From: Escherichia phage Ptacy1496
Sequence record: PQ863253.1
Strand: one strand, 5' to 3'
Length of the DNA: 64,000 nt
In this document: piece by piece, positions 1 through 64,000 of the stretch
Position numbering within the stretch: position 1 is the stretch's first letter
Layout of the letters: every line of letters begins with the position of its first letter
The notes under the pieces: generated by a model
Database searches by the model: none
Told to the model about the DNA's origin: nothing
Seen by the model: only the letters and a program-made list of their open reading frames with translations
Position numbers and translations under genes: made by a program

Positions 1-2178
1 TTAGGCCGCAAGGGCCTTCATAGTTTTAGCGATTTGAGAAACTTCATCATCACTTAAAGAGTTGCGATATCCGATGAAGTCGGAAACAATACGGAATTTC
101 TTGGTAAACTCAGCAACCATTTTATCACTGTTTTTTGAAGCATTATTTGATAATACATCAAAAAGATTAGTTACTGTCCAGATGTCATGACCGATGGTAT
201 CTTTTCCACCATTAAAATATACACCGCGCAATGAACTAACTATATTAGCGAGTCGTGTATATTCTTCAGAAACTTCATCTGTACTGAAGTACTTCATCAT
301 AAAATCTAGTTCAGGATACTTGATAATTTTATCAATATATCGTTGAGCTGAACTTGAATAACCTACGTACTTATCATAATCTACATCATCAAAAGCATCT
401 ACATATAAATCACGCAGAGTTTCAAAAATACATTGGCACTGACCGAGTTCTTTTACCTTTTTCTGCAAAAGCGGACGAATAACATAAAACTCATTAATGC
501 CAATAAGATTAGCCATACGAATCAAAATATTCATAGATGGATGACAAAGAGATGTAGTACCATCCATAGAGAAAATATCAGAACGATGCATATACGCTAC
601 ATACCCAGTAATTTCATCTGCTTCTGATGTGAGCGTAAATAATTCCTCTTTTTCCCAGCGCCCGTCTTTAATTTCAAACTTAAATGCTGTAGCAGCTTTA
701 GGACGAGGAGCTTTACTTTTAACTACCTTTGGAATATAGCTTTTAACTAAAGCTTCAATTTCTGACAAATAATGAATGTTAACTTCATCACTTTCAAACA
801 TCGCCATAATATCAGGAAGCAAATCAATCTGCGATTCTACTTCTGGATTAATAAACAGAAGGCGTTCGTTGTGATGAATATTCAAAGTGTTATTAAATTC
901 ACTATCATCTAACGCATGTGCTAATCCACGGACAATATTAACACGATTTTTAATATTATCAATAACGATATTAATTTTTGTTGCATTAATACCAAACAGA
1001 CGATAACTTGATGCAACGGCTGAAGTTTCATGACTTTGCTTAATGCGCTTCAGTCGAGGGTCAAGATTTACTTCATACACAACTCCTGCATTGCATAACT
1101 TACTGTCAGGTTCAAACATGCTCTGCATCTTTTTATATGACAGATTTTTAGTCGTAAATTTGACTGAATTACTAATCATATAATCTCGAGCAGAATACCC
1201 CATCTTCATCAATTCACGATATGTATGACGGGGAGATGTGGATTCTTTAAATCGTTTTACATCTTCATTAAATGCTTTCTCACTGAGTTCTTTAACTCGT
1301 TCAATAATATTTTTACGAGTACGATCATCCAGTGAAAGAGCCTCGCGAGATGGAGCAATATCAAGTGAACCCATTGGAAACTTAATGTAATTCACTTCAT
1401 TGCGAATGCTTAGCCAGTTACGGTCTCTAATAACACCATCGATAGGATAAACAATACCGCCATAGATAGCATATAATCCACCACGATCAGGCCAGTATCT
1501 TTCTGGATTTACACCGTAATAGTCATCAAAATCCGGAAAATAATCAATTTCGCGGTCAAGACCATTAATGATAGCCAAATCTTTGAATGGTCGCATGATA
1601 TAAGAAACTTCATAAGCAAAGTTTCTAAAGTCTTTTTCTTCAACTGGAACTACGATTTCAATACCAGTTTTATCATCTGGACCCATTTCTTTTACGAATG
1701 TAGGTTTAATCTGTGGACCATCACCATCCATGTAAGCTACATAACCACGAATTTCACCTTTATGATACGAAGTAATACTAAATGTATCAGTATAACTAAA
1801 CGGAGATTTAGAACCTAAACCAAACCCGCCAATAAAGTCATTAGATTCAGCCTTAGATGAACTGAAGTATGAATTATATAACCCAGGAGAATTATCATCA
1901 CCCTGAATATCAAAATCACTCATACCCGGACCAAAATCTCGACAAACAAATCGCGGATCTAATCGTCCTGGAACTTGTATGATAAATTTTTCAGGATTTC
2001 CATTAAGTGCATGGGCATCAATCATATTAGTAATTAATTCACGGACTACTGCACGAATCTTGTTTGTATACAAATCAGATGACAGAATTTTAAATACTTT
2101 AGGAGATGCTGTGATGCTAAATGCTTTTGATTTAGAACCATTGCCAAGAATTGTTTCTTTTTCAGTGGTGATAATCAT
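1..2178 (-). CDS. rIIA: rIIA protein (membrane-associated, GHKL-type ATPase-like N-terminus)
   Basis: 725 aa ORF; N-terminus matches recalled T4 rIIA; same length as T4 rIIA. Confidence 0.9.
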
Positions 2179-2188
2179 AATTTCCTCA

Positions 2189-2392
2189 TTAATTCATATT
2201 ACGCTTAATAACTTCAGCAACTTCTAGTAATTCATCTTTAGTTGCAGTGTCGGATTGAATTTTATCTCTAATATCTTTAAAGCGGTTTTTAAATTCTTCG
2301 GCTTCTCCCATATCGAAAAAGCGTTGAATGATTCTATATTCTCGATGAACTGCTTTATCAAAAAGTTCTAAATTTACTTTATATGATTTCAT
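2189..2392 (-). CDS. hypothetical protein (rIIA.1 position)
   Basis: 67 aa ORF directly upstream of rIIA, downstream of early promoter. Confidence 0.55.
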
Positions 2393-2417
2393 TTCAATAT
2401 CCTCATTTGCCCAATTA

Positions 2418-2447
2418 ATTATACCACATCCTTGTGGTAAAGTAAAC
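2418..2447 (-). promoter_or_regulatory. phage early promoter (GTTTAC -35, 18-nt spacer, TATAAT -10)
   Basis: plus strand reads ATTATA-18nt-GTAAAC; upstream of rIIA.1/rIIA. Confidence 0.7.
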
Positions 2448-4264
2448 TACTGGCTCATCCATTCTTTACGAAGGTCAGCATTATCTCCCATGAGCATTTC
2501 AAAAAGCTCTTTCCAGTTCTCAGGAAGTTTAACAACATCATATACTGGATTTTGAATCATCTCACGATATTCAGATTTTTCCAAAGAGCCAAGTCCTTTA
2601 ATATAACGGATGCTATGTTTAGGTAGAGCATCTTTAGCACTCTCATATTCAGCGACTGTATAAAACCATTCTTGTTTTTTACCAATCTGTGCGATGATTA
2701 CAGGAGTTTTGACAAAGCGAATTCGTCCTTGCTCAAACAGTTCTGGCCAATTACTAAAAAATCCAAGCAGAGAAGGATAAATGCTTCCTAGACCATCATG
2801 GTCAGCATCAGTCATAATAGCAATATTATGATAATTCAAGTTTTCAGCTTTTTCACCGAGAACTAATCCAGTGATTGCGCAAATATCAAACAGTTCTTTG
2901 TTTTTAAGCATGTCAGCATATGACATACCCCAACTGTTGAGAACTTTACCACGTAATGGATAACCACCGTGAAGTTCTTTATCACGAACATCAATAAGAT
3001 ATCCGATAGCCGAATCACCCTCAGTCAAGAAAAGAGTAGTATCAGCATCTTTACCACAAAGATTCGCTTTAATATGTTTATGAACCTTAGCTTTAGAAGC
3101 CTTTTTAGCTGCTTTAGTTTCTGCTGCTTTTTCTGCCGCTAATTTACGAGCCAAAGCAGCTTCAATAATCGGCATTAGAATTGCTTCATTATTTAGAATA
3201 GCACGTGAAATCTTTTTAGCATCAAGTTGAATATGACTACGGATTTCACCAAATGGAGAAGTCAAACGCTCTTTAGTTTGAGAATCAAATCGCATGTTTT
3301 TCATATCACGGACAAACATAACGATAGTCAAACATTCTTTAACGCGTGCTTTAGTCACATCAATTTTGAACTTACGTTTGATTTGTGGAATAAGGTCTTC
3401 ACAAATATCATCCATAACACAGTCAATGTGATGGCCACCATTCTTAGTGTGAATGTTATTCACATAAGTTAATTGACGAAAACCATCCGGTGAACGACCA
3501 ACCGCAATAGAGCAATTTTCTTGTTCTTGAACGATAGCATGCTCATCATATTGGCGTGCATATTTCTTAAAATTGCCCTGAACCTTTTTACCATTAAAGG
3601 TAAATTGAATATCAGGATAAACTACTGCAAGTGTCTGGAGACGATCTAGTGTAATGTCAAGATAAACTTGGGACAGCTCATTAGTTTCAAATGACATAAA
3701 ATCAGGAATGAAAGTAACGCGAGTTCCTTTCCATTTTCCTGGAATAGTTTCCCATGATTTATTTTCCATGCCATTTGAACAACGAACTACAATATTATTT
3801 TGACCATCACCAGTTTCACCGACAAACATCACAGAAAAAATGTTTGTCAAACTAGAACCAACACCATTCATACCACCGGTGACGCGTTCTTTATCATCAC
3901 CGAAGTTACCACCTGCTTTTGGAATAGTCCAGGCAGCAACAGGACCAGGAATTTCTTCACCAGTAGGTGTTTTGACCATCGCTTGTGGAATACCGCGACC
4001 GTTATCTTCAACTGTTACTTGATTGTTTTTAATAGTAATATTAATTTTATTTGCGAATTTAAACTTAGTACGAATACCTTCATCTACTGAGTTATCGATA
4101 ATTTCATCAATAAGCTTAACAAGACCAGGTACATACTGAACACTTTCCCATTTACCAAACAGAAAGCGCTCATGCATTTCATTAGCAGAAGAGCCAATAT
4201 ACATGCCGCTACGCTTTTTGATATGTTCAATATCGCTCAGAATTTTAATTTCATTCTTAATCAT
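2447..4264 (-). CDS. 39: DNA topoisomerase II large subunit, contiguous (gp39 plus gp60-equivalent C-terminus)
   Basis: 605 aa from ATG; GHKL ATPase and Toprim motifs; C-terminus matches recalled T4 gp60 sequence without interruption. Confidence 0.9.
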   Translation of the reverse strand: MIKNEIKILSDIEHIKKRSGMYIGSSANEMHERFLFGKWESVQYVPGLVKLIDEIIDNSVDEGIRTKFKFANKINITIKNNQVTVEDNGRGIPQAMVKTPTGEEIPGPVAAWTIPKAGGNFGDDKERVTGGMNGVGSSLTNIFSVMFVGETGDGQNNIVVRCSNGMENKSWETIPGKWKGTRVTFIPDFMSFETNELSQVYLDITLDRLQTLAVVYPDIQFTFNGKKVQGNFKKYARQYDEHAIVQEQENCSIAVGRSPDGFRQLTYVNNIHTKNGGHHIDCVMDDICEDLIPQIKRKFKIDVTKARVKECLTIVMFVRDMKNMRFDSQTKERLTSPFGEIRSHIQLDAKKISRAILNNEAILMPIIEAALARKLAAEKAAETKAAKKASKAKVHKHIKANLCGKDADTTLFLTEGDSAIGYLIDVRDKELHGGYPLRGKVLNSWGMSYADMLKNKELFDICAITGLVLGEKAENLNYHNIAIMTDADHDGLGSIYPSLLGFFSNWPELFEQGRIRFVKTPVIIAQIGKKQEWFYTVAEYESAKDALPKHSIRYIKGLGSLEKSEYREMIQNPVYDVVKLPENWKELFEMLMGDNADLRKEWMSQ

Positions 4265-4291
4265 CACTTATCCTCGTTTGGTTTCGGGAAT

Positions 4292-4318
4292 ATTATACTC
4301 CGGTAATCATAAAGCTAA
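4292..4318 (-). promoter_or_regulatory. candidate middle promoter (MotA-box-like TAGCTTTA, 12 nt, TATAAT)
   Basis: minus strand tTAGCTTTA then 12 nt then TATAAT, about 30 nt upstream of gene 39 start. Confidence 0.4.
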
Positions 4319-4334
4319 AGGCCCGAAGGCCTTT
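4317..4334 (-). terminator. stem-loop AAAGGCC-cgaa-GGCCTTT, intrinsic-terminator-like
   Basis: perfect palindrome with flanking A/T runs between 39.1-position ORF and gene 39. Confidence 0.45.
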
Positions 4335-4603
4335 TATTTAAAACGAATAGTCGAATCCTTGAAGAATAGTCCAGAACATACTGTTCCTTCTACTTTCTGC
4401 CCAGTAGGTCCAATAGCACGAAATCCAGTATGCTGGAAATCATTTTCAGAGCAACCGAACCAATTATATCCAGTGATTTCAATATTAGTAAAACCACTTG
4501 AAGACAAAACTTTGGTTGCATTATCAGCATCAGTACATCCTATTAAAGACACTGCTAATACTAATGCTGCGATAGAACGATTAATATATTTCATAATTTT
4601 CAC
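4334..4603 (-). CDS. putative lipoprotein
   Basis: 89 aa; N-terminal signal peptide ending in lipobox LIGC. Confidence 0.55.
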   Translation of the reverse strand: MKIMKYINRSIAALVLAVSLIGCTDADNATKVLSSSGFTNIEITGYNWFGCSENDFQHTGFRAIGPTGQKVEGTVCSGLFFKDSTIRFK

Positions 4604-4971
4604 TTAAATTTAATGGCTTGAAGAAGACTAATAATTCTCAAGCGACTTCCTTCATCTTTAACTGTAAAAGAAAGAGGGTCACCAGATTTCATAGTGATAG
4701 TGCATTCAAAAGCAAAACCTTCGGGAACTTCTTCGAAGAAGTCAAATTCTTCATCATAAATTAGAACATTACTCTGAAAACTGTGAAGAATTTTTCCGTC
4801 ATTTCCAGATGCTGTACTAATCATTGTAACATTATTACCTTTCATATCTTCAACGATAAATTCGCTTGTAGATATTACAGCATTAATAGAACCATTCCTA
4901 TAAATAGCAGAAAATAGATATTTCTTTTCTTCACCTTCGCGAATGCGATATTTCTTACCGATTTTAAACAT
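4600..4971 (-). CDS. hypothetical protein
   Basis: 123 aa ORF, tightly packed in minus-strand gene train. Confidence 0.5.
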   Translation of the reverse strand: MFKIGKKYRIREGEEKKYLFSAIYRNGSINAVISTSEFIVEDMKGNNVTMISTASGNDGKILHSFQSNVLIYDEEFDFFEEVPEGFAFECTITMKSGDPLSFTVKDEGSRLRIISLLQAIKFK

Positions 4972-4973
4972 AA

Positions 4974-5150
4974 TTACCCTTTAAGTAAGTCGTAAAATCC
5001 GCCATTCACATGCTTAGGGGCAGAGACTAACCGAATAGCAATCCGATGACAATCAGGACATACATCAGTATCTCTTTCAGAAATTTTCTTGATTTTTTCG
5101 TATTCTTTTGCGCAGTCTTTTGATTGACATTTATAATCATAAAGCGGCAT
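4974..5150 (-). CDS. FmdB-like zinc-ribbon protein (58 aa, not in ORF track)
   Basis: hand translation MPLYDYKCQSKDCAKEYEKIKKISERDTDVCPDCHR...; two Cys pairs; fills gap between flanking ORFs. Confidence 0.45.
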   Translation of the reverse strand: MPLYDYKCQSKDCAKEYEKIKKISERDTDVCPDCHRIAIRLVSAPKHVNGGFYDLLKG

Positions 5151-5152
5151 AA

Positions 5153-5566
5153 TTATTCCTTAAAGTGAGCTTTCAACATCTGATACAAGGACCATGCCTG
5201 TTCATCATTTTCAATAGTAACTTTCATTACAGGGAATTTAGATTGATCAGTTATCGGTGCAGATTCTTCCTGCTCTTCAGCTGCCTGGTATGGATTTTCA
5301 ACTTCATTAAAGAATTCAGCTTCATTCGATGAAAGCCAAATAAAATCTTCATCCAAAATATCTTTACCAGAAGATAGTACTAAATTTCCAGCAAATGACA
5401 TAATTTTAATAGGACGCCCAAGAGCATCCACATCTAAAATTTTAAAAGGATGCATACCTAAACGGCGTGCATAGATTCCGTTATCAGTATGGTCTTTAAT
5501 AAAATTTTCTTGAGCTTGTTTATTTTTAAACTGATACCATTTATTAACTTCAAATTTAATAGCCAT
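5153..5566 (-). CDS. hypothetical protein (goF position)
   Basis: 137 aa ORF; position relative to gene 39 resembles T4 goF; sequence identity not verified. Confidence 0.45.
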
Positions 5567-5781
5567 TAATAAATTTCCTTCCAGTAAGTTGTACCATCTT
5601 CAGTGATTTCACGAAATACACCGTAAATTGGTTGTTTATCCCCAACCTTTTCATACACATAAACCGAAGTCAAGTGAGTAAACTTAGCAGTGTGTTCCTT
5701 TTGAACTACTACCAAATCTGGATCGAATAACACATCTTCAAATTCGTCATTAGTGCAGTTCTGAACAATTTTACGTTTCAT
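5566..5781 (-). CDS. hypothetical protein (cef position, 71 aa)
   Basis: 71 aa ORF, same length as T4 cef; identity not verified. Confidence 0.4.
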
Positions 5782-5880
5782 TACAATTTCCTCGTTAATT
5801 GAACATTGGAGCGATGCGTTTCAGAAGAGTAGCAGCACCTTTGGCAAATTTTCCATTTTATTCTCCAAATTATTTTCTAT

Positions 5881-5923
5881 ATCAGTAGTTGATATTGATA
5901 TAGTACCATAATCAACTACTGAT
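5881..5923. repeat. 13-bp perfect inverted repeat ATCAGTAGTTGAT with 17-nt loop
   Basis: ATCAGTAGTTGAT...ATCAACTACTGAT in the 172-bp intergenic region between cef-position ORF and motB-like ORF. Confidence 0.8.
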
Positions 5924-5953
5924 GTATATAGTTTTATGAAAAAATTTTAAACT

Positions 5954-6445
5954 TTATGCATAGCGAGCTTTGCTGTAGTGTTTAATCCAACTTTCAGGAA
6001 TGACTTTGTATGTTCCTAAAAATACCGCGTTGTATAACTTAACGCCATCTTCTACCCATTGATCAGTAATGTATGCACACATAGCGCGAGTACGCTGAGG
6101 AAGTGGTTGTCCACCTTCGGTAAATTCAAACTCATAAGGAGCAATGAACTTGATAGCTTGACCAAGTTTCCACTTAAAGTCTACACCTACATGCGAAGTA
6201 TCAATCGTTTCAATTCCTTTAGCAGGAACAGCTTTCAAAAACGCAGGATCAAGAAATTTCCATCGAACATAACCAAACTGGGGCTTAGACATTCCATCTT
6301 TAGCAATGATACGTACTTTTACTTCAGAATCTTCATCTTTAACACCGTGTTTAAGCTGAATGCTTACAACTTCGACCAATTTTCCTGCTGCTTTAGAACG
6401 GGATTTATCAGATACACGAGCAATTTCACCGATAATAATATTCAT
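5954..6445 (-). CDS. MotB-like protein (motB position)
   Basis: 163 aa ORF; T4 MotB is 162 aa at equivalent position; shares C-terminal domain with next ORF. Confidence 0.5.
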   Translation of the reverse strand: MNIIIGEIARVSDKSRSKAAGKLVEVVSIQLKHGVKDEDSEVKVRIIAKDGMSKPQFGYVRWKFLDPAFLKAVPAKGIETIDTSHVGVDFKWKLGQAIKFIAPYEFEFTEGGQPLPQRTRAMCAYITDQWVEDGVKLYNAVFLGTYKVIPESWIKHYSKARYA

Positions 6446-6518
6446 AATTATCTCTCACTTGTTAAAAAGATTTTATACTCCACAGGACCATTATACTCTG
6501 GTCCCAAGAGTTTGTAAA

Positions 6519-7067
6519 CTAGCTTAAACGAACATTAATCACTGCGCTACGAGGAACTACAGAGTATTCTCCAGCATGAACTACGTTCAGAAGTTCAACG
6601 CCATCTTCAATCCACTGGTCTGTTACCCAACCACAGATAGGATTATCAAAAGGACGACGGATAGACACAGCAGCACACAACAGGTCTGTAGGGTCTTGTT
6701 CTTCAACTTCTTGGAACAGGATGAACTCATCTTCATAAACCAGGTTTTTCTTTATTTTGTTATTATCTAACCGGCGACCGTGGATGACGTAAGATTTGTC
6801 AAACCACTCACTTTTGGCAAATTCTTCAACAATAAATTCGCCTTCGCCAAAAACATCAGTCAGAGTTTTATGACCAGAAATCAAGGCATTAGTTTTAATT
6901 TTAGGTTCAACCAGTTTGTAGGTTTTGCCGATTTCAATAGCGGTAGTCATAATAGGTTCCTTAATTTCCAGTGGTTTAACAGGGCATACATAAGTGCTTA
7001 CAACATCAAAATCAATCAGTTTAGCTACCGGATTTGGTATGTATTCAGGATTATAATTAAATTTCAT
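6519..7067 (-). CDS. hypothetical protein, paralogue of preceding ORF (shared C-terminal domain)
   Basis: 182 aa; C-terminal TDQWxEDGVxLxNxV...G.Y.V.P motif shared with 5954..6445. Confidence 0.5.
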   Translation of the reverse strand: MKFNYNPEYIPNPVAKLIDFDVVSTYVCPVKPLEIKEPIMTTAIEIGKTYKLVEPKIKTNALISGHKTLTDVFGEGEFIVEEFAKSEWFDKSYVIHGRRLDNNKIKKNLVYEDEFILFQEVEEQDPTDLLCAAVSIRRPFDNPICGWVTDQWIEDGVELLNVVHAGEYSVVPRSAVINVRLS

Positions 7068-7069
7068 AA

Positions 7070-7570
7070 TTATCTCATTTCAATAAAATCTACGAGTTCA
7101 GCATGCGATTTGCGGAACATTACTTGGTGCCCACCAATGATAACTTCATCTTCAGGAACTTCGTATACAGCGAGATAAAATCCTTTAGAAGATAATTCTT
7201 CCCGCTCTTCTCGTGTGAACCATCTCATCATATCATATTCACTAGCGAAAGCAAAATGATAAAGACCTATAAACCATCCTGGAATATGATATTCTACTCC
7301 AACATAATCTTTCTTGAACTTAGTATTAATTACTATATTAGCGTTTTTAACTAATAGTTTATCTTCGTGTGGTAAAGGAATTCTTTTATTATTATCGCTA
7401 TGATGCATAAAATTAGGTCTGTCATAACCTACGTGTAATAGCCACTCTTCGCTCCATGAATCTATTATACTCCTGTACGGCGTTATTTGAACACAAAGAT
7501 TTCGACGTATTGTTATAGCATCTTCATAATCAAGAATACTAAACGATGATTCAACACGATAAATTTTCAT
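7070..7570 (-). CDS. hypothetical protein
   Basis: ORF track 7070..7609; start moved to ATG with GAGGA Shine-Dalgarno downstream of early promoter. Confidence 0.45.
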   Translation of the reverse strand: MKIYRVESSFSILDYEDAITIRRNLCVQITPYRSIIDSWSEEWLLHVGYDRPNFMHHSDNNKRIPLPHEDKLLVKNANIVINTKFKKDYVGVEYHIPGWFIGLYHFAFASEYDMMRWFTREEREELSSKGFYLAVYEVPEDEVIIGGHQVMFRKSHAELVDFIEMR

Positions 7571-7597
7571 TTTATTATCCTCAGTAGCTATGGTGTT

Positions 7598-7627
7598 ATA
7601 ATACCACAACTAACCGAGGAAGTAAAC
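7598..7627 (-). promoter_or_regulatory. phage early promoter
   Basis: plus strand ATAATA-18nt-GTAAAC between dexA and downstream ORF. Confidence 0.6.
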
Positions 7628-7633
7628 AACTTT

Positions 7634-8317
7634 TTATCGTTTTGTTGGAAGAGATAGAGGATCGCAATCTTCCTCTGACGGAGCATCTTCAAGACCCATA
7701 GCATATCGCAAAGCATACTTCATCATCAGAATATCTTTCGCACAGTCATGAATAGAATCATGCGCAACGAATCCATCTAAAGTTCCTTTTGGAAGAGGAC
7801 ACGTGGTCATATCACGAACAAGCAGAAGTGCTTCAATTCTGGTACGAATATCACGCTGATTCCAGAATTTACATGGTTCTAACTTAAATGTGTCAAGCTC
7901 ATTCTCAGAAACACCATTAAGACGTTGAATATCACGAATGAGATCGACTAAAATTGGAAAATCAAACGACATTCCACGGCACCAGCCTTGAGATTTCCAA
8001 GGATCGATATTATGTGCATTGATGTAATCATTAAATTTTGCAATACCATCGATGGTGCTTACATCTTCATCTGATGGTGCAATATTTTTTCGAGCTTCAG
8101 GAGACTGATTTTTCCACCATTCGATAGTGCTTTTAGTAAAAAGACGATGTCCTTTTTGGCTTTTTAAATCAAATTTGATTTTAATGCCGCGTGAAACTAA
8201 TTCATCAAATGTTTCAACTACTTCTGGGTTAGGGTCAAAAGCAATTACAGCTAAATCAATAACAGCTGCTTTTTCACCACTTCCCATTGTTTCAAAATCT
8301 ATAATAAAATCAAACAT
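7634..8317 (-). CDS. dexA: exonuclease A (DnaQ-like 3'-5' exonuclease)
   Basis: 227 aa as in T4 DexA; N-terminal IDFETMG Exo I motif. Confidence 0.85.
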   Translation of the reverse strand: MFDFIIDFETMGSGEKAAVIDLAVIAFDPNPEVVETFDELVSRGIKIKFDLKSQKGHRLFTKSTIEWWKNQSPEARKNIAPSDEDVSTIDGIAKFNDYINAHNIDPWKSQGWCRGMSFDFPILVDLIRDIQRLNGVSENELDTFKLEPCKFWNQRDIRTRIEALLLVRDMTTCPLPKGTLDGFVAHDSIHDCAKDILMMKYALRYAMGLEDAPSEEDCDPLSLPTKR

Positions 8318-8592
8318 TAAATTTTCCTTGCTAAATCGCGAATTTGACCTACAGTATAGTCTTGAATATAAACTTTATTAATAGGTTCATCAATAAATTT
8401 TGCCATAGATTCAATATCTTTTTGCATCTCTTCAAGACTGTATATTATCTTTAAAGCTTTTTCGCGAATAGTAATATTTTCAGGACCAGAATTTTTCTCA
8501 ATGACAGCTTTAACATTTGTCATAAGAGATTTAAACTGACACCAACTTAATTCAATCATTAATAACCGCCTTATAAAGATGGCTAATTTCAC
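8317..8592 (-). CDS. hypothetical protein
   Basis: 91 aa ORF in minus-strand gene train. Confidence 0.4.
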   Translation of the reverse strand: MKLAIFIRRLLMIELSWCQFKSLMTNVKAVIEKNSGPENITIREKALKIIYSLEEMQKDIESMAKFIDEPINKVYIQDYTVGQIRDLARKI

Positions 8593-8812
8593 CTAAAATG
8601 TAATCACTGATTGTAACAGTTTTTACTTCACCACAAAAGAATTCTAACGCAATCAAATCTCGTTCAATTTCTTCCAATTGAAGCATTAACTTGCCTGATT
8701 CAATTTTCACGTTTTTGCGATTTTTACTATAAGCTATTTCATAAATTTCGCTAACTTTATCCTGAAGAAGATAAAACTGATCTTTAGTTATTTCCACGAA
8801 TAGCTTCCTCAA
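8552..8812 (-). CDS. hypothetical protein
   Basis: 86 aa ORF. Confidence 0.4.
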   Translation of the reverse strand: MRKLFVEITKDQFYLLQDKVSEIYEIAYSKNRKNVKIESGKLMLQLEEIERDLIALEFFCGEVKTVTISDYILGEISHLYKAVIND

Positions 8813-9044
8813 ATTTAATTAGTAATTTACAGACACTTTCATCTAGTGTAATTACCGTATCTGTATTACTGTGATATGATTGTTTTTCAATTCGTTTAAT
8901 TGCTAATATAGTATCACTTATAAGATAAAGCTTATGAAGGAGCTCAGCTCCTGTTACCATAACATTAAGATTATCTTGCTTATTAGTATGCTTCCTTATA
9001 CCATCTATTAGACGATTTAAATATTTTGAATTGATGTTAATCAT
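8784..9044 (-). CDS. hypothetical protein
   Basis: 86 aa ORF immediately downstream of dda. Confidence 0.4.
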   Translation of the reverse strand: MININSKYLNRLIDGIRKHTNKQDNLNVMVTGAELLHKLYLISDTILAIKRIEKQSYHSNTDTVITLDESVCKLLIKFEEAIRGNN

Positions 9045-9050
9045 ATAGCC

Positions 9051-10370
9051 TCACACATAAAACACATCATAACGACCACGGGTAACACCAACATAAAGAA
9101 GTTGTTGGGCCAATTCAGCATCTGCATAATGAATACAAGGCGTATAAATGAAAGCACGGTCTACAGACATACCCTGAGCTTTATGGAATGTTGATGCAGG
9201 AAGTGCTTTCACTTTACTAAACTGTGATTTAGCATCCCAAAAATCACTCCATGGAGCTTTTCCGCCTTTGTTCCAATTTTTATAAGTTTCTGCCGTTTTA
9301 CCTAAAAATAGGTTAAACTTATATAACTCTTCATCAGATGAAATTATTTTAATCTTTTCACGATAATATTCATCATCGCCGTAAGTTTCTACTGTTAAAT
9401 CCCAATGACGAATTAAGTATTCTCCAGGAACACCACGAGCTTTAACAAACGTCGATGTATACTCTGCTTCTATAATACGAACTAATTGTCCGTTATTAAA
9501 AATAATTTCTGACACAGGCTTTCCATCAATTTTATATGTTTTAATTAATGGTTCCTGCATTACAATAATTTCACCGACAATAAAATCTTTATCAGTTTCA
9601 AAAATCTTTTTACGAATAATGCTATTTAACTTGTCAACAGATTTATTCGTAAATGCCATTACGCGATTTTCAAACAAATCATCTAGTGATTTTACGATTG
9701 AAAAATAATTTACCATAAAATCGCGTAAAGCGGTATCACCAGTAAATCCACGTACTCCATGCCCGTCAACAATTTTATCATAAATCCACTTACCGTTACG
9801 AACGTCAGTAGCTACATCAATAATAGGAGCATTACTGCGTTTAACTTCAGTGAGTTCACACTGATAAAAATCTTTGTGTGTAAAGAATGGACTGATATAA
9901 GCAGTGTTTTCTCCTGGGTCAACAGGTCTAATCTGCTTATTATCACCTATTCCAATTATAGTACACCACGGCGGGATAGTTGAAAGCAAAATTTTGAAGA
10001 GCTTTCTATCATACATTGACACTTCGTCGCAGATTAATACCCTGCATTTAGCTAAATCTGGTACTTCTTTTTGTTCAAAAAGAACGTTTTCTTCATACGT
10101 AACTGGGTTAATTTTAAGAATACTATGAATAGTACTCGCTTCTTTCCCTGACAGTTTTGAAAGAATCTTTTTAGCCGCATGCGTAGGAGCTGCTAAAATA
10201 ATACCAGTTTCACCCGTAGATATTAAAGCTTCAATGATGAACTTAGTAAGAGTAGTCTTACCAGTACCGGCAGGTCCATTAATAGTTACATGGTGTTTCT
10301 TTTCTTTAATAGCCTTCATAACAATGTTAAAGGCATTTTTCTGGCCTTCGGTCAAATCATCAAATGTCAT
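9051..10370 (-). CDS. dda: Dda DNA helicase (SF1B)
   Basis: 439 aa as in T4 Dda; Walker A GPAGTGKT; N-terminus matches recalled Dda. Confidence 0.93.
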   Translation of the reverse strand: MTFDDLTEGQKNAFNIVMKAIKEKKHHVTINGPAGTGKTTLTKFIIEALISTGETGIILAAPTHAAKKILSKLSGKEASTIHSILKINPVTYEENVLFEQKEVPDLAKCRVLICDEVSMYDRKLFKILLSTIPPWCTIIGIGDNKQIRPVDPGENTAYISPFFTHKDFYQCELTEVKRSNAPIIDVATDVRNGKWIYDKIVDGHGVRGFTGDTALRDFMVNYFSIVKSLDDLFENRVMAFTNKSVDKLNSIIRKKIFETDKDFIVGEIIVMQEPLIKTYKIDGKPVSEIIFNNGQLVRIIEAEYTSTFVKARGVPGEYLIRHWDLTVETYGDDEYYREKIKIISSDEELYKFNLFLGKTAETYKNWNKGGKAPWSDFWDAKSQFSKVKALPASTFHKAQGMSVDRAFIYTPCIHYADAELAQQLLYVGVTRGRYDVFYV

Positions 10371-10678
10371 CGTAAATTCCCTGCAATTGGTATACTAACA
10401 ATACGCCCAGTATCTAAAATTCGCTGATATAATCTTTGCGTGTCTACGTCAGGCTTAACATGTTTAACTTCTATTTTATTAAACCAAAACTTGCGTGGAG
10501 TCTCAACTAGTCTTGGAATTCCCATACCTAAAGCTAGTTTATATTGGTCTTTGAGAGTAGTAAAAACTCTATCAGCAATCTCTCTTTCAAAAAACACAGC
10601 AGGACGATGTTCATCAAGTGGAACTGGCGCCGTAAATCCGTCTTTGTCTCGGTAAACTATCGCATATACATAAACCAT
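10367..10678 (-). CDS. hypothetical protein (dda.1 position)
   Basis: 103 aa ORF overlapping dda start by 4 nt. Confidence 0.55.
   Translation of the reverse strand: MVYVYAIVYRDKDGFTAPVPLDEHRPAVFFEREIADRVFTTLKDQYKLALGMGIPRLVETPRKFWFNKIEVKHVKPDVDTQRLYQRILDTGRIVSIPIAGNLR
10486..10618. repeat. 133-bp direct repeat, copy 1 (inside dda.1-position ORF)
   Basis: about 85-90 percent identical to 10759..10891 by eye. Confidence 0.85.
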
Positions 10679-10729
10679 ATTATCCTCGGATAAGTTTAAA
10701 AATTGAACAATTTAGCGGGTATCCTCTTT

Positions 10730-10912
10730 TCAGTTTAAGTTTATCAATAAAAGACAAAAAAACTTGCGTGGAGTCTCAACTAATCTTGGAATTCCCTTAC
10801 CTAAAGCTAATCGATACTGCTCTTTAAGAGTAGTAAATACTTTATCAGCAATATTCCATTCAAAAAATACAGCAGGACGATGTTCATCAAGAACTTTTTC
10901 ACAATTTTCCAA
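10730..10912 (-). pseudogene. truncated duplicate of the dda.1-position gene
   Basis: 60 aa ORF whose residues LDEHRPAVFFE...GIPRLVETPRKF repeat the middle of the 103-aa ORF; lacks its N- and C-terminal parts. Confidence 0.5.
10759..10891. repeat. 133-bp direct repeat, copy 2 (truncated gene copy)
   Basis: near-duplicate of 10486..10618, 273 bp downstream. Confidence 0.85.
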
Positions 10913-11493
10913 TCCGAGCCTTTAAGAAGAACGTTCAATTTAACAACTTCAGCGCCTTCTGCTATGCGAGAACCATCAATACGTGCTTTAAGTGCTATAA
11001 TCCTTAGCTTAATGTCAGAGGTCTGTTTTGATTTAGAAAGCTGAGAAATGTGTTCAATTCGGTTTTCACGTTTTTTCTGTATAGCTTTAATTTGATTATA
11101 AGTCTTTTTGATTTTAGCCCATTTCTTTTCATCTAAATTTAGTTTATGAACTTTTTTCGCAGATGAACGACCAATTCGCAAAGCAAATAAATCACGCTTT
11201 TCAATCAACTCTTCTAAAGTATAATCAGAACGAAATGTATTATACTTTTTCTTTACTGCAATAACATTCCCTTTAATGTATCCAACGTTATTATCAAAAC
11301 GTTCTAATGATAATTTCTCTCCTTCAATACGATTATCAAAAGGTTCTCCCGAGTAAGCACAAACTTTTTGATCTAAAATGTTCTTAATGTAATTGAAGTC
11401 TAAGTTAAAATCTTTAGAACGTCTTTTTGCAGATGCCTGAGTATGCTCTAGACGACGTTTAATTTTACGAATTTGGTTATTAGACAGCTTCAT
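10807..11493 (-). CDS. hypothetical basic protein with degenerate HNH-like motif (srd position)
   Basis: 228 aa; CAYSGEPF...LSLERFDNNVGYIKGNVIAV resembles an HNH core lacking catalytic His/Cys; C-terminal tail runs into the duplicated segment. Confidence 0.45.
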   Translation of the reverse strand: MKLSNNQIRKIKRRLEHTQASAKRRSKDFNLDFNYIKNILDQKVCAYSGEPFDNRIEGEKLSLERFDNNVGYIKGNVIAVKKKYNTFRSDYTLEELIEKRDLFALRIGRSSAKKVHKLNLDEKKWAKIKKTYNQIKAIQKKRENRIEHISQLSKSKQTSDIKLRIIALKARIDGSRIAEGAEVVKLNVLLKGSDWKIVKKFLMNIVLLYFLNGILLIKYLLLLKSSID

Positions 11494-11615
11494 ATTTTTC
11501 TCACATCTTACGGACGGTTAACTACTTATACTATAACATTTTTACCTTAACTTGTAAACAACTTTATGAAAAATGCTTTAAAACTTTCATGGTATAATGA
11601 ATCTAAGTCCTTCCA

Positions 11616-12218
11616 TTATAGATTAAATCCTTCAAAATCAAGAGTATAGATAGTGTATGTTGAATACTTTTTATACTCGTATCTATCCGCAATTCTAAAT
11701 ACACTTCCAGCTGGTATCATTACTTCTTGTTCATCTGAAACTAATTCCATATTACGATAGCGATGGCTATCCGGAAACTTAAAACTCGGACTATATTCTT
11801 TACAACGTAAAGCTTTTATAGCATACTCCTGGAAATTAAACACCATAGGAGCTTTGAATTCAAAAATAACTTGTGTGTTGTATTCTAATCCAGAAGCAAA
11901 ATGTAGAGCTATATTTTTATCATATGAAGCTGATACTACTTTATCAAATGTAATAATATCAATTCCTTGATTTAACACCTGTTTAGTCTCAACTGGAACA
12001 CCTCTCCAAAGAGGTTTATCGTTTGGAACCAAACGAGATTTGACTATTTCATTTAACCAAGAATGATCGTCTGGTTTATTAGTAATACAATGAATTAAAA
12101 GTTCAATTTCAGATAAATTAAACCCTTCAGAAAGTAATTCTTCACGAATAGAAGCACGCACCGATGCATCCATTGATTTTATTTTAAAATCTTTTAGTTG
12201 CATTACTGAGTATTTCAT
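11616..12218 (-). CDS. modA: ADP-ribosyltransferase ModA
   Basis: 200 aa as in T4 ModA; position after dda; ART-like content. Confidence 0.75.
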   Translation of the reverse strand: MKYSVMQLKDFKIKSMDASVRASIREELLSEGFNLSEIELLIHCITNKPDDHSWLNEIVKSRLVPNDKPLWRGVPVETKQVLNQGIDIITFDKVVSASYDKNIALHFASGLEYNTQVIFEFKAPMVFNFQEYAIKALRCKEYSPSFKFPDSHRYRNMELVSDEQEVMIPAGSVFRIADRYEYKKYSTYTIYTLDFEGFNL

Positions 12219-12838
12219 TCAACTACCTCAATATCATAAACTTTAAATGTTCCAAATGAATCGTGTAATTTTTCTTTTGAAATAGAAGTTATTTTATACT
12301 TTCCAATTGGAATCATCCATTCTTGTTCACGCACAATCATCATTAAGTTATCAGTACGTTCTGAATCTAATCCATCAGTATCTTCATATGTATACTTAAA
12401 TTCAGTATTAGGAGAAGAAAGTATAATATCGCTGATATGGTCAGAATAATTAAAAGCTTTATCAGTTTTTAAGCGAAATATTATTTCAGTGAAATACTCA
12501 ACATAAGAAAAACCACATGCTGTGTGCAAACTAGTAGTAAATGAATCTACTCTGTTCGTTGAAAACACTTCTCCGACTTGTAAATCTTTAATGAGTTCTT
12601 TTGTCGATTTTGATATACCACGATATAGCTGATAAGGCGATTTAGTTAAATGCTTTTTAACGATTTTATTCAACTGCCGATGAAGAGCTTCATTCTTTTT
12701 GGCTTCCATACACTGCCAAAGAACTGACTGTTCAAAGTCAGTAAATTTTTCACAGACCTTTTTATACATATCATATTGAAAATCAACGCTTTCAGCTTTT
12801 ATAGATAACTGTTCAACATCTGCAAGATTAATAATCAT
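12215..12838 (-). CDS. modB: ADP-ribosyltransferase ModB
   Basis: 207 aa as in T4 ModB; overlaps modA start by 4 nt. Confidence 0.75.
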   Translation of the reverse strand: MIINLADVEQLSIKAESVDFQYDMYKKVCEKFTDFEQSVLWQCMEAKKNEALHRQLNKIVKKHLTKSPYQLYRGISKSTKELIKDLQVGEVFSTNRVDSFTTSLHTACGFSYVEYFTEIIFRLKTDKAFNYSDHISDIILSSPNTEFKYTYEDTDGLDSERTDNLMMIVREQEWMIPIGKYKITSISKEKLHDSFGTFKVYDIEVVE

Positions 12839-12864
12839 GATAGCCTCCGTATACTTCAGAAGCT

Positions 12865-12894
12865 ATCATATCATCGTTAGGAAGGAAAGTAAAC
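12865..12894 (-). promoter_or_regulatory. phage early promoter
   Basis: plus strand ATCATA-18nt-GTAAAC upstream of modB. Confidence 0.55.
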
Positions 12895-12905
12895 AACTTT
12901 TTGAA

Positions 12906-13088
12906 TTATTTTGCCCAGGGAGCCCAGGGCGGAGGGTCAAGATGGTATGAAGCTAGTTCTTCTAGAAGAGCATCTGGGGCTTCAATTCCATAATTCTGTA
13001 ATACTATACGGTACTCTTTCTTATAATCACTAGAATCATTCTGGATATTCGTAGAATGATTATCTTCTAACATCTCAAATAAATCCAT
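12906..13088 (-). CDS. hypothetical protein
   Basis: 60 aa ORF. Confidence 0.4.
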   Translation of the reverse strand: MDLFEMLEDNHSTNIQNDSSDYKKEYRIVLQNYGIEAPDALLEELASYHLDPPPWAPWAK

Positions 13089-13096
13089 ATTAATTC

Positions 13097-13567
13097 CTAG
13101 CGATAAAAACCAAAATAACGATTAGCTTCAATAATCTTTCTTTCTTCTTCGGACATTCTCCAGCGTAGTCCAACATCAAAATGAGCCCAGACCATCTTAA
13201 CAAATGCATTTATATCTTTAATATCTTCAATAATGAATGATTTACTTTTAGAAGGTTGACTCGCTAATTTAACTTTATCGTCTTCAAACAGGTCAAAAAG
13301 ACCATATTCATGGGCTCTTTTATAGCCTTTAATAGTTAAAGCTTCAGAAGAAGAAAAAGGTGAATCAGTATTCTGCAAAATATCTTCAGTATGCTTTATA
13401 ATTAGAATAACATTTTCTGGATATTTTCTTTCTTTTATATCTTTAATTAAAATATCCGGATTTTCTGCTAAAGGAATAATTAATGAGCATTTTTTACCAA
13501 GAGTATTTACTGATTTACCTTCTTTAGACATAAATTCTATTGAATAATGTTTTGCTACTTCAATCAT
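13097..13567 (-). CDS. hypothetical protein (mrh region)
   Basis: 156 aa ORF. Confidence 0.45.
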
Positions 13568-13712
13568 GCGATTTCCTTTTGCCTACTAATGGACCGTCAG
13601 GAATTTTGTTTTCCTGGATATATTTCTCATTTTCTTCCATCATTTTACTACCGATTTTAAGAAGCAAATCCATTGCTTCATTTGCTTTAGCTTTAGCCTC
13701 TTCTAATATCAT
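13560..13712 (-). CDS. small hypothetical protein (50 aa, not in ORF track)
   Basis: hand translation [23 protein letters not shown]...; fills gap between flanking ORFs. Confidence 0.3.
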
Positions 13713-13720
13713 ATCTCTGT

Positions 13721-13924
13721 TCACGATTTATCCCCATAGATGTCTCTCATCAATTTAAGCGCTGAGCGTTCTAATTTCTTTTCTTTCTCAGCACTAATCA
13801 TTGATTTCATCCATTCTTCCGATTCGTTCTGCATTTCTTTATTTGCTTGTTCAACCCAACCATCATCAATATACATCGAGTTTGGTCTATTGAACCATTC
13901 AAGCATCTTCTTCAGAGCTTTCAT
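13721..13924 (-). CDS. hypothetical protein
   Basis: 67 aa ORF. Confidence 0.4.
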
Positions 13925-14396
13925 TTGTTTTACCTAAAACAACAGTAGGAGCATCATCAAATTCATGAATTTTGAGCAAATTTGGATGTAAACTATTCCA
14001 TACAGAAGAAATAAAGTATGATAAAGCATCTTCACTCGCAATTATAAATTTATTTCCTTTATCTATTTTCCAACTATATACTGAATCGTACGAATAAAAA
14101 GATAAAGGTTTATTATTATATTGTTCTGCGCTAACATTAATGTATTCTGATTTAGTAAATGCTTCAATTGCTCTAAACGGAATATTTGGTACAGTTTCAA
14201 TAATACCAATCTTTTTAAGTTTTATTTCAGCATCTTCTGGAACTGGCATTGAAACGAAATTTTCTACGAGATACATTGGGTCACAATAACCCTTATCAAT
14301 CATTACTGCTACGGTAATTGGAACGTCTTTAGCAAACGACATACTATTACTGCTAATATACATTTCAAACAAAATCGCTTCCATAATTTTCCTCAA
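13899..14396 (-). CDS. hypothetical protein
   Basis: 165 aa ORF. Confidence 0.45.
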
Positions 14397-14734
14397 TCAC
14401 AAGATGTAGATGAACAACTAGAATCACAAGAACTTCCACATGAATCGCCCGTCCATACATGAACAGGAACATTAGTATCATATGAATCAGAACTAGACTG
14501 TGTATTCTGTGCATTAGATGATGTAGTAGGTACTGACCAGCGCCAAGGATTTTTATAATATTCTTGGGCTTCTTCATAAGTCATAGTAACTGCTTCTACT
14601 GTTCCATCTCCCATATAAACATATTCAACTACAGTTAAAGGAAGGTAGTCATTTGAAATAGGAACTACACCTTCTCCGGGAGTTGTAGAGAAAAAATCCG
14701 TAAAGAAACTTTTAAACCAATTAAAGATAAACAT
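14393..14734 (-). CDS. hypothetical protein with C-terminal Cys/Ser-rich tail
   Basis: 113 aa; ends [18 protein letters not shown]. Confidence 0.45.
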
Positions 14735-14940
14735 TACAAAAAGCCTCTCTTGAATTCGACTTGCTTTTCACCATAATCATATCGAATCTCTGCATTAAAT
14801 TCGACAGAACCATCTGCGTACATCATAAATGAATGCACAACAACTTCTGTAAACCATGGCTGTAGTTCATATTTCTTCATTACATGTCGTGAAATGATAA
14901 TATCTAAATCTTCATTTGGTTTAATCCAGCGATTTAACAT
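14734..14940 (-). CDS. hypothetical protein
   Basis: 68 aa ORF. Confidence 0.4.
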   Translation of the reverse strand: MLNRWIKPNEDLDIIISRHVMKKYELQPWFTEVVVHSFMMYADGSVEFNAEIRYDYGEKQVEFKRGFL

Positions 14941-14966
14941 AGTGCTCTCCTCTATAAGATAATTCT

Positions 14967-14996
14967 ATTATACCATACTCATTTTGGAAAGTAAAC
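14967..14996 (-). promoter_or_regulatory. phage early promoter
   Basis: plus strand ATTATA-18nt-GTAAAC just downstream of soc terminator. Confidence 0.65.
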
Positions 14997-15012
14997 CATT
15001 TAAATGAAAAAA

Positions 15013-15030
15013 GGACTCCCGAAGGAGTCC
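15013..15030 (-). terminator. intrinsic terminator GGACUCC-uucg-GGAGUCC plus U-run
   Basis: 7-bp stem, UUCG loop, T-run on minus strand immediately after soc stop. Confidence 0.8.
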
Positions 15031-15036
15031 TTGAAT

Positions 15037-15282
15037 TTATTCACCAGTTACTTTCCACAAATCTTCATTTGCAGCAATCCATTCAGTACGTTGATTTTCT
15101 TCATATACTGTAGAATATGCTGCTTTTTCTGAAGGGAATGTCTGATAATGAGCACCAGAAATTTTGTGAACATCAGAATAAAGAGGGAAAGCTACAGAAA
15201 TTTCCTTTCCTTCAATTTTCTTATTTCCATCTAATTTCTGCTCAAATGTTTTGATATTAACATAACCGCGAGTACTAGCCAT
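15037..15282 (-). CDS. soc: small outer capsid protein Soc
   Basis: 81 aa; sequence MASTRGYVNIKTFEQKLDGNKK... matches recalled T4 Soc. Confidence 0.95.
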   Translation of the reverse strand: MASTRGYVNIKTFEQKLDGNKKIEGKEISVAFPLYSDVHKISGAHYQTFPSEKAAYSTVYEENQRTEWIAANEDLWKVTGE

Positions 15283-15298
15283 GTAATTCTCCTTTTAT

Positions 15299-15508
15299 TT
15301 AAATTACATGATTATTTATAATAAATTCTCGCGGAACGTTAAAATACCCAATTTTAGTTAATATAACAACATCGCCGTTAATAATTACCGGAGAATAATC
15401 TTCTGGAGCATTAAATTTCCAATGGGCTCTAATATTATATCCATCAGAACCAAATGCTCGACTAGCCGGTCTCCCGGCTTTTTGCCATGCATAAAAATCA
15501 AATTTCAT
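15299..15508 (-). CDS. hypothetical protein (soc.1 position)
   Basis: 69 aa ORF. Confidence 0.4.
   Translation of the reverse strand: MKFDFYAWQKAGRPASRAFGSDGYNIRAHWKFNAPEDYSPVIINGDVVILTKIGYFNVPREFIINNHVI
15313..15320 (-). promoter_or_regulatory. late promoter TATAAATA
   Basis: minus strand TATAAATA about 30 nt upstream of soc ATG. Confidence 0.6.
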
Positions 15509-15699
15509 TTTGAATGCTCTATAATTAATTTTAAAGCTTCTTCACTGACAAAAATTTCGTCAGGACCTTCTATAACTTCAACCATACGAAGTTGATTAGT
15601 TAAGAGCTCACACACGAGCTCTTTGTTATAATCTTTAAATAGCTGGTCAATACGTTTCTTATGGGCTTTCTTAAGCTGACGCTTATTTAAACGAGCCAT
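15505..15699 (-). CDS. hypothetical protein (soc.2 position)
   Basis: 64 aa ORF. Confidence 0.4.
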   Translation of the reverse strand: MARLNKRQLKKAHKKRIDQLFKDYNKELVCELLTNQLRMVEVIEGPDEIFVSEEALKLIIEHSK

Positions 15700-16214
15700 T
15701 AATAACCTCGGTCTTGACGAGCGAAGTTTTCAGCATTTTTCAGATAATAAAGTTTAAAGATTTCTTCAGCCGACATTCCAAGAGCAATAAATTTATTCAT
15801 GAAAAAGTGAAATTGGTCAATCAGTTCAAATTTAATTTCAAGCTGATCTTCGGGAGATAAGTCTTGAATTTTCTTGGATTGCATTTCAGAATAACGTTTC
15901 TTCCAAGGTTTCCATACAGCAGAAGCTTCTTTTTCGCCATTACTCATACCGCCAAGAGAAGTATATAACTCGCGGGTTTCATCTGCGATATAATCGTCTT
16001 GGTTTCGCAACCAAGCAAGAACTTCTCCTGCAGTTTCAAGTGAATCAGGATGACGATTTGTTTCTGGTTTATCATTAGCCAAACGAATCTGTAAATGCCG
16101 CTGCATGTCAAGCATAACCTGCAGTGGGTCAATATTGTGCATAATATTCTCAGCATATGCACGATTTGCTTTATCAACACCTTCGATCAAATGAGCACAT
16201 TCATTAAAGTGAGC
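15699..16214 (-). CDS. 56: dCTP pyrophosphatase gp56 (MazG-like)
   Basis: 171 aa from MAHFNECAHLIEG...; T4 gp56 is 171 aa at this position. Confidence 0.8.
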   Translation of the reverse strand, partial: AHFNECAHLIEGVDKANRAYAENIMHNIDPLQVMLDMQRHLQIRLANDKPETNRHPDSLETAGEVLAWLRNQDDYIADETRELYTSLGGMSNGEKEASAVWKPWKKRYSEMQSKKIQDLSPEDQLEIKFELIDQFHFFMNKFIALGMSAEEIFKLYYLKNAENFARQDRGY

Positions 16215-16277
16215 CATTATTTTTCCTTTCAATTCATTAATAAGTTAAATAATTATATCATTTGAATATGTAAGCAA

Positions 16278-17617
<1,340 letters not shown>

Positions 17618-17642
17618 TATATCATCCTCAGCAATTTATTTT

Positions 17643-17672
17643 ATAATACCATAACAAGCTGAGAAAGTAAAC
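17643..17672 (-). promoter_or_regulatory. phage early promoter
   Basis: plus strand ATAATA-18nt-GTAAAC upstream of 186-aa ORF. Confidence 0.65.
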
Positions 17673-17707
17673 AAATTTATGATAAATATTAATTTAAAGG
17701 AGGACAT

Positions 17708-17908
17708 ATGGCACAAAAATTAATGGCACTTGTTAATGCCATAAAAGGTAATAAAAAACGTATAGCTTTTACTATTTCTGCTATGGTAGGAATTTTACTC
17801 TGGAACTTTATTTTATCACCAATTGCAATTGCGCATGGTGTTAATATTCCAGTAGTTACTCTTGATACATTCGTAGATCTAGCATTTGCTTTAGTTGGGT
17901 TAATTTAA
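17708..17908 (+). CDS. small hydrophobic protein (plus strand, convergent with gene 61)
   Basis: 66 aa with two hydrophobic segments; AGGAGG 5 nt upstream of ATG; only credible plus-strand ORF in window. Confidence 0.4.
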   Translation: MAQKLMALVNAIKGNKKRIAFTISAMVGILLWNFILSPIAIAHGVNIPVVTLDTFVDLAFALVGLI

Positions 17909-18933
17909 ATCTTGGCATATTTAGATAACCGCATTTTAGCCATTAACCCCTGGGCAATATTATTTTTCATATATTCCATAATTTGTTCAGGGGTTGCACC
18001 TTCCTTTCTAATCATATCATTAACATCTTTTGATTTCCAGGGAGATTTATCCCAAAACATAACCCTTTCTCCTGCATCAACTAATTTAGTCATTCGCTTG
18101 ATAGTGTCAGGGTGACGAGGTTCATTATCTAAAACCCACACTCGTCTATCTTTAAATGGAACAACTTCTAGGTCTAATTGACCACCCGTAATAGCTATAC
18201 CATTTTCAATAAAAAGTGAATCTATAGGTCCTTCTAGAACATATACATCACCATCTTTAACTCGTTCGACTCCATATATTTTTGTTGCCTCAGGATAAGC
18301 TTTAATGGTGATATATTTTTGAGGAGCATCTTTCTTTAATGCACGTCCTTGAAAAGACTCAGCTTTTCCATTAGCATTATAAATTGGAATAACAAGACGA
18401 GGCTCAGAAATTTCCTTTTTGTATGTTCCCGGTGCTATGCTATTAACTAATTTAGGCCATTCGGTTGTAAACCAAAGATATTTCCATTTATCCTTTGGAA
18501 TACAACGAGCTTTTACATATTTTATAATTGGATGGTCTTCCGCCAGTTTATCTAATCTAACACATGACGGAAGAGATTTAATTATTTTCTTCTCAGGTTG
18601 CTTAGGAAGTTCTTTAGGTTTTTCTACTGGACGACTTTTACCTTTTTCTTTTCTTATTTCAAAGATATACTCACGATATAAATCGGGTTCAAACTCCTTT
18701 AAATATATTCCGATTGGTGCATGATAGTTACAGTTATAACAATGAATATTTCCTTCATTATTATCACCATAATACCATCCACGAGCTTTATTCTGGTCAG
18801 TTTTTGAATCTCCACAAACAGGACATCTAAACCGCAATTTAAAAGTTGAACTATTATTTACTTGTGTGAATTTAGGTAAATGAGCTAATGCACGGTATGC
18901 AAACTCATTATCAATCCAAGGTATTGATGACAT
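17905..18933 (-). CDS. 61: DNA primase gp61
   Basis: 342 aa as in T4 gp61; zinc ribbon CPVCGDSK...HCYNCNYH and Toprim region. Confidence 0.9.
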   Translation of the reverse strand: MSSIPWIDNEFAYRALAHLPKFTQVNNSSTFKLRFRCPVCGDSKTDQNKARGWYYGDNNEGNIHCYNCNYHAPIGIYLKEFEPDLYREYIFEIRKEKGKSRPVEKPKELPKQPEKKIIKSLPSCVRLDKLAEDHPIIKYVKARCIPKDKWKYLWFTTEWPKLVNSIAPGTYKKEISEPRLVIPIYNANGKAESFQGRALKKDAPQKYITIKAYPEATKIYGVERVKDGDVYVLEGPIDSLFIENGIAITGGQLDLEVVPFKDRRVWVLDNEPRHPDTIKRMTKLVDAGERVMFWDKSPWKSKDVNDMIRKEGATPEQIMEYMKNNIAQGLMAKMRLSKYAKI

Positions 18934-18935
18934 TT

Positions 18936-19100
18936 TTACTCTTCTTTTTCTTTAGATTCCTCTTTCTTCTTTTTAGGAATCTGTTCAGGACCTTTATTTA
19001 CTACAGCACCTGACGTTGTTCCAGTAGAGATATTTTCAGGATTACCACCTGAATCTCCAGCGACCATATCTTCTTTAATAAATTCTTTATATGTTTTCAT
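18936..19100 (-). CDS. small acidic/lysine-rich protein (54 aa, not in ORF track)
   Basis: hand translation MKTYKEFIKEDMVAGDSGGNPENIS...KEEKE; stop 2 nt before gene 61 ATG. Confidence 0.3.
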   Translation of the reverse strand: MKTYKEFIKEDMVAGDSGGNPENISTGTTSGAVVNKGPEQIPKKKKEESKEKEE

Positions 19101-19146
19101 ATTAACCTCTATTCATAAAAGCATTAAAAATTTGGTCATCAATAGA
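19098..19146. repeat. 49-bp direct repeat, copy 1 (3' end of 61.1-position gene)
   Basis: CATATTAACCTCTATTCATAAAAGCATTAAAAATTTGGTCATCAATAGA; 3 mismatches to copy 2. Confidence 0.85.
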
Positions 19147-19458
19147 TGGCGCAGTAATATTTTCTGCATCATTTAGCAAATCATTAATTTCATCAGATAG
19201 CATAACACATGTACCTTTATTTCCTGTAATTGTTACTGCACAATTACGAACGTTTTCTTTATCAAATTTTAGGTTAATATTTTCGTAGTGAAAATCCTTT
19301 AATGCCGAATATATCTTTAAAATGAAATTGTCTTTTACTACAATAAACCCAACCTCACTATTAAAACGCGGTTCATGGAAACTGTAATAAACCTTTTCAT
19401 CTATAAAATCGTATGAAATTTTTTCCATTTTTAAATATGAAAATTCAGAACTGTACAT
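19102..19458 (-). CDS. hypothetical protein (61.1 position)
   Basis: 118 aa; C-terminal SIDDQIFNAFMNRG shared with next ORF. Confidence 0.5.
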   Translation of the reverse strand: MYSSEFSYLKMEKISYDFIDEKVYYSFHEPRFNSEVGFIVVKDNFILKIYSALKDFHYENINLKFDKENVRNCAVTITGNKGTCVMLSDEINDLLNDAENITAPSIDDQIFNAFMNRG

Positions 19459-19505
19459 ATTAACCTTTATTCATAAAAGCATTAAAAATTTGATCGTCAA
19501 TAGAA
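19457..19505. repeat. 49-bp direct repeat, copy 2 (3' end of 61.2-position gene)
   Basis: CATATTAACCTTTATTCATAAAAGCATTAAAAATTTGATCGTCAATAGA. Confidence 0.85.
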
Positions 19506-20092
19506 ACTTTTACTTTAGGCTGTTCTTCAAACGGTAATTCATATCCACATATTACAATTTTGTGATCGATACCAAAATACACAGAAGCAATATTATTAAT
19601 ATTATTTTCAGTGAAATCTAAATCAACATCAATATCTTTTTGACTAGCGCTCAAAGGATAATTAATACGAATAATTCGATTATCTTTAACAAAGATTCCA
19701 CCGACATACTCTGTGCTGCGTTTAAAGTTTACACGTTTCCTAAATGAAAAATATTCAGGTTCTTTATGGGCTCGACTCATAGGGCTTAAAGTGTATTCCG
19801 AATATGAAATATCAAATCCTACACCTTCAATATGAGCCAAAGTATCATGATTAAACCAATTATAATCGTATGCCAAATCCATTAAATTGTAATATGTGAA
19901 AGGCACCGGATTAACATCATATGTTGTACCTTTAAAATCTGCCCAGGCAACGATTTCGTTATCTTTAACAATTACAAAAATTGTGCCAATAAGATATCCA
20001 CGGTTATTTTCATCAGGTGTTATATTATAACATTGTGCATCAGGAAATTTACCGTATTTAAACGGTGGATTTTTGTGCATATAATAAATCAT
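19460..20092 (-). CDS. hypothetical protein (61.2 position; T4 61.2 is the anti-DarT factor AdfA)
   Basis: 210 aa ORF; assignment positional, sequence identity to AdfA not verified. Confidence 0.45.
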   Translation of the reverse strand: MIYYMHKNPPFKYGKFPDAQCYNITPDENNRGYLIGTIFVIVKDNEIVAWADFKGTTYDVNPVPFTYYNLMDLAYDYNWFNHDTLAHIEGVGFDISYSEYTLSPMSRAHKEPEYFSFRKRVNFKRSTEYVGGIFVKDNRIIRINYPLSASQKDIDVDLDFTENNINNIASVYFGIDHKIVICGYELPFEEQPKVKVSIDDQIFNAFMNKG

Positions 20093-20093
20093 A

Positions 20094-20387
20094 TTATTCG
20101 CCTGTGATTTCGGTTACGATATTTTTGTTATTAAAGTTTTTATCGCAATACAGAACATAATTATACTGCATTACACCACCAGACTTAAGTTGTTTTTGCA
20201 CTTCAGCTTTCATTTCAGGACGATCGCGCTCAACAATATTCATAATATCCGCTTCAATTTGAGTTTCAACTTCAGTCTGATCTGCAGTCATAGACCATTC
20301 GCACAAGTCTTTATCATATCCTGCCATAGCAGGCTGAGCAGCACAAGAAGCCAAAGTAAAAATTGTAGCAAAAATAAATTTTTTCAT
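20094..20387 (-). CDS. sp: Spackle periplasmic protein (superinfection exclusion, gp5 lysozyme inhibitor)
   Basis: 97 aa as in T4 Sp; signal peptide MKKFIFATIFTLASCAAQPAMA. Confidence 0.8.
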   Translation of the reverse strand: MKKFIFATIFTLASCAAQPAMAGYDKDLCEWSMTADQTEVETQIEADIMNIVERDRPEMKAEVQKQLKSGGVMQYNYVLYCDKNFNNKNIVTEITGE

Positions 20388-20415
20388 GATAATCTCCTCA
20401 GTAGTTTATGTTTAT

Positions 20416-20445
20416 ATAGTATCTCAATTTCCAACAAAAGTAAAC
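20416..20445 (-). promoter_or_regulatory. phage early promoter (TACTAT -10)
   Basis: plus strand ATAGTA-18nt-GTAAAC upstream of sp. Confidence 0.5.
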
Positions 20446-20447
20446 AG

Positions 20448-20705
20448 CTATTTTAAAACTTCTGCATAATCACATGTTACAAACTGTTTCTCTAGCTTAA
20501 CGATCTTACGAAAGTATCTTTTGCATTGACGAATCTGCCGTTTCGTAGGACGTACAGCAAACTTAATAAATTCCACTCGACCAAATGGAGGGCTTTCTTC
20601 TGCTGGAATATCTAACACCAATTCCCACGTATCCGCAATAAGTGCTTTGAATTGAGTATTTTTCCTGACGTTATACGGAGTAGGTTTAAATAAAACAATA
20701 TGCAT
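20448..20705 (-). CDS. hypothetical protein (61.4 position; T4 61.4 is TifA, a ToxN inhibitor)
   Basis: 85 aa basic ORF; assignment positional only. Confidence 0.4.
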   Translation of the reverse strand: MHIVLFKPTPYNVRKNTQFKALIADTWELVLDIPAEESPPFGRVEFIKFAVRPTKRQIRQCKRYFRKIVKLEKQFVTCDYAEVLK

Positions 20706-20706
20706 A

Positions 20707-20889
20707 TTATCCTCGGCAATCTACTTCACATACTTTCTTGTCATCAATGAAAGCTTTAACTAATGCTTTATTAACTTCAGCATATTGAGTAGTAGCCCAT
20801 TGAACGTCATCTTTCATCATTGTGATTTCTTTAGTAAACATACTTTCATTCTTAAACCACCCCATAAAAACTACCTTTACCAGTTCCAT
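20707..20889 (-). CDS. dmd: Dmd, discriminator of mRNA degradation (RnlA/LsoA antitoxin)
   Basis: 60 aa as in T4 Dmd, immediately downstream of gene 41. Confidence 0.75.
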   Translation of the reverse strand: MELVKVVFMGWFKNESMFTKEITMMKDDVQWATTQYAEVNKALVKAFIDDKKVCEVDCRG

Positions 20890-20947
20890 AACAATCTCCT
20901 CATTTAACCAACAAGACTACTATACCATAGTCTTGTCAGCTTGTAAA

Positions 20948-22375
20948 CTAAAATTTTAATTCATTTGCCAAAGCATCTAACTGAGCTCGAGCTGATTCAT
21001 TTCTTTGATAGCGATTCTGTTCAGCCTGAATCTGTTGTGAACCTGCTACTTCACTCACTTCGGTTGGAGTAGAATCTTGTTCAATTTCTACCCATTTTTG
21101 ATTTCCTTTTTGAACACCCATCAAAAACTTATTCCACTTATTCTTATCACCATATCGTGATTTGATTTGCTTAATAAGTTGTTGTTCAGCAGCTGCTAGC
21201 TCCTCGGTTTCAATGACCGCAAGCATAAAATCAGCTGTTGCTGGAAGACCAGCAGATTCTGCGATATCACTCATGTTAACATCAGAAGAGTCCCAAGCTT
21301 GTTTACCGACCTGTGCTGCAGTCCAAAGAACAGTTTCGGTTTCAACAGCCAGAGCACGCAATTCCTCTGCAATAGCTTTAACAGTTGTGTAACTATTTTC
21401 TGAATAAACTCTAATGCGACAAGATTTACAAATACCTAGATAGTCGACAATAATGATTGTTGGAACAAAATTCTTCTTGAGCTTCAATTCGTTTAAAAGT
21501 GATCGAAATGTATTAGCATCTGCCCCACCAGTAGGGTACTGTTTAACGATTAAACGACCAAGAGTAGATTTCTCACGCCATTTTTCCATTTTTCCTTTAT
21601 ACTCAGCGTAAGAAATATGCCCATCATCAATGTCATCAAGAGAAACATCGAGCATATTAGCGTCAATACGTTTAGCACAGACTTCTTCTGCCATTTCCAT
21701 GGAAATGTAAAGAACATTATGTCCAAGCTGCAAATAATCTGCTGCCAATGAACACAGACCTAATGACTTACCAACGTTAACGCCAGCCATTAAAACGTTC
21801 AGTGTTCCAGTCTCAGCTCCACCTTTAGTAATTTTGTTCAGAATTCTGAGTTTAAATGGAACCTTACGAGCTTTATTCATATAAGATAGCCAACGTGCTT
21901 CGTAGTCATCCATCCAATCATGACCAACGTAACTATCAAATGAAATTGATAATGCCTGGCGCATGATGTCAGGAATAGCACCAACATCCGGCATTTTCTT
22001 ATTTCGTTTTTCCGGAGGAAGCTCAGCATTAGTTTGAATTTCGATTATTTTAGACGTAGCATTAAACATCGCCCTTTGCTGAACATATTTTTCTGTTTCT
22101 TTTATTAACCAACTGTGGTCTTCCGGAGAATCAGCTAGTTTTGAAATAAGTGTTTTTACACCAGAATATTCTGTTTCAGTAAATGAACTATTTTCTAATG
22201 CAACATTTAACGCATTAATAGATGGAACGCTATGATACTCATTAACATGAGATTTAATTAATTTGAATGTATTTTTAGCTGGACCACTTTCAAAATATTC
22301 TGAATCCATATATGGCCAAACTTTTGAAAAATAAGCTTGATCAAATATGAGATGAGAAAGAATAATTTCTACCAC
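20948..22375 (-). CDS. 41: replicative DNA helicase gp41 (DnaB-like)
   Basis: 475 aa as in T4 gp41; Walker A GVNVGKS. Confidence 0.95.
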   Translation of the reverse strand: MVEIILSHLIFDQAYFSKVWPYMDSEYFESGPAKNTFKLIKSHVNEYHSVPSINALNVALENSSFTETEYSGVKTLISKLADSPEDHSWLIKETEKYVQQRAMFNATSKIIEIQTNAELPPEKRNKKMPDVGAIPDIMRQALSISFDSYVGHDWMDDYEARWLSYMNKARKVPFKLRILNKITKGGAETGTLNVLMAGVNVGKSLGLCSLAADYLQLGHNVLYISMEMAEEVCAKRIDANMLDVSLDDIDDGHISYAEYKGKMEKWREKSTLGRLIVKQYPTGGADANTFRSLLNELKLKKNFVPTIIIVDYLGICKSCRIRVYSENSYTTVKAIAEELRALAVETETVLWTAAQVGKQAWDSSDVNMSDIAESAGLPATADFMLAVIETEELAAAEQQLIKQIKSRYGDKNKWNKFLMGVQKGNQKWVEIEQDSTPTEVSEVAGSQQIQAEQNRYQRNESARAQLDALANELKF

Positions 22376-22384
22376 ACTTACTCC

Positions 22385-22747
22385 TTAAAAGAATTTAAAT
22401 TTTTTCTTTGACCTTTTATTAAATGCATCTTGCAGTTGCATTGTAATACATTTTTCTACATGAGGAGCTAACTCAGCTTTTCTTTCTTGGTCAAGAACAG
22501 CAAAGTCCATTACGACTTTTCCATCAACCCAATCTAATTTTGTCACATACACAATGTGTGTAGAACCGTCTTCTAGTTTAATGACAATCTCCTGGATAAC
22601 ATTTTCCATGGCAGATTTAATTATCTTAAGAGATTCATTAAAAAGACGTTCTTTTCTTTCTTCTTCCCCCTCCGAAGAGGGGGATTCATCGATAATTTCT
22701 AGATCTAAGTCTAAATCATCTTTATTCATTAAATTCTTCCATATCAC
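22385..22747 (-). CDS. hypothetical protein (gene 40 position)
   Basis: 120 aa ORF between uvsX and 41. Confidence 0.5.
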   Translation of the reverse strand: MIWKNLMNKDDLDLDLEIIDESPSSEGEEERKERLFNESLKIIKSAMENVIQEIVIKLEDGSTHIVYVTKLDWVDGKVVMDFAVLDQERKAELAPHVEKCITMQLQDAFNKRSKKKFKFF

Positions 22748-23903
22748 TTAACTGATCTAGGTCAGTTTCTAAATCAGCTGCTGATTTACTTTTACTTTCT
22801 GGAGATTTAAATTTTTCAACCTTTGAGTTAATCAATTCATCAACTTCAGCTTCAACAATTTCATTACTATCAATAGCACCTAACTGATAAGCACGTTTAA
22901 TAGCATCTCGGAATGGTTGATGCTTAAATAAAGGACCCCAGAATGTAGTGCAATTGGTATCTTTTGCACGCCAAGATTTTTCTTCGCGAATCATCTCGCC
23001 GGTTTCTTCATCAAGAAATTCACGAGCATACCAGCCATTTTTAGGTTTTACTACAAATCCTAATTCTAGAGCCATATCTAACAATCCAGAATAAGGATCG
23101 ATACCACCGTCAAATTTAACATCAATAAAGAATTTACTTTTTTCTTTAACGGTACGAGATTTTTCTACATTTAGAACAAATTGATACCCTTGAAGATCAG
23201 AACCATCTTTAATCTGACGCTTACCGATAATGAATACGGTATCAGCCGAATACATTACGCCTGTACCACCTGTCATCACGGTTTTACTAAACATTTCAAT
23301 TGTTTCAATTGTATGGTTAACCGCAACACATGGAATATTTTTAATGCTAAAGTAAGGAGTAACAATACGGAATAATGACTTCAGTGATTTAGCACGAGTC
23401 ATATCTGCCACAGATTTTTCATTCAAGGCATCTTCCGTTTCTTTCTTAGAAGCCATATTACCAATTGAGTCGATGAATACTATAACCTTTTCACCACGCT
23501 CAATAGCTTCAAGCTGATTCACCATATCAATTTTCAGCTGTTCAACTGATTGAATTGGCGTATGAATTACACGTTCCGGGTCAACTCCCATGGATCGCAA
23601 ATAAGCTGGAGTAATACCAAATTCGCTATCATAGAATAGACAAACTGCGTCAGGATATTTGTTCAAATATGCCGCAACCATAGTCAAAGACATATTTGAT
23701 TTAAAGTGTTTAGAAGGCCCTGCGAAAATAGTTAAACCAGACTGCATACCGCCATCAATCGCACCAGAAATAGCAATATTAAGCATTGGGATTTTTGTAC
23801 GGATTACATCCTTTTCATTAAAGAATTTAGATGTAGTCAGTTCAGCAGTCATTTTAGAAGTGGAAGCTTTAATCAAACGGGATTTTAAATCTGCAATAGA
23901 CAT
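22722..23903 (-). CDS. uvsX: UvsX recombinase (RecA-like)
   Basis: 393 aa; N-terminus and P-loop region match recalled T4 UvsX. Confidence 0.95.
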   Translation of the reverse strand: MSIADLKSRLIKASTSKMTAELTTSKFFNEKDVIRTKIPMLNIAISGAIDGGMQSGLTIFAGPSKHFKSNMSLTMVAAYLNKYPDAVCLFYDSEFGITPAYLRSMGVDPERVIHTPIQSVEQLKIDMVNQLEAIERGEKVIVFIDSIGNMASKKETEDALNEKSVADMTRAKSLKSLFRIVTPYFSIKNIPCVAVNHTIETIEMFSKTVMTGGTGVMYSADTVFIIGKRQIKDGSDLQGYQFVLNVEKSRTVKEKSKFFIDVKFDGGIDPYSGLLDMALELGFVVKPKNGWYAREFLDEETGEMIREEKSWRAKDTNCTTFWGPLFKHQPFRDAIKRAYQLGAIDSNEIVEAEVDELINSKVEKFKSPESKSKSAADLETDLDQLSDMEEFNE

Positions 23904-23956
23904 TCATTTTTTCCATAGGCATCATTATATTTTCCTCACTGGTTAAAGATAGAGTA

Positions 23957-23982
23957 ATTATAACACAATAAATTTAGGCATT
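23957..23982 (-). promoter_or_regulatory. candidate middle promoter (imperfect MotA box AATGCCTAA, 11 nt, TATAAT)
   Basis: about 55 nt upstream of uvsX ATG. Confidence 0.3.
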
Positions 23983-24829
23983 AATCAACTGCTATTGGAT
24001 GAATAGCATTAAACTTATGAAATGCTTCTGATTTTTCTTTACGAGAAACACACATGCGAAGAACCTTTAATGGCTCGTCTTCTTCACCCAACGATTTTCG
24101 TTTTTCAATATTAGAAGTTTTCCAACGAGCTTGCTCTGGAAACTCTCTATTGATTTGCTCAAGCGCTCTATTATGTTTAGAATTACTACGAATTGAACTG
24201 CACCCGCCAGGAGCTTGTGCTTTTCCAGATACAACCAGATATTTGAACAAGGCCAAATGCGGATAACCTTGATTAATTAAATTGAGAAATGCATACATAT
24301 CTTCGCATAAATCAATTTTTCCATACCCAATTTGTTCTGTCGTAAGTTTTCCGAGATCATACCATGTATTCGTGAATCCATATGAATTTTCACGATAATT
24401 ACCCCAAGATGAAGTAATTTTAAAAATAGGTAGACGAGCATGGCCATGATAATACCCACAATCCATGGCATCCTCAACATATTGAATCAATTCATAGAAC
24501 TGTTCACGAGTCAATTGATTGACTTTATCCACACAACGACGATCATCTCTTTTTCGCATTGAACTCATACGAATAGTAGTATCATCGTCAATCATCCAGA
24601 TTCGTTGACCTGCATACATATCAGTAATTGCTTTACGAGTACCAGCAATTCCATTTACATCATCAGGAATAGTTATAATTTTAGCTCTAGACCCATAGGC
24701 ATCATAATAAGCTTTTTCTTCGTGTTCACGCACTACAATATGGGGTTCATAATCAGTCGGAAACATATCAAGGGCAGAAACTGCCCCAACACGCTGATAA
24801 CTTGGAATTACGAATTGAATCATTTCCAC
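23981..24829 (-). CDS. GT-A-fold glycosyltransferase at the beta-gt locus (likely DNA hmC-glucose modifying)
   Basis: 282 aa; VIPSYQR and MIDDD (DxD) motifs; sits between uvsX and gene 42 where T4 has 351-aa beta-gt. Confidence 0.55.
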   Translation of the reverse strand: MEMIQFVIPSYQRVGAVSALDMFPTDYEPHIVVREHEEKAYYDAYGSRAKIITIPDDVNGIAGTRKAITDMYAGQRIWMIDDDTTIRMSSMRKRDDRRCVDKVNQLTREQFYELIQYVEDAMDCGYYHGHARLPIFKITSSWGNYRENSYGFTNTWYDLGKLTTEQIGYGKIDLCEDMYAFLNLINQGYPHLALFKYLVVSGKAQAPGGCSSIRSNSKHNRALEQINREFPEQARWKTSNIEKRKSLGEEDEPLKVLRMCVSRKEKSEAFHKFNAIHPIAVD

Positions 24830-25560
24830 TCACCGTTATAATCTTTTTTCACAATATGAGTTTCGCCAGTATTCCACCAATGATCAACCAAGTAAAAATG
24901 ACGAGAATATACATGAAGACTTCCAACATTCCATATAATAGAACCTGCTTTATACTGACGAGTTGAATCGCCTGCATTCAAATCAGATACTAATTTATCT
25001 AATACGTATTTTTGCCATGCATAATCATTACGGAATCCGAAGACCACGTCATTTGAGCGCATGTTAACAACCGCATTGATTTTCTTGTCACGAATCAGAT
25101 ACTGTACGGTATTCGTACACATGAAATCTGACATGCCATCTTTATTGTAGTCAAATTGCATGGATGGACGAGTATAAATCATGATACCACGTCGAGAATC
25201 AGGATTTTGACCAAGTTCAGCTAAACACATATCATATTGAGCATAGTTATCTTCTGACCAGATAGCCCAACCATAATTCGAGTTAATTTCACCTTTAGAA
25301 GATGCTACTTGTTGCCAAATCTTCGGTGTTTCACCCGGAATATCTTTAACGAACAAGCTCTTAGATTTATACCATTCAAGTTCACGCTGAATGTATTCAT
25401 CATTAAGAGCGCCAAAAATAAACGGTTCATCTGCTATAAATGATGCGCCAATAATTTCAATAGTTTTAACGCCAGTTTTATCAACTACGAAATCTTTTTC
25501 TTTTAATGCAAGCCCCAAATGAAGACGGATTTCTTCAACTGTCATAGAGTCACTAATCAT
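24820..25560 (-). CDS. 42: dCMP hydroxymethylase gp42
   Basis: 246 aa; thymidylate-synthase-like; matches recalled T4 gp42. Confidence 0.9.
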   Translation of the reverse strand: MISDSMTVEEIRLHLGLALKEKDFVVDKTGVKTIEIIGASFIADEPFIFGALNDEYIQRELEWYKSKSLFVKDIPGETPKIWQQVASSKGEINSNYGWAIWSEDNYAQYDMCLAELGQNPDSRRGIMIYTRPSMQFDYNKDGMSDFMCTNTVQYLIRDKKINAVVNMRSNDVVFGFRNDYAWQKYVLDKLVSDLNAGDSTRQYKAGSIIWNVGSLHVYSRHFYLVDHWWNTGETHIVKKDYNGEWK

Positions 25561-25713
25561 TTAAACCTCAATTGATACATTCATATTTAACTTGTAACAG
25601 TAATAAACCCCAACCTAAAATAATAGTTGGAATCATAAGAGGAACCGTTACACTATAGTATATACTTATTATAACCATCAAGATTAAAAGCAACACTGCT
25701 ATAATTTTGCTTT

Positions 25714-25965
25714 TCATTCTTTCTCTCTGATGATAATTACCTGATTTGGATGTGCAGACTTTTTGGTTTCACCCGCAATTGACCAAATGAATGTAATAAA
25801 CCAACCAATAATTGACCAATTAAACAGTAAAGATGTGAAAAAGATTCCTACTGTCGATTTTGACCCACGCATCAAGGCGATAAACCATGGAAGCATGTAT
25901 ATAATAATAGCCAACACACCTGAAACTAAAACCATAAAAATTGAACCTGCTACTAAAGTTTCCAT
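25714..25965 (-). CDS. imm: immunity protein Imm (superinfection exclusion)
   Basis: 83 aa membrane protein as in T4 Imm. Confidence 0.8.
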   Translation of the reverse strand: METLVAGSIFMVLVSGVLAIIIYMLPWFIALMRGSKSTVGIFFTSLLFNWSIIGWFITFIWSIAGETKKSAHPNQVIIIREKE

Positions 25966-25972
25966 GTTTTCC

Positions 25973-26353
25973 TCACTTAGTCAAATTTTTTACACATGAA
26001 TTATAAGAATTCACTACATACTCCATCGGAGCATTTTTACCAGTACGCCATTGGTAATTATTAGCCCAATTAGCCCAAAGCTCGGCGCAGTAGTTTTCAA
26101 TTTTTTCTTCGCGTGTAATTACATCCGAATTACGATATGCTTGAGCAGATTCATCTGGACGAATAGCTTCGTCAAAATTCGCCTGCATTTGTTCGACTGT
26201 TTGCTTTGGAGCTTCTTTATAACACTTGACATTAGGATTATAAAACTTGCTTGAACAGTTTACAATTTTTCCTGCATCAGACTGATTTACTACCGGTCCT
26301 TGATCTACACAACCAGTAAGACCTAATGCAATAACCAAAATAGTGATTTTCAT
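25973..26353 (-). CDS. putative lipoprotein (imm.1 position)
   Basis: 126 aa; signal peptide with lipobox LTGC. Confidence 0.55.
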   Translation of the reverse strand: MKITILVIALGLTGCVDQGPVVNQSDAGKIVNCSSKFYNPNVKCYKEAPKQTVEQMQANFDEAIRPDESAQAYRNSDVITREEKIENYCAELWANWANNYQWRTGKNAPMEYVVNSYNSCVKNLTK

Positions 26354-26365
26354 AATAATTTCCTC

Positions 26366-26632
26366 TTAAAACTTAACAAATAACTTTAAAGCATCTTCAG
26401 TTTTAATTCCTTTTCTTACACCCATAACAGAAATTGGCTGTGACTGAAATTTTCCTTTACCATTATAAATTTCTAATCCAGTCACCATTCCATTTTGTTC
26501 TATAATACCGTAAGTGTTACCTTCATTTTCAAATTCTTTAACTTTAAAAAGTTTATTCGCTTTTTCTGCGTTAACAACTTTTAAATTTTGAATAAAATTA
26601 GTTTGAATATTTTTCATTTTGTGTTCCTCCAT
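26366..26632 (-). CDS. hypothetical protein
   Basis: 88 aa ORF directly downstream of early promoter cassette. Confidence 0.45.
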   Translation of the reverse strand: MEEHKMKNIQTNFIQNLKVVNAEKANKLFKVKEFENEGNTYGIIEQNGMVTGLEIYNGKGKFQSQPISVMGVRKGIKTEDALKLFVKF

Positions 26633-26677
26633 AGTTGATAGTTGTATAGTACCACAGAGGAACGGTCTTGTAAACAG
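26613..26677. repeat. 65-bp promoter/5'UTR cassette, copy 1
   Basis: near-identical (1 mismatch) to 51560..51622. Confidence 0.85.
26646..26675 (-). promoter_or_regulatory. phage early promoter (TACTAT -10)
   Basis: plus strand ATAGTA-18nt-GTAAAC. Confidence 0.6.
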
Positions 26678-26752
26678 TTTTGTGAAAAAATTTTTAATGA
26701 ATCCAAAAGGTCCAGAATCATCTGTTTTTATTTATATTACTTGTATGAAAAA

Positions 26753-26768
26753 GGGACCCGGAGGTCCC
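26753..26768 (-). terminator. intrinsic terminator GGGACC-uccg-GGUCCC plus U-run
   Basis: hairpin followed by TTTTTC on minus strand, just after gene 43 stop. Confidence 0.7.
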
Positions 26769-26781
26769 CAGATTTATTCTA

Positions 26782-29478
26782 TCAGCCAAACAGGAAGTCT
26801 AACGAAGCTTTTTCTTCATAGTCCATACCAGCCGATTCACACATACCCGCAAGCGGTTTAACAAACGATTTTTGGAACAAAGTTGAGTAGTCAATCCAAG
26901 ACAGTACGTCAGAACGAATTTCTTTTGGAAGTTCTGTGCCCGACGGCCAAGCAATACACTTGTCACCAAATGGATTTCCTTCACGTAATGGAAGAACCAT
27001 TACCTTATTTCCATCCAAAATTGGAGCTACACCTAAACCGCTAACAGCTCGACGATAAGTTAGCACACCACGAATATGGAACGGGCATTTAAATCCTGGC
27101 CAACCTTTATCATCATATTTCGCTATATCGTTCGCAGTTTTTACTTCAGCAATAACTTTATAGTCAAGTTGACGATATTCTTTCTCGAAGTTCTTGTAAT
27201 ATTCTTGGACAGACTCTTCACCTTCCTGAAGAATACGACGAATACTTTCTTCAAGAGCTTCTTGGACCGCTTTAGGCGTTGAACTTTGCTGAGTTTCCAT
27301 ACCCATGATTTTTAGATGCGGTTCAGCAAATCGCTTATCTTCCATATCATAAACATTCAGAGCATAACGCTTTTTCGCTTTCCAAAATCCACCAACGCCC
27401 TTTGAACCAAGCGGAGGGCAAGAAATAGCTTCACGGTCCATATGCATCAGATGCTCGCGGTTATTCATATAATCACATAACTCACGATATGCAACATCAA
27501 TCATAGGTTCCATCTTTTTCTTACCGAACTGATTCATAAATTCAACTAAATCGTTCTGCTCTTTGAATCGGTCAAGACCAACTTTTTCAATAACTTTATC
27601 TACACAAACATATACCGAATCAGTATCACCTGCTGCAATGAAATCTTCACCATTAGTTCCGCATACTTTATTCAGATATTCATTAATTTTACGAGCAATC
27701 CACTGAATACCGACTTGGCCAAAAATTGTGATAGCAGTAGCATTTCGCAAATCATAGTAACGGAAATGAATATTACCAAGAGCACCATAAAGACTGTTAA
27801 TGAGAATTTTACGGTTCAGCTGATTTGTGTTAGCAAGTGTAGCAGCTTTTTCACATTCCTCAATCAGACTATTGAGAACAGATTCAGTATAATTCGATAG
27901 CTCATTTAAGAAATCATCACTGAACTTAACATATCGTTCAACTTCTGGTTTAGTTGAACAGGACCCTGCGCCTTTCATAATAATCTTTTTAATAGCTTCG
28001 GCATTCATTTCTTCAGCGAACATTTTCTTTTTCCAATCTTTACGCTGGAAAAATACTTTAGCGATTTCCTTTGGAATGATACCTTCTTGATGCTTATCAT
28101 ACATCCATCCATTCGGAGAACAAGAATATTCATCACTTGGTTTAGGAGCTGTTCCTGCGATATATTCATGAATTGGATGAACTTTAAACTGTCCACGAAT
28201 AGTCTCAGGACTAATGTTAACCTGACGAATAATGCTCGGATACAGAGACGTCAAGTCAAAACTCATAATATATCGACGAGCAATTGGTTTAGGTTCAAAC
28301 ACAAATGCACCCGGAAAACTCTGTTTAACGTGCGAACCTTGTTGAGGAATAACCTTATGTTCACCTTTCAATGAGTTAAAAATAATAGCATCCCAAGTTT
28401 TAATAGGACTCATTACACCAGAAAAAGGCATTTTAGCGTAATAAGACATACTTAAAACTAGATCGATAAACCCGCGAATTTTATCAATTGCTTGAACTGA
28501 TTCTACGTCAATGATGTTATAACTAATGTATCGTTGATGATTAGTCTCACGAAGTTTATTAATAGGACCGTCGTATGGTAATTTACCTTTTTTGGTTTCA
28601 TGTTGAGCAACTGATTCCAAAGAGAATGACGGCAAATTAGTAAAAGCGAATTTCTTGTACAAATCTAAATAATCAAGAATAGATACGCCATCAATAGAAT
28701 AAATTTCTTTGCTACCGTACATATTTTGAATTAGTTTAGATTTTACTCGACCGATTGGAGAGAAACGTTTCATACTGCGTTCGCCCAGAATCATTTTAAC
28801 ACGATTCATGATATACGGAACGTCAAATCCCTCAATATTCCAACCAGTAAAAATAGCAGGTCGTTTCTGTTCCCAGAGATTGATATATTCCATGAGCATA
28901 TCACGCTCATTATCGAATGGCATATAAATTACTCGGTCAAGAATTTCTTGAGGAACTTCATCACCACCTTCACAGTCAAGCTTAGCAGCTAACTTTGCAT
29001 CCCATTTTGATACTGAACCGTACATTGAATTCAAAAGGTCGAAAACATAAAAACGATCGTCAATTGAATCGTAATGAGTGATAGCATCAATTTCATATTC
29101 AGCTTTCATTGGGTCAGGAAATTTATCACCAGTAACCTCAATGTCACAGTTAGCTACACGAACAAATTTTCGGTCATAAACAATTTCTGAACCATATGTA
29201 TCACTGATATAAGCGAGTTTAAAATCGTTCATACCGAGAGCTTCAAGACCGATGTCTTCCATTCGCTTCATCCAATCTCGAGCATCTTTCATTGATGGAA
29301 ATTTTTGAGGAGCACAGTTTTTACCATAGATGTCTTTGTATTTTGACTCTTCCTTACAATGCCTAAACATAGTCGGAAGATATTCTACTTCACGGGTACG
29401 TTCCTTTCCATTTTCATCAATATAACGTTCAACAATGTTATTTCCGACTGTTTCAATAGAGATATAAAATTCTTTCAT
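26782..29478 (-). CDS. 43: DNA polymerase gp43 (family B)
   Basis: 898 aa as in T4 gp43; exonuclease and polymerase motifs. Confidence 0.97.
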   Translation of the reverse strand: MKEFYISIETVGNNIVERYIDENGKERTREVEYLPTMFRHCKEESKYKDIYGKNCAPQKFPSMKDARDWMKRMEDIGLEALGMNDFKLAYISDTYGSEIVYDRKFVRVANCDIEVTGDKFPDPMKAEYEIDAITHYDSIDDRFYVFDLLNSMYGSVSKWDAKLAAKLDCEGGDEVPQEILDRVIYMPFDNERDMLMEYINLWEQKRPAIFTGWNIEGFDVPYIMNRVKMILGERSMKRFSPIGRVKSKLIQNMYGSKEIYSIDGVSILDYLDLYKKFAFTNLPSFSLESVAQHETKKGKLPYDGPINKLRETNHQRYISYNIIDVESVQAIDKIRGFIDLVLSMSYYAKMPFSGVMSPIKTWDAIIFNSLKGEHKVIPQQGSHVKQSFPGAFVFEPKPIARRYIMSFDLTSLYPSIIRQVNISPETIRGQFKVHPIHEYIAGTAPKPSDEYSCSPNGWMYDKHQEGIIPKEIAKVFFQRKDWKKKMFAEEMNAEAIKKIIMKGAGSCSTKPEVERYVKFSDDFLNELSNYTESVLNSLIEECEKAATLANTNQLNRKILINSLYGALGNIHFRYYDLRNATAITIFGQVGIQWIARKINEYLNKVCGTNGEDFIAAGDTDSVYVCVDKVIEKVGLDRFKEQNDLVEFMNQFGKKKMEPMIDVAYRELCDYMNNREHLMHMDREAISCPPLGSKGVGGFWKAKKRYALNVYDMEDKRFAEPHLKIMGMETQQSSTPKAVQEALEESIRRILQEGEESVQEYYKNFEKEYRQLDYKVIAEVKTANDIAKYDDKGWPGFKCPFHIRGVLTYRRAVSGLGVAPILDGNKVMVLPLREGNPFGDKCIAWPSGTELPKEIRSDVLSWIDYSTLFQKSFVKPLAGMCESAGMDYEEKASLDFLFG

Positions 29479-29496
29479 AGATATTCCTTAGTTTAT

Positions 29497-29514
29497 AGCC
29501 CGAGTTATTAGGCT
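29497..29514 (-). promoter_or_regulatory. gene 43 translational operator hairpin
   Basis: minus strand AGCC-uaauaacuc-GGGCU upstream of Shine-Dalgarno; matches recalled T4 gp43 autoregulatory operator. Confidence 0.55.
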
Positions 29515-29538
29515 CTTGATATATTATACTCCAAATAA

Positions 29539-29552
29539 GGGGCCGAAGCCCC
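29539..29552 (-). terminator. hairpin GGGGC-uucg-GCCCC
   Basis: between regA-proximal ORF and gene 43 leader. Confidence 0.55.
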
Positions 29553-29556
29553 TTGC

Positions 29557-29775
29557 TTAAATTAGTACTATTTGCCGGGTGAAAATTGTCAATCCATCTG
29601 CATTAATTGACTTAACGACTGCAGTAAAATGTTTTTGTTCTGGGTGAACTAATTTTTGAAATTCTACCTGAAATTTTAATTGGAGGTTTTCTGGTAAATC
29701 AAAAAGTGTTTCTGTTGCAGAAAGATTATATTTTTCTTTAAGAGACGCCATGTATTCTTGCGGAGTTATAGCAGT
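29557..29775 (-). CDS. hypothetical small protein
   Basis: ORF track 29557..29820; start moved to ATG that abuts regA stop. Confidence 0.35.
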   Translation of the reverse strand, partial: TAITPQEYMASLKEKYNLSATETLFDLPENLQLKFQVEFQKLVHPEQKHFTAVVKSINADGLTIFTRQIVLI

Positions 29776-29779
29776 CATA

Positions 29780-30148
29780 TTAATTACCAATCGTATATTT
29801 AGGAACGAGTTTCCATTCATGTTTTTGTTTAAAAGAAATAACTCGGAAGTTATTAGTTAAATCTTTCATAAAAGTTCTTTGACCAGGAACGATTTCAATC
29901 AGTCCCCAATCTTCTAACAACCATGCAATCGAATCACGACGAACTTCATCTTCTTCTGTCATTTCAACTTGGCGACCATCCATACGAAGCATTTCTTTAA
30001 AATGAACGATATAGTATAGTCCTTTTTTCTGAAGAATATGACAGGACTGATACAGAACTTTATCTTTATTATTAGCAATTCCCATACGAGTCAAAGTTTC
30101 TTTTACTTTCAGAAAATCTTCAGGTTTTTTAAGAGTAATTTCAATCAT
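29780..30148 (-). CDS. regA: translational repressor RegA
   Basis: 122 aa as in T4 RegA. Confidence 0.9.
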   Translation of the reverse strand: MIEITLKKPEDFLKVKETLTRMGIANNKDKVLYQSCHILQKKGLYYIVHFKEMLRMDGRQVEMTEEDEVRRDSIAWLLEDWGLIEIVPGQRTFMKDLTNNFRVISFKQKHEWKLVPKYTIGN

Positions 30149-30149
30149 T

Positions 30150-30713
30150 TTACCATTCCAATGCTAGTTTTTTGAGTTGTTTCTGTTCTTTTACGTTCTT
30201 AGTCACTTCTTTCAAAAAATCATCCGTGACTAAACCTTTTAGTTCTTTTAATACTAAAGGAAGTTTTCCATTTTTAGTAAGAATTGATTTATAGTTAATT
30301 GCATCATTTGTATTAACTTGATACCGTTTAGCAAGTAACTTAATAATCAATACTTCGGTGGAATCTTCAACCAGTTTTGCCCATTTACCATATCTTTTAC
30401 CACGAGGAACTGTAGCCATTAGATAATTAAAATGAGCTTCATCACTTAAGCCTGATCCAATTAAATTCATAGCATATACAGCTGGCATGCACTCTGGAAA
30501 TTGTGATAATGCATTTTCGACCATGAATTTTGAATAATCTTTTTGAGCAATAGAGCATTTAGTTTTATTATTGATAGCTCCAATTATTTCAAAAAATTCA
30601 TTTTCAGCTTTTTCTTTAAAAGAATCAGCAGCGGATTGGACAGCTGTCCAATCTTTTGAATACCAAGCAACTTGATGCTCGTTTAATTGAATATCATCTT
30701 CAAATAAGCTCAT
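30150..30713 (-). CDS. 62: clamp loader small subunit gp62
   Basis: 187 aa from [14 protein letters not shown]...; start abuts gp44 stop. Confidence 0.85.
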
Positions 30714-30714
30714 A

Positions 30715-31674
30715 TCACTTCCACTGCATTTCACATGCTAATTGAATGAAAAGATAAGCTAAATGTAATTCAGTGTTAGCTGCAATACCATGATACTGAT
30801 TATTTTCGCCGACAATTTCGTACATACGAATAATACTCTGTGGAGTTACACGTGAATAGATTTCTTCGGCAAGTTTACCCACGAACCACGAATAATCAGC
30901 TGCATATTTTGGTGCTAAAGCTCTGAGTTGTTTAACATCTTTATTTTTGAGAGACTCAAGAACATCATCAATAGCGCCACGATCGTTAGTAACCAGTGAT
31001 AAAATACCAGCATCCAAAACACCTTTAGATGAATAACTATCGAGCTCGCCAATAGTTTTACGAAAATCAGGAAAATTCTTTTTAACCAAAGCTGCTACAA
31101 CTTTCATATCAGCTATAGCAATTCCTTCATGCTTACAGATTTCAGTCAATCGACGAATCATCTGCTTCATCATTTCAATTTTATCTTCATCGGTCGGTTG
31201 ACCGAATGTAATAACTCGGCAGCGTGACTGGAGAGGTTTAATAATACCATCAATATTGTTAGCAGTAATAATAATACTACAGTTTGAACTATAAGCTTCC
31301 ATAAAGGAACGAAGATGTCGCTGAGACTCTGCTAACCCTGAGCGGTCAAATTCATCAATAACGATTACTTTTTGACGACCATCAAATGAAGCTGCGCTGG
31401 CAAAATTAGTCAAAGGACCACGAACGAAATCAATTTTACAATCTGATCCATTCACAAACATCATATCAGCATTTACATCATGACACAATGCTTTTGCTAC
31501 AGTTGTTTTACCTGTTCCTGGAGAAGGAGAATGAAGAATAATATGTGGAATCTTACCTTTACTTGTAATAGATTTAAAGGTTTCTTTATCAAAGGCGGGA
31601 AGAATACATTCATCGATAGTAGATGGACGATATTTCTGTTCAAGAATGTGTTCTTTTTCATTTACGGTAATCAT
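30715..31674 (-). CDS. 44: clamp loader ATPase gp44 (AAA+)
   Basis: 319 aa from MITVNEKEH...; Walker A SPGTGKT. Confidence 0.9.
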
Positions 31675-31707
31675 AATTTCCTCATTCAAGTTTTAGTGTA
31701 AATTATA

Positions 31708-31724
31708 AAGGGCCGAAGCCCTTT
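31708..31724 (-). terminator. hairpin AAAGGGC-uucg-GCCCUUU between genes 45 and 44
   Basis: palindrome with flanking T-runs. Confidence 0.55.
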
Positions 31725-31725
31725 A

Positions 31726-32412
31726 TTAAAAATCGTGGGTAGAATCAGCTTCAAGAGCTACTACATAATTCGCGTGTTCACCTTCAAATTTAGCAGCACC
31801 TTGTTTACCTTTTGCCCAGAGCAGAAGTTTATAATTTCCTGGTTGCATTTTCATATTTGCCATATTGATAATGAAATTAAATGTATTTTCACCATCATAA
31901 TCACCAAGAGTCAAAGAATATTTAACACGGGTCAAAGCAGAATCTTCTACTTTATTAAAACCGTTAATTACGATTTTACCTTCTTTTACTGTGATAGCAA
32001 TTGTATCAATCTGCAGACCACGAGATACACGCAACAGTTGTTGAAGGTCTTCAGCTTTAATTTCAGTAACAACAGATGCTACCGGGAATGGAATCGGTTT
32101 ATTAGGAGCAACTACTGTACTCGGATCGGCTGCTGGCCAAAAAATTGTTGAGCGGGCATCAGCAATTTTAATATTTCCATCTTCTGACTGGGAAATTTCT
32201 GCATCATCATTAACTAGAGACAGAATACCGAGAAAACCGTTCAAATCGTAAATCGCTACATCAAAATCAATAACGTCAGAAATATTTGCTTCCGCATAAG
32301 TTGTACCATTAACTGCACGAGTCATAATAAATTGACCTGATTTAAGCATAATACCGGAGTTAATAGTAGCGAAATTTTTAAGCAGAGCAGTAGTATCTTT
32401 AGACAGTTTCAT
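31726..32412 (-). CDS. 45: sliding clamp gp45
   Basis: 228 aa as in T4 gp45. Confidence 0.92.
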   Translation of the reverse strand: MKLSKDTTALLKNFATINSGIMLKSGQFIMTRAVNGTTYAEANISDVIDFDVAIYDLNGFLGILSLVNDDAEISQSEDGNIKIADARSTIFWPAADPSTVVAPNKPIPFPVASVVTEIKAEDLQQLLRVSRGLQIDTIAITVKEGKIVINGFNKVEDSALTRVKYSLTLGDYDGENTFNFIINMANMKMQPGNYKLLLWAKGKQGAAKFEGEHANYVVALEADSTHDF

Positions 32413-32467
32413 GTAATTTCCTTCAATTCAAATGAGATTTAATTTTATAACTAATTTAATAAAGCAA

Positions 32468-32857
32468 TTAACGATTAAAATCAGCCGCAATTGTTTCAGC
32501 GACAATTTGAGCAGCAACAATTAGACGTTCATCTGCATTACCGCAATAATCATCTTCAAGGCGTTCACCACATGAAGTCATAATAAATTTAGCACCGGCG
32601 TTTAGGGATTCTGTAGTATGTTTGCGCATTAGTTCAATCCATTTATTACTTACTTCACGATCGATAGCTTCATAATACGCATGACGAGCAGGTGCAGATT
32701 TAATTTTGTTCTGAATAACTTCCATTGCGTTATCAGAAAGAGACAAAACCCATGCTCGACGAATTTTATTTTGATTTTGTGGATTTGATTCAGAACGCAC
32801 GTGTTTTGGCTGAATATCTTTTACATCAACAGTATAATTCACAGTAATTTTAGTCAT
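32468..32857 (-). CDS. rpbA: RNA polymerase-binding protein RpbA
   Basis: 129 aa as in T4 RpbA, upstream of gene 45. Confidence 0.6.
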
Positions 32858-32866
32858 AATACACCT

Positions 32867-33055
32867 TTAATCATAATAATCAGTAACAGTCCAAGCTTCA
32901 TTTCTATTGGACATTATTTTTGTATATTCTGCTTTAAATGCATTCTTAAGCATAGATTCAGTAACTATATGCTCTTCATTAGAAAAATTATTTCTCAGAA
33001 TATATCGTTTTATTTCAGGAATAGTTAATAGATGCTGTCCAGTTGAATATTCCAT
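32867..33055 (-). CDS. hypothetical protein (45.2 position)
   Basis: 62 aa ORF. Confidence 0.4.
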   Translation of the reverse strand: MEYSTGQHLLTIPEIKRYILRNNFSNEEHIVTESMLKNAFKAEYTKIMSNRNEAWTVTDYYD

Positions 33056-33071
33056 GTTTTTCCTCCATAGA

Positions 33072-33096
33072 GATTATACTCTAATAAATTAAAGCA
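33072..33096 (-). promoter_or_regulatory. middle promoter (MotA box ATGCTTTAA, about 10 nt, TATAAT)
   Basis: good match to MotA box consensus upstream of 45.2/rpbA/45. Confidence 0.55.
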
Positions 33097-33110
33097 TAAT
33101 CTCTTATAAA

Positions 33111-34793
33111 TTAAACCATTACAGTAAATCGACCAACTTTCTTCATTTGAAGATGCTGACCATATTCTTGCGGGTCATGGTCTTTATGTGAAATTATAAA
33201 AACATTAGTGTTTTTCATTGAATTTATAATATTAGCTACACCTTTAATACCTTCGGCATCAAATGACCCATCAAACACTTCATCGAGTATTAATGTACTA
33301 ATACTAACACCAGATACAATAGAAGCAATATCACGCCAAGTAAATAAAAGAGCAATATCAATTCGTGCTTTTTCACCTTCACTAAATGAAGCATAACTAA
33401 AATCTTCACGACCACGGGATTTAATTGTCTCATTAAATTCTTCATCTAATGTAAACACATAATCCGCTTCCATTATTTTAAGATAATGGTTAATCTGCTT
33501 ATTAAATAATGGAATGTACTTTTTAATAATAGCACCTTTAATACCAGAATCTTTGAGCATATCAGTCAAAATTCCTCGGTGGTATTTTTCCATTACTAAA
33601 TTAGTTTTTGTCTTAACAATTTTATCAAGTTCTTCTTGAAGCAGTGCTATTTCATCAGCATGGTCAATAAACTCAGAAGATGCTTTTTCTATAGCCGCTT
33701 TAACTTTTTTGGCTTTATCTACCGTCGTGATTAGAGATTGCTTTTTATTGCGAATATCATTTGCCAACGACTGTTGGGTTTTAATATTATCTCGGTATTC
33801 ATCAACAAGAACTTTTAAATTATCACGATGTGTTGAAAGCTGTTCAAACGAATGCGTACATTCAGAAACTTTATCTTTAATTTTAGAAACAACTTTATCA
33901 CCGGAACTCAATTGTGACAAACAGGTTGGACATAATCCACCTTCGTGATACATATTAATGACTTTATTATACGAGTCAATTTTTGATTTAATTAAAACTG
34001 CTTCTTGACCGATTTTATTAAATGCATCAGTCGGGTCTTCATCCAAAACAATATTAACTAATCTTTCGTTAGCTTCTTCTATTTCCGATTTTAGCGTTCT
34101 AGCTTCTTTTGCCAAATCATCATACATATTTTGCAGACGAGTAAGGTTGTCACCCGTTAATTTTTTCTGGCGTTCAACGTTATCATTATATATTTTAATT
34201 TGTTGGATAATACTATCTTTTTTAACATCAAGCACTTGGTTCTGCGAATTTAATTCACGTATTAGTGCTTTATTAAGCTTATCCATTTCAGCTAATGTTC
34301 CTACCTCAAGCAGGTCTTCCACAAGCTTTCTTCGCGCAGGGGTCGACAAACCCATGAAAGGGGTATACCCTGCTGTACCAAGGACAACAATCTGCTTGAA
34401 ACTGGCATATGACATTCCGATAAGCTGTTCAAATTCTGCTTGGAAATCTTTACTGCTGGCAGATTCATTAAGACGTGTACCGTTAACGGTGATTTCGAAA
34501 ACGTTTGGTTTTTGTCCTCTTTTGATATAGTACTTTTTCTCATCATATTCCATCCACAGTTCAACTAAAAGTTCTTTCTTATTTGTGCTGTTTATTAATT
34601 GACCTTTTTTTACATCACGAAATGGCTTGCCAAAAAGCCCAAATGTGATGGCTTCTAGCATAGTAGACTTACCACCGCCATTTCGTCCAGTAATAAGAGT
34701 TTTTTGAACCTTATCTAATTGAATGTCAATAGGATTTCCACCTACTGACATTATATTTTGATACCTAACTCGGTTTAGTTTAAAATTCTTCAC
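33111..34793 (-). CDS. 46: recombination endonuclease subunit gp46 (Rad50/SbcC-like)
   Basis: 560 aa as in T4 gp46; Walker A GRNGGGKS; coiled-coil middle. Confidence 0.92.
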   Translation of the reverse strand: MKNFKLNRVRYQNIMSVGGNPIDIQLDKVQKTLITGRNGGGKSTMLEAITFGLFGKPFRDVKKGQLINSTNKKELLVELWMEYDEKKYYIKRGQKPNVFEITVNGTRLNESASSKDFQAEFEQLIGMSYASFKQIVVLGTAGYTPFMGLSTPARRKLVEDLLEVGTLAEMDKLNKALIRELNSQNQVLDVKKDSIIQQIKIYNDNVERQKKLTGDNLTRLQNMYDDLAKEARTLKSEIEEANERLVNIVLDEDPTDAFNKIGQEAVLIKSKIDSYNKVINMYHEGGLCPTCLSQLSSGDKVVSKIKDKVSECTHSFEQLSTHRDNLKVLVDEYRDNIKTQQSLANDIRNKKQSLITTVDKAKKVKAAIEKASSEFIDHADEIALLQEELDKIVKTKTNLVMEKYHRGILTDMLKDSGIKGAIIKKYIPLFNKQINHYLKIMEADYVFTLDEEFNETIKSRGREDFSYASFSEGEKARIDIALLFTWRDIASIVSGVSISTLILDEVFDGSFDAEGIKGVANIINSMKNTNVFIISHKDHDPQEYGQHLQMKKVGRFTVMV

Positions 34794-35053
34794 AAAAGAT
34801 TCCTTTTAATGTATCTTTTAGACCATTCTATCATATCATCATAATCTAAAAAGTATTCATCAAATTCAGCCATGCAAACAACGCCTTGTGCTGCTTTTGA
34901 TGTGATATAAATTATTCCAACATATCTAGAATCTTCTTCGGTGTAATCAATATTTGCTATGAATTCATCATTAATGTCAAATGTCGAAAACTTCACAGTA
35001 TGCATCCTTAATACAAGATACAGCCATATCTCGTAATGATTTAGGTGTGTCAT
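34790..35053 (-). CDS. hypothetical protein (46.1 position)
   Basis: 87 aa ORF. Confidence 0.4.
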   Translation of the reverse strand: MTHLNHYEIWLYLVLRMHTVKFSTFDINDEFIANIDYTEEDSRYVGIIYITSKAAQGVVCMAEFDEYFLDYDDMIEWSKRYIKRNLL

Positions 35054-35240
35054 TATCTAAAATGTTGAAGTTAAAAGATACAGCCCAGTCAGTGCAGACT
35101 GTAACCTTTTTAATACAATTATCTTCAACCTCTAACGGTTCAAACCAATATTCAATAATTTCTTTATGCCCAATATCATCTTTTACTTCGCATTCAAAAT
35201 GCTGACTCATCATAACATTTTTAAATTCATCAAAAGTCAT
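34977..35240 (-). CDS. hypothetical protein (46.2 position)
   Basis: 87 aa ORF. Confidence 0.4.
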   Translation of the reverse strand: MTFDEFKNVMMSQHFECEVKDDIGHKEIIEYWFEPLEVEDNCIKKVTVCTDWAVSFNFNILDNDTPKSLRDMAVSCIKDAYCEVFDI

Positions 35241-36256
35241 TGTGTTGCCTCTACATATAACTGATTTGCATATTGAATAAGTGCTTCACGGTCAGAATCA
35301 GTGATGTCTGGAATTGCATTAATGTATTCTTCCATCAACGTCTGAAGCGATTGAACTTCAACCTCTTCGCTGTCATCTGACTCGACAGAGTTATCAATCT
35401 TTGACACAACTCGTAATGAATGCACAACTTTTTCTAGTTCAGATTCGAACTTCGTTAGATTTTTGTTTACTTCAGTTACTATAACACGTACTGATAGATT
35501 TGTAAAATCTTTATAGTCAATTTTTCCTTTAAATGGATAATGAATTCTACGGTGCCAGGTAGTATTGTTTGGAATAAATTCCATTCGTTCTGTTTCTGTA
35601 TCAAACATCCAGAACCCACGAGGGTCATTCTCGTCACCTGCAGTTAGTGTCCATGGTGTCCCAATATATCTGACGTTAGCAGCCTCAGAGATAGTATGGA
35701 AGTGACCAGACCACACCTCTTTATAAGTCTTAAGGAAATCAGGTTCAAGGCCGTGAGATTTCATTCCTTTATAAAAATAAAATCCATTCAGCTCCCAGTG
35801 ACCAACACAAAAAGAAGCAGATGAAGTTTTGATGTGTTCAAGAATTTCACCAGTATTTTCTTCACACATCCAAGGAATTAAATCAATCAAACATCCGTCA
35901 AAATCTACTGTAGTAGGCTTATCATATACTTTAACATTAGGATATTTAGCCAAAAGCTCAGTAGAAGCATTTGGAGTTAAAGTATTTTTAAAGTGCATAT
36001 CATGGTTTCCTACAACAGTATGTAGGGTAATACCAGCATCACCAAGCATTTGAACTATTTCACGAGCGAACTCCATAGTTTTATGCGTGATTGCTTTTCG
36101 CACATCAAAAATATCGCCGTATTGAATCCATGTAGTAATTCCATTTTTCTTAGAATATTCTATTGCTTGTTTAATTCCATCCAACTGAATAGATTGAACC
36201 CACTCATCATCAGCTTTAACGCCTAAATGCCAATCACCTAAATTTAAAATTTTCAT
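35237..36256 (-). CDS. 47: recombination endonuclease subunit gp47 (Mre11/SbcD-like)
   Basis: 339 aa as in T4 gp47; phosphoesterase motifs GDWH, GNHD. Confidence 0.92.
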   Translation of the reverse strand: MKILNLGDWHLGVKADDEWVQSIQLDGIKQAIEYSKKNGITTWIQYGDIFDVRKAITHKTMEFAREIVQMLGDAGITLHTVVGNHDMHFKNTLTPNASTELLAKYPNVKVYDKPTTVDFDGCLIDLIPWMCEENTGEILEHIKTSSASFCVGHWELNGFYFYKGMKSHGLEPDFLKTYKEVWSGHFHTISEAANVRYIGTPWTLTAGDENDPRGFWMFDTETERMEFIPNNTTWHRRIHYPFKGKIDYKDFTNLSVRVIVTEVNKNLTKFESELEKVVHSLRVVSKIDNSVESDDSEEVEVQSLQTLMEEYINAIPDITDSDREALIQYANQLYVEATQ

Positions 36257-36417
36257 ATATCAAGAACCGTCATTGAAATGCAAAATAAAATTATTGAAAT
36301 AAATCCATCTGGAGTGCTAAAGAACCCAATCCAACATGCTCTAGTGAATAGATAGAATGCAAGAAAAAGTATCACATATCCAAGAAATATCATTATATCA
36401 AACTCCGTATAAAGCTA

Positions 36418-36435
36418 AAGGGCCGAAGCCCTTTA
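36418..36435 (-). terminator. hairpin AAAGGGC-uucg-GCCCUUU
   Basis: palindrome overlapping alpha-gt stop region. Confidence 0.5.
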
Positions 36436-37635
36436 TTTTGTAATAATGTCAAACTGTTCTTTAAAGCAGAAGCTTGAATCTTGATGCTGATACAAAAATT
36501 CATATGCTTTTTCTCGCTCACGGTCATAAAGAGCTCGGTCAGATGACAGTTCTTTAATACGTTCAAACGTTGATTCCATATCATTTTCATCAAACCAAAC
36601 GATACCGCTATCATGCGAAATTAGCGGAGTATTATCAACACGGAATTTTAAATTTTCGCCAGTAGATTTCCAAAATACCGGAATTGTTCCACATGCACCA
36701 AGCTCGAGATGAGTATATTCTAAAGAACGTTGTAGATATTTTTTATCCAACTTACTCAACTGATAACCAAATCCGGATTTACTCATACGTTCAAGCATTT
36801 CGCTATTTACATAACGGTCAAGAATTTGCGTTGGCAAATTAGGAGCAATTTTAATTTGGTCTACTTGATGAAGACGATAATACTCGTATGGAATTCCTTT
36901 TTCTTTAATAGGAATGAACGCTGGAGAACGTTCCAGACCTTCCATAACAGTACTTAGTCCTGCAGGTTTAAGATGTTTTTCATGAAAATCAAACATCTGA
37001 TAAAAACCTTTCCATGTAGTCGTACGACCAATCCAACGGTTGACATTCATGTTAATTTCAGAAACATCTTTCCAGTAGGTTGATCGAACTTTCGCAATAT
37101 CCATAGGAGGCTGAAAGTTATATACGGTCGGTGCTTCTTCAATATCATCAAACAGAGAAACTGTTTCTGGATACCATTCTTTCATCAGAACTTTATTAAA
37201 ATCGCCATTATCAGAATGACTAAAAATAACATCAGCTCGACGAACAGTTTCTTCTAATCCCAAATTTCGACGCAAAGAAAGAGAAGAATGGTCATGTTGA
37301 TAAACTACAACACGAACCGAAGGTTTAATGTTATCAATAATTTTTTTATAGTTATTAATAGTATCTTCTTCAACTGAAGTAGCAGGAACTGAATTGATAA
37401 TTAGAATATCACAATCATTTACCAGCTTAAGTGTTTTATCGTATTCTTTTGCCAATAAAACCGGAATTGAAAATGATTTATAATCATGTGCACAGTTACG
37501 AGTAAATGATTTATCTTTAGCATAAACCAAAGTTACTTCATGACCATTTTTAATAAACCAATCACGTTGCTCAAGAGAAAATTTAGTTACACCGCAACCT
37601 TCAAGACCTCGAGCCATAAAAATACATACTTTCAT
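36433..37635 (-). CDS. agt: DNA alpha-glucosyltransferase
   Basis: 400 aa; sequence closely matches recalled T4 alpha-gt. Confidence 0.9.
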   Translation of the reverse strand: MKVCIFMARGLEGCGVTKFSLEQRDWFIKNGHEVTLVYAKDKSFTRNCAHDYKSFSIPVLLAKEYDKTLKLVNDCDILIINSVPATSVEEDTINNYKKIIDNIKPSVRVVVYQHDHSSLSLRRNLGLEETVRRADVIFSHSDNGDFNKVLMKEWYPETVSLFDDIEEAPTVYNFQPPMDIAKVRSTYWKDVSEINMNVNRWIGRTTTWKGFYQMFDFHEKHLKPAGLSTVMEGLERSPAFIPIKEKGIPYEYYRLHQVDQIKIAPNLPTQILDRYVNSEMLERMSKSGFGYQLSKLDKKYLQRSLEYTHLELGACGTIPVFWKSTGENLKFRVDNTPLISHDSGIVWFDENDMESTFERIKELSSDRALYDREREKAYEFLYQHQDSSFCFKEQFDIITK

Positions 37636-37686
37636 TTAATATCCTCTTTGTTTTGGTTTATTTTACCAAAAATTTATAAAGCAATA

Positions 37687-37703
37687 TAGGAGCCGAAGCT
37701 CCT
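37687..37703 (-). terminator. hairpin UAGGAGC-uucg-GCUCCUA
   Basis: palindrome upstream of alpha-gt. Confidence 0.45.
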
Positions 37704-37875
37704 ATCCACATAATACGCCATACAGAGGCTCGTTAGAACTTTTAAATTTTATGCGCTTATATTTTATAGTTCCTTCTGCTTTAGCTTTATCATGAGACTC
37801 TTTAAAGCGTCTCATCATTTCCTCTTTAGAGGAACGAATTTTATTATAATCTATTTCAGAAGTCTGGGTGTTCAT
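37702..37875 (-). CDS. small hypothetical protein (57 aa, not in ORF track)
   Basis: hand translation MNTQTSEIDYNKIRSSKEEMMRRFKESHDK... Confidence 0.3.
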   Translation of the reverse strand: MNTQTSEIDYNKIRSSKEEMMRRFKESHDKAKAEGTIKYKRIKFKSSNEPLYGVLCG

Positions 37876-37878
37876 CTT

Positions 37879-38085
37879 TCACAGTTGCCACCATTTTTTG
37901 ACTTGATAGGAATCAACCCACACTTTCATATTAGGGTCTGCTCTTACAATAGGAGGATTAACTTCTTTAATTGAACTATCATGGTATTCTTTTTCAGAAA
38001 TTTTCACACAAAGATGACCATTCAAAGATTCAGTAAATCCTGCATTAATTTTAAGACGCTTGAATTTTACGTGTGTAAGCATCAA
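37879..38085 (-). CDS. hypothetical protein
   Basis: 68 aa ORF. Confidence 0.4.
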   Translation of the reverse strand: MMLTHVKFKRLKINAGFTESLNGHLCVKISEKEYHDSSIKEVNPPIVRADPNMKVWVDSYQVKKWWQL

Positions 38086-38368
38086 TCATATCCTCAATTT
38101 GCGATCTAGTAGTCTTCCAAAGAATACTGATGAGTTCATCGTTATATGGCTGTTTTAGAATATCCCGACTTTTCTTGATAGCATATTCGTATTGAGCAAA
38201 ATTATTATTTTCAGCTGCAATCTGAGCGTGCTTATAAAGACGATTCAGTTCGCGTTTGTTTTTAGACAATAACTTATTTGCTTTTCTTTCTGCTTCAAGA
38301 CGGTTCTTTTCTTCAATAGAAGAAATAAGCTTTTCCACTTCATCATTAATTTCGGGTTTATCAGTCAT
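38051..38368 (-). CDS. hypothetical protein
   Basis: 105 aa ORF. Confidence 0.45.
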   Translation of the reverse strand: MTDKPEINDEVEKLISSIEEKNRLEAERKANKLLSKNKRELNRLYKHAQIAAENNNFAQYEYAIKKSRDILKQPYNDELISILWKTTRSQIEDMIDAYTRKIQAS

Positions 38369-38369
38369 A

Positions 38370-38588
38370 TTATTTCTCTAATATAAAATAAAAATCATCA
38401 TCTGTTAAATGATACCTATAATTTAATTCTACACCATTAGATTTAAAAGCGGTATCATACGGATTTTCTGGATCAATATCAATGTCAAGAGCTAAAACTT
38501 CCCTGAGATACATTTTAAGTAAATAGGGAATAGCTTCAACTTCAGGTATTTCTTCCAAGAATCCGGAGAGGTTAATCGTTAGCCTCAT
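38370..38588 (-). CDS. hypothetical protein
   Basis: 72 aa ORF. Confidence 0.4.
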
Positions 38589-39135
38589 ATAAAAAATCCA
38601 AACTAGGAGAATCGTCTACAACACTTTTCTTTTCAGCCCCCGGTGTTCTATAGGTTGATTCTTCGTAATGCGTCATTTTATCATAGATGTCTTGAATAAA
38701 AGTTTCATCTACTAACGCAACCATATCGTCGTCACGACTGTCATAGACATTGTGAACGAAGTAACTATATTTCTTTGCAACTTCCTTACGTTCTTTTTTA
38801 ATACGTTGGACGAATGCATTAAAACAAGCTTGAGTTATATATGCATGTGGGTTTTTATATTTCGTTTCATCAAAATTGTGAAGCCCCTTAATAGAAGCTT
38901 CTATACCATCTGCAATCATTTCTTGTTTCCAAGACTGGGTGTATCCTGAAAAGTTGAAACGCTTAGATAAGCCTTCTGCAATAAGCATAATGGCTAATCC
39001 GATAGTATCATTCTGACGAACTACTTTATTTGGGTCTTTATTATTTGCTAATTCTGTTTTCCAATCAATAATAGCTTGTAAAAGCTCTTTATTGTTTACG
39101 TAATTATATTTAGGCTTAGTTTCTGACATTTTCAC
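38572..39135 (-). CDS. 55: late sigma factor gp55
   Basis: 187 aa; T4 gp55 is 185 aa at this position. Confidence 0.85.
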
Positions 39136-39207
39136 CTCTTAGCTCAATTCATAGATCTATTATATCATAATATTTGAAGATCTATCTTAAAGCATAGAGG
39201 ATATCAG

Positions 39208-39477
39208 TTATCTAAGTAAGCAGTATGCTTGGAACACTTTCTCCATCATCTTTTTAAATTCATGAATATCTATGTAATGATCATTAATATCAGCGCGATA
39301 TAAAAAGTCTAAAAACTTTTTATGGGTATTAGAATATTTACTTCCAGTTAATTCAGAAACATGGCTTTCCCAATATCCAACACCAGTTTTATTTGGGAAA
39401 AATGAAATTTTCATGTATTGGTCAACATAGAAAATACCAAAATTTTCAATAGCAATAGAAATATTAATTAATTTCAT
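39208..39477 (-). CDS. hypothetical protein
   Basis: 89 aa ORF. Confidence 0.4.
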   Translation of the reverse strand: MKLINISIAIENFGIFYVDQYMKISFFPNKTGVGYWESHVSELTGSKYSNTHKKFLDFLYRADINDHYIDIHEFKKMMEKVFQAYCLLR

Positions 39478-39689
39478 ACATTCATCAACTTAGCCGCTTC
39501 AAGAGCTGCATCTAGTGAATCAAACTGGTCAACGTATTCAATCAATTCGCCATAATTGGCATATAACCACCATTGGCTAAATTCATACTCAAGGATGAAT
39601 CCGTTTCCTTCAATTTGAGTTAAACCAATGCCATTTGTATTTACTTCATACCCAGCAAGACGTAAATCGTTAATAAGAGCTTCGTTCAT
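39474..39689 (-). CDS. hypothetical protein
   Basis: 71 aa ORF. Confidence 0.4.
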   Translation of the reverse strand: MNEALINDLRLAGYEVNTNGIGLTQIEGNGFILEYEFSQWWLYANYGELIEYVDQFDSLDAALEAAKLMNV

Positions 39690-39691
39690 AA

Positions 39692-40018
39692 TTATACCTT
39701 AGTAATTTTCAGGTCTGCAAATTTTTTCTTACGTTGATTTTTCATGCGACGAATAGTTTTATCGGAAATTTCATGCTTTTGATAAGCTTTAGATTCTACA
39801 CCAAAAGCTTTAACATCAAATTCTGACAAGATATATTGAACCAGCAATTCACGGACAGTATTACGTCCAATCTTCTGATCATTCTGTTTCATCGTCTGAT
39901 GAAGCTCTTTTTCCCATTTATCCAAAATTTGAGGAGTTACAATATCGCCTTTTTCTAGCAAAGAAACTACTTTATCATATGCGTAAGAATTAATGGCGTT
40001 TTTAATTTGAATAGTCAT
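39692..40018 (-). CDS. hypothetical protein
   Basis: 108 aa ORF. Confidence 0.45.
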   Translation of the reverse strand: MTIQIKNAINSYAYDKVVSLLEKGDIVTPQILDKWEKELHQTMKQNDQKIGRNTVRELLVQYILSEFDVKAFGVESKAYQKHEISDKTIRRMKNQRKKKFADLKITKV

Positions 40019-40057
40019 ACATTATCCTCAATTACGTTAAAATTTTATTATCCAAAA

Positions 40058-40073
40058 AGGGCCGAAGCCCTTA
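40058..40073 (-). terminator. hairpin AAGGGC-uucg-GCCCUU
   Basis: palindrome with A/T flanks. Confidence 0.45.
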
Positions 40074-40271
40074 GCTAAACTTTTTGGCACCCTTCCAGCC
40101 TTCATACATCATTGCGACTGACAATGACAAAGCTCCTTCACATGCCGCATACTTATTATTCCAGAACCAATTTAGAAAAACTTCATCCTCAATACCATTG
40201 TGTTTCATGTTCTGGAAAAATTTGGCGCGTTCTTCAGCAATTCGCTGCGATAATTTAGACTCAGGATTCAT
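40071..40271 (-). CDS. hypothetical protein
   Basis: 66 aa ORF. Confidence 0.4.
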   Translation of the reverse strand: MNPESKLSQRIAEERAKFFQNMKHNGIEDEVFLNWFWNNKYAACEGALSLSVAMMYEGWKGAKKFS

Positions 40272-40403
40272 TTAAATTTCCCAATTACCATTTTCATCAA
40301 TAAATTTAATCCAGTCATTTACTGACCACTTAGTTGTATCGCCTTTTGGAGCAACATTTAAAGTGTATAACCCCTGCTTAAAAAGCATTCGTTTGATATT
40401 CAT
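40272..40403 (-). CDS. small hypothetical protein
   Basis: ORF track 40272..40487; start moved to ATG that removes overlap. Confidence 0.3.
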   Translation of the reverse strand: MNIKRMLFKQGLYTLNVAPKGDTTKWSVNDWIKFIDENGNWEI

Positions 40404-40410
40404 ATTTTCC

Positions 40411-40701
40411 TCAGCTGTAACGATAACATTCGTTTGATTTGCGCTTAGCAACTCGTTGAGATGTATTATAATCAAAATCATCGTCAATGTAAACTGATTT
40501 TTTCAACTTTCTTACTTCACCACGCAGTTGACGATTCAATTCATTCTTAACCTCTGAATCAACACCTCGCATACGTCGCCATTTATCTGAACGAAAAATG
40601 TTTTCAACCATATCTTTATGACTTATCCCATCAGGAGCTTTACGCTTTCCGAAATAGTCATAATCACGAACTTTCAAGTCTTTACGACGATACGTTTTAC
40701 C
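40411..40701 (-). CDS. hypothetical highly basic protein
   Basis: ORF track 40411..40749; start moved to MGKTYRRKDLKVRDYDYFGKRKAP...; Arg/Lys rich. Confidence 0.4.
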   Translation of the reverse strand, partial: GKTYRRKDLKVRDYDYFGKRKAPDGISHKDMVENIFRSDKWRRMRGVDSEVKNELNRQLRGEVRKLKKSVYIDDDFDYNTSQRVAKRKSNECYRYS

Positions 40702-40879
40702 CATGGAGTTTAATTTCCTTAGCAACTGAACTAAATACAGCACGATCACAAATCATGTGTTTATGTAACTTAAGTATAAGATAATAAACATCATAACCAT
40801 TTACGTAAGTAACACGAACAACATTACCATTAATAAAATAATATTGTCCCTTTTTAATTTCTTTATCAACCACAACCAT
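40697..40879 (-). CDS. hypothetical protein
   Basis: 60 aa ORF downstream of early promoter. Confidence 0.4.
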   Translation of the reverse strand: MVVVDKEIKKGQYYFINGNVVRVTYVNGYDVYYLILKLHKHMICDRAVFSSVAKEIKLHG

Positions 40880-40909
40880 ATCAAATCCTCAAAGGCAATT
40901 CATATGTTA

Positions 40910-40939
40910 ATAATACCACGGTTTGAACTTGTTGTAAAC
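40910..40939 (-). promoter_or_regulatory. phage early promoter
   Basis: plus strand ATAATA-18nt-GTAAAC. Confidence 0.6.
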
Positions 40940-41019
40940 AACTTTGTGAAAATTATTTTAGGGAATGATAAGAAGGGAACGATAGCTTAGAATGGTAATA
41001 TACAGAATGTGAGAAAGAA

Positions 41020-41035
41020 AGGCCCAGAGGGCCCG
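41020..41035 (-). terminator. hairpin GGGCCC-ucu-GGGCC after nrdH
   Basis: GC stem immediately after nrdH stop. Confidence 0.5.
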
Positions 41036-41037
41036 TC

Positions 41038-41346
41038 TTAGTCTTCTATGATATCTTTATCATATCCAAGTGAAATGAGAGTTTCTTTGAAGTGTTTAAT
41101 GTTCTTTTGTCTAGAATCATTAATGAAAATGACCGGATAACGAATGTTAAGAGATGTGAATCCAGCGCGTTTAGCAAGAGATACAATCAGCGGACGATCA
41201 TACTCAATCTTACCATTATTTGTAAGAACTTTATAGAAAGTAAAAGGAGCATTAAGCTCCTTTAGAAGTTTTGTAACTGATTGACATCCAGGACAACGAC
41301 CTACTTCATCTGGAATTCCATAGACTTCAATCTTATTTTGTTTCAC
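41038..41346 (-). CDS. nrdH: glutaredoxin-like NrdH
   Basis: 102 aa; CPGC redox motif; T4 nrdH is 102 aa. Confidence 0.8.
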   Translation of the reverse strand: MKQNKIEVYGIPDEVGRCPGCQSVTKLLKELNAPFTFYKVLTNNGKIEYDRPLIVSLAKRAGFTSLNIRYPVIFINDSRQKNIKHFKETLISLGYDKDIIED

Positions 41347-41348
41347 AA

Positions 41349-41561
41349 CTATTCCTTACTAAGAGCAGCATTCAGCTTGTTAGTAATTTTATCCAGACGC
41401 TTATTGAACTCACTAGAAGATAAGCCCTTTTCTGGAGAAATTAAACTAATAACGAAAAATACAACAATAAAAGGAATAAGGAAAATAGCTCCAACTGCCA
41501 TAAACAAAAAGAACGTTACAGTTGTAAGAAAATCAGCTAAACCTTTACGAAATTTATACAT
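41349..41561 (-). CDS. small membrane protein
   Basis: 70 aa with one hydrophobic segment. Confidence 0.4.
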   Translation of the reverse strand: MYKFRKGLADFLTTVTFFLFMAVGAIFLIPFIVVFFVISLISPEKGLSSSEFNKRLDKITNKLNAALSKE

Positions 41562-41676
41562 ATTTTACCCTTAATTGATTAACCAAGCATTGATAAGCAC
41601 TAAACTATATTGCGAATAAAATTCTGGACCAAAATGAAAAATCATATCATTTATAGTATCCATAATGTAATTCAAT

Positions 41677-42147
41677 TTAATCATGTGTCCACACCCCATC
41701 GGTATTTGACCAAAGTCGCTGATTATCTGATCCTCGCCACAGCTTTTTAGTCGGAAGATTTTTCTCATACTTCCCATCAATAATAACATCAACATATTTA
41801 AGCATTTCTAGTTGTTTAATATCTTCAAACTTATATCCTGTCCACAACCAAATGCTTTTACTGGGATAAAGATTTTTTACCGTTTGAACAATGCAATGAA
41901 TAACATCTCGGTTATCAGGATAGAGAGGGTCACCTCCGGTTATAGTCAATCCTTCTATATAATCATTATTCAAACATTCAATTAATTGCTCTAGTGTCTC
42001 TCCAGTGAATGGAATACCATTTCTAGCATTCCATGTTGATTTATTATAACACCCTTCGCATTTATGCAAACAACCTGTAACGAAAAGAACGACCCTGCAA
42101 CCAGGGCCATTCACAAAATCGCAAGGATAAAATCTATCATAATTCAT
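41677..42147 (-). CDS. nrdG: anaerobic ribonucleotide reductase activating protein NrdG (radical SAM)
   Basis: 156 aa; CxxxCxxC cluster motif GCLHKCEGC. Confidence 0.9.
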   Translation of the reverse strand: MNYDRFYPCDFVNGPGCRVVLFVTGCLHKCEGCYNKSTWNARNGIPFTGETLEQLIECLNNDYIEGLTITGGDPLYPDNRDVIHCIVQTVKNLYPSKSIWLWTGYKFEDIKQLEMLKYVDVIIDGKYEKNLPTKKLWRGSDNQRLWSNTDGVWTHD

Positions 42148-43961
42148 TGGTGTTTAACCCTATGCATGATTTCTTTATTTTTACCGAGATTAAATCCGCG
42201 TTCGTTCGGATTTCCCAAATAACCACATGTTCTTCTTATTGTGTTCATCTTTTTAGGATCAGTTTCTCCACAAATAGAACAAACAAATCCGTTTTCAGTA
42301 GGAGTCATTTCATGGGTACTTCCACATGTAAAACATTTATCCACTGGCATATTAACACCAAAATAATCTAAATGTTGTGCGGCATAATCCCATACAGCCT
42401 CAAGACCTTTTAAGTTATTTTTCATATCAGGAAGTTCAACATAAGAAATGTGACCACCTGTCGCAATGAAATGATATGGCGCTTCACGAGAAATCTTTTC
42501 AAACGGAGTAATATTTTCTTCTACTGAAACATGGAAACTGTTAGTGTACCATCCTTTATCGGTAACATCTTTTACACTTCCATATTTTTCTGTATCAAGT
42601 TTACAGAAGCGATAACAAAGGTTTTCAGCAGGAGTCGAATACAAACTAAAAGCAAACCCAGTTCTTTCAGCCCACTGTTTAAGACGAGCATTCATTTTAG
42701 TTAAAATTTCTTGTCCAATGTCACGACCGACAAGAATATTCAATTCATGAATACCAATGTATCCTAAAGACACTGAACTTCTACCGTTTTTAAATAACTC
42801 AATTATGTCGTCATCAGGTTTAAGACGAACCCCGAATGCACCTTCTTGGTAAAGAATAGGAGCAACAGTCGCTTTAACTCCTTTTAAGGAACTAATTCTA
42901 CACATCAAAGCTTCAAAACACAAATCCATTCGTTCATTGAACAATTCAACAAATTTCTGTTCATTGAATTGTGTTCCAATATAAGAATCTAACGCGATAC
43001 GAGGAAGATTCAGTGTTACAACACCGAGATTATTACGTCCATCAAGAATTTCATTGCCAGTCGAATCTTTCCATACGCCCAAGAAACTACGACAACCCAT
43101 TGGAGAAACAGGAATAGATGAGCCGGTGATAGCTTTATTGTTCTTAGCTGAAATAATATCAGGATACATTCTTTTGCTTGCGCACTCTAGAGCAAGCTGT
43201 TTAATATCATAGTTCGGATCGTCTTTATAAAGATTAACACCTTCTTCAACAAACATAACAAGCTTAGGGAAAATAGGAGTTATCCCATCACGACCAAGAC
43301 CTTTAATACGATTTTTCAGAATTGCTTTCTGAATCATTCGTTCAGTCCAGTCAGTTCCCGTACCAAATGTAATTGTTACAAAAGGCGTTTGTCCGTTTGA
43401 ACTAAAGAGAGTATTTACTTCATATTCATAAGCTTGGAATGCATCGTATACATCTTTTTCTGTTTTAGATTGAGCATAATTTAACGCATCAGCGATTTGC
43501 CATTTTTCTGCATCCTCAATATGTTTTGCATAGGTGCGTTTAACATAAGGAGAAAGTACTTTATCTACATTAGCAAAAGTCGTTCCGCCATATTGATGGG
43601 AAGCAACTTGCGCAGTAATTTGTGCCATAATTGCAGTAGCAACGCCAATTGATTTAGGAGTTTCAATCTGTGCATTACCAAGCTTAAATCCGTTCTCAAG
43701 CATTCCTTTTAAATCTACTAAACAGCAATTAGTAAATGGAAGAGCAGGGGAATAATCAATATCATGGAAATGAATAATTCCGCTTTCATGCGCTTTCATA
43801 ATAAAAGACGGGACCATATTTTTGGCAATGTGTTTAGACACAATACCAGCCATAAGGTCCCGTTGAGTTGGAAAAACACGAGAATCTTTATTAGCATTCT
43901 CGTTTAAAAGGTCTTTATTAGTTTTATGAATCAATCCTTCAATTTCTTTTTCAATTGTCAT
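42144..43961 (-). CDS. nrdD: anaerobic ribonucleoside-triphosphate reductase NrdD, uninterrupted
   Basis: 605 aa continuous ORF; C-terminal glycyl radical motif RRTCGYLG; no intron. Confidence 0.95.
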   Translation of the reverse strand: MTIEKEIEGLIHKTNKDLLNENANKDSRVFPTQRDLMAGIVSKHIAKNMVPSFIMKAHESGIIHFHDIDYSPALPFTNCCLVDLKGMLENGFKLGNAQIETPKSIGVATAIMAQITAQVASHQYGGTTFANVDKVLSPYVKRTYAKHIEDAEKWQIADALNYAQSKTEKDVYDAFQAYEYEVNTLFSSNGQTPFVTITFGTGTDWTERMIQKAILKNRIKGLGRDGITPIFPKLVMFVEEGVNLYKDDPNYDIKQLALECASKRMYPDIISAKNNKAITGSSIPVSPMGCRSFLGVWKDSTGNEILDGRNNLGVVTLNLPRIALDSYIGTQFNEQKFVELFNERMDLCFEALMCRISSLKGVKATVAPILYQEGAFGVRLKPDDDIIELFKNGRSSVSLGYIGIHELNILVGRDIGQEILTKMNARLKQWAERTGFAFSLYSTPAENLCYRFCKLDTEKYGSVKDVTDKGWYTNSFHVSVEENITPFEKISREAPYHFIATGGHISYVELPDMKNNLKGLEAVWDYAAQHLDYFGVNMPVDKCFTCGSTHEMTPTENGFVCSICGETDPKKMNTIRRTCGYLGNPNERGFNLGKNKEIMHRVKHQ

Positions 43962-44431
43962 TTTAAACTCTTTCTAAGCTGCTTCTTAAATGAAGCTATT
44001 AATTGTGTTTTAGTGTCAGATTCATTATATTCAAATCCTCTTTGAAGCATCTCAGCCATCATTTCCTCTTTTCCTAAACGAGAAAATTCCTTTGATTTAT
44101 CTCCAACAAAGTTAGGATGAATATTATTTTGGGTGTAATCGGATTTTAAATAAGTAAGTAAATTTTCTAACCATTCAAGATAATCAACACCTTGCCCCTT
44201 TAAGCCAGAACGATTAAATTTATGTTTCATTTGACCTTCTGCGGCATTGCAGAGATTACAAAGCAATCCACGCACCTTTCCTGCTTTTGGTCCATTTAAT
44301 TCATGGTCATGGTCGAGGTGATTAGCTTGAACGTCAGGATTTAGTTCTCGTTGGCAAATTAAGCATTTACCGTTTTGTGCATCATAAAATTTCTGTTTTT
44401 CTTCTTTATATAATTTGCCAGTCAATAACAT
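43958..44431 (-). CDS. 49: endonuclease VII (Holliday junction resolvase) gp49
   Basis: 157 aa; sequence matches recalled T4 endo VII. Confidence 0.95.
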   Translation of the reverse strand: MLLTGKLYKEEKQKFYDAQNGKCLICQRELNPDVQANHLDHDHELNGPKAGKVRGLLCNLCNAAEGQMKHKFNRSGLKGQGVDYLEWLENLLTYLKSDYTQNNIHPNFVGDKSKEFSRLGKEEMMAEMLQRGFEYNESDTKTQLIASFKKQLRKSLK

Positions 44432-44473
44432 AATAAAACCCTTACCTTAAATAGATAAGGGTATTTATTATTT

Positions 44474-44959
44474 TCAGGTATTGTAAAACATTTGATTCAA
44501 TCGCTTATATTGCCGAATCTTTTGGTCAGAAAAAGAAATTTGGGTTTCAAGCCATTCAATATATTCTGCCGCAGCTTGCATCAAATTTCCTTCATAGCCA
44601 TCGTTATTTTCTTGTGCAGCTAATTTAGCTAATGCGTATGAAATACGTTCACCTTGAAAATCAGCTTTAGGCTTCTGAACAACTTGATTAGTTCTATCTA
44701 CAACTTCTTCAATTTCGCCATTTTCTACTGATTCAGTATTCCACAAGCACCAATACGTAATTGGCTTATCGTAGATGTTAATAATCTTTCCATCAGAAAG
44801 TTCAATTTCAATAATTCCAGTATCAGGCTCTATATCATCTTCACATTCTTTTGCAAGTTCACGAACTTTAAAGACAGTGCCTGCACTAAGTTCCGGCCAG
44901 TAATTACACAGCCCTGTATCAGCACGATTAATTCTAAACCACTTATCTACTGTAATCAT
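44474..44959 (-). CDS. hypothetical protein (pin region)
   Basis: ORF track 44474..44977 uses non-ATG start; downstream ATG MITVDKWF gives about 161 aa. Confidence 0.45.
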   Translation of the reverse strand: MITVDKWFRINRADTGLCNYWPELSAGTVFKVRELAKECEDDIEPDTGIIEIELSDGKIINIYDKPITYWCLWNTESVENGEIEEVVDRTNQVVQKPKADFQGERISYALAKLAAQENNDGYEGNLMQAAAEYIEWLETQISFSDQKIRQYKRLNQMFYNT

Positions 44960-45082
44960 GTCCCATCTCCATATCAATTAAGTCATTTATCGTTGGTTCA
45001 TTATATATTGTTTCTTCATCAGTGTAAACCGGTTCTTCCGGCTCTGGCTCTACAGTTTCCCATCTAGCCGCCCACCAAGGTT

Positions 45083-45403
45083 TTATAGCGTAATCCATTC
45101 TCGTACTGTCTGAGTTACTACACGTTCATGGGGCTCGACTAGTTCAACAGTCGGAACTGCATAATACCAGTCAGAATGATAAGAACCTGACCGAGATTCA
45201 TTTACCGCTACATGTACATTATGTTTTGGACTAAAATAAACACACTGACGATATTGACATTTGCCGTCTTGTACCCAGTCTTCTATTTCGACAGGTTTAA
45301 GATAATCGGAAAAATCGAAATCATAGTTTTCTGAAAATGCATCATGGTCTTCAATGATTTCGCTCAGAACTGCATCAACATCTAATTTATTTTCAATAGT
45401 CAT
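45083..45403 (-). CDS. hypothetical protein
   Basis: 106 aa ORF. Confidence 0.45.
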   Translation of the reverse strand: MTIENKLDVDAVLSEIIEDHDAFSENYDFDFSDYLKPVEIEDWVQDGKCQYRQCVYFSPKHNVHVAVNESRSGSYHSDWYYAVPTVELVEPHERVVTQTVREWITL

Positions 45404-45586
45404 TTTTCACCAATTAATTTCGCAATTTATTAAGTTCTTCATCATCAATCCAGGATTCTAGTCCTGATGGCAGGGCACATTCAATTTCCCAAAGAAGTTC
45501 TTCAATTTTATGAAGACGATCTAGTTCTTCAGCAGGAATAGTAACCATTGACGGAGCTCGTGATACATTAATATCGTAAATCATAT

Positions 45587-45802
45587 TTACCCCAATTTAA
45601 CCATACAATCGCCGTATTTCCACTTAGAAATAGACTTTTCACCATTAGAATAATAAACTTCGAGTTTAGCACGATTATTTTTAATTTGAATAACCTTGGC
45701 TGTCATCAAAGTTCCATACCCATAATAAACTGCAACTTCATCACCTACATATACCGCGCTTCCGCGGTAATCGTGAATATAGTCAGTTCCTTCGAGCATC
45801 AT
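45587..45802 (-). CDS. hypothetical protein
   Basis: 71 aa ORF. Confidence 0.4.
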   Translation of the reverse strand: MMLEGTDYIHDYRGSAVYVGDEVAVYYGYGTLMTAKVIQIKNNRAKLEVYYSNGEKSISKWKYGDCMVKLG

Positions 45803-46062
45803 TTAAAATATTCTCGCAGTTGGTCAAATCCACCAATATGACTTTCATCAGGAGCAAATACTTGAGGCATCGTCAAGCCGATTTGAGTATCACGACCTAG
45901 TTTAGTCAGAAGCTCAGCAATTTTCTCATCATCAAAAACACCTTTTTCCGGCATAATGTTGATAAATTCAAACGGCTGTTTCTTCACGGTCAAAAGACGT
46001 TTTGCATTATCGCAATACACACATTTATGAATGTTGCTATCATAACCATATACTTTAAACAT
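45799..46062 (-). CDS. nrdC: thioredoxin/glutaredoxin NrdC
   Basis: 87 aa; CVYC active site; matches recalled T4 NrdC. Confidence 0.9.
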   Translation of the reverse strand: MFKVYGYDSNIHKCVYCDNAKRLLTVKKQPFEFINIMPEKGVFDDEKIAELLTKLGRDTQIGLTMPQVFAPDESHIGGFDQLREYFK

Positions 46063-46063
46063 A

Positions 46064-46306
46064 TTATTCCTTAATTCCTAGTACTTGTTTAAAAGTCTCG
46101 TCGTAATCAAGACTTTGGCCCGTTTGTTCTTTATGTTTGTATATAATATCACTTACTTCTGATAGCATATTTTTATATGAACGAGTTAAAGCAGATTTAA
46201 GCACGCTGTATCTATCAGGAAATTTACCATGTTCATTATAATAAGCTATTGCTAATTCACGGACTGCCTTTTCAGCAGCCTCCATATATTCTTTACGCTT
46301 GGTCAT
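46064..46306 (-). CDS. hypothetical protein
   Basis: ORF track 46064..46465; start moved to [14 protein letters not shown]... (80 aa). Confidence 0.4.
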
Positions 46307-46610
46307 TTTCTTCTCGGTCAAATCGGTGTTTACAATGGCGACATTTATAACGAAGATTACTAGTCTGCCAATGGACCAATTGCACCTGTTCAGTACCGCA
46401 TTCAGGGCAATTAGGAACGTTTTTAGAAGCTCTTTCACGTCGTTCAACCATAGCCATAATAGCATCCCATGCTGGAGGTTTAAAATCTAAATCGTCGCAG
46501 CCGTGAATCTTTCCACGCATTTCCATATCATCTTCCTCACCAGCCATAATAATTTTAATTAAACTGGAATTACTTGAAGCTGCAATGTCTTCTAATAAAC
46601 GCTTTTTCAT
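46293..46610 (-). CDS. zinc-ribbon protein
   Basis: 105 aa; CPECG...CRHC four-Cys motif. Confidence 0.45.
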
Positions 46611-47536
46611 TTCAATACCTCAATAGCATTACGTAAACCATTTGCTTTTGCATTAAGAGCTTTTAACAATTTGGTGTGTTCTGCAATTTGGGCTTCAACT
46701 TCAATCAAACGGGCATTGAGATATTCACGTTCTTCACTCAGATTATCAACCTTTTCTACTTTAGGCTCTTTTACAACTGTCTTATATGTATTAGGGTTCT
46801 TCAGTTTAATTAGAATGCGTGAACTGTATAACATTGAACCATTATCTTCGGTTTCGTCATACATTTCCACTACGTCCATGATTTTTAACATCATGCGGAG
46901 TTTATAAGACAACGAACGAATAGTTTTGTTGTGCTTATTAATTTCTTTAGCTGTCATGGTGCCAAGATTACGTGAGTAATAATAAGGAACCTGGATATTA
47001 ATTAATACTGATGAACCACCTGGCTTGTGTGTTACTTCATCAGCAATAACCCAGTCCTTAACATGAACTGTATTTGTACGGTCATCGCCCGCGGTAAATA
47101 GTTTACGAGCATGCTTAAAAAGCATATTCACTTGGTCATTGAATTGACAAGCGAACTTATCAGCAAATTTAGTTTCAGGAATGGTAGATAACCAATCAGC
47201 CAAATGGGTCTTTTTAACATCGTTAACAATAGTAAATTCAACCAAATCGGTTATAGATGTCGCAGATTTAATGAAGCTCGGCTTCATAAAGTTTTCAATG
47301 TTATCACGAGCTACAGTAGAAGATAACATACGAGAACGTTTAAACCATTCAAGCAAATTGCCTACCGAATAAGAATAAGCGTTTTGAGTATCTTTACAGA
47401 TATGATTTTCCTGGCCAACATATTGAAGAAAATCACGAAGAATATTATTGATTACTGCTCTGTGTCCGATTTGATAATTACGGTGTTTAGTAATAAGACT
47501 GTCAAAATAATCAATATAATGCTTACGAGTTTTCAT
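46607..47536 (-). CDS. hypothetical protein with C-terminal coiled coil (array member A)
   Basis: 309 aa; last about 45 aa heptad-like ([42 protein letters not shown]). Confidence 0.5.
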   Translation of the reverse strand: MKTRKHYIDYFDSLITKHRNYQIGHRAVINNILRDFLQYVGQENHICKDTQNAYSYSVGNLLEWFKRSRMLSSTVARDNIENFMKPSFIKSATSITDLVEFTIVNDVKKTHLADWLSTIPETKFADKFACQFNDQVNMLFKHARKLFTAGDDRTNTVHVKDWVIADEVTHKPGGSSVLINIQVPYYYSRNLGTMTAKEINKHNKTIRSLSYKLRMMLKIMDVVEMYDETEDNGSMLYSSRILIKLKNPNTYKTVVKEPKVEKVDNLSEEREYLNARLIEVEAQIAEHTKLLKALNAKANGLRNAIEVLK

Positions 47537-47588
47537 GTTCTTCTCACTTGGTTAATGATTTATACTCCGAGCCATCCTTGGCTTTAAA

Positions 47589-48590
47589 TTACTTAATTAA
47601 CTGTAAAGCTTGTTCAAGACGATCCAAGCGATTGACAGATTCTTCCCAAATCTTTTTAGCCTGCTCATATTCTTTCTGCGCTTTATTAGAAATTTCTAGA
47701 ACTTCTTTATAAGCTTTTTCTAGTGCAATAACTTCTGGACGAATTTCTGCCGGTTCAGGCGAATCATCAAGATTATCCATTAGTTCCTCAAGGGTAGTTT
47801 CTTCTTTAGGAGTATTCACAATTTCCTCACATTTTTGTTGATAAATTTCTTTATCAGTAGGTGAATAAGCACATTTCACTTCACGAAGACTAATTACAAT
47901 TTTATATCCTTCCCATCCGCATATATTCTTAAAAGGATATGTATGAATATTTTCTACTGTTTCCATACAAAGTAATGCAGTCTCTAACTGACGAGTTATA
48001 GTGCTAGCAATTGAGAAAAATTTATTAATATTCTTTTGGTTAGTTTCTGGTGTAAAAAATCCATAATTCACAAAAATAGCTACTTTATTTTTATCAAGCT
48101 CATATTCTTTTACGATAATCATATCAGAAGCCAAAGGATGAATTTGACGATAATCGCCATAACATAATTTAGAAGCTGATTTTAGAATTTGTCCTTTGAA
48201 AAGTCTGAAATTACTAATCCAACGACGAGTAAAAATATTCTCAGGGTCTTCTTTATTATTAAGATGATAAGAATTAACATCACCGAACCAATTATATCCT
48301 ACTACATCTTTAGTTCGTTTAATTTCTTTCCCAAAATTACCAAGCATATCCCGATTAACCAAATATGAAAGAAGACGAGACTCTTTAAAGGTTTTCTTGA
48401 TAACATCTTTATCTACACGGCTAGAAATTTTACGAATTTCATGAATAAATTTAGTAGAAGAAACAATACTTGCATCAACACTATTGAGCCATTGATTGAT
48501 AATAGAAAGAACGATATTTTGACCAAACATCGGTATAGCTTTATCATCAATAACGCTATTGAATGATTTGATATATTCGTTACGAGTCAT
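47589..48590 (-). CDS. hypothetical protein with C-terminal coiled coil (array member B)
   Basis: ORF track 47589..48641; start moved to MTRNEYIK with GGAG Shine-Dalgarno downstream of early promoter; 333 aa. Confidence 0.5.
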   Translation of the reverse strand: MTRNEYIKSFNSVIDDKAIPMFGQNIVLSIINQWLNSVDASIVSSTKFIHEIRKISSRVDKDVIKKTFKESRLLSYLVNRDMLGNFGKEIKRTKDVVGYNWFGDVNSYHLNNKEDPENIFTRRWISNFRLFKGQILKSASKLCYGDYRQIHPLASDMIIVKEYELDKNKVAIFVNYGFFTPETNQKNINKFFSIASTITRQLETALLCMETVENIHTYPFKNICGWEGYKIVISLREVKCAYSPTDKEIYQQKCEEIVNTPKEETTLEELMDNLDDSPEPAEIRPEVIALEKAYKEVLEISNKAQKEYEQAKKIWEESVNRLDRLEQALQLIK

Positions 48591-48618
48591 ATTAATCTCC
48601 TCAGTAGAAAGTAAGAAC

Positions 48619-48648
48619 ATTATACCACATCCTTGTGGCAAAGTAAAC
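48619..48648 (-). promoter_or_regulatory. phage early promoter
   Basis: plus strand ATTATA-18nt-GTAAAC; nearly identical core to promoter at 2418..2447. Confidence 0.7.
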
Positions 48649-49667
48649 TAGTTCAGTGCATTTAGTGCATTGTTCAGTTTAGAACGTTGCTTTGTCAGAT
48701 TTTGAACCCTTGACTGAGCTTGTTCTAACGCCTTTTCAGCTTCTAGCACTTCATTGGTCGCTTTAACGAGTTCATCATCTACTGCCTTAAGAGACTTCTC
48801 AATCGCGTCAGCGTGCCATTTTTCTACAGGTTTAAAATTTGAATTTTCAGTAGGAAGAAAACTCACTTTATTAAGTTTACATGCATCTATATTGCTTGAG
48901 CTATACATCCAAAATTTAGGATCGTTTGATAAGTAATTGGATAAATTTAAGTTATCTTGCACTTCCTGCTTTTTCTCTTGCGGGACTTCGTCCTTTCTCA
49001 AAAAATCGTATTTAAATGAAACGATCATATCAAGTTCATATGATGTTGTATCTAACTTAAATCGTTCAAAACGAGGTAAAATCTTAGATTGAACAGCAGC
49101 AACAACATCCATATACTTAAATGCTTCTGTCAACTGCGATTTAAGGCATTCACAAATTGAAAGAGAATTTTTTGTATTAGGTTTAAAGCTAATTCGTGCA
49201 GTTCTATTATTTTCTTTTAATGGTCTTACTTCCATCTGAAGAGTATAACCATCAAATTTCAGGTTCTTTAAGTTAATGTCAGAACCTTTTAATCGACTAG
49301 CCGTCGACAAAATTTGCTTTAATTGTTTACGGAATAGAGCAATAAATCTCCATTCAATACGATAATGATTTGGATTAAAAAATCCAGATGATAAATCGAC
49401 CTTACTCTGACCAACGCCTTGAACAAATAGAGGATTTTTATAATCAATAGTTTTACAGAAATCGGTGAGCTGCTCACGAGCCGTCATTTGTGTAATATAC
49501 CCCGCTTTACTAAAATGACGTAACCATTCACTGCTATTCATATATTTAAAGTGAATATCACGATTAACTTTATCAGGGTCTAAATTATTTTGGCACAAAA
49601 ATGTCATAACATCACGAGTATAGCTGGCATTACGAACCATATCTTCAATTTGAGAACGAGTTTTCAT
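48648..49667 (-). CDS. hypothetical protein with C-terminal coiled coil (array member C)
   Basis: 339 aa; C-terminal heptad-like 50 aa. Confidence 0.5.
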   Translation of the reverse strand: MKTRSQIEDMVRNASYTRDVMTFLCQNNLDPDKVNRDIHFKYMNSSEWLRHFSKAGYITQMTAREQLTDFCKTIDYKNPLFVQGVGQSKVDLSSGFFNPNHYRIEWRFIALFRKQLKQILSTASRLKGSDINLKNLKFDGYTLQMEVRPLKENNRTARISFKPNTKNSLSICECLKSQLTEAFKYMDVVAAVQSKILPRFERFKLDTTSYELDMIVSFKYDFLRKDEVPQEKKQEVQDNLNLSNYLSNDPKFWMYSSSNIDACKLNKVSFLPTENSNFKPVEKWHADAIEKSLKAVDDELVKATNEVLEAEKALEQAQSRVQNLTKQRSKLNNALNALN

Positions 49668-49675
49668 GGTGTTCC

Positions 49676-50584
49676 TTAAGATTTAAGTAAATCAACAATT
49701 TTAATTAATTTTTCACGCTCAGATTTAGCTTTACTACTCAATCCAGATAGTCTGAAAATTTCATCGTCATACTGTTGAATAGAAATATTCAACTCTTCAA
49801 TTTGCTTATTAAAATAATCAATTTGTTCAGAATGTTTTTCGTTACTACGAACTGGTACAGGTTTTGTAGGTAATTTAGATGAACTGGATTCATCCGGGCG
49901 ATAAATTAAAATACAACTTGAACCAATCGGGCATTTTGCACCAGACGAATATTCTAATGTTCCGGCTTCTTTTAAAACTTCAAAAGCTAAACAGAGATGA
50001 TGTCCCATATTAACATAATCTGTAGAGCGAGATCTGATGTAATAATCATCTCCGCGAATACTAAATTTAAAGCATTTAAGGTCTTCTGTATTATTGGTCT
50101 TAAAAATCATTTGTTTATCTAGACCTTTAGCTAATCGAGCGCCTAATGCTAATAATCGTCGTTGATTTTCCCACAAATCCGCAATCATTTGGTCAAATGA
50201 TAATTTCGGCATTAGTCGACCATAAAGGTCGTATCCTTTATTATAATTGCGAAGGATTTCACTCGCATTAATACGAGACAACGCTCCAATTTTATTAAGG
50301 GCTTTCATAATGCGATTAGATAAACCCATTCCAGACCCGTTTGTTCGTTGTAAATGTTTATCTAATCCAAACCCAATATCAACTTTAAATTTATCTAAAA
50401 TTTCAGCATGAACATCTCTGTCAATAACATTCAAATCCAAAGTTGGGTTAAATCTATGAAAAAATTTATCTGGCTCTCCACGACGAAGTACAGTCCATTC
50501 ATTCAATTTTTTATTAACTAAAGATTTAATTACTGCATTGACATTATTAATTACTACTGACATATTTTCCTCACTCAATTTCAA
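49676..50584 (-). CDS. hypothetical protein with C-terminal coiled coil (array member D)
   Basis: 302 aa; C-terminal heptad-like region. Confidence 0.5.
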   Translation of the reverse strand: MKLSEENMSVVINNVNAVIKSLVNKKLNEWTVLRRGEPDKFFHRFNPTLDLNVIDRDVHAEILDKFKVDIGFGLDKHLQRTNGSGMGLSNRIMKALNKIGALSRINASEILRNYNKGYDLYGRLMPKLSFDQMIADLWENQRRLLALGARLAKGLDKQMIFKTNNTEDLKCFKFSIRGDDYYIRSRSTDYVNMGHHLCLAFEVLKEAGTLEYSSGAKCPIGSSCILIYRPDESSSSKLPTKPVPVRSNEKHSEQIDYFNKQIEELNISIQQYDDEIFRLSGLSSKAKSEREKLIKIVDLLKS

Positions 50585-50810
50585 TTTTACTAAATATACA
50601 GAATAAGATAGAACAGACTATATAAGCACCACACACAGATTGAACTAATACCATTCCAAAGAACCAAACAATATTATCAAACAATGTCTGTTTTACGTCG
50701 AAAGGACGTAAACTTACAGTAATATTATCGCCTTTTTCTATTGATGAATACATCTCTGGTGAAATATATTCCGCTAAATCTATAACCGTCTTTGAGTTCA
50801 TATACGGCAA
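50571..50810 (-). CDS. small protein with C-terminal hydrophobic segment (overlaps previous ORF in another frame)
   Basis: 79 aa ORF with non-ATG track start; overlaps 50725..50979 by 86 nt. Confidence 0.3.
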   Translation of the reverse strand: MPYMNSKTVIDLAEYISPEMYSSIEKGDNITVSLRPFDVKQTLFDNIVWFFGMVLVQSVCGAYIVCSILFCIFSKIEIE

Positions 50811-50979
50811 TAAACGATAAACTAGACCCCTTTCCTTGAGTTCCTGTAAGGGTATTAACTACAGTAACATCATAATCTTTATAATGCATATAATCATTAA
50901 TAGCATAATAACCATATGCAACTACTACACATAAACAGCATATCAATAAATTCAATCTTTTAATTATCAACTGTTTCAT
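50725..50979 (-). CDS. small membrane-anchored protein
   Basis: 84 aa; N-terminal hydrophobic segment LNLLICCLCVVVAYGYYAI. Confidence 0.4.
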   Translation of the reverse strand: MKQLIIKRLNLLICCLCVVVAYGYYAINDYMHYKDYDVTVVNTLTGTQGKGSSLSFIAVYELKDGYRFSGIYFTRDVFINRKRR

Positions 50980-51034
50980 AATAATCTCAATTAAAAGGGC
51001 TTAGAACCATTATACCATCCTTGGTATAAAGCGG

Positions 51035-51562
51035 TTATGCGAGTACCGTCTTTAACCGTTCTTCAAACTTCCGAAGAGTATTCTGGCGTTCAGCTCTTTG
51101 CTTTTTGTAAGTTTCAATACGCTCTGAAATGAGAGTGTATCGTTCATTTACTGATTCTTTCATAAAATCAGGAATTTCACGAGAAGCTTTAATCTCGTCA
51201 AATTTATCAATAACAGCTTGCTCTTCAGCAATTAAGTTATCATACATCAAAATATCTTTCTTGATGAACTCAATATCTTCTTGAGTTACACGAGATAATT
51301 TAGATGCTTTATCCTTTTTGTACTGTTCGTTAGTATCACGAGACCAGTGTAATGTACGATTTTTATTCGTATTCTTATAAATTTCTACAATACCAATCTC
51401 ATCAATAATAACGATCCAATTCCAACGGGATTTGTAAATTTGTCCTCCATCAACCGTGATTTCACCTCCGATTGAGATGTCATTAAAGAACTTGCTTTGT
51501 GCTTCAGATTTAAATTTACCATCGTTGTAATTTACCAGGTTGAAAATATCTTTAGCGTTCAT
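51035..51562 (-). CDS. hypothetical protein with C-terminal coiled coil
   Basis: ORF track 51035..51622; start moved to MNAKDIFNLV... with GGAGG Shine-Dalgarno; 175 aa. Confidence 0.5.
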   Translation of the reverse strand: MNAKDIFNLVNYNDGKFKSEAQSKFFNDISIGGEITVDGGQIYKSRWNWIVIIDEIGIVEIYKNTNKNRTLHWSRDTNEQYKKDKASKLSRVTQEDIEFIKKDILMYDNLIAEEQAVIDKFDEIKASREIPDFMKESVNERYTLISERIETYKKQRAERQNTLRKFEERLKTVLA

Positions 51563-51622
51563 TTTGTGTTCCTCCGTAGTTGATAGTTGTATAGTACCAC
51601 AGAGGAACGGTCTTGTAAACAA
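51560..51622. repeat. 65-bp promoter/5'UTR cassette, copy 2
   Basis: near-identical to 26613..26677. Confidence 0.85.
51591..51620 (-). promoter_or_regulatory. phage early promoter (TACTAT -10)
   Basis: plus strand ATAGTA-18nt-GTAAAC. Confidence 0.6.
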
Positions 51623-51937
51623 CTAAAAGAAACTTCTTTCACAATTTTTTCCACTGAACCACGCACTCACTGCTTTCTTAGTCTCAGGAGCAGTGTTATC
51701 CATAAACCATTCAAAGGCAGCCTTTTTATGATTCTGGAGGGCTTCTCGGGCTTTAATCTGCTCACGGTCTATTAACACTAACATATGAGCCTTTCTTGTC
51801 ACCAAGGGCTTCTTATGATTTTTTGAATATTCCCAATCATTTGTCCAGCGCATCGTTGTTGCGAACTGAAATACTGCTTCTTTAATTTTAGTTTCGTAAA
51901 TTTCACGAGCCTTTGAGTATAACATCATTACCTCCAT
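51623..51937 (-). CDS. hypothetical protein
   Basis: 104 aa ORF. Confidence 0.45.
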   Translation of the reverse strand: MEVMMLYSKAREIYETKIKEAVFQFATTMRWTNDWEYSKNHKKPLVTRKAHMLVLIDREQIKAREALQNHKKAAFEWFMDNTAPETKKAVSAWFSGKNCERSFF

Positions 51938-52027
51938 TTACCAGTTTAATTCTAGTCATCTTTTTGATGGCAGTCCATATAATCTATTTCTGAACTGCCT
52001 TTTTGTCTTAGAAGGCCTCTTATGAAT

Positions 52028-53014
52028 TTATTTCAGAAGAGTAACCTCAGCGATTTCTTGCCAACCGTTTTTGTCGGTCATAATAAAGTCAGCAAGATAA
52101 AGTGCAGTACGCAGTGAAACATTGCGTAAACGATTAACATTGACTTTCATCCATGATAATGCTTTATAAGTTTCTTCATCAGAAAGACCGCGCTTTTGCA
52201 TCATGTCGGTTGAAAGAATAACATCTTCAACCCTGACCATAATTTCTTCATTAGTGTGAACACCCAAATCTAAATAAACTGAGCGGGACACTAATGCTTG
52301 TAAATGTGGAGCAAGTTTAGTACCACGGTCTAATTCGCGGTCAATGTCAACGTTTGTGATAAAAACAATCGTTCCTTTAAATTCAAACTCACGCTCAATG
52401 CCTTTTTCTTCTAAGTAAGAAGATGCAGTGCTCCAGCAGACTTTACGGGTCTCTCCAGTGTCCAGAGCAGCTTTCAGAAGATTAAGAATGTCCATATCAG
52501 AGAAAACATCCACATCATCAATCAAAAGGACAGAATTCTCTTCACGATTATTCCAAAGTTGTTCATAAAGACCGATACCGGAGATTTTACCGTTAATGCT
52601 TTTATATTCAATGTATCCATTATCATTTGCTTTATTCAAAGCTTTATCTAAAGAATACGTTTTACCAATACCCGCCGCACCAGAGATAATTAATGAACGA
52701 ATGTTTCCGTTAATAATACCATTCGTCATCATTCCCATAACATTAAATCTTTTATTAATGCGGGTTTTCATATCTTCATATGATTCTTTAACTTCTTCAA
52801 CTTTTACACCATCATATGAAATGTCTGATTTGTAAACCCAAACACCACGACGCTTACCGTCAATTTCAACAAAAACTTTACCATCTCCTTGTGCATCTAC
52901 CGGAGCATTATCTGGGAACCATTCACCTAAGAGCTCAAAAGTTCCAGAGATTTCTTTACCGAAGTAGATACCCTTATTGATAGTTACAGTTTTCATTTTA
53001 TTCTCCAATCTCAC
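52028..53014 (-). CDS. P-loop ATPase (AAA-like) with N-terminal extra domain
   Basis: 328 aa; Walker A GAAGIGKT, Walker B LLIDDVD. Confidence 0.6.
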   Translation of the reverse strand: MRLENKMKTVTINKGIYFGKEISGTFELLGEWFPDNAPVDAQGDGKVFVEIDGKRRGVWVYKSDISYDGVKVEEVKESYEDMKTRINKRFNVMGMMTNGIINGNIRSLIISGAAGIGKTYSLDKALNKANDNGYIEYKSINGKISGIGLYEQLWNNREENSVLLIDDVDVFSDMDILNLLKAALDTGETRKVCWSTASSYLEEKGIEREFEFKGTIVFITNVDIDRELDRGTKLAPHLQALVSRSVYLDLGVHTNEEIMVRVEDVILSTDMMQKRGLSDEETYKALSWMKVNVNRLRNVSLRTALYLADFIMTDKNGWQEIAEVTLLK

Positions 53015-53065
53015 ATTTGTTTTGATAGGGTAATAGTATCACACTACTACCCTTCTGTAAACAAT

Positions 53066-53329
53066 TTATTTTAACGTTCGCCAAATTTTTACTGCTTCAC
53101 GGCGAGATACTTCTACAGCTCCAAGTTCTACAGCTTTTTGGCGTCGGCGAGCGTGTAAGTCATAATGTTTAATGCGTTTATCTTGAAACCAAGAACGTTT
53201 CATTCCTATTGCTTCTGCCATTTCATGAAGCTCTTCAATATCTCCATCAGTGAACATATGACAATTTTTAGTTGGATGACCGCGAAGTTTCCATCCATGA
53301 TTCATTAAAACATCTACGTAAACTGTCAT
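53066..53329 (-). CDS. DUF4031-like small protein
   Basis: 87 aa; YVD...ELHEMAEAIGMKRSWFQ...HYDL pattern resembles recalled DUF4031 consensus. Confidence 0.5.
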   Translation of the reverse strand: MTVYVDVLMNHGWKLRGHPTKNCHMFTDGDIEELHEMAEAIGMKRSWFQDKRIKHYDLHARRRQKAVELGAVEVSRREAVKIWRTLK

Positions 53330-53475
53330 TGATTCTTCTCCAAATAAGTTTCGATAATTTTCTGAGCGAGATAAACTGCATTATCTTCAGTTGCATCTTC
53401 TAAGAAACTTTCAAAACACTCTGAAATTTCTTCTGTGTCAATCAACTTTTTTACTTCAATTGGTGTAATTTTCAT
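53326..53475 (-). CDS. small acidic protein
   Basis: ORF track 53326..53595; start moved to ATG downstream of early promoter; 49 aa. Confidence 0.35.
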   Translation of the reverse strand: MKITPIEVKKLIDTEEISECFESFLEDATEDNAVYLAQKIIETYLEKNQ

Positions 53476-53512
53476 TTTGTTTTTCCGTTTAAGTGTTTGT
53501 TTTGATAGTTGT

Positions 53513-53542
53513 ATAGTACCATAAAGCTTTATGCTTGTAAAC
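53513..53542 (-). promoter_or_regulatory. phage early promoter (TACTAT -10)
   Basis: plus strand ATAGTA-18nt-GTAAAC. Confidence 0.6.
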
Positions 53543-53571
53543 AATTTTGTGAAAAATTTTTGAAATAAAAA

Positions 53572-53589
53572 GGGAGCCCGAAGGCTCCC
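53572..53589 (-). terminator. intrinsic terminator GGGAGCC-uucg-GGCUCCC plus U-rich tail
   Basis: 7-bp GC stem immediately after nucleotidyltransferase gene stop. Confidence 0.75.
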
Positions 53590-53591
53590 TA

Positions 53592-54605
53592 TCATTTATA
53601 ATAACTTCGGTGGTTTTCAAGATAAACCCTCTCAAGGAAGTCATCCCAAAAACCCATGTCTACTTTTTGCTGCATACCGTTCTTAGAAGCTTCAGTAGAT
53701 GCTGCTTCTACTTGATCGACCACATCTTCCAAAAACTCTTGAACCGTTTTAAATGGATGTTTACCCAACTTCACGTCGAGAATAAATGGAGCATCTTGGA
53801 GTGGATAAACCAAGTCACCAGTTTTGTAAATTTCCAATAGTTGGAGTCCACCACGGCAAGCATGACTCAGAGCTTTCCAGTCAATACCTTCATTGGCTTC
53901 GGCCTTACGAGCACGTTCACCGTATTCAGCATCTAATTTGTTCAGTGACTGCTTAAGCTCAATAAGAGAAAGCGTTGTCTGATATTTACGACCCAACACT
54001 GTGTAGAACGTCTGTGGGCCTGTTTTCTCATGATTATGGAACACCCATTCACAGAATTCGTTTTCTGGAAGACGATGCTTAATATCTTCAACTTTAGTAC
54101 GACGCTGCTTAATAGAACCATCTTCTTGGTAATCAACCCATTGCTCAGGGATTTGATTAACTACTTTCAATACATCACGTAATGCAGCCAAACGAGAACC
54201 CTTAACGCCGTATTTAGAAGCTTGCTTACGGACATATCCTAAATAGGATTTCATGTTAGTCGTATAAAAACGAGAACGGTTGTCTTGAATAAACTTCCAC
54301 ACATCAGGCAAATCAGATTTAACCACTAACTCAGGTGGAGTGTGAAGCATATCTAACGCTACAGTTTCACCATCTGCTGCTAATTTAAAGAAATATTTAA
54401 GACTGTATAGTTCATGGTCAATATCATCTTTAGTGTTTTTAGATGATGTGTTGTTAGTGTTTTTACTCATGTGCTCTTTAACATTTCCAATAAGAATATC
54501 ACGAGCAGGAGGAACAAAGATTTCTTTAAAATCTACATCAGATTCTGGGGTAGAAGTTCCATAAAGATGACTACCAAAATAGCTTTTCATTACTGTTTTC
54601 ATCAT
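53592..54605 (-). CDS. Pol-beta-superfamily nucleotidyltransferase-like protein
   Basis: 337 aa; N-terminal GS-x9-SDVD motif (FGSHLYGTSTPESDVDF) plus downstream acidic residues. Confidence 0.55.
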   Translation of the reverse strand: MMKTVMKSYFGSHLYGTSTPESDVDFKEIFVPPARDILIGNVKEHMSKNTNNTSSKNTKDDIDHELYSLKYFFKLAADGETVALDMLHTPPELVVKSDLPDVWKFIQDNRSRFYTTNMKSYLGYVRKQASKYGVKGSRLAALRDVLKVVNQIPEQWVDYQEDGSIKQRRTKVEDIKHRLPENEFCEWVFHNHEKTGPQTFYTVLGRKYQTTLSLIELKQSLNKLDAEYGERARKAEANEGIDWKALSHACRGGLQLLEIYKTGDLVYPLQDAPFILDVKLGKHPFKTVQEFLEDVVDQVEAASTEASKNGMQQKVDMGFWDDFLERVYLENHRSYYK

Positions 54606-55063
54606 TCAGCCTTATATTCAATAACAGGACATACTTTAGCTTTACGCGCTTTTAAAAATTCGACGATAATAGATTTCTTGGGTTGAATAGGAGGTAAACC
54701 TTTATACGCCCTATCAATATTTTCTACATGTAAAGCATAATCCTTTTTCCATTTATAATCTTTATATTTTTCACGCAAATGTGCAGGAATAACAAATGAA
54801 CCGATAATAAGTAAAACAACCAAAAGTGCAAGTATAAATGCCGATGGAAGAAGAGTCCATAAACTACCAAAAATAAGCCATTTCTGTATGATTTCTGCAC
54901 AGATAATAGTTAGACCTGCGAGTATAGTACATCCGAAAAAAGAAACGAAAAATGTAGGGATAACAATAGACCAAAAGTATGCACACAGTGTCTTAGGTCG
55001 TTTCCATTCGTCGTTAAACAGTTTGAATAATTTATAGTGCCAAGAGTTTTCATTAATAATCAT
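54602..55063 (-). CDS. multi-pass membrane protein
   Basis: 153 aa with 3-4 hydrophobic segments; start overlaps NTase gene. Confidence 0.5.
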   Translation of the reverse strand: MIINENSWHYKLFKLFNDEWKRPKTLCAYFWSIVIPTFFVSFFGCTILAGLTIICAEIIQKWLIFGSLWTLLPSAFILALLVVLLIIGSFVIPAHLREKYKDYKWKKDYALHVENIDRAYKGLPPIQPKKSIIVEFLKARKAKVCPVIEYKAE

Positions 55064-55065
55064 AA

Positions 55066-55587
55066 TTATCCTTTCATTGAAGGTGTAACAGTTGTTAAAT
55101 ACTTAATCATAGCTTCAGCTTCTGATTTTGATAATGAAATTTCTTCATTGTTTTGACGAATAGAAATAAAATCCGGATGACGGTCACCACCAGCTTTTAA
55201 AACACACATATAAGTATCAGTTTCATCTTCAATATCTGAAATGATTGAAGCAGTTCCACATGAATGTGGTTTTTGATAAATCAATACAGCTTTTCTTCCA
55301 CCGTTTGACTGTTCATAAACTTTTAACACATCAAACAAATCGCTTCTTTTATCAATAGCTAAGATGTTGTTTTCATCTTCAATATTAAATCCTTCGGATA
55401 CTTCATAAAGTGTCACCCATAAATCACCAATATCAATAACAGCGTTCACTTTTCCATGACTTTCAAGAGCATTACAAATTTTCTTAATTTCATCATAACT
55501 CATTTTAATAATATCATCTCCTTGAATAAGGAAGATGTCATTTTTAAATTCAACACGAATTAAACCACTTCCACTTGAAATAAACAT
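55066..55587 (-). CDS. hypothetical protein, paralogue of next ORF
   Basis: 173 aa; C-terminal SIRQ...EAEAMIKYLTTVTPSM similar to 55594..56151. Confidence 0.45.
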   Translation of the reverse strand: MFISSGSGLIRVEFKNDIFLIQGDDIIKMSYDEIKKICNALESHGKVNAVIDIGDLWVTLYEVSEGFNIEDENNILAIDKRSDLFDVLKVYEQSNGGRKAVLIYQKPHSCGTASIISDIEDETDTYMCVLKAGGDRHPDFISIRQNNEEISLSKSEAEAMIKYLTTVTPSMKG

Positions 55588-55593
55588 ATTTCC

Positions 55594-56151
55594 TCACTTT
55601 GAAATCATAGTTGGAATGACAGAATCGAGATAAGTCTTTAGCGCAATAGCTTCGTCTTTGGTAAATGTGACAATATGTGATCGAAAATCGTCGATTTGGC
55701 GAATAGTTAAGACATCTCCCTCTTCATAACATTTTGATACGTTTAAAACAGTTTCATCATTCTGATTGCAAGCGTTAGTAATAATAGCATTGCAATTTTT
55801 GAGCCATTTTAAACTATGTTTTCTTTCATTAGAATAATAAAAATATTTAATCTTATCTATAAAACTATCCCAATGGATAACTGATAAACACATTGACTCA
55901 CTTTTAATATTAAATCCTGGGCATGAAGAATAAAAATGAATTTTGTGCTCATCATTGATGCTTACTATTTTATCAGTATAAGGATATTCAATTTGGGTTA
56001 AATGAATGATTTCACTAGGCGTAAAATATAGCATATCGTCTTCTTGTGTCAAACGATACATATTATTTACTTTTTCTATAGCTAATTCACCAAAAAGCGG
56101 ACTAACTTCTAATACTAATCGTTTCATATTGATTCTCTTCGACTCACTCAC
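55594..56151 (-). CDS. hypothetical protein, paralogue of previous ORF
   Basis: 185 aa; C-terminal TIRQ...DEAIALKTYLDSVIPTM. Confidence 0.45.
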   Translation of the reverse strand: MSESKRINMKRLVLEVSPLFGELAIEKVNNMYRLTQEDDMLYFTPSEIIHLTQIEYPYTDKIVSINDEHKIHFYSSCPGFNIKSESMCLSVIHWDSFIDKIKYFYYSNERKHSLKWLKNCNAIITNACNQNDETVLNVSKCYEEGDVLTIRQIDDFRSHIVTFTKDEAIALKTYLDSVIPTMISK

Positions 56152-56286
56152 AATTACATACTCCTTTGAATAATATCAATAATGTTGTTCACCAGATTAT
56201 AAGTAAACATTGGGTAATTATATTGAATCATTACATACACAACAAACAAAACTTTCATTCTCTTCTCCTTGACAGTTGACAAGATT

Positions 56287-56316
56287 ACTATACCATAACC
56301 TTGCCAACTTGTAAAC
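56287..56316 (-). promoter_or_regulatory. phage early promoter (TATAGT -10)
   Basis: plus strand ACTATA-18nt-GTAAAC upstream of 185-aa ORF. Confidence 0.5.
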
Positions 56317-56481
56317 CGTTAAATGTTGTTTTCAATAAAATTCTGAAGCTTTGTGTGAGCATCAACCATGATTTTCATTTCTTCTTTGGCGAAAGCTGTA
56401 CCTCTTTCCCGAGAAGAACACTCATAGTCAGAAACTGCATTAGCATATTCTTCAATTAGTTTCATTAAAAACATCTGCTTT

Positions 56482-56676
56482 TCAGTTTTCATTGTTCCAC
56501 CTAATCATTTCAAGATATTGAACTAACTTAGCTTTAGATTTATCCAAATCCTTTTTAGCTGCTTCTATACCATCGTATGAATATCCTTCACAATGCTCAA
56601 CTGCTAATTGATATGAATCTATTTCAATATCACGTGCTAATTTAATGATTTTTTCAAACTGTTCGCGTGTTAGCAT
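56482..56676 (-). CDS. hypothetical protein
   Basis: 64 aa ORF. Confidence 0.4.
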   Translation of the reverse strand: MLTREQFEKIIKLARDIEIDSYQLAVEHCEGYSYDGIEAAKKDLDKSKAKLVQYLEMIRWNNEN

Positions 56677-56678
56677 AC

Positions 56679-56882
56679 TTACACTCTCGTATTATGATCG
56701 ATAATTTCATCAAGAAACATATCTAACGCTTCTATAGCATTATCCACTTTAGTTTCAAAGTCTTTAATGCCTTTATTCGAAATACCCGATGAATACCAAG
56801 CAAAGTCAATCAGCTCTTCATCTGCTTTGCGAATTGAAGCCACTAATTCCTTAATTTTATCTGCTTGTTCAATGCTAGTCAT
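56679..56882 (-). CDS. hypothetical protein
   Basis: ORF track 56679..56918; start moved to internal ATG abutting upstream gene. Confidence 0.35.
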   Translation of the reverse strand: MTSIEQADKIKELVASIRKADEELIDFAWYSSGISNKGIKDFETKVDNAIEALDMFLDEIIDHNTRV

Positions 56883-57070
56883 TATTCCACCACATATGAA
56901 AGAGAGAATATTGCACACGCCATATGAGTTGCAGCTTCATCACACATATCATAACGTTTCTTAAGAAGTTCTACAAGTTCTTCACTAGTAACTTCATCCA
57001 TGTCGACGAAAAAATCACCATTAATGATGACGTAGATATTTCCTTCTTGATTAAGTGCTTCAATTTTCAT
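56882..57070 (-). CDS. hypothetical protein
   Basis: ORF track 56882..57115; start moved to MKIEALNQ with GAGGAG Shine-Dalgarno. Confidence 0.4.
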
Positions 57071-57098
57071 GATGTTCTCCTCTTTATCCGATAGTTGT

Positions 57099-57128
57099 AT
57101 AGTATCACAGCTCAAATGGAAAGTAAAC
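57099..57128 (-). promoter_or_regulatory. phage early promoter (TACTAT -10)
   Basis: plus strand ATAGTA-18nt-GTAAAC. Confidence 0.6.
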
Positions 57129-57144
57129 CGGTAAAATGAAAAAA

Positions 57145-57160
57145 GTCTCCCGAAGGAGAC
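57145..57160 (-). terminator. intrinsic terminator GUCUCC-uucg-GGAGAC plus U-run
   Basis: hairpin then TTTTTTCATTTT on minus strand after rI.-1-position ORF. Confidence 0.75.
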
Positions 57161-57165
57161 TAATG

Positions 57166-57552
57166 TTATTCGAGGGAAAGAAGATATTTACTCTGGTAAA
57201 ACATCCCAGTAATATCATCTATCGTGCTTTGAATGGCTGGAGGCATTTCTTTATAAATGCTGTTAGATTGGTCTAGTATGCGATCAATCATTTTAATTGT
57301 GTCGGTAGGAAGTTTACTGGCATCTGGAATAGAAGGCGTGTATTTTCTACCAGAATACCCCAAATATTGCTCACCAAATTTATCAATCAAATCTGGCAAC
57401 TCAGAGAAAATAAAATCGTATGCTTTGTGTCTAGCATAACTTTTAGTTTCAAAATGCGCAGAATGAAAATAAGCTTGTGCAGCCATTAATAAACCTAAGT
57501 ATTCATCTGCCTTTGAAGGTTTTCCACTTTGTGAAAAGTCGCTGAATTTCAT
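57166..57552 (-). CDS. hypothetical protein (rI.-1 position)
   Basis: 128 aa ORF immediately downstream of rI. Confidence 0.5.
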
Positions 57553-57842
57553 TCAGTCTCCAATTTAATGTTCATAATTCTAGCGTATGATTGTGCCATC
57601 TCCGCGCCTCGCTCTATACATTCAAAATCGGAAGAGCACGGGTCATTTTTATAAGTCGTTCGCATAAAACTATAGAACTGTTCAGATGATTCTACGCTTT
57701 TGTTTTCAAAAAGCATATAAACGTGTCTAATACCAGATTCCATAAATTTATCAAAATGAGGATCGACATTCGCTTCAATTGGTGGAGATAAAGCAAACGC
57801 TAATCCTAGCATGGCAAATAGTGCCGTTGCTTTTAAGGCCAT
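57549..57842 (-). CDS. rI: lysis inhibition antiholin RI
   Basis: 97 aa; MALKATALFAMLGLAFALSP... matches recalled T4 RI signal-anchor sequence. Confidence 0.9.
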   Translation of the reverse strand: MALKATALFAMLGLAFALSPPIEANVDPHFDKFMESGIRHVYMLFENKSVESSEQFYSFMRTTYKNDPCSSDFECIERGAEMAQSYARIMNIKLETE

Positions 57843-57854
57843 AAAGGCCTCCTA

Positions 57855-58067
57855 TCATTTTTGTCCTGTATTTACTTTATGCCGATGCACGGCCTTAACT
57901 TTATCAAGGTATTTTTCAAAATTTCGCAATCTAGTATAGTCTGCCGGAGATTGGTTGAGTGATACTTCTCGACGCAAAGCTGAAATGATATTTCCAACTT
58001 CCCTACGAATTTCATCTAATTGAAGAACAGTAAGATTGCGAAGTTGCTTTTCAGTTAATTGTAGCAT
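57855..58067 (-). CDS. hypothetical protein (rI.1 position)
   Basis: 70 aa ORF. Confidence 0.45.
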
Positions 58068-58109
58068 ATATACCCCTTTAGTTAGATAAACCTATTTATA
58101 ACTTTTGCA

Positions 58110-58691
58110 CTAACCGAGCTTTTTAGTTAATTCATTCCAATGTTTTCTACACAAAGAAACATAAATTTCATCACCAATACAGATTTGATTACCTTCTTTA
58201 ACTGGTGTTCCATCTTCCATTAATCGAGCTGTCATAATAGCTTTTTTACCACAATGACAAACTGCCTTTAGTTCAATAAGTTTATCTGCAATCGCCAAAA
58301 GTTCTTTAGAACCTTCAAATAATTTTCCAGCGAAATCAGTCCTTAGCCCATAAGCCATAACAGGAACATTATATGTATCAACAATTCGACTTAATTGATG
58401 CACCTGTTCAGTTTTTAAAAACTGAGCTTCATCTACAAATACACAATGAATATCTTTTTGTGCTTCAGCCCATTTATAGAACTCAAAAATATCCATATCA
58501 TCCGTAATAATATTCGCTTCCTGCTTAATTCCAATGCGAGAAACGACTTCACAGACAGAATCGCGAGTATCAATAGCAGGCTTAAGAACTAATACACCCA
58601 TTCCGCGTTCTTTATAATTATGTGCAGCAGTCAAAAGAGAAGCAGATTTTCCAGCATTCATTGCTGCGTAAGTAAAAATTAAACTCGCCAT
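58110..58691 (-). CDS. tk: thymidine kinase
   Basis: 193 aa as in T4 Tk; P-loop AAMNAGKS. Confidence 0.95.
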   Translation of the reverse strand: MASLIFTYAAMNAGKSASLLTAAHNYKERGMGVLVLKPAIDTRDSVCEVVSRIGIKQEANIITDDMDIFEFYKWAEAQKDIHCVFVDEAQFLKTEQVHQLSRIVDTYNVPVMAYGLRTDFAGKLFEGSKELLAIADKLIELKAVCHCGKKAIMTARLMEDGTPVKEGNQICIGDEIYVSLCRKHWNELTKKLG

Positions 58692-58700
58692 ATCACCTTC

Positions 58701-58886
58701 TTAAAGCATATTCACATAAGCTATTAATTCGTTTTCTTTCTTATCAAACCGATCAGCAAATTCTTCTTGCTGTTCGGGAGATAGCGGGCCGTATTCATCA
58801 TAAAAGGTGTTTGCTTCTGTATGCTCATCTAGAAGTTCATGGATAAGCTCAAACAATTTATCTTTTTGTTCTTTACTCAGACTCAT
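58701..58886 (-). CDS. hypothetical acidic protein
   Basis: 61 aa ORF. Confidence 0.4.
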   Translation of the reverse strand: MSLSKEQKDKLFELIHELLDEHTEANTFYDEYGPLSPEQQEEFADRFDKKENELIAYVNML

Positions 58887-59052
58887 ATATTAATTTCCAG
58901 GAGTTTTAAAATAATTCGCTTTTGCTTAAATATTTCCATAGTTAAATGACCAGTATCTTTTTGACCGATTCCAATGGCAAAACCTTTATTGACAGCGAGT
59001 TCAATTAAATTATCAAGCTCACGTAACACTTCATACTGTAACTCAAAACTAT

Positions 59053-59265
59053 TCATTTCGGTTTACCTTCTTTAACGAAATCTGGATAAGGATAAAATCC
59101 CGAATAAAATCCTTCACCTTTATGATTGATGCATCCTTTATTAGAACAATAGCACCAATAATCGAAATCACAAGCCATTTCATCGTTGCATAAAGCAAAA
59201 ACAACTGGCCATTTACACTTTTCACAATGGGCATTTTTAAGAATACTAGTTTGGCTCATAACCAT
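59053..59265 (-). CDS. Cys-rich small protein (putative zinc binding)
   Basis: 70 aa with 9 Cys including CEKC and CYC pairs. Confidence 0.4.
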   Translation of the reverse strand: MVMSQTSILKNAHCEKCKWPVVFALCNDEMACDFDYWCYCSNKGCINHKGEGFYSGFYPYPDFVKEGKPK

Positions 59266-59465
59266 GTAACCTTTAAGCAGTATTCTTCTACATGCTGTTT
59301 ACGACCTTTCTTATCAATAAAGGTATATTCAACGAATGTTCCAATGTAGTCTTTATCTACATCATGCGGACTATTAATTGGACATTTAGTACGGCAAATG
59401 CGTTCCCATTGACGAATAATTACTGCCTTATTCTTTGGGTCATATGGATGTGGATAATGTATATT
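59256..59465 (-). CDS. hypothetical protein
   Basis: ORF track 59256..59483; start moved to MNIHYPHPYD. Confidence 0.35.
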   Translation of the reverse strand, partial: NIHYPHPYDPKNKAVIIRQWERICRTKCPINSPHDVDKDYIGTFVEYTFIDKKGRKQHVEEYCLKVTWL

Positions 59466-59932
59466 CATAATAACGGTTCCCAATCAACAATCACAATTTC
59501 TAATTTAGAGGAATATGTATCTAAAATCCCCTCAATAATATCCCAGTTCCCTTTACCTATGCCTGCACCAATCCTAGGCATATAGATTGTAGGTTTAATC
59601 AGTTTATTTTCACCAAACTCATTTAATTCTAACATACAATTCATTAAAGCGGAATACTCAAAATTTGGCCCTGGTTGAAATTGAGTATAAAGGTTGAAGC
59701 AATACGCTTTATGAGTCCTAAAGTATTTTTCATAGACTGAGTAAGAACCGAGTTTAGTTACATCACCCCATTCAGTCTGTAATTTATCAGCTTCCAAAAT
59801 TTTAGGGAAAGCTTTGGTTAATTGACCCGCTACGCCTGAACCCATAGTATGAAAACAATTGCATCCATGCGCAATATTTTTACCTTCAGCGAAAAGGGCG
59901 ACAATATCGCCCTTGATATATTTTACAATCAT
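59465..59932 (-). CDS. macro-domain protein (ADP-ribose binding/hydrolase-like)
   Basis: 155 aa; GDIVAL...NIAHGCNCFHTMGSGVAGQL and PRIGAGIGKG resemble macro domain glycine-rich loops. Confidence 0.5.
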   Translation of the reverse strand: MIVKYIKGDIVALFAEGKNIAHGCNCFHTMGSGVAGQLTKAFPKILEADKLQTEWGDVTKLGSYSVYEKYFRTHKAYCFNLYTQFQPGPNFEYSALMNCMLELNEFGENKLIKPTIYMPRIGAGIGKGNWDIIEGILDTYSSKLEIVIVDWEPLL

Positions 59933-60270
59933 CTAGTACTCAATCCTCGATTATAAGAATCTACCAAACGGTCAACCATTGAATGACAAGCGGCTTTATC
60001 TTTCTCCTCCGCAACTGAACATTCTAAGGTATTCCACTTTTTAGCATATCGTTTTAATAATGCATCGTTTTTGTATCTGCTTGATTTATCTCTTTCTCCG
60101 TCTTTATATGCATATATTAATTTCTGCGCAAATTCAGCTTGGCATGCTTTATTTTTCCCACAATAATCCGCGGCAGTACGGTTTACATACTCTCTAATTT
60201 CAGTATATGATGTATCTGCTAACGCAGAAAATGAAATTAATCCTATACATAAAACCAAAATTTTAGTCAT
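59929..60270 (-). CDS. secreted protein
   Basis: 113 aa; signal peptide MTKILVLCIGLISFSALA. Confidence 0.45.
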   Translation of the reverse strand: MTKILVLCIGLISFSALADTSYTEIREYVNRTAADYCGKNKACQAEFAQKLIYAYKDGERDKSSRYKNDALLKRYAKKWNTLECSVAEEKDKAACHSMVDRLVDSYNRGLSTR

Positions 60271-60808
60271 TTACTATTTCCAAAAGTTTATTATTTTTAA
60301 GGTAATTAGCCTTTTCTAGGACTTCAGAAGCATATTTAGAACCAGCTTTAACATTCCATCCCGAATTATAAGAGGATATTGCTTTTCTTATATCGCCCTT
60401 ATGTATATTTAACCAATAAGAAAGTTCAATGTACGCCCAGGAAGCTGAATTGGACCGTTTATTCAACATTCTTTTTATTTCAGCATCGGTCATATTATAA
60501 CCAAGTTCCTTGACTCTCGCTCGCATAGTAGGCAAATAATTTTGGAACATTCCATAGGCATGATGCTTTGGTTTAGATTTTAAATTAACTCCGCCAGAGC
60601 TTTCTTGCCATAAAATAGCAGCCATTATATAACCTAATCCGCTCTTGTGGATATTTTTGTGTGTTTTATATTTTCCATCCTTAGAAAATTGTTCCCCGAA
60701 TTGATACGCGTAACGCATGTTATCGAGTTGGACATTACTGAAAGTATGCTCGGAGCTATGTGCCATCATTGAAATGGCCAATAGACCAGCGAGTAGTGCT
60801 TTTCTCAT
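60263..60808 (-). CDS. secreted lytic transglycosylase-like protein (SLT domain)
   Basis: 181 aa; signal peptide; catalytic-region ES followed by GMFQ motif. Confidence 0.55.
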   Translation of the reverse strand: MRKALLAGLLAISMMAHSSEHTFSNVQLDNMRYAYQFGEQFSKDGKYKTHKNIHKSGLGYIMAAILWQESSGGVNLKSKPKHHAYGMFQNYLPTMRARVKELGYNMTDAEIKRMLNKRSNSASWAYIELSYWLNIHKGDIRKAISSYNSGWNVKAGSKYASEVLEKANYLKNNKLLEIVND

Positions 60809-60815
60809 GCTTACC

Positions 60816-61277
60816 TCATTGAGTTTTAATTACTGCTTTAGAAGCCTTTCCTGGTAAACGACGACTATTGATAATTGCCATCCTGCATTGAAGCGACGGG
60901 TCTTTGAACTTCGCATTAGGTTTACAAACTGTAAATCCAAGCCAAAGATTTCCATCTGTGATTTCTAAACGTCCAGGACGGTATTCAACCCCATCAATAA
61001 AATCCTCATCAATGTCAGGACGCGGAGGCATACTCAGGAATTCATTAACTTCTAAAACATGGTCTTTTATTTTGTGGAATAATTCAAAAACATATGTCTC
61101 ATCAATCTCCCGTTGAATTGCACGATCAAGAAGATGCTGAGAATATTTTAGATGAAACGATGAGACCCCTGCTGCTTTTGATGCCTCACGAATCTCATTG
61201 TTAATTTGACGAAACTCCGACTCAAAGTGACGACGAAGCTTATTTCGACGGATAAAAACTTCTGTATTGATAGTCAT
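60816..61277 (-). CDS. regB: endoribonuclease RegB
   Basis: 153 aa as in T4 RegB. Confidence 0.9.
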   Translation of the reverse strand: MTINTEVFIRRNKLRRHFESEFRQINNEIREASKAAGVSSFHLKYSQHLLDRAIQREIDETYVFELFHKIKDHVLEVNEFLSMPPRPDIDEDFIDGVEYRPGRLEITDGNLWLGFTVCKPNAKFKDPSLQCRMAIINSRRLPGKASKAVIKTQ

Positions 61278-61304
61278 GTTGTTCTCCTCTTAACTGATAG
61301 AAAA

Positions 61305-61334
61305 ATTATACCACAGTCAAGAGGAAAAGTAAAC
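61305..61334 (-). promoter_or_regulatory. phage early promoter
   Basis: plus strand ATTATA-18nt-GTAAAC upstream of regB. Confidence 0.65.
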
Positions 61335-61336
61335 AG

Positions 61337-61615
61337 TTATTCTTTAAATCTAATCAATTTATTCATAGACTTTGAAACTTCTGCACGAACCTCATGTAGA
61401 TTTTTGAGCTGTTCAAGACGCTGCTCATAGTAAGCAATTTCATCTTCTTCGAGACAGTCCTGTGAATCTTCTTTAAGATACCGTGCATAGTCCTGGAAAG
61501 CGTTACGGACTACTTCCTGGAAGTCATCAAGACTTTGAATTTTCTTAGGAGCAGCAGACACACGACGAGGGGCAGTATAATACTCATAACCAAACCCTGC
61601 GCTTAATTGAGCCAT
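61337..61615 (-). CDS. hypothetical protein (vs.3/vs.4 region)
   Basis: ORF track 61337..61657; start moved to MAQLSAGFG (92 aa). Confidence 0.4.
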
Positions 61616-61917
61616 TAATATTTTTCCTCTGGTTGGAACACAGCACGACAAGCCCACATACTGGCTTCTTTGAGTTTCATTTTAGCAATAGCTAACTGAT
61701 CGAGGCTTTCAGCATAATTCTTCGCGAGTTCAAAGTCTTCGCAATTATCTAGTGCTTCCCAGAATTCATCATATAAAGCATCAAAGATAAGTCCTAAACG
61801 AACTTCAGCGTCTTTAATAGCATTTACTTTACCGATTTTTTCGTCGGTATGTGGCTTATAACCTTTAATATCTTCAATCATATTTGACTTCCTCACCAGT
61901 ACATAAATCGTATTCAA
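61615..61917 (-). CDS. hypothetical protein (vs.4 position; T4 vs.4 is the cyclic-nucleotide sponge Acb2)
   Basis: 100 aa ORF; assignment positional only. Confidence 0.35.
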
Positions 61918-62095
61918 CTAAACGAATAGGTTCATGAATGCCATATCCCTGAACAGAAATTTCTGTCGTAGGATAAATTCCACTAATATCACCCATATTC
62001 CACGCTTCATTAAATTGCTGTTCGCCTGAATTACTAAACCATTCTGCGAAAGCATTTAACACATCTTTAGAACCTTCAATAATTATCTTTGCCAT
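61874..62095 (-). CDS. hypothetical protein
   Basis: 73 aa ORF. Confidence 0.35.
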   Translation of the reverse strand: MAKIIIEGSKDVLNAFAEWFSNSGEQQFNEAWNMGDISGIYPTTEISVQGYGIHEPIRLVEYDLCTGEEVKYD

Positions 62096-62457
62096 TACAA
62101 GCTCTCAGTAAAGGTACGAGCGATAACGTCGCGCTGCTGTTCCGGAGTCAGAGAGTTAAAGCGAACTGCATAACCGGATACACGGATGGTCAGCTGCGGA
62201 TATTTTTCCGGATGCTTAACTGCATCTTCCAGAGTTTCACGACGCAGAACGTTAACGTTCAGGTGTTGACCACCTTCAATTTTAACTGTAGGCTGTTGCT
62301 CAATTTCAATTTCACGGGCATGCAAACCATAGAAAATTTCTGGGTCTACAAAAGAGTCCTCTTTAAAGGTTTTAGAGACAATAATTCGTGCTTGAATACC
62401 ATCTTCAAAATAAATAGTACCTTTATGTGTGCCTTCAAGAATTTGATATGCTTTCAT
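62095..62457 (-). CDS. autonomous glycyl radical cofactor (GrcA/YfiD-like; T4 Y06I homologue)
   Basis: 120 aa; C-terminal ...[32 protein letters not shown] matches recalled E. coli GrcA; GC-rich 3' half. Confidence 0.85.
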
Positions 62458-62463
62458 ATAACC

Positions 62464-62793
62464 TCAATTAGAAAATAATTTTATCCAAGATTGTTCTTTA
62501 ATTAAAAATGGCTCAGAATCATATGCCATTAAACTTTGAGTAATTAATCCTTTAAATGGTCCATCAATAAATTCCATGGTAAAATATGGAATTTTATTCA
62601 TTAATCTTGCATTAGGAGCAGTGCACAAAACTCTGCATCCTTTGAATACACCTTTTTGTAATTTGTATTGCTTGGGATAAAATTCGCTCAAGACGTTGTT
62701 ATTTGCCAAAATTTCAAAATGATTCACCAATTTATTTTTAATAGTTTTTGGCGAAAAATAAAGATATTCGAAAAGTTGCGTATCTGTCATCAT
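62464..62793 (-). CDS. hypothetical protein
   Basis: ORF track 62464..62844; start moved to internal ATG abutting upstream gene. Confidence 0.4.
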   Translation of the reverse strand: MMTDTQLFEYLYFSPKTIKNKLVNHFEILANNNVLSEFYPKQYKLQKGVFKGCRVLCTAPNARLMNKIPYFTMEFIDGPFKGLITQSLMAYDSEPFLIKEQSWIKLFSN

Positions 62794-63329
62794 TGCATTC
62801 CAATTACGAAAAACTGCGGACGAGTAATACCGCCAATGCAGCATTTACTATTGCAGCAGTGTTGCACAGTTTCAATATGAATATCGTAAATCTTATCCAT
62901 ATCAGGAGATTTGACAGGCTCATCAATTATATACAAAATTCGCGAAAGCGATAAACCTCTGAACTTGCTTCCTTTATTACCAATAAAACTGCGTACAGAA
63001 TCAGTAAATAAACGAAAACGTATATCATCATTAGAATAACGTGAAAATTCCTTTTTAATGTTATTTGCAGAAATTTTAGCGTAAGCTGAAGTATTAGAAA
63101 GAACAATAACTGTTCCGCCATCATACAACCAATTAGCAGCAAAGTTAGTCACAGCAATTGATTTACCAGATTGACGTCCACCGTCTAGTCGAAGTGTGCA
63201 ATACTGTTTAAGCAAGTCTTCAAATGGCAGGATATATTCGTTTTTACAAATTTCTTCTACTCTAGCATCAGAATGGTGTGTAAAAGCATTCATCAGGGAT
63301 AGATAAGGACCAGTTAAAAATGTTCTCAT
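62790..63329 (-). CDS. small P-loop NTPase
   Basis: ORF track 62790..63377; start moved to MRTFLTGPY; Walker A GGRQSGKS, Walker B ILYIIDEP. Confidence 0.5.
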   Translation of the reverse strand: MRTFLTGPYLSLMNAFTHHSDARVEEICKNEYILPFEDLLKQYCTLRLDGGRQSGKSIAVTNFAANWLYDGGTVIVLSNTSAYAKISANNIKKEFSRYSNDDIRFRLFTDSVRSFIGNKGSKFRGLSLSRILYIIDEPVKSPDMDKIYDIHIETVQHCCNSKCCIGGITRPQFFVIGMQ

Positions 63330-63474
63330 TTTATTCTCTCTAAATTTGGGCCATTCCATGGCGCATGAATTGTCCATTTCTGTATTTACCCATTACCGCA
63401 CTTGGGCTCGACCTTATTACAGGTTGGTGGGAATCCCTCACAGAATCATGAGGTCCAGGTTATTCCCATGTTAT

Positions 63475-63891
63475 TTAAATGTAAATATTTTTGCCGTAAT
63501 ACTTATACCAGTGTGGCTTCATTAAAATTTTTTCATCGAGTCGTTGTTGACTCAACTTAATAGCTGATTTACATGGATTATAATCATTTTTCCATTCTAC
63601 TGGAATATCGCTGATGTCAGGAACTTCAGTATCTTTTATACTGAACCCGCGTTTTAAGCATTCCGTTATAATGTCCGATTGACGCTTTCGCAAAAATTCT
63701 AACTTATCGTAAAAGAAAGTAACATGACCAGAACCTAAAATAAATTTAGAAGATATTTTAAAATCTTTAACGCGCTTACCGTTTGCCACATGCTTACGAA
63801 CTATACCAAAAACACGCGGCAATTCACGGTATTCTGCGATTAAATGTTGATCAGCAAGTTCAGATACTAAAGTCAAATTAATACGAGTCAT
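63475..63891 (-). CDS. denV: endonuclease V (pyrimidine dimer DNA glycosylase)
   Basis: 138 aa; [17 protein letters not shown]... matches recalled T4 DenV. Confidence 0.95.
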
Positions 63892-63916
63892 TTTATCCCT
63901 CCAAGTAACTGTGAAT

Positions 63917-63946
63917 ATACTATCACAATTCTAGGAGAAAGTAAAC
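63917..63946 (-). promoter_or_regulatory. phage early promoter (TAGTAT -10)
   Basis: plus strand ATACTA-18nt-GTAAAC upstream of denV. Confidence 0.5.
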
Positions 63947-64000
63947 AACTTTATAGATTTTTATACGCGTCCCAAGTGCCAGTTCTAAACGTTGCAATGA

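Follow-up and report, generated by a model that had tools for sequence, protein, structure and literature searches.

In the 64-kb stretch of Escherichia phage Ptacy1496 DNA analyzed here (the window), 66 nt of the srd gene are replaced by a 133-nt fragment of the neighboring gene dda.1. As read from the DNA, this replacement cuts the predicted Srd protein after residue 200, with loss of its conserved C-terminal 48 residues, and deletes the MotA-dependent middle promoter Pdda.1 including its start site. The inserted fragment and the resident dda.1 carry two natural alleles, and the arrangement is known from this one sequence. It is probably the scar of a recent, strain-specific illegitimate (non-homologous) recombination in a mosaic Tequatrovirus.

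Replacement of an srd segment by dda.1 DNA

The locus is a T4-like (Tequatrovirus) block of dda, dda.1, srd, modA, and modB, with every gene on the minus strand. About 500 phage records, T4 among them, match window positions 10300-11700 at 95-99% identity, and over 25 kb the closest record in the phage collection is 98.2% identical to the window. The features of the locus are as follows.

9051-10370, minus strand: dda, from the open reading frame (ORF) list
10367-10678, minus strand: dda.1, intact, 103 aa, Pfam PF25693 Phage_Y01A (E = 6.8e-23), collinear with T4 dda.1
10486-10618, minus strand: repeat copy A, the resident dda.1 segment (coding nt 61-193, codons 21-65), G29-type allele
10680-10758, minus strand: orphaned srd 3' end, about the last 25-26 codons and the stop (residues 224-248), aligned with T4 L001 1881-1959
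10730-10912, minus strand: 60-aa ORF with a TTG start, copy B read in the dda.1 frame, from the ORF list
10758/10759: junction J2, between the srd 3' remnant and the start of copy B, in a run of seven A (three from srd, four from dda.1), read from the sequences
10759-10891, minus strand: repeat copy B, the ectopic dda.1 fragment, KMB26/AR1/Shinka-type allele, from the alignment to relatives
10807-11493, minus strand: truncated srd ORF, 228 aa, from the ORF list and PHROG 1400
10891/10892: junction J1, between the end of copy B and srd codon 201, where the nearest similarity is only AACT/AGTT at a 3-nt offset, read from the sequences
11203-11493, minus strand: Srd N-terminal domain (residues 1-97), a PacI-like His-Me finger (HNH / beta-beta-alpha-metal fold) according to the predicted fold
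11530-11558, minus strand: sigma-70-type promoter-like site (TTTACA-17-TATAGT with TG), putative in function, intact upstream of srd and the same in T4
11616-12218, minus strand: modA, from the ORF list
12215-12838, minus strand: modB, from the ORF list

The srd gene of T4 has 747 nt (248 codons) and stops 1 nt short of dda.1, and 747 nt is also its length in every annotated relative inspected. The initial annotation had recognized the 228-aa ORF as lying at the srd position. The ORF is srd itself: it matches PHROG 1400, 'Srd anti-sigma factor' (E = 3.3e-83), over residues 4-200 only, and it has the strand and the position between dda.1 and modA that are typical of that family. It consists of Srd residues 1-200 followed by a 28-aa, out-of-frame hydrophobic tail, FLMNIVLLYFLNGILLIKYLLLLKSSID, which is encoded by copy B (10807-10891). 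The number of codons read through the duplicated segment is thus 28 and not the approximately 35 first estimated.

Multi-way alignments showed that the 133 nt at 10759-10891 take the place of 66 nt present in T4, KMB26, G29, and PhiZZ23, with collinear flanks and a net change of +67 nt. The replaced segment corresponds to T4 L001 1960-2025 (NC_000866.4 11118-11183) and covers Srd codons about 201-223 together with positions -45 to +21 of Pdda.1. Inside srd, copy B has the same orientation as the resident dda.1. The orphaned 3' end of srd (79 nt) persists in the DNA, cut off from the 228-aa ORF; the same stretch is also the surviving part, +22 to +101, of the T4 dda.1 5' untranslated region, Shine-Dalgarno sequence included.

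Inspection of the sequences at J2 revealed no shared microhomology. The local alignment score between the lost 66 nt and copy B was at chance level, being equaled by 430 of 2000 shuffles. A patchy similarity, GATACYGCTCT ... TTTATCA, was considered as the nucleator of the event and was rejected on the same count. As microhomology is lacking at the junctions and the lost 66 nt resemble copy B no more than expected by chance, both joins are non-homologous. Deletions and duplications without microhomology at their junctions are unusual in T4, so these junctions count against reading the structure as a scar of illegitimate recombination, for which they would be atypical.

The rearrangement was not found in any relative. 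The T4-type srd 3' region is unbroken in about 497 Tequatrovirus records at at least 90% identity, the repeat is absent from the other T-even phages, and every near match to 10700-10950 is broken up in three, the insert aligning with dda.1. Neither junction was recovered by exact search of IMG/VR or of JGI metagenome contigs, and an exact look-up of the 228-aa product found it absent from the protein collection. This uniqueness among about 500 relatives, in all the collections searched, is what a chimeric contig assembled from two co-cultured Tequatrovirus haplotypes would produce; copies A and B are exactly the two haplotypes expected in such a mixed sample, and consensus switching could explain part of the local mosaic described below. 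However, the junctions offer no shared sequence that would mislead an overlap or k-mer assembler (only the three plus four A and the offset AACT), the chance-level similarity of the replaced 66 nt to copy B offers none either, and those 66 nt were lost at the very site of insertion while the flanks are otherwise perfectly collinear. An assembly, sequencing, or cloning error is possible but less likely than a recombination scar, and we regard it as unlikely.

The two dda.1 alleles and the origin of the insertion

The direct repeat consists of 10486-10618 (copy A) and 10759-10891 (copy B), two segments of 133 nt whose starts are 273 nt apart and which are identical at 118 of 133 positions (89%, 15 mismatches). 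This is in accord with the initial annotation, which described a 133-bp repeat at a distance of 273 bp with roughly 85-90% identity, as well as the 60-aa and 228-aa ORFs, both of which are in the ORF list. The pair is the longest direct repeat anywhere in the window. It is not a chance similarity, since copy B matches the dda.1 of other phages at E = 7e-62. As a result of the insertion, the 5' end of dda.1 now lies between the two repeats.

Tequatroviruses are polymorphic in the middle of dda.1, and the two copies represent different forms of this block. Copy A has no mismatch to phage G29 and 15 to KMB26, whereas copy B has none to KMB26 and 15 to both G29 and the resident copy A. Copy B is 100% identical to dda.1 in 38 of the best 40 records, with 47 records at at least 99%; AR1, Shinka, and fFiEco06 are among its matches. 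Twelve codons differ between the copies, six of them synonymously and six non-synonymously. Copies A and B are therefore two natural alleles, each identical to that of an extant phage, and not a parent and its diverged copy. The claim of a partial gene duplication stood insofar as the second dda.1 segment is real, and did not stand insofar as the segment belongs to another allele. Duplication of the resident segment followed by divergence in place to 89% identity would account for two direct repeats in the same orientation 273 nt apart. For such a history, though, 11% change would have to recreate a known allele while the flanks remain 0-1% from their closest relatives, which is not credible, and we give this explanation next to no weight.

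The surroundings of the insert are themselves mosaic. The window agrees with G29 at all discriminating sites in 10510-10758 and 10984-11300 (the end of the SNP table), and in 200-nt bins over 11000-12000 it shows 0 differences to G29. Position 10893, next to copy B, is the sole non-G29 exception near the insert, and seven sites between 9773 and 9975 in dda match KMB26 and not G29. The presence of KMB26-type and G29-type sites side by side indicates that both lineages contributed to this neighborhood. The closest relative of the window switches every few hundred bases, so simple parents could not be assigned.

This mosaic leaves room for another order of events, in which the 133-nt segment was duplicated within a single genome of the KMB26/Shinka type and the resident dda.1 block, together with most of the DNA around it, was afterwards exchanged for the G29 type by homologous recombination of the ordinary kind with a G29-like phage. 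Tequatrovirus genomes are mosaics fine enough for such a replacement, the non-G29 base at 10893 lies just past copy B, and Shinka matches 10700-10950 at 100% in its three pieces. Against this, the scheme requires one more event, the G29-type replacement would have to halt exactly at 10758, spare copy B, and restart by 10984, and the KMB26-type DNA past copy B rests on a single SNP. We consider this course improbable, although it deserves more weight than the other alternatives.

In the explanation that we prefer, an illegitimate recombination scar, two Tequatrovirus lineages would have infected one host together, and a piece of the second phage's dda.1 would have been joined ectopically, about 140 nt from its homologous position, perhaps through a single template switch or a single break repair. 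Equally possible would be a two-step route, in which unequal exchange first made a tandem duplication of 273 bp and 206 bp were then deleted: formally, the structure amounts to such a duplication (reaching from srd codon 223 to where the dda.1 segment ends) combined with such a deletion, and the sequence would be equally compatible with patch insertion or template switching. The letters fit either order of events, a foreign patch from the outset or a self-duplication with allele replacement afterwards. The copied segment (10486-10618) has nearly the same limits as the divergent haplotype block (10510-10619), and one might speculate that this fits the processing of a mismatched heteroduplex during mixed infection. 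The structure shares with the illegitimate recombination and mosaicism of T-even phages a short ectopic copy in the same orientation near its source, a deletion, and a mosaic genome; it differs from the known products in that no usable microhomology is present at the junctions and that the allele of the ectopic copy is not that of the resident. In that 133 nt of dda.1 stand in place of 66 nt of srd in no other record, the recombination scar proposed in the initial annotation held up.

The 60-aa ORF is most likely a by-product of the insertion. Its match to Pfam PF25693 (E = 0.0014) falls short of the curated cut-off, and a search by eye found no evident ribosome-binding site upstream of its TTG start.

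Truncated Srd and its N-terminal domain

In the alignment, the 228-aa protein departs from the Srd homologues after K200 and stops at residue 228, so that it does not align with Srd end to end. Over its first 200 residues it shares 100% identity with an intact 248-aa Srd (P0001, 441 member sequences). Because this part is identical to an intact allele, there has been no further decay, which makes the event a recent one. Homologues down to 32-43% identity conserve the Srd C-terminus, with L232 invariant and G235, L236, and P237 nearly so; the region missing from the window protein, about 201-248, contains the conserved motif KLKRG-x-PL. In the AlphaFold2 (AF2) model of the intact allele (pLDDT 82), residues 194-222 and 226-233 form helices, which are removed or replaced in the window. 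Compared with T4 Srd (248 aa, PHROG 1400), the window gene thus retains residues 1-200, the position, the strand, and the upstream promoter-like site, whereas its product ends in 28 foreign residues and lacks both the C-terminal helices and KLKRG-x-PL. We infer a functional effect of losing the C-terminus. Stand-alone homologues of the Srd N-domain, 100-180 aa in length, are frequent in phage contigs, and by analogy with these many proteins the truncated Srd may retain some activity. Srd reportedly stimulates RNase E, binding to the N-terminal half of that enzyme and speeding host mRNA decay (Qi et al. 2015, according to the passages of PMC13232886 and PMC4980113 that cite it).

The initial annotation had further noted an HNH-like motif without the catalytic His and without a second Cys pair. 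The motif is present as described (C45-A-Y-S-G ... L-S-L-E64-R65-F-D ... G71-Y72 ... G75-N76-V ... Y-N85), with no His at the general-base position and a single Cys. The N-terminal ~100 residues match the PHROG families endonuclease (E = 9e-19), HNH endonuclease (E = 1e-16), and endonuclease VII (E = 1e-7). Pfam HNH families gave no match to Srd or to 30 homologues, even at E <= 0.1; an NCBIfam search gave no match, and a single-sequence search of PDB sequences gave no useful one.

The fold was modeled with AF2 for residues 1-97 using 31 diverse homologues. The model (pLDDT 86) has a helix-helix-beta-beta-alpha layout and contains the beta-beta-alpha core of the His-Me finger superfamily. Foldseek comparison of the model with the PDB returned Gme HNH (E = 5e-3, probability 1.00) and PacI (probability 0.94, TM 0.60). 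With the family profile, hmmsearch of PDB sequences gave three weak matches, of which PacI (E = 0.87) was the only nuclease, and hhalign of the Srd family profile against PacI 27-126 gave E = 8.5e-5 with a probability of 60%. In the aligned register, D92, R93, Y100, and N113 of PacI correspond to E64, R65, Y72, and N85 of Srd, and the sequence alignments agree. Within the 31-sequence family alignment, D/E64, Y72, N76, N85, and C45 are conserved in 31/31 and R65 in 30/31; the family motif of the N-domain is C-x-Y-[ST]-G ... S-x-[DE]-R-[IV]-D-x-x-K-G-Y-I-K-G-N-V ... N-x-x-K.

PacI-like His-Me fingers form group 20 in the classification of Jablonska et al. 2017 (PMC5714182). N113 of PacI is the metal-binding Asn, and the active enzyme has no His as general base, a Tyr in the loop between the strands serving instead. 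The Srd N-domain has the acidic and Asn metal ligands of this group and the loop Tyr replacing His, and it is predicted from the model to be a PacI-like His-Me finger. Of the CXXC/CXXC zinc site adjacent to the active site in PacI (PDB 3m7k / 3ldy), Srd keeps one of the four Cys, C45, which alone is conserved; the other three ligand positions are S/T48, K81, and Y84, which vary across the family and are not Cys. Srd also differs from PacI in having none of its second zinc site, in carrying a long helical C-terminal extension, in the weakness of the sequence similarity, and in that nuclease activity has not been reported for it. A literature search found no paper linking Srd to HNH. Tentatively, and with a good deal of doubt, the Srd N-domain and its stand-alone homologues could be PacI-type His-Me fingers without zinc, still able to bind or cleave nucleic acid through the invariant Asp/Glu, Tyr, and Asn.

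These features bear on the idea of a homing scar, according to which the 228-aa ORF would be what is left of a mobile HNH endonuclease after decay, and the repeat would mark the tract of its insertion or co-conversion. The PHROG endonuclease matches of the N-domain and its HNH-type predicted fold would suit such an origin. Nevertheless, srd is found at one and the same place in each of the ~497 Tequatrovirus records checked, and also in T4-like phages that are more distant; there is no presence/absence polymorphism among relatives, and the gene serves host takeover, with a reported action on RNase E. The insert is a dda.1 fragment and not a target-site duplication, and there is no target-site structure. 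Moreover, an Arg takes the place of the catalytic His throughout the family and also in active PacI, so Srd is not a recently decayed homing endonuclease. The HNH-like look is an old property of the Srd family, unrelated to the scar, and we find a homing origin very hard to sustain. The related suggestion of a domesticated, HNH-derived DNA-binding protein can be kept for the HNH-type fold, and at the level of the fold only.

Loss of Pdda.1 and implications

The start site of the middle promoter Pdda.1 is listed at 11138 (Table 1 of Hinton 2010, PMC2988021). A 2026 preprint (bioRxiv 10.1101/2024.04.04.588121) reports for the dda.1 transcript a 101-nt leader with A at both +1 and -1, NAD capping of ~35%, and a single start detected for dda.1 through dexA.1. 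In T4, counting 101 nt back from the dda.1 ATG leads to position 11138, where an A follows another A; the leader length and both bases given in the preprint therefore agree with the listed start. The elements of the T4 promoter are TGaTAAAAT at -15 to -7 and AAATGCAATA at -34 to -25, the latter positioned according to the MotA-box rule (~-30, 12 +/- 1 bp from the sigma-70 -10 element). As T4 11118-11183 are missing from the window, -45 to +21 of Pdda.1 are gone. Relative to T4, the window keeps the downstream 80 nt of the 101-nt leader and the dda.1 Shine-Dalgarno sequence, whereas the MotA-box-like element, the extended -10, the start site, and +1 to +21 are absent.

No replacement promoter-like site was found in or beside copy B. 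The promoter-like site upstream of srd is likely the remaining source of transcription for dda.1 and dda by read-through, and dda.1, dda, dexA.2, and dexA.1 would now depend on read-through from this early promoter. Such upstream read-through may provide enough dda.1 and dda transcript.

Since the replaced 66 nt are nearly equal to one whole promoter (-45 to +21) and the remainder of srd shows no decay, the rearrangement might have been selected, if the phage gained on its isolation host from losing Pdda.1 or the Srd C-terminus, or from the 60-aa Dda.1 fragment itself, for example by escape from a defense that senses Srd or cuts within the 66-nt segment. On the other hand, any 66-nt loss in the same 150-nt stretch would hit the promoter, the 60-aa ORF begins with TTG and has no evident ribosome-binding site upstream, the rearrangement does not recur among other isolates in the collections searched, and neither a defense system nor a target was identified. 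A literature search for srd or dda escape mutants returned nothing relevant. Selection for a function thus appears quite unlikely, and a scar of illegitimate recombination is the reading that we retain.

In summary, the analysis improves the annotation of this phage: the 228-aa ORF should be annotated as truncated srd and the 60-aa ORF as most likely a by-product, in a phage without the Pdda.1 middle promoter. Such a feature is nothing out of the ordinary, and its value as a natural mutant is modest, namely a natural, apparently viable C-terminal truncation of srd combined with a deletion of Pdda.1. It also provides what is probably a small, clean case of non-homologous exchange in mixed infection, in which the allele of one lineage was pasted into the neighboring gene of another. 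A side lead, the predicted PacI-like N-domain of Srd with the PacI catalytic positions invariant across the family, is perhaps more useful. If the domain is a zinc-less PacI-type finger, Srd would stimulate RNase E-dependent decay by acting on RNA or DNA and not as a sigma-factor decoy, and this phage would be a natural truncation in which the N-terminal module and the central helices (1-200) are intact and the C-terminal 48 residues are gone.

Stand-alone relatives of the Srd N-domain

The homologues of the Srd N-domain (residues 1-97, a predicted PacI-like His-Me finger) include P0025-P0140 from metagenomic phage contigs, which form a large Pfam-less family of phage proteins of 100-180 aa. 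At E <= 1e-3, 186 proteins were obtained for this family, and a precomputed Pfam domain (PF28513) was present in only one protein. The motif C-x-Y-[ST]-G ... S-x-D-R-I-D-x-x-K-G-Y-I-K-G-N-V ... N-x-x-K of the Srd N-domain is common to the family.

Variation in dda.1 and labels in public records

The centre of dda.1 (window 10510-10619) is a polymorphic block with sharp edges. Within the block, natural haplotypes differ by ~11% (6 non-synonymous and 6 synonymous codon differences), while Tequatroviruses show 98-100% identity in the sequence on either side of it. The gene dda.1 is labelled 'antitoxin HicB' in one record, that of Shinka. The following labels in public records are likely to be name-collision errors:

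OR539218.1, 4041-4335, and MZ502379.1, 5542-6361: phage modA.2 and modA.3, labelled 'molybdenum ABC transporter periplasmic binding protein ModA'
NC_000866.4 (T4), 1-230: dexA.2, labelled 'dextranase'

Repeats in the window

An inverted repeat of 40 nt (70% complementary, 3-nt spacer) was observed at 5861-5943. A 49-nt repeat with 94% identity (19098-19146 and 19456-19504) is associated with two adjacent minus-strand genes of 118 and 210 aa. Because these genes have in common the C-terminal peptide SIDDQIFNAFMN(R/K)G and an identical stop/start overlap, their sequences suggest that they are neighbouring paralogues.

Families of dispersed direct repeats with unit lengths of 47-64 nt were also observed:

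26613-26676, 51558-51621, 57066-57129: 64-nt copies
7597-7643, 12864-12910, 17642-17688, 63916-63962: 47-nt copies

Read on the minus strand, these repeats contain GTTTAC-like and TATAAT-like elements, and they look like the long conserved early promoters of T4.

Follow-up and report, generated by a model that had tools for sequence, protein, structure and literature searches.

A 49-nt direct repeat in the genome of Escherichia phage Ptacy1496 (sequence record PQ863253.1) encodes an invariant C-terminal tail and carries the signals that couple its gene to the next one; interchangeable gene cassettes of a single genomic slot recombine at this sequence, and the tail would contact a partner outside its own protein. 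We give this reading as a whole a probability of about 0.7. The window, i.e. the entire 64 000-nt stretch of DNA analyzed, comes from the genome of a T4-like phage (Tequatrovirus); at this locus it shares 99.6% identity with Escherichia phage vB_Eco_Solly, and 664 phage records matched the locus.

All genes of the locus lie on the minus strand; coordinates of the repeat are those of the plus strand. In gene order, the locus includes gene 41 (20948-22375), dmd (20707-20889), 61.4/tifA (20448-20705), sp or spackle (20094-20387), adfA = 61.2 (19460-20092), an extra ORF called here orf118 (19102-19458), 61.1 (18936-19100) and the primase gene 61 (17905-18933). The interval between sp and 61.1, situated in the anti-defense island dmd-tifA-sp-adfA, will be called the slot: sp is its left-hand flank and 61.1 (54 aa) its conserved right-hand flank. 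Both adfA and orf118 fall within this interval; the synteny check covered T4, T2, KMB23, RB6 and 31 IMG/VR loci. The 210-aa product of adfA, the two-domain anti-DarT factor A, matched Pfam model PF23813 with 460 bits over profile positions 1-211, as well as phrog_3781; a sequence search of the PDB with AdfA found nothing relevant. The 118-aa product of orf118 belongs to phrog_4122; tblastn detected it in 337 phage records, and a word-indexed protein search returned close relatives only.

Repeat finding and a pattern search with three mismatches allowed located exactly two copies, at 19098-19146 and 19456-19504, identical at 46 of 49 positions; the number of matches expected by chance, estimated from 100 dinucleotide-preserving shuffles, was 0. 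Hence, the 49-bp repeat with three mismatches proposed in the sequence-only reading is real; the direct orientation stands as well, while the spacing, given there as 359 bp, is 358 nt from start to start. The gene assignments made in that reading had to be changed. The tailed genes are not 61.1 and 61.2 but adfA (61.2) and orf118, since 61.1 lacks the tail (its C-terminus reads ...KEKEE); the intervening gene is not adfA, which is the upstream member of the pair, but a 118-aa paralog that corresponds to the C-terminal half of AdfA.

Read along the coding strand, both copies have the sequence TCT ATT GAY GAY CAA ATT TTT AAT GCT TTT ATG AAT A(G/A)A GGT TAA T ATG, which is translated as S-I-D-D-Q-I-F-N-A-F-M-N-(R/K)-G followed by a stop, a single spacer nucleotide and the start codon (ATG) of the gene that comes next. 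The upstream copy (19456-19504, minus strand) consists of the last 14 codons of adfA, SIDDQIFNAFMNKG (19463-19504), the TAA stop codon (19460-19462), a T as spacer (19459) and the start codon of orf118, ATG (19456-19458). The downstream copy (19098-19146, minus strand) has the last 14 codons of orf118, SIDDQIFNAFMNRG (19105-19146), then TAA (19102-19104), T (19101) and the ATG of 61.1 (19098-19100); the layout suggests that 61.1 is translationally coupled to orf118. Of the three mismatches between the copies, two are synonymous differences in Asp codons and the third distinguishes R from K (AGA/AAA). The tail of T4 61.2 is base-for-base the downstream copy. The claim that the repeat carries the ribosome binding site and the start codon of the next gene held in the form (A/C)GAGGT, stop, one base, ATG: the last two codons, (A/C)GA GGT (Arg-Gly), make the GAGGT Shine-Dalgarno sequence of the next gene. 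In the window this sequence is AGAGGT in the downstream copy and is weakened to AAAGGT in the upstream one by the R to K change.

The relationship of orf118 to adfA was established in three ways. The orf118 protein is 36% identical to AdfA residues 111-210 (BLASTP, E 4e-11); it scores 31.9 bits against PF23813, above the gathering cut-off of 27 bits, with the match limited to profile positions 113-211; and profiles of the two bodies with the 14-residue tail removed could still be aligned (hhalign P 1e-3, 39 columns around the VKDN hairpin). On these matches we identify orf118 as a single-domain paralog of the C-terminal half of AdfA, the shared tail being the best-conserved part of the common domain. 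The 210-aa AdfA of the window has the two-domain architecture of ~210 aa; orf118 has no match to PF23813 positions 1-112 and does not have it. With respect to the known AdfA (T4 gp61.2, RB69 gp61.2; PF23813), orf118 shares the slot, the tail and the above-cut-off match to the C-terminal half; however, it consists of a single domain, where AdfA has two, and the literature does not list it as adfA. Phage T2, described as having no adfA homolog (PMC11257639), encodes orf118; T4 has no orf118, and no gene is present there between 61.2 and 61.1. Thus, a comparison of T-even phages, as the sequence-only reading had suggested, did reveal presence of the intervening gene in T2, KMB23 and RB33 and its absence from T4. 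A candidate degenerate tail in the N-terminal half of AdfA (MDLAYDYNWFNHD) was rejected, as it found no support in hhalign; the VKDN hairpin alone was aligned.

How widely is the tail distributed? The 31 IMG/VR loci were fetched with the neighboring primase used as an anchor, to avoid bias; scans with DNA patterns demanded the exact tail peptide, so that the primase-anchored loci are the only unbiased set. At every one of these loci that belongs to four genus-level groups (Tequatrovirus, Mosig-like, JS98-like and the group represented by locus L017) the gene or genes following sp end in DDQIFNAFM. This tail is therefore the hallmark of every gene in the post-sp slot of the four groups. It is carried by AdfA proteins of 208, 210 or 216 aa, by orf118-like proteins of 117-122 aa (including P0022, P0023 and P0025), and by a 145-aa family, phrog_8539, whose body showed no similarity to either AdfA or orf118 in profile-profile comparison (P >= 0.1), the tail being the sole match. 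A HMMER search of 1.84 billion representatives added three small families, all ending in DDQIFNAFM(N/K)RG; two large proteins from the same search were discarded as low-complexity noise. The apparently tail-less orf118 of ESh36 was set aside too: it is due to a frameshift in a record marked UNVERIFIED.

In a comparison of five families, body identity is 16-39%, six columns being invariant, and 10-12 of the 12 tail positions are identical; a linker of 9-24 residues precedes the tail. Scores against PF23813 were below the cut-off for P0022 (23 bits), P0023 (26), P0025 (26.1) and the 145-aa family (16.1); P0022, P0023 and the 145-aa family matched the model through the tail only, while residues 35-120 of P0025 aligned to positions 134-211. 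In three more distant groups, with primase 63-65% identical, the post-sp gene has a diverged tail, SDD(E/D)IFNAWMKR, SVDDQIFNFWIGHV or DIDSQIFN(Y/C)WMKK, with the core D-x-[QED]-I-F-N-x-[FW]-[MI], and the proteins match through the tail only. The tail peptide was encoded by 0 of 185 579 bacterial species representatives, thus leaving no lead to host mimicry; all 12 metagenomic contigs encoding it are T-even-like. The sequence-only reading had suggested a shared C-terminal interaction peptide. An isolated appendage of two unrelated genes the tail is not, being the best-conserved part of a homologous domain in one pair of proteins and the mark of post-sp slot genes elsewhere.

The pattern of substitutions indicates that the tail core is kept as a peptide by purifying selection, as the suggestion of a shared C-terminal peptide would have it. 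At least seven substitutions were counted in the 27-nt core across the four closer groups, all of them synonymous, with just 3.67 synonymous sites available against 23.33 non-synonymous ones (P ~9e-7); since every substitution is synonymous, the core has been selected as a peptide. The Arg-Gly end behaves differently. In the four closer groups GGT-TAA-T-ATG is universal, whichever gene comes next; in the distant groups genes overlap by ATGA, there is no GAGGT, and the peptide core is retained. It follows that the R-G end is tied to the ribosome binding site and the core is not.

One could argue that conservation operates at the DNA or RNA level instead, the copies being a regulatory module made of a MotA middle promoter, a ribosome binding site and a start codon, with the peptide incidental. 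We consider this rather improbable. It is true that each copy carries a match to the MotA-box/-10 pattern, TGCTTTT-N12-TAATAT (19099-19123 and 19457-19481, minus strand), a possible middle promoter, and that the pattern is enriched about 2-fold over the window (32 matches, most of them on the strand of the genes, against 14.6 expected). The genome record of phage Lutter (MT682714) has a 27-nt 'promoter' annotated in each copy, and a perfect GAGGT within a stop-N-ATG layout common to all four genera would suit such a module. Taking the MotA consensus as (a/t)(a/t)(a/t)TGCTT(t/c)A and requiring a -10 element TAnnnT with the box ~12 bp upstream, TAATGCTTTT-N12-TAATAT has one box mismatch. On the other hand, the TGCTT box does not survive in other genera, which use GCA or GCC codons, and the -10 element becomes TGATAT in some groups, with the peptide invariant and the core changes synonymous throughout; the distant genera keep IFN-x-[FW]-[MI] although stop and start overlap in another way there and GAGGT is missing. 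Furthermore, transcripts initiated from TAATAT would begin downstream of the ATG of the next gene, and PmuvsX is the sole middle promoter named for this block, which is not MotA-dependent (PMC6024815); the papers examined gave no mapped promoter at the repeat. A MotA-type promoter within the repeat is a possible extra function rather than the explanation of the repeat.

We observed five states of the slot besides the Mosig-type adfA216, which accounts for most of the remaining Tequatrovirus records; the shares given here are approximate, as they come from 60 rows sampled at even steps from 657 records. The slot may be empty (~3%), for example in RB6, where sp-TAA-TT-AGAGGCTAATATG-61.1 is retained. 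It may hold orf118 alone (~22%), as in T2 and L007, with orf118 residing between AGAGGTTAGTATG and AGAGGTTAATATG; T4-type adfA208 alone (~23%), as in T4; adfA208 with orf118 (~8%), as in KMB23, RB33, slur03 and L062; or adfA210 with orf118 (~17%), as in the genome of this window. The 13-nt module found ahead of orf118 in T2-type phages may derive from an adfA tail that was lost, or may simply be an initiation region that is shared. No adfA210 joined directly to 61.1 was seen among the 60 evenly sampled records.

Three comparisons place recombination events at the repeat. First, a synthetic sequence of T4 adfA208, orf118 and 61.1 was matched by natural genomes in one piece, at 96-98%; therefore, T4-type and KMB23-type genomes differ by exactly orf118 and one copy of the repeat. 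Second, a similar presence/absence bounded by the tail occurs independently in another genus: in L017 and L018 a 145-aa gene (tail ending KRD) is followed by an orf118-like gene (tail ending KRG) and then by the next gene, and L019 has no orf118-like gene. Third, between the window and L003 adfA is ~1% divergent, the orf118 body (19150-19455) ~18%, and the sequence beyond ~2-3%; the divergent block extends from the first codon after the orf118 ATG to the last one before the downstream tail (3546-3851 in the oriented sequence). One repeat copy marks each end of the divergent orf118 allele, with a precision of a few bases. The earlier proposal was that the repeat could drive deletion or duplication of the intervening gene; its behavior as a recombination site is supported by natural relatives that differ by exactly this gene and one copy (T4 versus KMB23, RB33 and L062; L019 versus L017 and L018), and the allelic replacement bounded by both copies extends this to exchange.

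The adfA gene of the window is itself a mosaic. Its body has 80-96% nucleotide identity to a Mosig-like (RB69-group) allele, that of L005, and its 5'-end only 51-60% to T4; the Mosig-like-type body is joined to a linker and tail of Tequatrovirus type. The sp gene is Mosig-like in its final ~25 nt (20094-20118) and T4-like elsewhere, which marks the left mosaic breakpoint of an imported adfA allele; the other breakpoint is near the linker and tail. The repeat copies coincide with recombination breakpoints.

Such coincidence would also be expected if the tail were a mere recombination linker, homogenized by frequent exchange or gene conversion and having no function as a peptide. The tails are indeed homogenized in Tequatrovirus, where paralogous tails differ at 1.8 of 42 nt compared with 5.5-7 nt between orthologous tails of different genera, and L017 has a conversion tract relative to L018; adfA was apparently imported between genera with breakpoints in the 3'-end of sp and near the tail, and cassettes shuffled by repeats have a precedent in T4-type phages (PMC2839356). 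Yet homogenization alone would not give differences between genera that are exclusively synonymous, nor would it keep the peptide recognizable where the DNA has diverged and the layout is different. Besides, T4 recombines at 6-10 bp (PMC9391042), so there is no need for a selected 49-nt linker, and we hold this explanation to be very improbable. Identity of the tails within Tequatrovirus could in part arise from codon bias and from the overlapping ribosome binding site or possible middle promoter, rather than from gene conversion.

Two known systems resemble the arrangement at the DNA level. PeSLs, regulatory cassettes of T4-type phages (2010, PMC2839356; Comeau et al. 2014, PMC4122927), are repeats of ~50 nt flanking non-essential variable ORFs in plastic regions; recombination of nearby copies leads to insertion, deletion and replacement, and small circles are expected. 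The behavior is the same here: the copies flank variable ORFs, and indels and replacements are seen between close relatives. However, PeSLs are intergenic and are defined by a strong sigma-70-like early promoter and, after it, a terminator stem-loop, while the repeat described here is coding sequence with a ribosome binding site, stop and start, and lies outside that definition: the interval 18800-20500 contained no terminator-like site, and its 14 promoter-like sites all lay outside the two copies. The second system is the dmd-tifA locus, two genes upstream in the same island, where Srikant et al. 2022 (PMC9391042) found experimentally that T4 recombines at 6-10 bp microhomologies, the resulting amplification and deletion changing dosage and content of anti-defense genes. 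Short direct repeats are involved in both cases, but those were chance microhomologies in the laboratory, and here a functional repeat of 49 nt sits at natural recurrent polymorphisms.

Returning to the peptide, could the tail simply be the C-terminal helix of one ancient fold, part of a domain core or an oligomer interface, with the slot proteins as diverged homologs? The orf118 protein, P0022, P0023, P0025 and the C-terminal half of AdfA are homologous, with the VKDN hairpin and an NV-x-x-CA helix in common. In the AlphaFold2 model of AdfA (pLDDT 65) the tail is a helix (198-207) following a low-confidence linker (188-196), and a broad hydrophobic face (I, I, F, A, F, M) can be deduced from the sequence. 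The models are mediocre (that of orf118 has pLDDT 40 and is unreliable), and the tail may pack intramolecularly; the bodies of the 145-aa and distant proteins may be homologous as well and diverged past detection, with the tail evolving most slowly. Still, invariance extends to the polar positions of the tail (D, D, Q, N), the linker of 9-24 residues is predicted with low confidence, and an identical tail occurs on bodies that are 16-20% identical or have no detectable similarity. On balance we regard this explanation as unlikely. Foldseek searches with the AdfA model found no relative in the PDB (best E 0.09, TM ~0.1) and only the AdfA family itself in BFVD.

We therefore return to the reading stated at the outset. 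The repeat unit encodes the tail, S/A-I/V-DDQIFNAFM-N/K-R/K-G/D, and includes the Shine-Dalgarno sequence, stop, one base and ATG. The slot holds one or two interchangeable genes, the bodies of which are either unrelated or change very rapidly; each protein ends in a variable linker and a short amphipathic helix. As every cassette has a common end of ~49 nt and may also have a 13-nt version of its 3'-end ahead, the copies recombine homologously, with deletion, insertion or replacement of a cassette as the outcome; such recombination also homogenizes the copies within Tequatrovirus. An invariant helix, polar residues included, on a variable linker behind barely related bodies has the layout of a tethered interaction peptide. 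Because the bodies seem too different to pack one helix alike, the tail has most likely a contact beyond the body to which it is attached, possibly a conserved partner or another tail-bearing subunit; candidates would be the catalytic groove of a DarT-type toxin or a hub of replication/ssDNA.

The most economical model would combine a constant neutralizing or anchoring helix with a variable specificity body, a construction common among antitoxins, and would make orf118 a second anti-toxin factor. Type II antitoxins such as CcdA, Phd and RelB have a flexible C-terminal helix that neutralizes the toxin. By analogy, the slot proteins would resemble them in having a folded body, a flexible linker and a short amphipathic C-terminal helix, and AdfA too binds a toxin; however, there is no sequence or fold relationship, and AdfA specificity maps to the body (R164H). 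Another likeness is to the clamp-binding tails of T4 gp43 and gp55, which are acidic and hydrophobic C-terminal peptides of proteins encoded in a neighborhood of replication genes and begin with S-(L/I)-D. The motifs themselves differ, LDFL(F/Y) as against DDQIFNAFM of the slot proteins; gp43 of the window ends in SLDFLFG, and the gp45-clamp-binding motif (S/T)LDFL(F/Y) was rejected for the tail on sequence.

One could speculate further that the slot is a set of modular anti-defense cassettes, in which a constant helix recognizes an invariant surface, unrelated, rapidly evolving bodies provide specificity and the DNA of the tail, joined to the ribosome binding site and start of the next gene, serves as a homology arm; we put this forward tentatively, as a possibility on the doubtful side. 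If it is true, co-infecting T-even phages would swap, stack or drop specificity modules via the tail DNA, the invariant surface might belong to DarT-type ADP-ribosyltransferases (their catalytic groove) or to a replisome/ssDNA hub, and proteins of the orf118 type, including that of T2, would be unrecognized inhibitors of other toxins.

Several elements of this picture are already known: AdfA, a Pfam model that includes the tail, and PeSL shuffling mediated by repeats (PMC2839356). We found no description in the literature examined of a single-domain AdfA paralog in T2, of a tail constant across several body families throughout the subfamily, or of a double role of the tail as selected peptide and crossover site. 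AdfA is among the few known phage inhibitors of toxin-antitoxin defense, and a nine-residue C-terminal peptide that stays invariant while bodies and families change pinpoints a region of AdfA worth probing. The AdfA family is enlarged by a single-domain relative in T2-type phages, which were reported to be without adfA. The tail DNA, as a crossover point, gives a sequence-level example of how an anti-defense island is reshuffled between co-infecting phages, and it is unlike the cassettes of promoter and terminator that were known earlier. In phage engineering and in cocktails for therapy it is also relevant that two-gene phages would probably carry a built-in deletion-prone interval of 358 bp.

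AdfA binds and neutralizes DarT1, and its alleles that neutralize have His at the position equivalent to residue 164 of RB69; discrimination is due to this body residue (R164H), not to the tail (PMC11257639). DarT1 is the only known partner of AdfA, and its discrimination by the body counts against the external-partner view. In our alignment the equivalent site is occupied by Asn72 in orf118 and by Asn167 in AdfA of the window, which has thus neither the neutralizing His nor the Arg of RB69.

Every tandem pair that we saw carried, in its upstream tail copy, a change weakening the Shine-Dalgarno sequence ahead of the orf118-type gene; these were the pairs of the window (last two tail codons at 19463-19468), of KMB23 (L052) and of the related loci L017, L018, L058 and L062. 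The change was either AGA to AAA, replacing the Arg of the tail's terminal Arg-Gly by Lys, or GGT to GAT, replacing the Gly by Asp. At least three independent forms of this weakening have arisen. In tails of single genes (A/C)GAGGT was almost always kept, with L019 as the exception.

The orf118 of Shigella phage ESh36 (L051, ON528746) has a frameshift directly ahead of the tail (1470-1545 of the locus), so the tail DNA is present yet out of frame. Since the record is flagged UNVERIFIED, the frameshift is likely to be a sequencing error.

The residue of RB69 AdfA that is changed in R164H switches DarT1 binding (PMC11257639). The equivalent position of the window AdfA, codon 167 (19592-19594, minus strand), encodes Asn; T4-type alleles have His at this site, and Mosig-like alleles Arg or His. 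Asn167 adds a third naturally occurring residue to this arms-race site.

Further variation was observed in the same island. The gene translationally coupled to the tail gene in the JS98-like and L017-like groups (L017-L026 and L032, about 3397-3618 in each locus) encodes 73 aa and is a further paralog of the DUF7279 family (TifA/61.4-like); these phages therefore have two TifA-family genes, which flank sp and the tail gene. In L007, a T2-type metagenomic contig, an insertion between 61.4 and sp (about 2800-3170) adds roughly 300 nt and one more small ORF, and the C-terminus of 61.4 is altered; the 61.4-sp junction in this contig is another plastic point of the island.

Two other repeats were seen in the window. 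One is a second local direct repeat of 133 nt, with 89% identical copies 273 nt apart (10486-10618 and 10759-10891). Its downstream copy resembles an incomplete, probably non-functional duplication of the central part of a 103-aa ORF (10367-10678, minus strand) situated between dda and the next gene. The other, of 64 nt, has copies 98% identical and 25 kb apart (26613-26676 and 51558-51621), with a weaker third copy at 57066. It ends in GTAAACA, an element common to numerous early-promoter-like repeats of the window, and so probably represents a PeSL-type promoter/5'-UTR module (PeSLs are intergenic promoter and terminator stem-loop cassettes of T4-type phages).

Follow-up and report, generated by a model that had tools for sequence, protein, structure and literature searches.

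The open reading frame at positions 23981..24823 (minus strand) of the window, by which we mean the whole 64,000-nucleotide stretch of Escherichia phage Ptacy1496 DNA analysed here, almost certainly encodes a T2/T6-type beta-glucosyl-HMC-alpha-glucosyltransferase, an enzyme of 280 aa also named ba-gt, ggt or TAGT. It belongs to the TAGT family (PF20691) and is predicted to be of GT-A type. A sequence-only reading of this DNA had proposed a second DNA glucosyltransferase of the T2/T6 kind, and the identity to the T2 and T6 proteins, the PF20691 match and the synteny all support that proposal, and nothing observed speaks directly against it.

The protein has a single Pfam match, to PF20691 ("TET-associated glycosyltransferase", TAGT), which scores 38.9 bits against a gathering cutoff of 27.5 (E=1.2e-9) and covers profile positions 2-205 of 205. 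It also matches PHROG 842, 'beta-glucosyl-HMC-alpha-glucosyltransferase', at E=2e-89. Alignment with the T2 and T6 enzymes, suggested at the outset as a check, gave 99% identity to both: 278 of 280 residues agree with T2 (98.9% by tblastn), where R11H and P251S are found, and 277 of 280 with T6. The protein of phage vB_Eco_Solly (Solly) is identical over all 280 residues, that of RB3 differs at one, and that of BGP carries seven substitutions relative to the window protein. The opposite outcome, an alignment to the T4 beta-glucosyltransferase (b-gt, 351 aa), was not seen, BLASTP giving no similarity (best E=2.2 over 8 residues), and PF09198, the T4 b-gt family, found no match in the window protein. 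Searching the PDB by sequence returned chance matches alone (E>1), there being no solved structure for the family, and NCBIfam holds no model for ba-gt or for the alpha-glucosyltransferase (a-gt, alpha-gt) described below. When 1.84 billion representative proteins were searched with a profile, 2144 clusters of the ba-gt family came out at E<=1e-3, of which 737 reached E<=1e-10.

Gene position, conserved residues and predicted fold

A minus-strand frame runs without interruption over 23981..24829 and comprises 282 codons when counted from a GTG at 24829, which had led to the description of a 282-aa protein between uvsX and gene 42. The frame and its location hold, while the length probably does not. 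Two codons downstream of the GTG is an ATG (24823-24821) that shares the tetranucleotide ATGA with the stop codon of gene 42 (TGA, 24822-24820); the 843-nt, 280-aa form is the one annotated in six relatives (RB3, T2, RB32, BGP, Solly and Some), and distant homologues begin M-IQFVIPSY. For these reasons the GTG was dropped as a start, and a 280-aa product initiated at ATG 24823 is most likely. The gene is probably translationally coupled to gene 42, and the two would be expressed together by way of the ATGA overlap.

Downstream, the uvsX recombinase gene (22722..23903, minus strand; PF21134 T4_UVSX_C, E=5e-39, plus RecA) fixes the synteny of ba-gt, and directly upstream lies an intact gene 42, encoding dCMP hydroxymethylase (24820..25560, minus strand; Pfam Thymidylat_synt, E=4e-16), whose syntenic counterpart is annotated with this function in RB3, T2, T6 and T4. 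The order uvsX, ba-gt, 42 is common to the window, T2, T6 and RB3. The T4 syntenic site does carry the 351-aa b-gt, as had been stated, together with the homing endonuclease gene segA, and mobB is found beside T4 a-gt. Both of these mobile elements are missing from the window, with no segA at 23904-23980 and no mobB by a-gt (37636-38570). The window's nrdD (42144-43961) is an uninterrupted 605-aa frame, and an Rfam scan of the whole 64-kb window at gathering thresholds found no group I intron and no other family. Around ba-gt neither promoter-like sites (14, against 12.2±3.7 in shuffled sequence) nor terminator-like sites (2, against 1.2) are enriched, and the hairpin-like GGGGCAGTTTCTGCCCT at 24787-24771 is internal to the ba-gt coding sequence and no more than expected by chance.

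The two motifs that had first pointed to a GT-A enzyme were both found, VIPSYQR at residues 5-11 of the 280-aa protein and DxD, in the form DDD, at residues 79-81. Conservation was assessed in an alignment of the 152 best family matches and the window protein, 153 representatives in all. D80, D175 and G207 are present in 100% of these, G206, G186, R11 and D79 in 99%, R212 in 98% and D81 in 95%, and the window protein has every family-invariant residue, including R11, D79-D81, D175, G186, G206-G207 and R212.

An AlphaFold2 model was built from a 10-sequence alignment (mean pLDDT 69.7, pTM 0.72), with pLDDT of 85-95 over residues 1-80 and below 50 at 126-151 and 203-211. In the model a strand at 3-7 is followed by IPSY, helices and strands then alternate, and a strand at 74-77 is followed by DDD; the modelled N-terminal half is the nucleotide-binding beta-alpha-beta/DxD layout of GT-A enzymes. 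Comparison of the model with the PDB by Foldseek returned GT-A enzymes (K4CP, PcManGT, TarS, TarP, WrtF, DPMS, ABO transferases and GpgS) and related sugar-nucleotidyltransferases, with zero GT-B enzymes among the matches, which are weak (best E=1.7e-3, with ~93-130 residues aligned for most). Taken together, the PF20691 match above cutoff, the modelled N-terminal layout and the top PDB folds, GT-A or nucleotidyltransferase, argue for membership of the GT-A fold, the type proposed in the sequence-only reading. The enzyme would be an inverting, metal-dependent GT-A glycosyltransferase near family GT2, in which DDD (79-81) is expected to bind the divalent metal together with the pyrophosphate of UDP, and E174-D175 is the putative base region.

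The hydroxymethylcytosine pathway and the expected sugar pattern

As had been noted, alpha-gt is retained, and it is intact. A 400-aa frame at 36433..37635 (minus strand) matches PF11440 at E=2.4e-236 over profile positions 1-355 of 355 and represents the DNA alpha-glucosyltransferase, a GT-B enzyme; its product differs from those of Solly and Some at 4 residues, from that of T2 at 6 (394/400 identical) and from those of T4, T6 and BGP at 35-36. A gene 56 dCTPase/dUTPase homologue lies at 15699..16232 (minus strand), with a weak dUTPase_2 match that falls just under the cutoff (E=2.8e-4). Its syntenic counterpart in BGP and Some is a dCTP pyrophosphatase gene annotated at 519 nt, and the maximal frame probably extends upstream of the true start. 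In the pathway we propose, the gene 56 homologue would exclude dCTP so that the DNA carries hydroxymethylcytosine (hmC). Gene 42 would make hm-dCMP, the polymerase would put hmC into DNA, and alpha-gt would add an alpha-glucose. Finally, with UDP-glucose as donor, ba-gt would attach another glucose to this alpha-glucose by a beta-1,6 linkage, giving gentiobiosyl-hmC. This last transfer, to alpha-glucosyl-hmC DNA in the window phage, is supported by analogy with its relatives.

A dam methyltransferase gene (16278-17057, minus strand; PF02086, E=6.5e-51) overlaps by 1 nt a 186-aa frame at 17057-17617 (minus strand), which falls in PHROG 8706, of unknown function, and is the same gene as BGP_065. 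Its comparison with the DpnII (GATC) restriction endonuclease family PF04556 gave E=0.004 and 16.9 bits, below the cutoff of 23, and together with dam the frame may be what is left of a GATC restriction-modification pair, or a variant form of one, carried by a T-even phage. The gene 61.2 homologue (19460-20092, minus strand) encodes a full-length AdfA anti-DarT factor (PF23813, E=1e-138), AdfA being a known counter-defence gene.

Published chemistry of related phages bears directly on the sugar pattern to be expected. T2 DNA contains 70% alpha-glucosyl-hmC, 5% gentiobiosyl-hmC and ~25% bare hmC, and T6 DNA contains 3%, 72% and ~25% of these, respectively (PMC11078745). Deletion of ba-gt from T6 removes the second glucose and leaves alpha-glucosyl-hmC alone; Brig1 can then degrade the DNA in vitro, and the sensitivity of the phage to Brig1 rises in vivo (PMC11078745). 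The BapA hydrolase releases glucose from the DNA of T6 delta-g-gt, not from wild-type T6 DNA (PMC13160076). Ten Tequatroviruses with alpha-GT and TAGT and without beta-GT have alpha-gentiobiosyl-mdC and no beta-glc-mdC (PMC13390438). The same study reports hmC, alpha-glc and gentiobiosyl forms at ~1:2:2 in EL, BGP and Geo, i.e. ~40% gentiobiosyl, and ~1/3 hmC, ~2/3 gentiobiosyl and a trace of alpha-glc in Solly (measured by LC/MS), Some and five others (PMC13390438).

The T2/T6-like gentiobiosyl-hmC pattern foreseen in the sequence-only reading has been measured in phages whose enzyme is identical (Solly) or near-identical (Some) to the one described here (PMC13390438), and by analogy the same may be expected of the window phage. 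Its ba-gt matches that of Solly throughout, and 4 residues separate its a-gt from the Solly and Some proteins, so the pattern most likely resembles that of T6 or Solly rather than that of T2. The virion DNA is predicted to carry mostly gentiobiosyl-hmC with about 1/4 to 1/3 bare hmC and no beta-glucosyl-hmC.

The exact sugar ratio is also a prediction, because the window is a mosaic of Solly-type glucosyltransferase alleles and the dam and restriction-enzyme-like genes of the BGP group, a pair listed as particular to the phages with the 1:2:2 ratio (PMC13390438). It is conceivable, then, that ba-gt acts here at a low or intermediate level, leaving the DNA T2-like (mostly mono-alpha with a few % gentiobiosyl) or BGP-like at ~1:2:2. 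Besides the presence of that gene pair, this would fit the variation in gentiobiosyl content among carriers of the gene (5% in T2, ~40% in BGP, EL and Geo, ~2/3 in T6, Solly and Some) and the T2-type a-gt allele of the window, which is 6 aa from that of T2. We nevertheless consider it unlikely, given that the window ba-gt is Solly's, without the R11H and P251S of T2 and without the seven substitutions of BGP, and that the a-gt proteins of Solly and Some, 4 aa from its own, come from phages with ~2/3 gentiobiosyl and only a trace of alpha-glc.

Far less probable is an enzyme that does the work of T4 beta-gt, placing a single beta-glucose straight onto bare hmC. The shared genomic slot, and the label 'beta-glucosyltransferase' or 'b-gt' in some database records, would be in keeping with such an activity, but the protein has no sequence similarity to T4 b-gt and is of a different fold class, phages with the same or nearly the same gene and without a T4-type b-gt have no beta-glc-mdC and leave ~1/3 of their hmC bare, and it is the second glucose alone that is lost in T6 delta-ba-gt. 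Glycosylation of some non-DNA target, for instance a protein or a sugar of the host envelope, can for practical purposes be set aside even though the GT2 enzymes closest in structure make polysaccharides and teichoic acids, since DNA glucosylation is altered when enzymes with 99% identity to this protein are deleted, its gene sits within the hmC pathway cluster and is probably coupled to gene 42, and PF20691 is defined by association with DNA base-modification genes.

Which host defences recognise the phage DNA depends on the sugar pattern of its hmC. Gentiobiosyl-hmC resists removal of glucose by BapA and, in vitro, excision by Brig1; McrBC-type and Brig3-type systems can attack the hmC that is left bare, and GmrSD and BrxU cleave every tested form of hmC. 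For a ba-gt that adds the second glucose, as we favour, the combined alpha-gt and ba-gt content provides a usable prediction of the phage's sensitivity to these defences. This is a gain at the level of annotation only. Earlier publications already cover the enzyme and its fold class, where it occurs, its synteny with T4 b-gt and the nucleoside composition, the GT-A fold and the synteny both dating from 2026.

Alleles of T2 and T6

The T2 phenotype of 5% gentiobiosyl-hmC is 60 years old. The sole differences between the T2 ba-gt (MH751506 ggt, extracted locus 1507-2349) and the window and Solly protein are R11H and P251S. Of the 153 family representatives 151 have R11, the remaining two being alignment gaps, and P251 is conserved among close relatives only. 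The 66-nt stretch with the H11 codon has an exact match in just eight records, all of them T2 or the T2-size phage SV76; RB32 and EC.W14-2 keep R11, though they share neighbouring synonymous changes with T2. The a-gt of T2 is 2 aa from that of Solly. As R11H hits a near-invariant residue and the a-gt proteins are so similar, yet the gentiobiosyl content is ~5% in T2 and ~2/3 in Solly, this comparison suggests a hypomorphic ba-gt in T2, a defect that would account for the classic difference between T2 and T6. Such a defect is not stated in the literature we searched, a search that did not reach the 1993 cloning paper. The more general proposal, that the ba-gt allele and not alpha-gt sets the ratio of mono- to di-glucosyl forms in T-even phages, with the 5% of T2 arising from R11H with or without P251S, is a tentative one to which we give slightly less than an even chance. 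If it is true, the window carries a fully active allele.

The alpha-gt allele was also considered as the setter of the sugar ratio and was ruled out: T6 and BGP have a common allele, as do T2 and Solly, and the ratios within each pair disagree. Two alpha-gt alleles, ~91% identical, are distinguished, one in T2, Solly, Some and the window and the other in T4, T6 and BGP. Since these alleles track neither the mono/di-glucosyl ratio nor the ba-gt variants, the glucosylation genes appear to have been reassorted by recombination among Tequatroviruses.

One T6 record (MH550421 ggt, extracted locus 3138-3980) has TAG at codon 10 of ba-gt and is annotated with a shortened 261-aa product without IPSYxR. 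In a set of 440 records no other has this codon; the second T6 record (AP018814/NC_054907), like all the rest, has CAG. The TAG reflects either a mutation of that particular stock or an error in sequencing. If the amber codon is real, that T6 stock would be expected to be without gentiobiosyl-hmC on a non-suppressor host.

Distribution and comparison with known glucosyltransferases

Overall the window is Tequatrovirus DNA, ~97-98% identical to many coliphages and matching no record in the collection exactly. Megablast with the ba-gt locus matched 594 phage records, of which 456 reach 80% coverage or more. Identity is 95-99% for most, and many carry the annotation beta-glucosyl-HMC-alpha-glucosyltransferase. 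By tblastn a near-full-length homologue was found in 684 phage records, 472 at >=90% identity, ~200 at 60-80% (phages of Klebsiella, Enterobacter and Salmonella) and a few lower. T4-type b-gt at >=90% identity is limited to ~29 records (T4, T4T, RB55 and a few others), against the 472 for ba-gt, and alpha-GT and beta-GT are combined in only 6 of 753 GT-encoding phage genomes (PMC13216743). Alpha-gt with ba-gt is the common state in Tequatrovirus, and the alpha and beta pair of T4 is a rare exception. The sequence-only reading had this protein replacing T4 beta-gt; a different enzyme does occupy the same slot, and the word 'replaces', which takes T4 as the reference, is not apt for what is the usual arrangement.

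A different pairing is seen in CC31, STP4-a, Merlin and CF1 (Karamvirus, Gelderlandvirus and Moonvirus-type phages), where a TAGT homologue directly adjoins a homologue of T4 beta-gt, an arrangement noted previously (PMC13216743). In this pair the TAGT is ~65% identical to the window ba-gt and the beta-gt ~49% identical to T4 b-gt. The partner of a TAGT can thus be an alpha-GT or a beta-GT, and one may ask whether the TAGTs of these phages extend a beta-glucose.

Compared with the GT2-family GT-A enzymes (K4CP chondroitin polymerase, TarS/TarP and PcManGT), the modelled ba-gt has the same N-terminal nucleotide-binding domain ending in DxD. Those enzymes are inverting, which is consistent with ba-gt making a beta-glucoside from UDP-alpha-glucose. 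The resemblance amounts to 12-17% identity over ~93-130 residues with weak Foldseek E-values, the C-terminal half of ba-gt is without a confident model, and its acceptor, unlike theirs, would be a sugar on DNA.

With T4 b-gt (GT-B, PF09198), ba-gt has in common its genomic slot, the use of UDP-glucose, phage hmC DNA as the substrate and the formation of a beta linkage. The two are unrelated in sequence, ba-gt is predicted to be GT-A and not GT-B, and T4 b-gt acts on bare hmC, whereas the acceptor of ba-gt would be alpha-glucosyl-hmC. T4 b-gt also comes with segA, which the window is without.

The T2 and T6 enzymes differ from the window protein in few positions. T2 has H11 and S251, where the window keeps P251 and the family-invariant R11; the T6 record MH550421 has N40, G55 and H106 and the amber codon 10, where the window has Y40, D55 and R106 and no amber. 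Shared with T2 and T6 are the 280-aa length, the slot between uvsX and gene 42, the ATGA overlap through which the gene is probably coupled, and the partners alpha-gt and gp42.

What the first reader, a model, noticed from the sequence alone, without database searches (positions are those of the whole stretch)
46607..51562. Tandem array of four to five genes each ending in a ~45-aa coiled coil
Four consecutive genes (309, 333, 339, 302 aa), and a fifth of 175 aa further downstream (51035..51562), each carry a different globular N-terminal region but end in a heptad-like, Leu/Lys/Glu-rich segment. They are packed with 8-50 bp spacers and share one internal early promoter. Shared architecture with divergent N-termini suggests a paralogous family with variable specificity domains on a common oligomerisation or targeting module.
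Basis: seen in the sequence. Interest (0 to 1): 0.55.

Follow-up and report, generated by a model that had tools for sequence, protein, structure and literature searches.

The report
T4 nrdC.3–nrdC.6 paralog array
Four neighbouring early genes of a T4-like phage are diverged copies of one protein design (a basic two-domain body, a floppy linker and a coiled-coil tail), and because one copy (NrdC.5) is already known to disarm the bacterial Dsr1 immune protein, the other three are good candidates for new anti-immunity factors.

Summary
The window is a Tequatrovirus, 99.5% identical to Citrobacter phage PhiZZ6. The genes are the orthologues of T4 nrdC.3, nrdC.4, nrdC.5, nrdC.6 and nrdC.8.

- **Observation:** it holds for the four adjacent genes. 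Of 89 minus-strand ORFs in the window, only these four end in a Pro/Gly-poor heptad segment. It does not hold for nrdC.8.
- **N-terminal regions:** they are not unrelated. NrdC.3, NrdC.4 and NrdC.5 are full-length paralogues: hhalign gives 98% and 92%, and two bridging sequences match both the NrdC.4 and NrdC.5 profiles.
- **NrdC.6:** it joins at the structural level only. The evidence is a Foldseek match at E 6.5e-5, the same order of secondary-structure elements, and a shared A-[SR]-[KR]-L-x-G-x-D motif.
- **Architecture (AlphaFold2):** helical bundle, α/β domain, disordered linker, then a roughly 48-residue terminal helix. Within each family that helix is better conserved than the body.
- **Distribution:** sequence relatives are almost confined to Tevenvirinae. 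Structural relatives sit as an adjacent pair at the same locus in Acinetobacter phage Acj61.
- **Function:** all four genes are non-essential in T4. T4 nrdC.5 counteracts Dsr1, and its neighbours gp49.2 and NrdC.1 counteract OLD and Septu.
- **Best reading:** a paralogous counter-defence family. The bodies would give target specificity and the coiled coil would drive oligomerisation. Both steps are inferred, not shown.

Interest is moderate.

The parts
46607..47536 (-). nrdC.3 orthologue, 309 aa; family member. This is a divergent allele, only 59.7% identical to T4 NrdC.3.
   Evidence: ORF; T4 annotation; phrog_1435 E 1e-115; hhalign to the NrdC.4 family 98%; allele classes
47589..48590 (-). 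nrdC.4 orthologue, 333 aa; family member. The AlphaFold2 model shows a helical bundle (3-84), an α/β domain (88-235), a disordered linker (260-284) and a long helix (285-332).
   Evidence: model pLDDT 83.7
48648..49667 (-). nrdC.5 orthologue, 339 aa, Pfam DUF7235; 94% identical to T4 NrdC.5, the reported anti-Dsr1 factor.
   Evidence: Pfam E 3e-116; identity to T4; hhalign to the NrdC.4 family 92%, E 7e-7; function from PMC9391042
49676..50563 (-). nrdC.6 orthologue, 295 aa from the ATG (302 aa if the TTG at 50584 is used); probable distant family member, linked at the structural level only.
   Evidence: model pLDDT 77.5 with the same element order as NrdC.4; Foldseek NrdC.4 model to JS10 NrdC.6, E 6.5e-5; hhalign finds the shared motif region at E 0.004, probability only 8%
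46610..46738 (-). C-terminal heptad helix of NrdC.3 (about residues 267-309)
   Evidence: a/d occupancy 0.83, 11 of 1000 shuffles reach it; background test
47592..47738 (-). C-terminal heptad helix of NrdC.4 (residues 285-333)
   Evidence: single helix 285-332 in the model; a/d 0.75, period-3.5 power z = 4.6
48651..48806 (-). C-terminal heptad helix of NrdC.5 (about residues 288-339)
   Evidence: a/d 0.92, 0 of 1000 shuffles reach it; weak matches to coiled-coil Pfam families DUF4164, CENP-F_leu_zip and V-SNARE_C
49679..49840 (-). C-terminal helical module of NrdC.6 (residues 242-295), predicted as two helices broken at SGLSS
   Evidence: a/d 0.75, 8 of 1000 shuffles reach it
48619..48648 (-). 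T4 early-type promoter GTTTAC-N14-GTGGTATAAT between nrdC.5 and nrdC.4; its first G is the last base of the nrdC.5 stop codon.
   Evidence: sequence; consensus scan; the same site is annotated as an early promoter in SA20RB
51035..51562 (-). nrdC.8 orthologue, 175 aa.
   Evidence: hhalign probability at most 1.5% to every family; heptad test at chance; not recovered by the C-terminal HMMs

Best explanation
nrdC.3, nrdC.4, nrdC.5 and, more distantly, nrdC.6 are tandem paralogues of one Straboviridae protein family. All four are early, non-essential accessory genes.

Each protein has a basic body (pI about 9) made of an N-terminal helical bundle and an α/β domain. A disordered linker of 15-25 residues follows, then an amphipathic heptad helix of 43-54 residues.

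The most likely function is counter-defence. The diversifying body would bind the sensor of a host immune protein and stop it from firing, as NrdC.5 does for the SIR2 protein Dsr1. The conserved C-terminal helix would make the inhibitor dimeric or multimeric, giving avidity for oligomeric defence proteins. The paralogues would cover different sensors or sensor variants.

Shown: paralogy, architecture, conservation pattern, non-essentiality, and that T4 NrdC.5 is sufficient against Dsr1. Inferred: direct binding, oligomerisation through the helix, and any anti-defence role for NrdC.3, NrdC.4 and NrdC.6.
For: **Paralogy**
- PHROG 1435 holds both NrdC.3 and NrdC.4, and BLASTP gives 27% identity over 160 aa.
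- hhalign gives NrdC.3-NrdC.4 98% and NrdC.4-NrdC.5 92%. Bridging proteins P0237 and P0240 hit both profiles at 96-97%.
- For NrdC.6, the Foldseek match is E 6.5e-5 at probability 1.0, and the order of secondary-structure elements is the same.
- The motif ARKLFTAGDD / ASKLCYGD / ASRLKGSD / GARLAKGLD is located independently by hhalign.

**Module**
- NrdC.4 has a single long helix after a disordered linker.
- The heptad statistic is unique to these four ORFs in the window.
- Within each family the helix is better conserved than the body.

**Real genes**
- dN/dS is 0.07-0.30.

**Accessory and variable**
- All are non-essential in T4 transposon data.
- Copy number differs between genera.
- Record counts in the phage database are 741, 653, 553 and 540 for NrdC.6-, NrdC.3-, NrdC.4- and NrdC.5-like genes.
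- The nrdC.3 allele has been replaced: dS about 1.0 against about 0.1 in the flanks.
- Natural deletions and chimeras exist.

**Function**
- T4 nrdC.5 alone restores plating on Dsr1-expressing cells (PMC9391042).
- The window protein is 94% identical to T4 NrdC.5.
- Flanking genes gp49.2 (anti-OLD, PMC13096335) and nrdC.1 (anti-Septu, bioRxiv 10.1101/2025.11.20.689424) make this an anti-defence neighbourhood.
- The Dsr1 sensor is one of a large, diversified family shared with Avs7 (PMC13581612). That is a natural target set for diversified paralogues.
Against: - Only NrdC.5 has any functional data, and its mechanism is unknown. Its effect on Dsr1 could be indirect.
- There is no gene-wide positive selection, which a strong arms-race model might predict.
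- The basic bodies would also suit nucleic-acid binding.
- HIDEN-SEQ did not report nrdC.3-nrdC.6 among its anti-defence hits in the hosts tested. They are absent from its main-text mentions of nrdC genes.
Confidence: 0.55

Rival explanations
1. The family consists of host-takeover or nucleic-acid-binding proteins, for example dimeric DNA- or RNA-binding factors that act early in infection. On this reading NrdC.5 affects Dsr1 only indirectly, for instance through the timing of capsid-protein expression or through NAD metabolism.
For: - All four bodies are basic, with pI 9.0-9.3 and net charge +7 to +11.
- There are weak N-terminal matches to a tyrosine-recombinase N-terminal region (NCBIfam, E 0.011) and to the PHL domain.
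- A coiled-coil dimer carrying basic heads is a common design for nucleic-acid binders (general knowledge).
- The genes are expressed early.
Against: - All the domain matches are below curated thresholds.
- Lys-rich basic proteins are common in AT-rich phages, so the charge is weak evidence.
- nrdC.5 alone, expressed from a plasmid, rescues a deletion phage on Dsr1 cells. Direct inhibition explains that most simply.
- The genes are dispensable on laboratory hosts.
Confidence: 0.2
2. The α/β core is an exapted tail-terminator or neck-protein fold. The proteins would be early-made oligomeric mimics of virion structural proteins, occupying the sensors of pattern-recognition defence proteins before the real late proteins appear.
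For: - Foldseek against BFVD also lists tail terminator and tail completion proteins at weak E-values.
- Bacterial sensors for the tail terminator and other core virion proteins exist (PMC13581612).
Against: - The NrdC.6 model does not reproduce the hits.
- There is no sequence-profile support.
- The one known target, Dsr1, senses the major capsid protein, not the tail terminator.
Confidence: 0.12
3. The shared C-termini are only compositional bias in unrelated genes.
For: - C-terminal helices alone are not recovered across families by leave-one-out HMMs.
- nrdC.8 shows only generic helical, charged sequence.
Against: - Whole-protein homology holds for NrdC.3, NrdC.4 and NrdC.5, and a structural match holds for NrdC.6.
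- The heptad pattern is significant against shuffles and is unique to these four ORFs in the window.
- The same architecture is found in an adjacent gene pair at the syntenic site in Acinetobacter phage Acj61.
Confidence: 0.03

Closest known systems
T4 NrdC.5 (anti-Dsr1 factor; Srikant, Guegler & Laub, eLife 2022, PMC9391042)
   Same: The window's 339-aa protein is its orthologue: 94% identity, the same position in the genome, and Pfam DUF7235.
   Different: Only the T4 protein was tested, and only genetically. The paper does not describe a mechanism, a structure or any relationship to its neighbours.
Pfam PF26897 Phage_T4_Y04OP (NrdC.3/NrdC.4), PF23882 DUF7235 (NrdC.5), PF26899 (NrdC.6); PHROGs 1435, 2351, 2257
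   Same: Each window protein falls in one of these families. NrdC.3-NrdC.4 paralogy is already implicit in Pfam and PHROGs.
   Different: The databases keep three separate families of unknown function. Here they are joined into one superfamily with a common architecture.
DSAD1, the phage inhibitor of the SIR2 defence protein DSR2
   Same: It is a functional analogy only: a phage protein that suppresses a sensor-plus-SIR2 NADase otherwise triggered by a virion protein (abstracts listed).
   Different: It comes from a different phage lineage and acts on a different target. No similarity was sought or found here, and the NrdC proteins have a coiled-coil tail and occur as a paralogue array.
Tail terminator / tail completion proteins (λ gpU-like fold)
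   Different: The NrdC proteins carry an extra helical bundle, a linker and a coiled coil, and sit in an early-gene context. There is no sequence similarity, and the NrdC.6 model does not reproduce the match.
Neighbouring T4 counter-defence genes gp49.2 (anti-OLD) and NrdC.1 (anti-Septu)
   Same: They lie in the same early accessory region a few kb away, are non-essential and are host-range determinants. Orthologues are present in the window.
   Different: They are small, unrelated proteins and not part of this family.

Membership tests
NrdC.3/NrdC.4 family (Pfam PF26897 Phage_T4_Y04OP; phrog_1435) | Significant full-length match to the family profile | tested here: met
   phrog_1435 gives E 1e-115 for NrdC.3 and 6e-169 for NrdC.4. 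All NrdC.4 homologues carry PF26897. The local Pfam copy lacks this model.
DUF7235 (PF23882, NrdC.5 family) | Score above the Pfam gathering threshold | tested here: met
   388 bits against a cut-off of 30, full length
NrdC.6 family (PF26899; phrog_2257) | Significant full-length match to the family profile | tested here: met
   phrog_2257 E 1.6e-152; homologues at 96-98% identity carry PF26899
Proposed NrdC.3-NrdC.6 superfamily | Profile-profile homology between the member families | tested here: inconclusive
   Met for NrdC.3-NrdC.4 (98%) and NrdC.4-NrdC.5 (92%, plus bridging sequences). Not met for NrdC.6, where the probability is at most 13%.
Proposed NrdC.3-NrdC.6 superfamily | The same fold and order of elements (bundle, α/β domain, linker, terminal helix) | tested here: met
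   The NrdC.4 and NrdC.6 models have the same element order. The NrdC.4 model matches JS10 NrdC.6, an NrdC.3-like protein and the Acj61 pair over their full length at probability 1.0. The NrdC.3 and NrdC.5 models were not built.
Proposed NrdC.3-NrdC.6 superfamily (applied to nrdC.8) | Any profile or heptad similarity | tested here: not met
   hhalign gives at most 1.5%; the heptad statistic is at chance; the gene is absent from the C-terminal HMM hits
Coiled coil | Heptad periodicity with hydrophobic a/d positions over at least 4 heptads in a continuous helix | tested here: met
   a/d occupancy is 0.75-0.92, and at most 11 of 1000 shuffles reach the observed value. NrdC.4 has a 48-residue helix. 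NrdC.6 is broken into helices of 30 and 18 residues.
Coiled coil | Self- or hetero-association through the helix | not testable with these tools
   Only monomer prediction was available.
Phage counter-defence (anti-Dsr1) proteins | Neutralises the defence system in vivo or in vitro | not testable with these tools
   Shown for T4 NrdC.5 in the literature. The window protein is a 94% orthologue. There are no data for NrdC.3, NrdC.4 or NrdC.6.
Tail terminator (gpU-like) proteins | Fold match, sequence-profile match, and late expression within the tail module | tested here: not met

The most novel reading that the evidence does not exclude
The family descends from a virion neck or tail-terminator protein. 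It now works as an array of early-expressed, coiled-coil-multimerised decoys, each of which plugs a different bacterial pattern-recognition sensor (the Dsr1/Avs7 type and others) before the genuine late structural proteins are made. That would be a general 'structural-protein mimic' strategy of counter-defence in T4-like phages.
Probability: 0.1. Interest if true: 0.85.

Novelty: new variant of a known kind. Interest (0 to 1): 0.5.

Why it matters
T4 is the best-studied lytic phage, yet nrdC.3, nrdC.4 and nrdC.6 still have no assigned function, and the anti-Dsr1 activity of NrdC.5 has no known mechanism.

- **New candidates.** Because these four genes share one architecture, one experimental result becomes a family-level hypothesis. 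Three specific genes, and their relatives across Straboviridae, become candidates for inhibitors of other immune sensors. The Dsr1/Avs7 sensor family is large and diversified, so it is a plausible set of targets.
- **Simple dissection.** The architecture suggests swapping bodies between paralogues while keeping or deleting the coiled coil.
- **Practical use.** Presence, absence and allele variation of these genes among therapeutic T4-like phages could help predict host range.

Tried and rejected
- **nrdC.8 as a fifth member:** rejected.
- **C-terminal helices as an independently homologous shared module:** a leave-one-family-out HMM does not recover the left-out gene. The modules are alike in design and in a short terminal pattern, L-x-x-[AI]-[LIV]-x-[ALV]-[LI]-[KN], but that alone does not prove homology.
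- **Sequence searches of the PDB:** profiles of the NrdC.3/NrdC.4/NrdC.5 alignment and the NrdC.6 alignment, plus NrdC.8, gave only noise.
- **NCBIfam, and a census of weak Pfam hits over 64 family members:** only sub-threshold or generic coiled-coil matches.
- **Exhaustive profile search of 1.84 billion representatives:** 18 hits, all from the same phage group.
- **P0235:** an unrelated 119-aa N-terminus joined to the NrdC.5 helix looked like module shuffling. It comes from a single 803-bp metagenome contig, and no phage genome holds more than 68% of it in one piece, so it may be an assembly chimera.
- **ACG-C40 'fusion' of nrdC.5 and nrdC.3:** it is out of frame, so it is a deletion scar rather than a hybrid gene.
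- **Gene-wide positive selection:** not seen; ω is 0.07-0.30.
- **DNA-mimic idea:** rejected because the bodies are basic.

Full report
**Identity of the region**

The 5.3-kb stretch is 99.5% identical to Citrobacter phage PhiZZ6. It matches 740 phage records, almost all of them Tequatrovirus. nrdC.7 lies between nrdC.6 and nrdC.8. In T4 they are all annotated as hypothetical proteins.

**Check of the observation**

- Coordinates and lengths are right, with one adjustment. nrdC.6 is 302 aa only from a TTG start. From the ATG used in T4 annotation it is 295 aa.
- Spacers between the four adjacent genes are 52, 57 and 8 bp.
- A T4 early-type promoter, GTTTAC-N14-GTGGTATAAT, sits at 48648-48619 between nrdC.5 and nrdC.4. 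The same site is annotated in phage SA20RB.
- For heptad character I scored the last 42 residues for hydrophobic occupancy of the best a/d register.
  - The four adjacent genes give 0.75-0.92, and at most 11 of 1000 shuffles reach those values.
  - nrdC.8 gives 0.58, which 75 of 1000 shuffles reach.
- Applied to all 89 minus-strand ORFs of at least 80 aa in the window, the criterion picks exactly the four adjacent genes and nothing else.
It is not supported for the fifth.

**Are the proteins related?**

- NrdC.3 and NrdC.4 share phrog_1435 and 27% identity over 160 residues.
- With family alignments built from database homologues and from other phage genomes, hhalign gives two strong links:
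  - NrdC.3-NrdC.4 at 98% probability;
  - NrdC.4-NrdC.5 at 92% (E 7e-7) over about 240 columns, which spans nearly the whole proteins.
- An exhaustive profile search of 1.84 billion representatives found only 18 proteins. Two of them, P0237 and P0240, match both the NrdC.4 and NrdC.5 profiles at 96-97% in hhalign, which confirms that link.
- NrdC.6 is not linked by sequence profiles; probability is at most 13%. Three other observations link it.
  - The one region hhalign aligns is a motif visible in all four proteins: ARKLFTAGDD, ASKLCYGD, ASRLKGSD and GARLAKGLD.
  - The AlphaFold2 models of NrdC.4 (pLDDT 83.7) and NrdC.6 (pLDDT 77.5) show the same order of elements: helical bundle, helix pair, β-hairpin, helix, β-hairpin, disordered linker, terminal helix.
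  - Foldseek of the NrdC.4 model against BFVD returns the JS10 NrdC.6 model at E 6.5e-5 and probability 1.0, over its full length.
- nrdC.8 shows nothing in any test.
- The C-terminal helices on their own are not recovered across families in a leave-one-family-out HMM test. The evidence for common descent therefore lies in the bodies, not the tails.

**Architecture**

- NrdC.4 has a helical bundle at residues 3-84 and an α/β domain at 88-235.
- A short helix follows, then a disordered acidic linker at 260-284, then one uninterrupted helix at 285-332.
- In NrdC.6 the terminal module is predicted as two helices of 30 and 18 residues.
- All four bodies are basic, with pI 9.0-9.3.
- Within each orthologue group the terminal helix is more conserved than the body. 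Helix versus body: NrdC.3 0.81 vs 0.59; NrdC.4 0.63 vs 0.44-0.50; NrdC.5 0.41 vs 0.28; NrdC.6 0.65 vs 0.34-0.48.

**Distribution and dynamics**

- Other genera keep the same slot between nrdC.2 and nrdC.8 with three members rather than four.
  - Mosigvirus has NrdC.6-like, NrdC.5-like and NrdC.3-like genes.
  - Gaprivervirus and Dhakavirus have NrdC.6, an NrdC.5-like gene and NrdC.4.
- Structural relatives of 300-370 aa occur in T4-like phages of Acinetobacter, Enterobacter, Pectobacterium, Erwinia, Serratia, Yersinia and Klebsiella.
- In Acinetobacter phage Acj61, from a different subfamily, two of these relatives (330 and 304 aa) are adjacent. They lie upstream of nrdC on the same strand and also end in heptad-type helices, a/d occupancy 0.83 and 0.67 by the same statistic.
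- Phage records holding each type number 741, 653, 553 and 540 for NrdC.6-, NrdC.3-, NrdC.4- and NrdC.5-like genes.
- Rearrangements are common.
  - Salmonella phage Manna carries an in-frame NrdC.6::NrdC.4 hybrid.
  - A metagenomic protein is an NrdC.5::NrdC.3 hybrid.
  - Phage ACG-C40 carries a deletion scar.
  - Phage Sf25 has an internal duplication in NrdC.6.
- The window's nrdC.3 is a different allele from T4's: 59.7% amino-acid identity, and dS about 1.0 against about 0.1 in the flanking genes.
- All the genes are under purifying selection, with ω between 0.07 and 0.30.

**Function**

- Transposon sequencing classed T4 nrdC.3 to nrdC.8 as non-essential (supplement of bioRxiv 10.1101/2025.11.20.689424).
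- A T4 deletion mutant that had lost nrdC.5 could no longer infect ECOR17 because of Dsr1. Expressing nrdC.5 alone restored plating on cells carrying dsr1 (PMC9391042).
- The Dsr1 sensor recognises the phage major capsid protein. It belongs to a large sensor family shared with Avs7 and other defence proteins (PMC13581612).
- Neighbouring genes gp49.2 and nrdC.1 inhibit OLD and Septu.
- I found no paper that relates NrdC.5 to its neighbours or describes its structure.

**Most likely mechanism**

The family is best read as a set of counter-defence proteins. The diversifying basic body would bind a host immune sensor. The conserved coiled coil, tethered by a flexible linker, would multimerise the inhibitor.

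The paralogy, the architecture and the NrdC.5 phenotype are shown. Direct binding, oligomerisation and any role for NrdC.3, NrdC.4 and NrdC.6 are inferred. I put this at about 0.55.

**Rivals**

- An early nucleic-acid-binding or host-takeover role with an indirect effect on Dsr1 is about 0.2.
- That resemblance is in the grey zone. The NrdC.6 model does not reproduce it, sequence gives no support, and it does not fit the known capsid-protein trigger of Dsr1.

**Novelty and verdict**

The genes and their individual database families are known, as are the NrdC.3-NrdC.4 paralogy and the NrdC.5 phenotype. The new elements, none of which I found in the papers searched, are:

- joining NrdC.3, NrdC.4, NrdC.5 and probably NrdC.6 into one family with a body-linker-coiled-coil design;
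- the family's structural spread across Straboviridae;
- the prediction that the untested paralogues are counter-defence factors.

This is a useful, testable refinement rather than a surprise. Interest is 0.5.

Noticed in passing
window 50571-50979 (-), insertion near 50772: The nrdC.7 orthologue, a predicted membrane protein, is split into two overlapping ORFs of 84 and 79 aa. The cause is a 1-nt insertion relative to T4 and SA20RB. It could be a pseudogene, a sequencing error or a frameshift site.
   Followed up: partly
L001 (T4 NC_000866) 10067-10894; compare window 49676-50563: The reference T4 nrdC.6 (275 aa) is frameshifted near its 3' end and lacks the coiled-coil tail. tblastn recovers the full protein in two pieces. 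Another T4 record, and the T4 annotation used for HIDEN-SEQ, carry the intact gene of about 296 aa. The reference therefore has either an error or a laboratory-strain mutation.
   Followed up: partly
window 46607-47536 (-): nrdC.3 exists in at least three discrete allele classes among T4-like phages: about 95-100%, about 75% and about 59% identity to this one. T4, T2 and T6 carry the 59% class. dS against T4 is about 1.0, compared with about 0.1 in the flanking genes, which points to allele replacement by recombination.
   Followed up: partly
L007 5215-6252 (Salmonella phage Manna); P0056; P0122 (Shigella phage Sf25): These are natural in-frame hybrids and duplications within the array. Manna carries an NrdC.6 body joined to the NrdC.4 linker and helix (345 aa). 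P0056 is NrdC.5 joined to NrdC.3. Sf25 NrdC.6 has residues 183-265 duplicated (378 aa). Whether any of them is functional is unknown.
   Followed up: partly
window 45083-45403 (-) and 46064-46306 (-): These ORFs sit at the positions of T4 gp49.2, recently reported as an OLD inhibitor, and nrdC.1, recently reported as a Septu inhibitor. They lie immediately downstream of the array, so the whole stretch looks like an anti-defence region.
   Followed up: no
window 53066-53329 (-) and 53326-53595 (-): Two small genes lie between nrdC.10 and nrdC.11 and are absent from reference T4. One is a DUF4031 protein (Pfam E 8e-22), also present in phage ACG-C40. The other, 89 aa, has no family match.
   Followed up: partly
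window 52028-53014 (-) and 53592-54605 (-): nrdC.10 gives only sub-threshold P-loop matches: AAA and novel-STAND NTPase families, best 22 bits against cut-offs of 27-34. nrdC.11 matches the RlaP nucleotidyltransferase family ('RNA repair pathway DNA polymerase beta') above threshold. Both are further accessory genes of possible defence or counter-defence relevance.
   Followed up: no
window 46293-46610 (-): nrdC.2 (105 aa) carries a C-terminal zinc-ribbon-like CxxC...CxxC motif, with several sub-threshold zinc-ribbon Pfam hits. It overlaps the 3' end of nrdC.3 by 4 bp, which suggests translational coupling.
   Followed up: no
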